Below are positions 1 to 32,826 of a stretch of DNA of 32,826 nt, piece after piece (the first letter of the stretch is position 1; the number at the start of each line of letters is the position of its first letter). The notes below the pieces were generated by a model that saw only the letters and a list, made by a program, of their open reading frames with translations, did not search any database and was not told the DNA's origin. Source of the stretch: Salpingoeca rosetta (taxonomy: Eukaryota; Protista; Choanoflagellata); NCBI GenBank assembly GCA_033442325.1, contig JAWQFM010000003.1:2376149-2408974 (forward strand). The letters are read 5' to 3'. The position numbers and the translations under genes are program-made.

Positions 1-102
<102 letters not shown>

Positions 103-129
103 GTTCGTTCCCTTCGTTCACCTGGACAG

Positions 130-323
130 TGGACATGGACACGCTGATGCGTGAGAGCGACATCATCGTGGCCACGTGCGCGCTGACGCCGGAGACGACC
201 AACATCTTCAACGCGGAGACGTTCAAGAAGATGAAGAACAGCGCCATCATCGTCAACACGGCCCGCGGCGCGTGTGTCGACCAGGACGCTCTCGTCCACG
301 CCCTCAAGACCGGCGAGATCAAG
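130..323 (+). CDS. GRHPR: Internal exon of glyoxylate/hydroxypyruvate reductase-like D-2-hydroxyacid dehydrogenase (partial)
   Basis: cag|TG at 129/130 and AAG|gt at 323/324. Encodes DTLMRESDIIVATCALTPETTNIFNAETFKKMKNSAIIVNTARGACVDQDALVHALKTGEIK, the NAD-binding region with the 'N(T)ARG' motif. The expected downstream 'AAGLDV...PHIGS' exon was not found. Confidence 0.8.
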
Positions 324-341
324 GTCGTGTCGTCGTCGTCG

Positions 342-343
<2 letters not shown>

Positions 344-418
<75 letters not shown>
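344..418. repeat. (GT)n microsatellite; probable discontinuity point
   Basis: Pure GT run just after the GRHPR donor. Flanking sequences belong to opposite-strand transcription units. Confidence 0.95.
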
Positions 419-420
<2 letters not shown>

Positions 421-553
421 TTCATTGGAAATGGGCACATTGTCCTGGATATCAAGAAGAAAGAGGAACAAGCAACCCTGAAGTAGCTTGGAGAAAGGAA
501 AGAGGGGGAAGGGGGACTGATGTCAACAAAGTGCGCGTGTACGTGTAGTACAC

Positions 554-605
554 GTGCGTGTGTATCATCGGCAATGGGTAAGGCGAAAGACAATCGTCAC
601 CGCAC
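554..605 (-). ncRNA. Possible further C/D snoRNA (degenerate boxes)
   Basis: GUGACGA box-C variant, GUCUUUCGCC antisense to LSU GGCGAAAGAC (+582-591), CCGA, and GUGCG/CGCAC stem. Guide-to-D spacing is non-canonical. Confidence 0.35.
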
Positions 606-630
606 TGGCACGACTGCGTGCATGTCTCTT

Positions 631-686
631 GTGCGTCGGGGTTGGATTGTTCATGATAATTTCGCTATTGTCCTCATCTGACACAC
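631..686 (-). ncRNA. Box C/D snoRNA candidate, SNORD69-like (LSU A-loop G methylation guide)
   Basis: Minus strand: gtgtg..AUGAGGA...UGAACAAUCCAAC-C-CCGA-cgcac. The 13-nt guide (+641-653 gttggattgttca) matches conserved LSU GUUGGAUUGUUCA. The D+5 rule points to the first G of GGA (human 28S G4494 equivalent, the SNORD69 site, from recall). Terminal stem GUGUG/CGCAC. Confidence 0.7.
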
Positions 687-1904
687 ACTCGCACACGCAC
701 ACACGCACACACGCACGCAACAGCGTGGAAGCGCGGAAGGAGAAGAAGGGAGGAAGAAGGGAGGAAGAAGGGAGGAAGAAGGGAGGAGGGAGGACAAAGG
801 AAGGAGGGAAGCCAACAGGCTGGAGCAATGTCCTTCGTGGAACTCGAACAAACTCCTCTCGAAATTTGCACTGCTTCGCTCAGTTAGAGCGTGCTCACTC
901 ACCAGTCAATGTGTGTTGGGAAAGGGTCTGCCTCGCTCGAACGGTGGCACGCGTGGGGTCTGTGTGGTGTTGCCTGCAAGCAAATGCTGGGAGGAAAATG
1001 AACCGCCGCGCTCTGCGCAAGTGCGTACTCTCTCAGCTGCTCTTCGGAGCTTCGGCGAGTTGTTTTCTGGCTTGAGGGTGTTTCTCTGTTGGCCACGAAG
1101 GTTCACAGCACTTCAAGGCAAGGGTGGGGGTGAATGTTGACCAACAGGACGACAAATCTTCAACAGGACCGCAAATCTTCCACGATGGAGTGGGGACCTG
1201 TTTGTGTGGGTTTGCTGTGTTTTGCTTCTTCGATCGCTTGGCTGGCGACGTTGACACGTGTTGGTCCAGCTTGTCGCTGGTCGGATGGTGGTGCGTGTGT
1301 GTTGGTCTGTTTGTGTGCATGGGAGAGCGCGTGCGCGCGAGTGAGATTGCGCTGGGCTTGTTTGAACAAAGCACCTCGGTTCTCGGCTGCTTGTCGGGTA
1401 GGTTGTTGTGGTTTGCTTGGTGGGCGTGCCTTGTTTGATCTGTGCTTCTCTTCTGGTGGTTTTACTGGCTTATGTTAAGGTAATGTAACATAACTTCAAG
1501 GAAGAGTTAGATGCATAAGTCACGAGGCAGTGTGACTGTCGAGCGATCATTGCTCAGGGTTGAAAGAAAAGGTTACATAAAGCAAGTCACGCGCACGCAA
1601 TGTCGCAAAGCGAGCGTGTGTCGCGTGTCCTGTTGTGCCGTAAGTGAGCAAGGAAATCAAAGGAGCGGCACGGCGCTGCCGTGTCCTCATGTTCTTGTGA
1701 TCGTTCATGCTTCTTTTTCGAGCTTGAAGCCTGTCCCAGTGATGTGACAAGGTGCCACTGCATCACATTCGCCTGCACTCAAAGGGAGCGTGGGGTAAAG
1801 ACTCGTGTGAGGTTATGAAGATGTGCAGCATACAAGCGCGAACAGCACTGAGAGACAAAAGAAAAGAAAGTGTGAAGGATACACACACATGTGTGTGCGT
1901 GCAG

Positions 1905-2008
1905 GCATGTCGTCAGCAGGGGAATCGAATACGATCTTCAAGAGAACAACGTTCATTCAGTTGTTGGATTGCTCGCTGTATTAGCTGATTTCGCATCACC
2001 CGGCATGC
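1905..2008 (-). ncRNA. Box C/D snoRNA candidate, double guide for LSU rRNA
   Basis: C GUGAUGC (1993-1999), D' CUGA (1957-1960), C' UGAAGA (1935-1940), D CUGA (1913-1916), terminal stem GCAUG/CAUGC. The D guide GAUUCCCCU pairs with LSU AGGGGAAUC. The D' guide GAGCAAUCCAAC(A) pairs with LSU (U)GUUGGAUUGUUC with one G-U. Confidence 0.8.
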
Positions 2009-2370
2009 AAAAGGACAAGAGAGGAGCGGAAGGGTGGAAAGAGGAAACAACAGGCTGAAAAACTGTGGAAACAGATGTAAAAGAGCTACAAAGAGAAAGA
2101 GGGTGTTGGAGAGCACAGGGCGCGCTTACTTACTTCCAGGTATCAGTGAGGCTGTGAGGGACGCCCTCCTTGGTCCCTGGTCCCAAAGAGTCAGCCATCC
2201 TTCCTGCTTGGTAAGCCTGCAGGCAATACACATACACAAACGCCAGACAAGCAGGAGGAAGAACCACACGCGTGAGATTTTCAAAGAGCACCAGAGAGCA
2301 ACAGTTGCCGACCACTCCAGTACAAAGAGGGAGGAGACAGCGCTCACAGCACGCGCTCTGCCGCCACGAC

Positions 2371-2457
2371 ACCCGTCAGCAAGGGAAATCGAAATACAGT
2401 TCTTCAAGAACAAGTTCAGTGGCTCGCGAATGTATTTGCGTGTTCGCATCAACCAGG
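2371..2457 (-). ncRNA. Box C/D snoRNA candidate, paralog of 1905-2008
   Basis: C UUGAUGC (2446-2452), D' CUGA (2416-2419), C' UGAAGA (2401-2406), D CUGA (2376-2379), stem CCUG/CGGG. The D guide GAUUUCCCUUG pairs with LSU CAAGGGGAAUC with one G-U. Confidence 0.75.
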
Positions 2458-3361
2458 ACAGCGTGGGCAGGCTTCTTTGGAGCGAGACAGGGGAAGAGAG
2501 GGGGAAGAGAGGGGGAAGGGAGGGGAAAGAAGCGTCAAAGGAGGGAAGGTCATAGTCGTCGTGGCTTACCAATCTTGTCGGGGAGAAAATGGAGAACAGC
2601 GCACGCGCGCGGTGCATACGCGTGAGTGCAGGCACAATGTGTGTGCTGTCCACGTGTGCGTGGTCGAAGAAAATGGCAGCCAGCCAACCGAGCCAAGCCG
2701 CTGCTGCTGTTGTGTCGTTGTGTTTCTGCGTTTCTGCCGCCTGCTGCTGAACGGCCACAGTACAGCGTCCGCATCGTCCCGATGGTTCCCACGATTATCC
2801 ACGAATGATTTACAATGGCTTTCGACAAACGGTCTGTGTAGATTTATTATGGAATACTTGGACAAATTTTCGAGCCAAGGCTGCCGCGAAGAAAACAAAA
2901 CCAGCACAGCGACAAACCGTTTTTTCGGTCTGTGGTGAGTTTGCGTTTGTGATGGTGTTGGGGTGCTGTGGAGTTGTAAGGACTTGCTTGATAATATGTG
3001 CCCTTCGCTTCGCACTGCCCGGGATGGGGGGGGGAGCGAGCGGGTTGCTTCGATCGTCACACACACACGCGCACACACAGAGATACAGAAAGCCAAAGAT
3101 AGAAACACAAGTGGACACAGACACAGACACAGACACACACACACACAGACAGACACAGACACAGACACACAGACACACACACACACACACACAGACAGAC
3201 ACACACACACACACACACAGACAGACAGACAGACAGACACACACACAACCAAGTTCACCCAACAAGCCGGTTCACTTCTGTTTGTCTGCGTGGCTGTTGG
3301 TAGTGCAGTTGAAAAGGCTCGAGACAGTGGGCTTGGAAGTTCATAGAACAAAGCCTGAACC

Positions 3362-8940
<5,579 letters not shown>

Positions 8941-9860
8941 TGCGTTGCTTGCATGCACGTGCTGCTAAGATGAATTTTGTTGGATGGATGGACGATGGGG
9001 TGTGTGAGCTGATGCCGTGATGTTCCTATCATTCTTTCTTGTCCTGTTTTGTTTTTGAGGTGGGCGGCTCGGGCGCAACATGTTGATGAGCAATTGTCAC
9101 ATCAACCGTTTGCGATGCACGCGTTGTGTGTGATGCTTCGCATGATGATTTCCACCCCTCGCCCTCCGTTCAATGCCAGAAAGCCAAATGATGGCACCCT
9201 TTTCTTTTGTAAGTTTTGTACCATGCTTTTGCTGTTGTCGTGTGTCGTGTTGCCTTTGCCTTATCTTCCTTGCTTGCTTGCTGAATTACTTACTTGACGC
9301 CTTGCTTGTGTGTGTGTGTGTGTTTGCTTTCGTCGTGTTGGGTTGATGTGACATGGCTTCCCTCTCTGTCTTTGTTGGTCTCTCTCGCTGGATCACGATG
9401 CTGTGACGAAGGCATGTTGTAGTTGAAGAAGTGAACACGTAACAGTGACAAGAAGTCACAGAAAACAGGAAGAAAGGGGATGGGTGGGGTGGGGATTGGT
9501 GGATACATGCGTCGCATCGCTGCATGGAACGTGCACAAAGCAAACTAACAAGTCGAGCAGCGCGCACGCTATAATGCATAGTGCACACATGTGAACTACA
9601 AGTGGTGTCGGTTGATTTGATAAAAGGGGCTGTGCTACTAACGGCATAAGGGCGTGCACACAAACGGAGAAGGGCAGAACTCAAAGGGCACGTTGTCGTT
9701 CTCAACGAAGGGGGTGTGCGAAGATGCAAGAGTGGTAGTGGGGAAATGTGGCGCTCGCTCATGTGTGTGCATGTGCGCGTGTATGTGCATGTGTGTGCGC
9801 GTGCACCACGCATGAACATGCACAAGTGCACACGAGCGCACACGGAGCTGCATGCATTGC

Positions 9861-10475
9861 TCATTCCTCGCCAATGTGGTCCCAGCCGAGGTAGGATGGC
9901 GGCACATACTTGATGTCTGTGTCAATGAGCAGGTATGCGTTGTCAAACACGACCTGGGTGTTCGTGAACTCCACACCATCAATGGTTGGAATGGGCAGTC
10001 CTTTTGCAATCGCCTTGTTGATGCCGGGAACAAGCGCCTCCTGTGGTGTGCAAGTGTGTGTGCGTGTGTGTGCGTGTGCAAATGCGGTGAGTGTTGGAGA
10101 CAGGTTCGCTCTCATCCACAGCGGTGGCTGAGCGTGAACACGCTGCACACGATTACTGTCTCACAGACACAGGCACAGACACAGGCACAGACACAGGCAC
10201 AGACACACAAACACAAACACATTCACACACATGCAGAGACATTTGCACCTGGCAGAAGAATGCGATGACGCTGTCGAGAACGCTGACATCAATGGGTCCA
10301 ATTTGCGTGGACACGAGGGTGAGGTTCACGTTGAGGAACGTGAGATTGCCGTGCAAGTAATGGTCCGGCGTCACCCACGCCTGATGTCGAAGACAAGCAC
10401 AAGACAAGGAGCGGGTGAGCAGAGGATGGGGCGGAACAGAGGTGAACAGACGGATGCACACACACACACACACAC

Positions 10476-10514
<39 letters not shown>

Positions 10515-11401
10515 CAGTCACACATACACACACACAGAAACAGACACAGACACACATGCAGACACAGACACACATACAGACACAGACACACACACACACA
10601 GACACACATGCAGACACAGACACACAGACACAGACACACACACACACAGAGAGACCGTACGCAGCCCCCTCCACACACGCACATTGGCGGAGGCCTTCAC
10701 GGTGACATTCATGGAGAAGACGGGGATCTTCTTGTTGTCCTTGTCCACAACATCGGCAGTGAGGAGGAAGAAGAGATACGCGCTGCCGCCCGACGGACGC
10801 ACGTCGAGACGCACCGGAATCTCCTGTGCATCAAACTTGATGTCCATGGGGCGGTTGGGGTACTTCTTCTGCAGCTGTGGCAGCAGCTTCCCGATGCTGG
10901 ACGTGTTGAGGCCAAATGGCCAGTCCGATGGCACGTCGCTGGGAGTGATGAGAAAGTCGAGCTCGCCGCACTGCCCATACACCCACCCGGCCTTGAGCGA
11001 GTTGAAAGGAGATGGGAGGGGGGTGGAGGAGAGGAAGGCATGGGGGAGGGTTGATTGTGGGTGAGAGGGAGACCGTTGGTTTGAAGTGTAAACGTCCACC
11101 AACCAAACAGCCAACCAACCAACCCAATAAACAGACAACCAGACAACCAGACAAACACACAAGCAGCGACAAACCACATGTTGCACCAACGTACCGTCTC
11201 GACGGTGTATGCTGAGACAGCGACATAGAACATGCGTGTCGCTTTTGCTGGGGCGGGGATGGCCGGTGGACTGAACGGCGCCTCCGTGGTGTTGTGCGCA
11301 AGCTGGAAGAACTCACCCTGTCAAATGAAGGGCACGAAGCGCAAGAAAGGGAGAGTGTAAGCTGCAGGATGGTGCATCGGCAATGTCACACACACACACA
11401 T

Positions 11402-11469
<68 letters not shown>

Positions 11470-11741
11470 AGACACACACACAGACACACGCTGCTTGTCG
11501 CTCACTGCAAAATGTACACACACACACACACACAGACACACAGACACACACAGACACAGACACACACACGCACGCATGCACACGCAGCTTGTCGCTCACT
11601 GCAAAATGCACAACAGGAGCAAGGTTGGACCTTGTGGGCGGTGAGGAGATACTGCGACGTGGTGGTTGGCGCCTCGAGAAACTCAAAGTTGACGAGCGCA
11701 CACTTGTCGAGACGGATTGTTTCGGGAAGTGTCGCCAGGGC
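9861..11741 (-). CDS. BPI/LBP/CETP (TULIP) family lipid-binding protein, C-terminal half only
   Basis: Phase-0 exons 11631-11741, 11195-11317, 10683-10991, 10249-10380, 9861-10040. Peptides [63 protein letters not shown] and [17 protein letters not shown] match the BPI linker/BPI2 domain. No start codon or BPI1 exons found. Confidence 0.85.
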
Positions 11742-11849
11742 CTTGAAACTGACTTCAGTATTGCGCACAACTCCACATAACACAGACACAGACACAGACA
11801 CAGACACAGACACAGACACAGACACACAAGCACACACACAAGCACACAG

Positions 11850-11893
<44 letters not shown>

Positions 11894-11955
11894 GCACAGA
11901 CACAGACACAGACACAGACACAGACACAGACACACAGGCACACACACCCGTCGCC

Positions 11956-14900
11956 TCAGGCAGCAGCAAGCGTGCGCAGGGGCTCGTCCAGGCCTTGGAG
12001 GGCGTTCGTAAACGCCTTGTGGTGCAGCTGCTGCAGTGCGGCCAAGCCATCGCGACACAGCGCAATCGTTTGCTGGCGCACAAACATCTGCACGTCGTCA
12101 TCAGCACCTGCACTTCCGGAACCGTCCTGCGGCGCGTGCCTGGGATGGCGCCTCCTTGCGCGACTGCTGCGGCGAAGCAGCTTTGCAAAGCACCGCACAA
12201 GCGCAGCCGTGGGCAGCGTGGTGCTCGTGTAGTAGCACATGTTCCGGAGCGCATAAAGCGCCGTCAGCGCAACCGTCGGATGCCGCTTCTCAGACGTGAG
12301 CGAAATGACGCCGTCCGTGATTGCCAGCCGCGACACACGCACGCGGCCTTCGGGGTACAACGTGTATGTCGCCAAGAACGCACACAGCTGAAGCTGCAGC
12401 TCTGGTGGACCAACCCCGCTGCTGCTACCGCCATTACCACTGCTACCGCCATTGCCGGCTTGTGAAAAGCCACCAGAACCGTGTTCACCACGCTCCACAC
12501 CTTCGCCGTGGGAGTGAACTGAACCTCTTCGCCGGCTCGCCGCTTTGTTGCCACCGTTTCCACCTGCTGCCAAGCTGACCTTGAGCCACTTGTCGCGAAT
12601 CACATCCAGCATGCGCTCGCTCTGCAGCAGCGGGCGGAACTTGGAGCAGGCACACACGTGCTTGCACAGCCCCAGGATGAGGGCAGCTTCCTCAGCCTTC
12701 ACGGCAGCCGAGGCAAACCGCTTCAGGACAAGCCGAATCACCTCTTCAAACTGAGCCAGCGCCTCAGAGTCGATGGCCTGCACCGTGGCAAGCACGCTCG
12801 TCACCGCACGCAGCCACCCCTGACGCAGGGTGTCTGTGCCACTGCAGCATGTGTGGGCTCCCTCGAGCGCAGACATGAGCGGCGTGAGCGCGTCCACAGT
12901 GCACGCTTCGTCCGGGTCGTGATACAAGCAGCACGTGATGACGCGGAGCGTGTCGTGAATGGCAGTGCGTACGCGAGCCAGCCGCATGTTGTCGTGTCGA
13001 GCAATCGCGTCCTGCTCATGCTCCTTCAGGCGTCGCAGCGACGCCGCACACAGCTGGCGAATTGGCTCCAGCGTCTGCGTGTCCGATAGCCCTTGCACAA
13101 ACACGCAAAACTGGGACAGCAGCCCACACAGATGCGTGCGCGCGCCGCCCAGGTCCCCAATGTCGAAACACTCGTCCCACAGGTGTCGCAGTGACTGCAG
13201 GTTGGCCAGCACATCGTGTAGCATGAAATCGACAACGGGTGGGCCAACCAATTGCGCAGATGACAACACTGCTGCTGCTGCTGCTGATGATGATGATGAT
13301 GCTGGTTCTTCCTGTGCTGCGCCCTCGCTACCACCACTCTCGCCTTCTTTGGTCCCAGCCAGGACAATGCCACCACCACCATTGTGTCGATATCGATGAC
13401 TCTGCTGCTGTTGCTCCTGGTGGCTATATTGTTGTGCGAGGTGAGGCATGTTCTCAAGCAGTGCCAGCCAGTGGGCGGGCTGGAACTGGCACACAAGCAC
13501 GTGTAACATGCCCGTGCATTGCTGGAACGTGAACGTGAGGGAGCTCACGTAGCCTTGCACCTCAGCCCGTGGCAAGCCAACAGTCAGCGCGGGAATAAGA
13601 CCAGCACCCAGTCGCCGGCACACGCGCAGAAACTCGGGAACGTGCACAGCTGCCGCTTCCAACACATCATATGCTGTCGTCAAGTGGAGATCCTCTTCAG
13701 CGCCACCATTCCCAGCTCTCGTGTTGGCTCCGTCGCCTCTGCGGTGCTGCTGCAACAGAGAGCGCCGCACGTCGGGCTCCTGCACACAGAGGCATGCGCA
13801 CGCGCACATGTCTGACGTCAGCGCCAACAGCTGCTGAACAAACTCCACGCGAACTTGCACTGCGGCTTCTTCAAACGCATCATCACCCCCCGTCGTACGT
13901 GTTGCAGTGCCCGCTTGTCCGCCTCCCATCTCCGCGCCTTCCACAGTCCAGTGCCCACCACCACCACCATCTGCCTCGCCGTGAGTGCTTGCTCCAACAC
14001 TGGAGGTGCGGTTTTGTGATTGATCGAAAGATGAAGACGATGCTGCCACTGGTTCGCGTACACTCACAGACCCGCGTCGCACAAGCTGCTGCACTTGCTC
14101 GTGTGTTGTGGGCACCGCAAGTTGCACAAGTTGGCCCATGCGAATGAATGTAGTCGCCAGGTGGCGGGAACACCACTTCCGCAGTCGGGACAGCGTCCCC
14201 TGGCGAAGCCAATAGGGCGCGTTGATGTCAGCGTACACAGCCCGGCACAGGCGCAGCGTGGCAGACAGCAGCGTGTCTGTCACGGTCATGGGGGAGCGGA
14301 TCGTCGCCTCAAACGTGTGCGCGCAGTTGTCATGGGGGTTTCCATGACCGTTCTCTCTTGTTGAGCTCTCCACCGCTGTTGACACATGCAACTGTGACCA
14401 GCACGTGCGTAGCAGGACATCCACGCCCGTGCACACGTGTGCCCGCGCAAATAGCCGCGCACCGTGGTGGTGCAGCAAACCGTGCACAGTTGTGCAGAAC
14501 AGACTCAGCCCCTCCTCGCCCAGGCCAACGTCACACAGCGCAGGCAGCGAATCAAAGAAGTGCATGGCCCCAAACACGCGGTGTGTTCGCACACGCACTG
14601 TCATCATTCGCCCACCCTCGCCCACAGAGACGTCGTTCACGCTCGCAGCAACAGCGGCGGCGGTAGTATCATCATCATCATCATCACCATTGCCATTACC
14701 ATTATCATCACCACTGTCAACATCCCCAGGCTGCTGCAGGGCCGCCCAGGCATCAGCAGGAAGTGGCAGCAGCACGCGCGAGGCGAGCGATGACAGTGCC
14801 TCCATGCATGCAACGCGCACGCACGGCCGCACGTCGCGCCGGTACAGCAGAGAGAACAGCACATCCACCGCGGAGACGGACGCCCCACTGTAATCGTCCT

Positions 14901-17900
14901 CAGCGTGCTCATTGCCATCGCCATCATCCTCAGCACCACTCCCGCCACGCGCGCTGGGACCGGCACCCGAGTTGTCGGAGCCTTCGCCAAACACAGCTGA
15001 CGCAGGCAGCGTGCATCGCAACAGCTGTCGAAGCGCCAGCGGGCTGCTGCTGGCGAGAGATGCAAACAACTGCAGAGCAAGCGCCGCCAACACGGCGTCT
15101 CTGTCATGCATCAGCACGAACAACCATGACAAGGAAGCGCCTGCGCTTGGTGTTGCGTTGGACGCGTCGCTGTTCGCTTGCTGTTGCTGGAAGGCCGGCG
15201 ACGAAGGGGTAAACAGCTGCAACACATCAACATCTTGCGTGTGGGTGCTGTCGTGTCTTCCCCGAGCGCTCTTGCTCTTTCCTCGTTTCCCTCCGCCACG
15301 GTCGTGACCACCACCGCCAGCATGACCACGCGACTGCCGGTGTCGTGACGCTGATAGTGTATACGTGCCCAGCGGGGACGGTTGCGTCATGAAATGCTTC
15401 TTCAGGGCGTTTTGCTTCGAATGTGTGCGCTGACTGCCGTGTCCACTTTTCCGAAGCGCCGACCCGCGCTCACGCAATCGTGGCTCGCCCGGGCGTGGCA
15501 GCATCGTTGCTGATGCTGTGGATGCTCGTCCAGCGGCGTGTAGCCGTTGCTGTTGGTGCTGTTGTGCGCGTGTACGCCGACGACTGGCACCACCTTCACG
15601 CTGGGATGATGCTCCATCCACCGCGTATGTGTGATCCGCATTGCCACCGCCGTTGTCTTCATCATGGGTGCCAGGTCGGTGTGAGGACGACGATGACGAG
15701 AAGGGGCCAGTAGTGTGTGTGTTTCGCCGGATTGCCTGCAAGCAGCTGACGAGAATGCTCAGTGTGGCCTTGAAGTGACCCTTCTCCTTGAAGCTGAACG
15801 TGCCAGACCACGCCTTTTGCGTCGTGTCCATGAAAGGGTGCATGATGGGTAGAACTAGGTTGATGATGCGCGCAGCAAGCTTCGTGCTGATGCCATGTGC
15901 AAATGGGCCATCGGCTTGGCAGATGGCTTGCGTCATGGCTACCGCACGCCCGAGAACGAACAGATCAAAGTAGTGTGGGTTGTTGAGCGCAACCTGAAGC
16001 GTGACCAGCGCCTGCTCTCGAAGCCGTGCCACCGGGGCAGCAACCCTCAGCCTGCCGCATGCAGCAACAACAGCGAGCTCCAAATCCAGCAACGCATGCA
16101 CAATGCGGTTCAACACGTGCTCGCCACCAACGTTGCCTCGTGAGGTGTCGTCATTAGCCTCCTCGTTGTCACCGTGATGGGGGACACTGTCGCTGTCCGT
16201 CGTCGCAAAGGAGGTGCTAGTTGTGGCACTTGCGCGCCAGACGCCAAACGATGTGCCAAGCTGGCGTGCACGCGTCTGCGATGTTGTGGGTGGTAGTGTT
16301 GTGGCAGTTGTTGTTGCTGCTGCTGCGGCCAGGGTGTCTGAGATGAAGCGGGCGCTTGTGGCCGCGCTGCTTGCGCCGCTCATCGCAGCAGCAGCACTGC
16401 GGAACCCATCCTCATCGCCTTCATTGCCACCACCAGCACTTGCCTGGCCAGCTGTTGTACTCTCGCCACGTTTCATTGCCCGCAAGATGAGGCGCTGAAT
16501 GTCGGCAGCCGCAGCGTCCAGCACCCGGCACAGGCGTCGCACGCACCGTCGCCGCCATGGTGCGGTCTCTGTGGACGACAGCGTTTGCTGGCCGTTTGTT
16601 TCTGCATGCTTCTGATTGTCGGCATCGTTGGTTGAGAGTGTGTCCACAAAGGAGGAGATGGCTTCAAGAAGGGTGCACAGATGTGATACAAAGGTAGGCA
16701 CTGAGCTGCCCGCCGCGTTGGCAGTGTCCGCGCGCAGCGATGTTTGGGTCGATGGAATGCCGCTCGTGTCTTCTTCGCCAGCGTACCGCGATGATGACAG
16801 TGATGATGCGGAGAAGCGCGCGCGTGACCTGCCCAGTGCCGTGTGGGGATGACGTGCAGAGCTCGCAACAGGCACAACAGCTGCTGTTGTCGCCGCTGTC
16901 GTCGATAGCCGGACGAGAGAGCGCAATAGGCTGGCAAGAGCCGGCGTACATGTGGCTGGGCGACTGGGCTCAGTTTGCATCAGCAGCGTGAACCGATCAA
17001 TGAGCCGAGCCATTTGCTCCTCAGAGGGAAGGTGGCTGCCCGCTTGCTCGCGTGCCCGCCATGAGTGTGGCTCGTGCAGTTGCGACGCAAGCATATCTGT
17101 CACCCCGACGGCCCAGCGTTCCAGGTGCTGCATGCATGGCGTGGCGGTTGCAGCGGCTGTCACGAGCTTCAGCACGTCCTCATCGAGGGAGATGTGTGCG
17201 GGAAACGAAATTTGCTGTCGGGACACCAGCTCCTGGATGGCGTCGAGCGATTTGTGTCGCATGAGAAGTTCTGTCTTGCGCACGCACTGGGGGAATGGCG
17301 TGGCCGATTCCCGCTGCTGCTGGCGTGTGGAGGCAGGTGCTGTGTGGATCAAAACGTCACGCAAGGGCGATTGCGACGTCGGCTGTGCTGCTCGGGCTTG
17401 GATCCATTGTATTGCTTCAGGTCCAAGTACGAGCAAGAGCTGCTCAGTCGTGAGCAGCGATCTCTGCTGCTGTGTTGTTGTGCCTCCAACGCTGACTGAG
17501 CTCATGTGCGTCCAGAACAAAGGGGAGCGCACGGCTGTTCGAAGCACGTGAAGGCATTCCGGGGACAGAAACCCGCTGTCGACGTCGTAGTCTTGCCACA
17601 AGATGCGGCTCACCAGAGCCACCGTCAATGTTTTTGCCTGGACGTGCGTGTGTACATGAGTGAGTGAGTGAGTGAGTGAGTGAGTGAGTGAGTGAGTGAG
17701 TGAGTGAGTGAGTGAGTGAGTGAGTGAGTGAGTGAGTGAGTGAGTGAGTGAGTGAGTACATGCATGTGCCCATGCGTGAGTGAGCAATTCTTCCGACACA
17801 GCCGATTATCAGCAATACTTTGCAGCAACGCACCGACGACGACGCTCGTGGAAAATGCACGAGGACGGGTGCGGCCTGTGTGACCTTGACGAGTGTTCGA

Positions 17901-19957
17901 TAGAGCAACGCCAGTGGCGCAGCATTCTCCGACACGAGGGCATCAATCATCAACAGGAGAACCTGTGCACACGCGTCCAGCGCTCCTTCCAGCATGCCTG
18001 AAATACAAAGATGTCACGTGGCGTGGGATAACGTTGAACATGATGAGTACACCAGCAAATTCAAAGCAAGTGAATGCCCGCCTCACCGAGTGTGTTTGCA
18101 AGCGCCTGTGATAGAGCTTGTGATTCTGGCTGATTGTTTGTGGTTGTGGTTGTGCTTGTGTTCGAGTGTTTGTGTTTGTACAAGCGTACGCACGAATGTA
18201 CACGCTCGCGTGTCTCACCATGAAGCAAACAAACCTTGTGGGATACGGGCTTGTGTGGCTGTGTCCGAGAGCAACAGCAAGCACACCGTGTGCATGCGTT
18301 TCCGCATGGCAGTCCCAACCAATGTGCCATCCTCCAAGAATTTGGACACCTGCAAAGAAGATTTCACACGAATACAGCCCACACGGCAATGAGGACCGCA
18401 TGATTCATTCGCACACAAAGTGCAAGAAGAGTAAAACACAGGACGTGTACAATTACAACAGCATACTTCAGCTTCAAATGAGATGCCATCACACCGCATC
18501 AACACGTGAAAACACGCAGCAGCACATTGCCCTGCTTGCCAACAAACGTGCCTGGGTCAGTGCTTCCACGTGCGTGCTAGTGAGGGGTTGATTGCTCTCC
18601 AAATGCATCACAATCATATCGCACAGTCGTCCAAATCCAGCTGCATCGTACACCCCTGAAAGCATTGAAAGTTACATATGTGTGAGCGCGCGTGCGTGCA
18701 TATGTGAGTGAGTGAGTGCATATGTGAGTGTGTGAGTGCGCGCGTGCGCGTGTGAGCTTCAAACGAGCACCAAATCGTATGCAAAGATCACCAACTCTCA
18801 CCATACCGACCATGAAGGCGAGAGTGAGGGTTGGTTTGAAGCGGTGCTGACAGCATAGTCATGTATTCCTTCCAAGATATCGCAGCTCCAGTCTGCGCAC
18901 AATTGTGAGTTGTTGATGTGAGCCAACGTTCCCTTGATTACCGTGAGTATGTACAAGTGAACAAACGACCAAACCAGAATGCAAAAGGCGAGCTGACGAC
19001 ATCACACACGCAAACACAGTCGCTCATGCAAGCACACATGCAAGCACACATGCAAGCACTTTCTATACAACTACAAAGACACGCGCACACAAACACACAC
19101 TTACGCATACACACACATACGCATACACATGCACATACACGCACGCACGCACGGACACATGCACAGACCTCATGTGGAGGCAAGAGCTGCGCTGCCCAGT
19201 GTGCGAGCATTGGAGAAGATGTCATGCAGCACAGAAAGAACCACGCCGTTGTGTGTGCGTCTGGTGCAATGTATGGCTTCCATTGCGACAGCAGCCTGAA
19301 TTGTTTGAATGGAGGCACGCAGTAAACCCATGCCAAATCATGCAAACACAAAGAGGTTGGTCAAAATGAATGTGCGAAGCGAAGCAGAAATACAACTGCG
19401 ATCAATTGAATGGAAGCAGGGAGAGCGCATGCGTATTCACACAACAATGTCATGCACGCACTGTTCGCTGAGTTGCGGGTGCAGGAGCAAGAGCAGCCAT
19501 GGGATTTGTGGCTCCAGCTCCTCCACGCCTGTATGCGTGTGATCGTTTGTTTGTGCGTGCGTGCGTGCGTGCGCGTGTGTGAATGTAAGGTGTGGTTGAA
19601 AGGTGCGACGAGTGACTGACGTGTGACAATGTGGCAAGACAATTTAAATCGCTACAGGGACGATGTATTTGTGGCAGCGAAGTTGTCGTACCTTGCGCTG
19701 TGCCAACCAGCGTTTCAAAGAGTTTGAATGTTGCAGAGACAAGAGCGCTCGTCTCACTCCGAGCCGCCTGTGCGTGGCCACCGGAAACGGAAGTGTGGGC
19801 ATGAAACTGGTGCACGGTCTGGATTTTAAAAGAGAGGGGAAGGTAAGCGTAAGTTAGAGTAAGCAAGAAGTGCTGCAGCACATGCGCACGCACGCGCGCA
19901 CGCACATATGCACATACAGACAAGCACACAAACGAATACACAACGCCAGTAATCACA

Positions 19958-19990
<33 letters not shown>

Positions 19991-20680
19991 CACAAACACA
20001 CTTGTCGATGGGAGAAGGACTTGGTTTGAATGGCGAGCGTGGGCAGCGCATCAGTGCGCGCGAGAAGACGGACAAGCGACTGAACAAACTTGGACTTTGT
20101 GCTGGTGCTGGGGACAATGCGCTCAAGCACGTGCGTGTGCAAGAGGTGCTGCACATGTGTGATGGCGGCGAGGCGAACGCGTTCGTCATGATGCAACAGC
20201 AGACATTGTGCAAGAGACGTTGCTGCCGTCGCGTCGGCCGGCACGGTGTGCATGCAGGCAGCGAGCCCTATGGCTGCCCGCACAAACGCAGAAGCTGTTG
20301 ACGATGAAATGTCATCCACCACAAGCAGGGCGGCATGTGCATCTGCCAGGCGCCGGCGCAAGTGGGCAAATGCCCTTCGTTTTGATCCTTGTTGCCCTCG
20401 TGCGAGCACTCCTTCAAAGATTTTGAGGGGCGATGTTTGATCGAAGGTGCCCACCACACGAAACGCGGCCTGGACTGCTTCCCGAGACGCCTGACAGACA
20501 TCAGCGAGGGTGGTGTTGATGATGATGGTGACATGGGTGAACGCAACGGTACTGGTAGAGGAGGTGCAGAACAGCAGACATGCTCGTATCTATCCACACG
20601 CCGTCAATCTCACATACACAAACCGCAGATGCACCCACAGGCACAGAGACAGGCAGACAGGTACAGAGACAGGCAGAGAC

Positions 20681-20767
<87 letters not shown>

Positions 20768-21364
20768 TTTGCTCGTTTTAGGGAGGCCGTGTCAACACCC
20801 GCTTGATGGGCGCAGGCCAACGCGAGCGGCATCAGCGGTGGAAGAGCGTGATGCAGCCAGTCGTTTGAGGCGGCAGCAACAAGCAGCACGGCAACATTCT
20901 CAGACACGTGCGCACTCTCCACAGTCAGCGCGTGTACAACGTCCAAGAAGATGTGCAGTAAAGGAAGGCCGCAGAGCAACACGGGTCGCCGGGCTGAAAG
21001 AGAACGAATACATGCAAAAACACAAACGAAACGACAGCAGCAGAGCACAATACCAAAGCATGAACGTACGTGAGTGTGGTGAGATGCATGTCATCTATTC
21101 ATCGACAAGCGCAGTACAACTGCGTTGACATGATTGTGGAGGGATGGAGTCATCAGCACAACTGCTCACAGGTTGACAAACACCACCGCCAGCGACTTAC
21201 CGAGAACGGCCCGCAATGTGCTCGCTATCAATTCCACCACGTTTGTGAGCTAAGTGTCGAGTCACGAAATGTGTGTGTGTGTGTATGTACGTGTGTGTGT
21301 GAGTGAGTGTGTGTGTGTGAAGGTGAAGGGGAGCGCAAAGGGGCACAGCCCGTGTTCTTGCTAC

Positions 21365-21422
<58 letters not shown>

Positions 21423-22606
21423 TAAAACGCGCACGCATGCGCAAGCACAAACCGTGGTCAGTCGCAGGTCATTTGACCAAGAAGCGCTCATGACAAGAGG
21501 CAGGCACGCGCGCAGGAGTGCAAGGCCGTGGGCAGCGTCTCCGCTCTGCAAAACGTTGCAGTCGACACGTGGCGGGGGTGTTAAGGGGTCAAGGCACGAA
21601 GAGCCATGATATGAGGGCATGAAGAGCCACAGTGTCCATGCGCATGTATGTGTGTACGAGTGGTTGTGAACATTGGAAATTGAGGATGAGGCGCTGGTGT
21701 CGACAAGTAGAATTGTGACTGCAGCTGTGTTGGTACTTGGCACGCATGTTCCATCACACGGAACATCGTACCGCAATGATGGGAAGAACGAGCGAAAAGA
21801 TTGATTCGCAGAAGGAGAGTACGGTCTGAGCGGCCACATGTGGAAACCTACAGAATAGACGTGGGCATGTGGACGTTGTGAGTGAGTGTGCGTGTGAGTG
21901 TGTGTGTGTGTGAGTGAGTGTGTGAGTGTGTGTGTGTGTGTGAGTGAGTGAGTGTGTGTGTGAGTGAGTGAGTGACTGAGTGTGTGTGTGAGTGAGTGAG
22001 TGAGTGAGTGTGTGTGTGAGTGAGTGAGTGAGTGAGTGAGTGAGTGTGTGTGTGTGCATGGGAGCTACAATCGACAGGTTGACAGATCGACAGATGTAGG
22101 TGATGGTTGCCGTTACGCATACAATAAAGTCAATGGCCATCCTCAAGCACGACAAAACAATCAGGCAGACAAGTAAATGCAGCAAAGAACCCAATAAGAA
22201 CCCAATCGCCAACACACAAACGAAGCGCAGGAAAGCCGCGGTATCGGGAACACATACGCAGCAATGTCGGGGTCTGATTCCGCAGAGAGGGTGGTGGAGA
22301 GCTTGGAAGCGATGGCGGTGAGCGCTCGCATAACACAGCGACGACGCTGCGTAAAAGTGTGCTTGTCGGCGGCTATGTCGCCTTCTGGTGCGTTTGCTTG
22401 CAGAGGGATGAACAGCGCCTGTATTGAAGCACGACCAACGTCATAATTAGGAACAAAGCGAGAGCATGTTTCTGAGGATGCGTGCTGTGGTAGCTCCTTT
22501 GTAGACGAAAGGACATAAATCCGCATGCCCACGCACACAAGTACGCACACACACAAGTGCAAACACAAACACAAACACACACACACACAAGTGCAAACGC
22601 ATGTAT

Positions 22607-22658
<52 letters not shown>

Positions 22659-23179
22659 TCGATCCCGACAGCTTCGCACCTGCACGAGCGCAGGGTAGAG
22701 CATGAACGCTTCGGCGGGAAAGTCGCGAACAAGCACGTCAGCGATGAAGCGGCACGTCTCCTCGCACATCGACGGCACCAGGAGTTTGTCTGCCGATGCA
22801 AGCAGCACATCCTCGTCCGCAGCGCACAGCAGTCCAGCAGCTGCAAGGGTGGCGGTTTAAGTGGGCGCAAGAAACGATGAGAGTGTCAGAGGTTGGGTGT
22901 GTTGTATGAGCAAGGAGATGAAGCAGATGGCACAGGCAGCGACAGCAAGAGCGAGCAAGGACGATCTCAGGTACACACATACACACATGTTCGCGTGTGG
23001 TGAGGAGGTGTTGTTGCGGCAGTTCGGATGTTCCAGCCCTCTTCTTCGCTGAGCTCAGAGGCAGCAAAAGGTGGCGTGAAGCGTGCTCGCTCGTGTGGGA
23101 CTCCTTGTGTCACAAGTTCAGCCATTTCCCGTTGCTGCATCAGGGATGAGAGACCACGTCTTCCACGATAGTGTTGCGG

Positions 23180-23232
<53 letters not shown>

Positions 23233-23462
23233 GCTGGCGGGGCTGTGTCCTTGCTTGTGCCGAGGATGCAGCCTGCTGTGGAAGGGCCGATGCGGCGACT
23301 GTGATTGGGTACGGTGAGCCCGTATTGGGCGATGACTCACCAGATGTGCGGCGCGGTCGTCGTGGCCGCTGGGTGGCGAACAAGTTGTCCACTCCCGCAT
23401 TCCTTCTGCTTCCACTTCTAACCATATGATCATGTTCATCGTCCTCTTCGTCGCGTTGTTCG

Positions 23463-23546
<84 letters not shown>

Positions 23547-24563
23547 ACAATATCATCAGCACCATCCTCACCATCGCTCATGGTGGACCAAGATGCAACG
23601 CGCCTGTGACCACGGCGCTGCCGGTGGTGCCACGAGCGACCGGAGGGAAGAGGTGTCGTCGACTGTGCTGGCTGTGTGTGACCTCCACTGCCAGCAGCTG
23701 CAGGTGCCGTGTGCACGGCTGGTGGCGGTGGGGGCGTGCAGGATGGAAAGTACACGGGCCCCTCTGTGACGCTGGCTAGGTCCGTGGCCTCTGACGGCGC
23801 GCCGCGCTGCGGCTGCATTTCGACAATGTGCAAAATGGAGGTGAGGACCTCCACGTGTGCGTGGAATGCCTCATCGTCGTGCTCCTGGCAGTGTGTGCGA
23901 AGGTCTGTCAGAAATTGCAGGCCAATCTCGCCAACCTGCCTCGCCCCTTCCGGCAGCTGTGTCAAAGTTGGAGGTTGATGGGAGTTGCGGGAAGTGGAAT
24001 GGGTGTAAAAAGAGTGAACATGTTTGGGAATCTAGCAAAGACGGTGGCGGCAGGGAAGGCAGGGAAGGTGGTGATAGTAGGGAAATTGATGACGCTGACG
24101 TGCGCGCGTGTACACACATCCACACGAACACACACGCACACATACGCAGCATTTGTGGCACGCATACGTTCAGGCACGCGTTATGCGCACGCAGCCGTAC
24201 CGCGATGACGTATTGAAGGATTTCCAATGCCTGGCTGTAGTGTGAAACGTGCTCGTAGTTGAACCACTGCAGGAGCTCACGCAGGAAGTCCTCCGTCTCC
24301 AGCAGCGTGGGCAAGGAGATGTCTGTGTGCTGGAAGTACAACAACAACTGTTCAACGGCATGCAGCCGCGTCTGTTCAAAGCTGCTGGACAAGTACCCTG
24401 CCAGCGTCTGTACGCGACGTGTGTTGTTTACAACACTCTCTTCTTCCCCAGCACTCTGCTGCTGCTGCTGCTGTTGTTGTTGCTGCTGTTGCTGCTGCTG
24501 TTGCTGTTGTTGGTGCTGTTGTTGTTGGTGGTGCTGCTGCACACTGCGACGCGGCTCAGCCAT
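11956..24563 (-). CDS. RTTN: Rotatin (centriole/basal body protein; Ana3 ortholog)
   Basis: Exon 1 (24201-24563) encodes FLRELLQWFNY. Exon 2 (22987-23956) begins LPEGARQVGEIGLQFLTDLR. Exon 3 (22680-22840) encodes ETCRFIADVLVRDFPAEAF..PALVQ, matching recalled human LLEWFNF and MQDFPAEIF. Further short exons lie between 17834 and 22418 (some boundaries uncertain). Terminal exon 11956-17637 is Leu-rich and ARM/HEAT-like. Confidence 0.85.
17658..17756. repeat. (GAGT)n tetranucleotide microsatellite in the last RTTN intron
   Basis: Pure GAGT run; reads (CACU)n in the pre-mRNA near the acceptor. Confidence 0.97.
23179..23545 (-). repeat. Coding trinucleotide tracts: (CAA)n poly-Gln and (GAT)n poly-Asp in RTTN exon 2
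   Basis: About 18 Q at ~23179-23234 and about 28 D at ~23462-23545, in frame within ORF 22967-23965. Confidence 0.85.
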
Positions 24564-24872
24564 CGTTGGTTGGCCGTTGCTTTTCGCCTCGTTTGAATTT
24601 CGTGTGGTGAAAATTGTCCATATTTTCCACTGAAACGGCACGCAGAGAGAGGACAGCGCAAGAAATGTGGCTTGAGGTTGGTTGTTGGTGGCTGGCAGTG
24701 GCTGCCTGCTTGCTTGTTGGATCTTCGTCTCACTGGTCTTGCTTTGGTGGTCCTGTCGATATTGGATGTCCTGTCGACGTTTGTGTTTGTGCACGAGTGT
24801 GCGTTGATGTTGATGGTTGTGTTGATGGTTGGTGACCTCGGTGTTTACTCGCATGGTCCGACGCTTGTTTGC
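24564..24872. promoter_or_regulatory. Compact bidirectional promoter/5'UTRs between RTTN and the FAX-like gene
   Basis: Divergent start codons about 310 bp apart; no microsatellite in the interval. Confidence 0.55.
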
Positions 24873-27426
<2,554 letters not shown>

Positions 27427-27753
27427 ACGCACACACCCACACCCACACACACGCTCACAAGTACGCACAGCTGTTTATTTATTGTCAAGGGAGAAAGGAG
27501 GAATGTAACTGGCGGAGAGTAAGTCAGCCAAAGCGCAGCTGAATACGAAAAGCAGTAACTTACAAGGGATAGTGGAAGCAGCGTGATGTGACATGTGACA
27601 AGACAAGGCAAGGAGGGGGGAGGAGAGAAGCCATACGAATCGGTGAACAGTCTGCAGCCACACACACAGACACAGATACACACACACACACACACGTGCA
27701 GACACAGGTACAGAACACAGATAGACACACACACACATGTGACGCGATGTGCT

Positions 27754-28581
27754 TTAGATGTCCTTGCCATTGCTGGTCTTGCTGTGGGGTGTCTTGTTTG
27801 GGGCGATGATGGGAAGGCCGGCAAAAGTGGTGAGCGCCACGCGCTGGTTGAGTTCGCGCATGCGCGTGGCGATGCTAAACACGACGTACAGGTAGCTACC
27901 GATTCCCACGCCAATGTGCCACCATGCATGCAGCTCGATGACGGGGGCAAACACGCCGAGGTATGCCCGAAGCAGCTGCAGGTGTCCGCACAGGTGGTTG
28001 TCCACGTTCCACAGCGCAAAGGCGGAAAGGTACATCGTGATGGCGACCGGAAACAAGATGCGAATGCGCGGCGGAGCAGTGCGGCTCTTCAAGTAGGAGA
28101 GGAACATGATGCCAGCAACCTGGATACCGTAAGCGGTCTCATGGAACACGGCGTTCTTGTTATGCAGGTACATGTAGGTGACGAGGACGGCGTAGAGCAC
28201 CAGCCCCGTGACCAGGCCCAGGCCGTGCAGCCCAGTGGTGTATCGGGAGTCCACGATGCAGTACAGGAAGATGCACGAGGCGTAGATCATGCTGAGCTCA
28301 TCCACCAGCTGGTAGTGCCAGAGCAAGGTCATGTGGAACAGCCATGATCCGATGCCCACGCCCAAGAGGCCCAGGAACGACAGCACAAACCTGCGCTCGA
28401 GGCCAGCGATCGCGCAGTTGTAAAGGCCCACCAAGCACGGCACAATGATGGCGAGGTTGCTGAGCGTGTTCCAGAACTCGGCAACGTACGGCAGCAGCGT
28501 GTAGTTCTCCTCGCACCAGTCCAACGTCGATGTTGGGTGGCCCCAGAACGGTGTGGACGAGGAGGAGGAGGAGATGGTCAT
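27754..28581 (-). CDS. ACER3: Alkaline ceramidase (CREST family), single-exon CDS, 275 aa
   Basis: FWGHPTSTLDWCEENY..AEFWNTLSN, GIGSWLFHMTL..QLVDELSM, WNVDN, LHAWWHI: the Ca2+ loop and Zn-binding His motifs of ACER3/YPC1. Confidence 0.95.
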   Translation of the reverse strand: MTISSSSSSTPFWGHPTSTLDWCEENYTLLPYVAEFWNTLSNLAIIVPCLVGLYNCAIAGLERRFVLSFLGLLGVGIGSWLFHMTLLWHYQLVDELSMIYASCIFLYCIVDSRYTTGLHGLGLVTGLVLYAVLVTYMYLHNKNAVFHETAYGIQVAGIMFLSYLKSRTAPPRIRILFPVAITMYLSAFALWNVDNHLCGHLQLLRAYLGVFAPVIELHAWWHIGVGIGSYLYVVFSIATRMRELNQRVALTTFAGLPIIAPNKTPHSKTSNGKDI

Positions 28582-28855
28582 GTTGGATCGATGGATGGGC
28601 AGTGGCAGTCGAGTGTCTGCGTTTGCTGTGTTTGTTTGTTTGTGTTTGCTGTGTTTGTGTTTTTGCCAGTGCAGTTGTGGAGGATTTGCGAACATCTTCC
28701 AGGGAGGAGCGACAAACACACACACACACACACACACTAACACACACACACAGCAGACAGACATACAAACAGACACACACACACATACACAGACACGCAC
28801 ATGGTCACGTGCTGCATGGCGAGAGCGTTTACTGGTCGTGCTGACGGCTGCTGGG

Positions 28856-29588
28856 CTATTGGACAAGTGCACGCAAGTCTTCAAGGGAGGTGGGCACATA
28901 CTGCCCGCCACGCTTGGCATCGCGAACAAAGATGACACCCTTGTCAATGTACACGGTGGCATCTCCAAACGAGTACAGTGGCTGGCCGTGCGCCGTGCGC
29001 CGCCCTTGCTTCGGCGCGAACACAACGCCACACTCCGCAGCAGCACGCGTCACCAGATCGCGCACAGACGTCGCACGCGGCGCACTGACACCGAGCGACG
29101 CTGCTGTCGCTGTCGCCGCCATGCGTGACGGCCCCGTTGCCCCGGCCTTCGCCGCCTCTGCAGCGCCACGTGCTGGCGATCCCATGCGTGGGGATGCAGC
29201 CGCAACCGGCGACTGTGGCCGCGATGGCGTGCGCGTGCGCTCAGATTCCCGGTCGAGAGTGCGCAGTTCGTACGCGAGGGTGGAGGGGTCGTCCATGGCA
29301 CGGTCCATAATCATCAGCGCCCGGTGCAGGCGGCTCTGTCACCAGACGCGCATGTGTGTGCATGTATATATGCGAGCGTGTATGTGAGCGTGTGAATGAT
29401 TTAAGTGCTGGTGAGGTGAGGCAGAGGACAAAACGTTCGACGCATTGAAAGACGACAAAGGAACAGCAAGCGTCATCAACAACGCAAACATACGCACACG
29501 CACTAGCACACACACACACACACAGACAAAGACAGACACACGCGCTATGTGCACACAAGCACAGACACAAACACACGCACGCGCCATG

Positions 29589-29661
<73 letters not shown>

Positions 29662-30686
29662 AAACACACGCGCACACACATACCATACACACACACCACA
29701 ACCAAATGCACGCCATGTACGCACCTGGATGGTCGGGTCTTCGAGGGCGCGGGCCGGGATGAGACGCTTCCACTGCAAATACCAGTCGGCAATTTCATCG
29801 TACATGGCGTCTTCTTGCATCATCCACACGCACAGGCAGCGTAGCAGCTTGGGAAACACGCACCCGGCCCACAGGCTGACCACATCCGAGGTGGCAAGCA
29901 TATCCTCCCACGCCATGGCTGTCTCAAGCACGCCAAAGTCCTGCTCGGCAGGGTTGATGGCAAGCTTGCTGAGGTGTTTCCGAAGCTTGGGCACAACCGA
30001 GCGCGCCAGGAACACGTGCATGTCGCGTGTGCGCCACACCCCGTGCCAGGGCTTGATCATCGCCAGCGCTGTCGTGTCCGCGGCGTCCCACGCGCGCAGA
30101 CACACGCCGAGCTTGTAGCGGACACTGGTGTACACCTCGTGCAGATGCGTGTGCATGTATGGCAGCAGCGGGTGCAGCCACACGTGCACGGGCACGCGGT
30201 CTGTTCGCGGGTCCCAGGCTTGCACTGCGTTCTGCAAGCGAGGGAGGATGAGTTGGCGCGCAATGTTGTCGAGCATGGTGGTGGAGAGGAACGGGCTGAG
30301 CGCATCGAGGAGAGCAACGACGGGCGCCGGGTCGCGTGGTTGCCAGCGCGAGACAAGCGCAGTGCGAACGTGGGGAAGAACTGCAGACCACACAAGCGAC
30401 TCAAACGTCTGTAACGCGTGATTGGTTGCATGTGTGTGTATGTTTGCGTGTATGTGTATGAATGAGTGGGTGAGGGAGTGCCAAGTTAGATGTGGACGTG
30501 GGATAGACGCAGAGGCACAGACAAAGCAGGAACACACAGACAAACCAGGAAACAAAGCAGGAAACGCAATCGTTAATGCATGCACAAACAAAGAAAACAC
30601 ACACACACACACCCAAAAAAACAGCACACACAGACACACACACACACACACAAAAGCACACGCACACACACACACACACACACAAA

Positions 30687-30726
<40 letters not shown>

Positions 30727-32060
30727 CACACACACACCCTACCAACCGAGTCTGTGGCGTCCGCGGTGTCGCTGTGGTGCCTCGTGTTGTGCCTGTCTGC
30801 CGTGCGCGGCAAGATGCGCTTCCACTGACGCAGATACCTGACGGGGCGTGTTGGCTCCTGCAGCGGCTGCCACGACTTGAGGCGTGCTGCAAACAGGTCA
30901 ATGGCCGTGGCGTAGGCCAGGTGCGCCAGCCCATATCGCCTGTATTCGCGCGGGTATTCTGCCTTGAGCTCTGCATAGCCTTCAATGGCACGCAGCATGT
31001 CGCTCTCCTCGTTGCCAACGTCTGCCAATATCGCCGTCTTTTCCAGCAGCTGCTCCAGGCTGTCCACTGCAGACTGCTCGGCGCCGAGCCGCTCGTTCAG
31101 CTCCCGCTCCTCCGACTCCAGCGCCTGTATTTGGCGGCGCGTGCCGCGCACCTTGTTGTTCCACGTGTGCACGTCGGCCTCCGCCATCTCCAGCAGCACG
31201 GCGATGTTGTGCTGCAGCTCCGGGAACGGCCCTTTCGGCTGCAGGTGCTGCTGCTGCTGCTGCGCCGCCGTTGCCTCGCCCATGGTTGAGCGCACCTGCA
31301 CCTGCGGGCCCGTCATGTCCACAATCTTCATTGCCGTGGGCGCTTTTTCGTCACCCTCGCCCTCCCCAGGCATCGATGACAGCAGGCGTTCGGCCGTGAC
31401 GTAGCTGTAGGTGATGGGTGCCTTACGCTTGTCCGTGCCCTTGGCACGCCACAGCTGAGTCTCCATGGCGCCCTTGTCCTCCGCCTCCAGCGCCTTTCTT
31501 CTGCGCTCCTGCCGCTGGCGCCGATAGCTGCCGAGCGCCGCGGGCTCGTCCAGGTCGCTGTCCAGCTCATCTGAGGAAGAGCGGTACTCGTCATCCTCGC
31601 CCTCTTCCCCAGCGCCAGCGCCGCGCTCCTCGCGAAAGTGCTGCCGGCTCTGTTTCGTTCGCTCGCCCTTCTCTTGCAGGCCTTGCTTCGCCTTGCGCAG
31701 CTTTGCTTGCACAGGTTCCACGATGCCGCGGCGCGCTCGCCCAAGGCCCTCGCCTTTCTTCCAGCCCATCTTCTGCAGCAGCTTCATGCCGATGCCCTTG
31801 GTGTGCGCCTCAAACTTGGCAAAGTCCTTGTCAAGCCGCACATTGTCCGGGCGAGTGAACGTGGTGTAGCCGACGCCACCTCGGCCCTGCCCTTGCTCCT
31901 GGTCGCCATCGTCGCCTTGTTGCTGGCCTTGTTGCCGGCCTTGTTGCTGGCCTTGTTGCTGGCCTTGTTGCTGGCCTTGTTGCCCCTCTTCCTGCTGCTG
32001 TTCCTGTTGCCGTTGTCGGGGGAAGGAGGAGAAGCTGCTTGGCTGTGCAGTCGGTTCCAT
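28856..32060 (-). CDS. TFIP11: Tuftelin-interacting protein 11 (Ntr1/Spp382), G-patch spliceosome disassembly factor, ~825 aa
   Basis: Exons 30747-32060, 29725-30408, 28856-29335. G-patch FEAHTKGIGMKLLQKMGWKKGEGLG..GIVEPV; KIVDMTGPQ; PELQHNI; GCFC domain WDPRTDRVPVHVWLHP; YDEIADWYLQWK; C-terminal GQPLYSFG..VYIDKGVIFV. Confidence 0.95.
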
Positions 32061-32277
32061 CGTCGTCGTCGTTCGCGGTCGTCGTTGTTCAGTCGTGTGA
32101 TGTGTGCGATATGTAATTTGGATGTCACGGGTTGAAATCCCGACAACCGCACTTTGTCGCTCACATTTTTTTTGAGGGGACAGGACCTGCTGCTGCTGCT
32201 GGCTGCTGCTGCTTGCGAACCAGAAGCAGGCGGGCAAACTGGAAGGCGAAGGTTGTTGCTGTTGTGGGAAGAAGGGA
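32061..32277. promoter_or_regulatory. 217-bp bidirectional promoter/5'UTRs between TFIP11 and the Tudor gene
   Basis: Divergent ATGs at 32060 and 32278. Confidence 0.55.
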
Positions 32278-32395
32278 TGAGCACCACTGCATCAACAGCA
32301 TCGGCGTCTGCGCCAACCGGCGTGGTGGCCAGGGTCAATGGTATTGAGTTCAGGACTGGTGCTCGCGTGGACGCACAGGACTACCTTTCCGACTG
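32278..32395 (+). CDS. First exon of PHF20/PHF20L1-like Tudor-domain protein (partial)
   Basis: MSTTASTASASAPTGVVARVNGIEFRTGARVDAQDYLSDW then gtgtgt donor; resembles recalled PHF20L1 GITFEIGARLEALDYLQKW. The rest of the gene was not identified in the window. Confidence 0.6.
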
Positions 32396-32826
32396 GTGTG
32401 TTTCCTTGCTGCATCGCAGCATCGTGTGTGTGGTGTGTGTGTGTGTGTGTGCGTTTGTGTGTGTATGTATGTGTGTATGTGTGTGTATGTATGTGTGCGT
32501 GTGTGTGTTTGCGTTTGTGTTTGCGTGTGCGTGTGTATGTGTGTGTGTGTATGTATGTGTGTATGGGTGTGTGTGATGTGTGCACGACCATCCCTACGCT
32601 CTTCACTTGAATAAACTCTATGCACGCACACAACACACAGTGAACAAGGGCAGGAGGATGTCGTGCTTCGACTGTCCGGGCTTGAGGCCTGTTTCGAGTT
32701 ATTTAGTGCATGTCTTCGCAGCTCAGCACGGTCAGCGAGCTCTATGAGTCCCTGTCATTTATGGATCGAAGAAGCGGGCTGATGTTGCGCACTTCTGTCT
32801 TGCTTTCTTATCTTAATTTATGTATC

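Follow-up and report, generated by a model that had tools for sequence, protein, structure and literature searches.

UHG, GAS5, the SNHG family and Drosophila dUHG are spliced polymerase II transcripts that have short, unconserved open reading frames (ORFs) and carry one box C/D snoRNA per intron. All of these hosts also share an early stop codon far upstream of the last exon junction. A stop in this position marks GAS5-type hosts for nonsense-mediated decay (NMD). In Neurospora crassa, UHG-like hosts are likewise non-coding: their ORFs span 159-267 bp, and their introns each encode a single box C/D snoRNA (PMC2780460). Since N. crassa has it, this non-coding, one-per-intron layout is older than animals, and the view in the preliminary description of our locus that such hosts are typical of animals is too narrow. 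Two of the rRNA positions relevant here, human Gm4494/Arabidopsis Gm2918 and human Gm3627/Arabidopsis Gm2125, are methylated in both organisms (PMC8583080, PMC11542601). A search of a paper library for choanoflagellates found no snoRNA catalogue, and the listed papers that name both Salpingoeca rosetta and snoRNA give the two only a passing mention.

We have analyzed a stretch of 32,826 nucleotides of S. rosetta DNA (the window). The boxes and their order, which is rare, the paralogy of two units, guides that pair with real rRNA, exon expression, a confirmed splice junction and the lack of a protein family lead us to consider it likely that its minus strand encodes a spliced host without a conserved protein, each of whose introns carries a box C/D snoRNA. 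Units A and B would be sister guides and unit C a probable third. The host resembles UHG, GAS5, SNHG and dUHG in transcript structure; it differs from them in that it carries only two to three snoRNAs, shows no sequence similarity to any SNHG and belongs to a unicellular relative of animals, and the likeness concerns layout, not a 5′TOP start. The N. crassa hosts are also alike in layout but different in snoRNA content, and homology of the hosts is not implied. Because the same layout occurs in animals and Neurospora, we regard the locus as a further case of a known kind and not as a new mechanism. The core of the earlier proposal of an SNHG-like locus, intronic C/D snoRNAs in a spliced transcript without recognizable coding capacity, was retained; one of its four units (D) found no support and another (C) is only probable.

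The spliced host transcript and its coding capacity

The host gene lies head-to-head with the condensin-II CAP-H2 gene. Its exon 1 (2570-2793, minus strand) is covered by contigs 2643-2793 and 2569-2644 of run X4, with 2793 marking the minimum upstream reach. Intron 1 (2217-2569, minus), which contains unit A, begins with GT at 2569-2568 and ends with AG at 2218-2217. One spliced X4 contig joins 2215 to 2569, skipping 353 nucleotides with CT..AC ends on the plus strand (cut +1), in exact agreement with the junction 2569/2217 that had been proposed; this evidence is a single low-depth contig, and that X4 is an RNA run is itself a guess. Exon 2 (2134-2216, minus; 83 nt) is represented by X4 contig 2141-2215. 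Exon 3 (903-1847, minus; 945 nt) has predicted ends and is expressed, as indicated by X4 contigs 1313-1463 and 1502-1652. It is flanked by two predicted introns, intron 2 (1848-2133, minus; GAA/GUAAGU...UCUCAG/U), which contains unit B, and intron 3 (478-902, minus; CUG/GUGAGU...ACUUCAG/G), which contains units C and D. Their junctions (2133/1848; 902/478) agree well with the GT-AG consensus and are predicted from sequence, outside the read coverage. All X4 contigs are confined to exons. One snoRNA per intron in a spliced transcript is supported by a contig for intron 1 and by consensus sites for introns 2 and 3. Three raw RNA-seq runs of 2026 deposited under the species label (X10-X12) had 0, 2 and 1 reads on the stretch and thus test nothing; the low-depth contigs of X4 alone were informative.

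The longest ORFs of the spliced host are 95, 76, 71 and 58 amino acids. None of these four belongs to a Pfam family, and a word search with the exon-spanning 71-aa ORF alone found no relative. The spliced exons thus show no conserved coding frame in these searches, which bears out the earlier statement that the interval holds no recognizable protein. An alternative is that the host encodes a micropeptide, for instance in a 49-71 aa frame running from exon 1 or 2 into exon 3, with the snoRNAs as passengers like those of ribosomal-protein hosts. An AUG in exon 2 is in good context (A at -3, G at +4) and opens a 49-codon frame that stops early in exon 3, and the frame spans predicted junction 2 and, in its 71-aa form only, the confirmed junction 1. 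However, in addition to the negative Pfam and word searches, the 945-nt exon 3 is low-complexity in every frame and has no recognizable ORF, and the stop precedes the last predicted junction by ~860 nt, which would be the NMD-marking position of GAS5-type hosts. We consider a coding host unlikely; the position of the stop codon would fit NMD of a non-coding host.

Other coding features were noted in passing. A ceramidase of this genome is closest to that of Monosiga brevicollis and to animal ACER3; among its matches is a ceramidase with 72% identity. A search for relatives of a 1946-aa ORF gave nothing, and a plus-strand dehydrogenase exon showed no continuation in any plus frame up to 3400.

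Anatomy and paralogy of units A and B

Unit A (2372-2457, minus), in intron 1, has four boxes, a terminal stem and a D guide. Its boxes are C (UGAUGC, 2451-2446), D′ (CUGA, 2419-2416), C′ (UGAAGA, 2406-2401) and D (CUGA, 2379-2376); the stem pairs CCUG (2457-2454) with CGGG (2375-2372), and the D guide is GAUUUCCCUUG (2390-2380). Its paralog in intron 2, unit B (1905-2008, minus), has the same four boxes (C UGAUGC, 1998-1993; D′ CUGA, 1960-1957; C′ UGAAGA, 1940-1935; D CUGA, 1916-1913) and two guides, GAGCAAUCCAAC upstream of D′ (1974-1963) and GAUUCCCCU upstream of D (1926-1918). The stem of unit B, GCAUGCCG/CGACAUGC (5′ strand 2008-2001, 3′ strand 1912-1905), consists of 7 bp and one C.A mismatch. 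Compared with the C-box consensus RUGAUGA, A has UUGAUGC and B has GUGAUGC, each with a CUGA D box. Terminal stems were found in A (4 bp), B (7 bp) and C (6-8 bp), and internal CUGA (D′) and UGAAGA (C′) boxes in both A and B. These two units stand where the preliminary description had placed them; unit C (686-631) is present with boxes off consensus, and unit D (605-554) was not sustained.

The layout UGAUGN-(15-40)-CUGA-(3-30)-UGANGA-(12-30)-CUGA is matched by A and B and by nothing else on either strand of the window (65.6 kb). In dinucleotide shuffles, 0.03 such four-box layouts are expected per window, and any match at all occurred in 3 of 100 shuffles. Units A and B are also similar to each other, with a score of 47 against a shuffle maximum of 31; the similarity spans D′ to two bases beyond the D box and is missing from the intron flanks. 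Since A and B may be recent duplicates, this similarity says little about constraint. No further copies of A, B or C were found in the window.

Rfam was also searched. At the gathering threshold, the whole window gave no match, neither to SNORD69 (RF00574), which the preliminary description had named as a family to check, nor to any other curated C/D family. At E values up to 10 over 300-2800, 545-705 and 1895-2020, no credible family appeared: the miRNA and lncRNA matches were noise, and the best C/D-type matches (E about 3-5) were to the unrelated families snoZ7, SNORD96, sR9 and sR33. As no match reached threshold, we class the units as functional analogues and not as family members. Their absence from Rfam families, together with the lack of a mature 60-105 nt RNA among the 0-2 raw reads on the stretch, could be taken to mean that the transcript is an ordinary one, non-coding or untranslated, whose introns resemble the boxes by chance throughout. 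We find this very improbable given that two layouts were seen where 0.03 were expected, in adjacent introns and on the spliced strand, that A and B are paralogous and that A-D and B-D′ pair with rRNA above the null described below.

Guide complementarity to LSU rRNA

Targets were computed on the rDNA of other eukaryotes and not of this organism. A pattern for the A loop retrieved 120 loci, of which about half were chance 14-mer matches and not rDNA; 55 loci were recognized as rDNA by blastn, and two (L031 and L020) were confirmed by Rfam. Loci retrieved in this way are unusable for measuring conservation of the A-loop segment itself. Because expansion segments and repeats raised the null when L031 was the only rDNA unit, medians over eight units were used instead. 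The median number of Watson-Crick pairs was 13 for the unit C guide, 11 for B-D′, 10 for A-D and 8.5 for B-D; among 160 CUGA-adjacent guides elsewhere in the window, one reached 10 and none more. The A D′ guide is without a target, its 7 pairs over the eight units being at the null level.

Guides of ~10 nt or more directly upstream of D or D′, with the fifth position in the duplex, pair with this foreign rDNA in the case of B-D′ (12-14 bp), A-D (11 bp), C (13 bp) and B-D (9 bp). Antisense elements of 9-13 nt had been proposed, and they were recovered on real rDNA as elements of 9, 11, 12 and 13 nt. The B D′ guide forms its 12-14 bp, with one G.U, with LSU GUUGGAUUGUUC beside the A loop and exceeds all 160 null guides. 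The A D guide forms 11 bp, with one G.U, with LSU CAAGGGGAAUC (null p about 0.006), and the B D guide forms 9 bp with AGGGGAAUC (null p about 0.1 taken alone). On CAAGGGGAAUC, which is intact in four of the eight rDNAs, the A and B D guides lie in registers one nucleotide apart, with A aiming at the second G and B at the third. The predicted target reading depends on the LSU segments GUUGGAUUGUUC and AAGGGGAAUC. An alternative target for the A D guide, UAAGGGAAGUCGG, is universal and pairs over 13 bp with three G.U; it could not be matched to a known methylated site and is not shared by B, and for these reasons was kept as a secondary possibility.

The register of the D guides was calibrated by site identities in Arabidopsis, which place Gm3627 on the third G in five loci, on the fourth in three and on an impossible A in one. 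The third G of GGGGAAUC, at which the B D guide aims, is thus Arabidopsis G2125 in five of the nine calibrated rDNAs and lies one nucleotide 5′ of it in three. The earlier prediction of Gm3627 as a target holds only to within one nucleotide, with unit B, not A, as the guide. The B D guide is predicted on the same site as AtsnoR60 and the human Gm3627 guide, with the register uncertain by one nucleotide; the A copy is shifted one nucleotide 5′, and there is no family-level sequence match. The B D′ guide is directed to a U in the stem that runs into the A loop, immediately 5′ of the G corresponding to human G4494. The plant-conserved site tables consulted, which cover only sites shared with plants, do not give this U as a methylated position for human, yeast or plants.

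Unit C, unit D and the proposed mode of action

Unit C (630-687, minus; 58 nt) lies in predicted intron 3 and is probably a short C/D snoRNA with one guide; it has a stem and off-consensus boxes. The stem UGUGUG/CGCACA can be extended to UGUGUG(UC)/(GA)CGCACA (6-8 bp), and an 8-bp terminal stem is found in the minimum free energy fold. The C-like AGAUGA (679-674) and D-like CCGA (639-636) fit the C/D consensus in part only. The guide UGAACAAUCCAAC (653-641) forms 13 Watson-Crick pairs in all eight rDNAs, and its fifth position falls on Arabidopsis G2918/human G4494. When the predicted G was anchored as Arabidopsis G2918, the base was correct at 20 of 20 published Nm sites between 2641 and 2960 in five rDNA loci, and the earlier identification of Gm4494 as a target is right for unit C. 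Arabidopsis Gm2918 corresponds to human Gm4494, with AtsnoR34 and SNORD69 as the respective guides (PMC8583080, PMC11542601). Unit C targets the same G as these two (25S Gm2918 and 28S Gm4494), four nucleotides 5′ of the A-loop Um; it differs in having no Rfam match to SNORD69 or to any plant family, a CCGA D box and a length of only 58 nt, and the D′ guide of B aims one nucleotide further 5′.

The preliminary description held that the coincidence of two predicted targets with human 28S sites argues against chance. A 13-nt match to rRNA by itself does not: a CAP-H2 coding exon contains another perfect match of this length (+6045-6057), antisense to conserved rRNA, and from 921 conserved 13-mers ~0.9 perfect matches are expected per window. 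Because of this control, we dropped the match as stand-alone evidence. It is a serious possibility, though short of even, that unit C is no snoRNA and that its LSU complementarity is due to chance or is what remains of the D′ half of B after copying and decay. Besides the second match, both its CAGAUGA C box and its CCGA D box depart from consensus, it is very short, its stem is built from GU/AC repeats, which are frequent in this genome, and CAAUCCAAC is common to C and B's D′ guide. On the other hand, just ~0.03 such 13-nt matches are expected on the minus strand of the 2.2-kb stretch. The match stops one nucleotide before an xxGA box, its fifth position falls exactly on a site that both human and Arabidopsis methylate, a GAUGA is found 45 nt further upstream, and the unit is closed by a stem of 6-8 bp. 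Its complementarity also surpasses that of B in length and cleanness, an outcome not expected of decay. Taken together, these features suggest that C is probably a third, minimal snoRNA aimed exactly at the Gm4494/Gm2918 site.

Unit D (554-605, minus) found no support as a snoRNA. It has a C-like GUGACGA (600-594), no CUGA downstream as a D box and no guide in register. We also considered whether C and D form one snoRNA of ~135 nt, with AGAUGA as C, CCGA as D′, UGACGA as C′ and AUGA near 567-564 as D, closed by GUGUGU/ACACAC. The GU/AC stem can close 692-552, GUGACGA resembles a C′ box, the spacing of ~77 nt between its 3′ end and the predicted 3′ splice site would be typical, and CUUACCCAUU pairs over 10 bp with LSU AAUGGGUAAG in three of eight rDNAs. 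However, there is no CUGA, and with AUGA taken as the D box the duplex begins only at position 5; the match of CUUACCCAUU is at the null level (median 7 to 8.5) and shuffled sequences fold as well (z -0.9). Such a fused snoRNA is improbable.

Based on these observations, we propose that a minus-strand polymerase II gene is transcribed and spliced, that its exons lack a conserved protein and that its useful products are box C/D snoRNAs, presumably cut from the excised introns, one per intron. The C/D and C′/D′ boxes of A and B would bind Snu13, Nop56, Nop58 and fibrillarin, and 2′-O-methylation would fall on the rRNA nucleotide that pairs with the guide five positions upstream of D or D′. The predicted methylation sites are the U and G of GUUGGAUUG, together with the second and third G of GGGGAAUC.

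Two solid methylation guides and a probable third thus come from a choanoflagellate locus, and non-coding hosts whose introns each carry one snoRNA extend to the unicellular organisms most closely related to animals. We can speculate further that choanoflagellates already have a dedicated animal-style non-coding host, probably prone to NMD, in which guide drift after duplication gave guide pairs one nucleotide apart at two functionally central LSU sites, so that adjacent nucleotides are methylated, one of them by a minimal 58-nt snoRNA with a CCGA box. If this tentative picture is true, the adjacent methylations would form two pairs, one on the second and third G of GGGGAAUC and the other next to the A loop, on the U and G that correspond to human 4493/4494, and one methylated position would be absent from the plant-shared site tables. 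The presence of the layout in S. rosetta fits an origin no later than the opisthokont ancestor and not one within animals.

Two intronic units in a spliced host transcript

We have found a complete textbook box C/D snoRNA layout in two minus-strand units, A (2457-2372) and B (2008-1905). In unit A, a 5′ stem (CCUG) is followed by a C box UGAUGC at 2451-2446, a D′ box CUGA at 2419-2416 after a spacer of 26 nt, a C′ box UGAAGA at 2406-2401, a D box CUGA at 2379-2376 after a further 21 nt, and a 3′ stem (CGGG). Unit B has UGAUGC at 1998-1993, CUGA at 1960-1957 (C-to-D′ spacer, 32 nt), UGAAGA at 1940-1935 and CUGA at 1916-1913 (C′-to-D spacer, 18 nt), and its minus-strand stems GCAUGCCG and CGACAUGC form 7 bp with one C.A mismatch. 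When both strands of the 32.8-kb window were searched with a regular expression for the shared box order (UGAUGN, 15-40 nt, CUGA, 3-30 nt, UGANGA, 12-30 nt, CUGA), only A and B matched; 100 dinucleotide-preserving shuffles gave a chance rate of 0.03 matches per window. The boxes and terminal stems reported for these units in the preliminary description are thus present, in an arrangement unique within the window. The best local alignment of the two introns scored 47 (shuffle maximum, 31), beginning at D′ and extending two bases beyond the D box; similarity was also present around the C box, and the intron flanks did not align. As judged from sequence, A and B are paralogues. No additional copy of A, B or C was found in the window. 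The C-to-D′ spacer of unit B contains AGCUAAUACA (1988-1979, minus strand), the sequence of which is also that of an 18S rRNA segment, in the sense and not the antisense orientation; 10-nt matches are expected by chance at such length.

Splicing of the host was assessed by comparing public runs with positions 425-3060. Three raw RNA-seq runs under the species label gave 0, 2 and 1 reads, too thin a coverage to weigh. Contigs of another public run, X4, which we take to be RNA, lie on the host at 2643-2793, 1313-1463 and 1502-1652, and one contig joins 2215 to 2569. The 353 bases that it skips have CT..AC ends on the plus strand, and therefore represent a minus-strand GT-AG intron, 2569-2217. 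This intron contains unit A, and the junction proposed beforehand agrees exactly with this one spliced contig; the X4 contigs include no intron sequence at all. Strong consensus splice sites, GUAAGU...CAG and GUGAGU...CAG, bound predicted introns 2 (2133-1848, with unit B) and 3 (902-478, with candidate units C and D), respectively. An 8-bp inverted repeat, CCUGCUUG/CAAGCAGG (2255-2248 and 2210-2203, minus strand), flanks the confirmed 3′ splice site of intron 1, and miRNA models of Rfam match it weakly; the repeat may hide the splice site, or may have arisen by chance.

The longest ORFs from the four spliced exons (95, 76, 71 and 58 aa) had no Pfam family, and a word search returned no relatives of the junction-crossing 71-aa frame, in keeping with the earlier remark that the host encodes no recognisable protein. 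In its 49-codon version, that frame opens with an AUG in good context within exon 2; its stop codon, some 80 nt into exon 3, precedes the last predicted junction by a long distance. An early stop in such a position marks GAS5-type hosts for nonsense-mediated decay, and we infer that the present host may be subject to the same decay.

Predicted rRNA targets of the guides

Ribosomal DNA of other eukaryotes was retrieved by scanning metagenome contigs with the complement of the unit C guide, GTTGGATTGTTCA, extended to 14 bases by the adjoining C of rRNA. By blastn, 55 of 120 retrieved loci were rDNA; according to Rfam, L031 and L020 carry complete eukaryotic SSU, 5.8S and LSU genes. Duplexes were called in these foreign rDNAs only if they took in the fifth nucleotide upstream of the box. 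The unit C guide pairs with GUUGGAUUGUUCA in LSU rRNA through 13 Watson-Crick bp, with the first G of GGA as the predicted methylated nucleotide, and the D′ guide of B pairs with GUUGGAUUGUUC (12-14 bp, one G.U), which would place methylation on the U directly before unit C's G. The D guides of A and B pair with CAAGGGGAAUC (11 bp, one G.U) and AGGGGAAUC (9 bp), also in LSU rRNA; their predicted nucleotides, the second and third G of GGGG, are offset by one. The D′ guide of A had no LSU target (7 pairs).

The score of a guide was its median count of Watson-Crick pairs in eight diverse rDNA units, and the comparison set was all 160 twenty-mers preceding CUGA elsewhere in the window. Only one of these null guides reached 10 pairs and none exceeded 10; the medians were 13 for unit C, 11 for B-D′, 10 for A-D and 8.5 for B-D. 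Having been fetched with an A-loop pattern, the loci are uninformative on conservation of the A-loop segment. CAAGGGGAAUC, which is not part of that pattern, was intact in four of the eight rDNA units and in 5 of 11 loci containing GAAUCCGAC.

With the G predicted for unit C set as Arabidopsis G2918, the base was correct at 20/20 published Arabidopsis Nm sites between 2641 and 2960 in five loci, which fixes the register of this target. Arabidopsis Gm2918, guided by AtsnoR34, lies four nucleotides 5′ of A-loop Um2922/Um4498 and corresponds to human Gm4494 (PMC8583080, PMC11542601), for which a review table gives SNORD69 as the guide. The proposed target Gm4494 was therefore correct for unit C. 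The second proposed site, Gm3627, corresponds to Arabidopsis G2125 (guide AtsnoR60). Calibration put G2125 at the third G of GGGG in five loci and at the fourth in three; in one locus it fell on an A, which is impossible. The D guide of B is therefore either in exact register or one nucleotide off. The proposed site is matched to that extent by B rather than by the D guide of A, which falls one nucleotide further 5′.

Candidate units C and D

A 13-nt antisense match to rRNA is not sufficient evidence for a snoRNA, since the 921 conserved rRNA 13-mers are expected to give about 0.9 perfect antisense matches per window and a second such match, to conserved LSU rRNA, exists at 6045-6057 (plus strand). 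That match lies in a CAP-H2 coding exon, downstream of AUGAUGA within an Asp-rich coding stretch, and has no D box; we regard it as coincidental, and it cautions against snoRNA calls from complementarity alone. Unit C (687-630), however, is on the strand that is spliced, in a host already bearing two snoRNAs, and the expectation there is about 0.03 matches. Its duplex ends one nucleotide before the xxGA box, so that a G known to be methylated sits opposite the fifth position; there is a GAUGA 45 nt upstream, the closing stem has 6-8 bp, and the complementarity exceeds that of the related D′ guide of B in length and is cleaner. Against it stand the imperfect boxes (C box cAGAUGA, D box CCGA), a length of only 58 nt and a stem made of GU/AC repeat sequence, which is ubiquitous in this genome. 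On balance, we regard unit C as a probable snoRNA, with modest confidence.

The preliminary description also proposed unit D (605-554), and we reject it. It has a C-like GUGACGA and no CUGA, and its best complementarity, 10 bp in three of eight rDNAs, is out of register with any box and at null level; it is most unlikely to be a snoRNA. C and D can also be drawn as one fused snoRNA of about 135 nt, whose fold is no better than those of shuffles.

The locus, its neighbours and known hosts

The first exon of condensin-II CAP-H2 (CNDH2_N, E 1e-11) begins on the plus strand at 3362 (3362-3457), upstream of the minus-strand host, so the two form a head-to-head pair. Their spacer of at most 570 bp (2794-3361), which includes a (GT/GTCT)n tract at 3070-3250, probably serves as a bidirectional promoter. 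A single D-2-hydroxyacid dehydrogenase exon (129-329, plus strand; Pfam 2-Hacid_dh_C profile positions 84-147 of 178) is hemmed in by long CA/GT microsatellites at 1-110 and 330-420. The remainder of the domain was not found in any plus-strand frame up to 3400, so either the gene is truncated or a pseudogene, or the assembly is broken here. An uninterrupted 1946-codon ORF (11956-17796, minus strand) had no Pfam family and no relative by word search. An alkaline ceramidase ORF (27754-29043, minus strand; Pfam Ceramidase), with a 167-aa N-terminal extension as read, adjoins a TFIP11-like gene (G-patch and GCFC) in two ORFs at 29545-32234 on the same strand. The best relative of the ceramidase is a EukProt transcriptome protein (72% identity), and the second by score is a 589-aa protein of the chytrid Podochytrium, more than twice as long (38%); identity is 45% to Monosiga brevicollis and 40-47% to animal ACER3. 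Such relatives agree with a choanoflagellate source that is not Monosiga.

The units have the structure that defines box C/D snoRNAs. Rfam gave no match at the gathering threshold and, for the units alone under relaxed settings, none better than E about 3, so the suggested search for SNORD69 and other C/D families matched no family. From their sequences, the units cannot be assigned to SNORD69, snoR34, snoR60 or another curated family, and would be functional analogues directed at the same sites or at sites next to them.

In vertebrates (UHG, GAS5) and flies, non-coding hosts whose introns each carry one box C/D snoRNA are a classical arrangement. Neurospora crassa has hosts of the same type, with ORFs of 159-267 bp and, as in the present locus, one box C/D snoRNA per intron (PMC2780460); to call such hosts typical of animals is thus too narrow. 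Given this distribution, finding them in a choanoflagellate is as expected and no surprise. Among the papers listed that name both S. rosetta and snoRNA, the mentions are in passing only. Taken together, A and B are likely to be genuine snoRNA genes, and their host, which is spliced, is apparently non-coding; mature snoRNAs and the rRNA methylations that they would guide are predicted. As an annotation the locus is new, whereas its type is already known.
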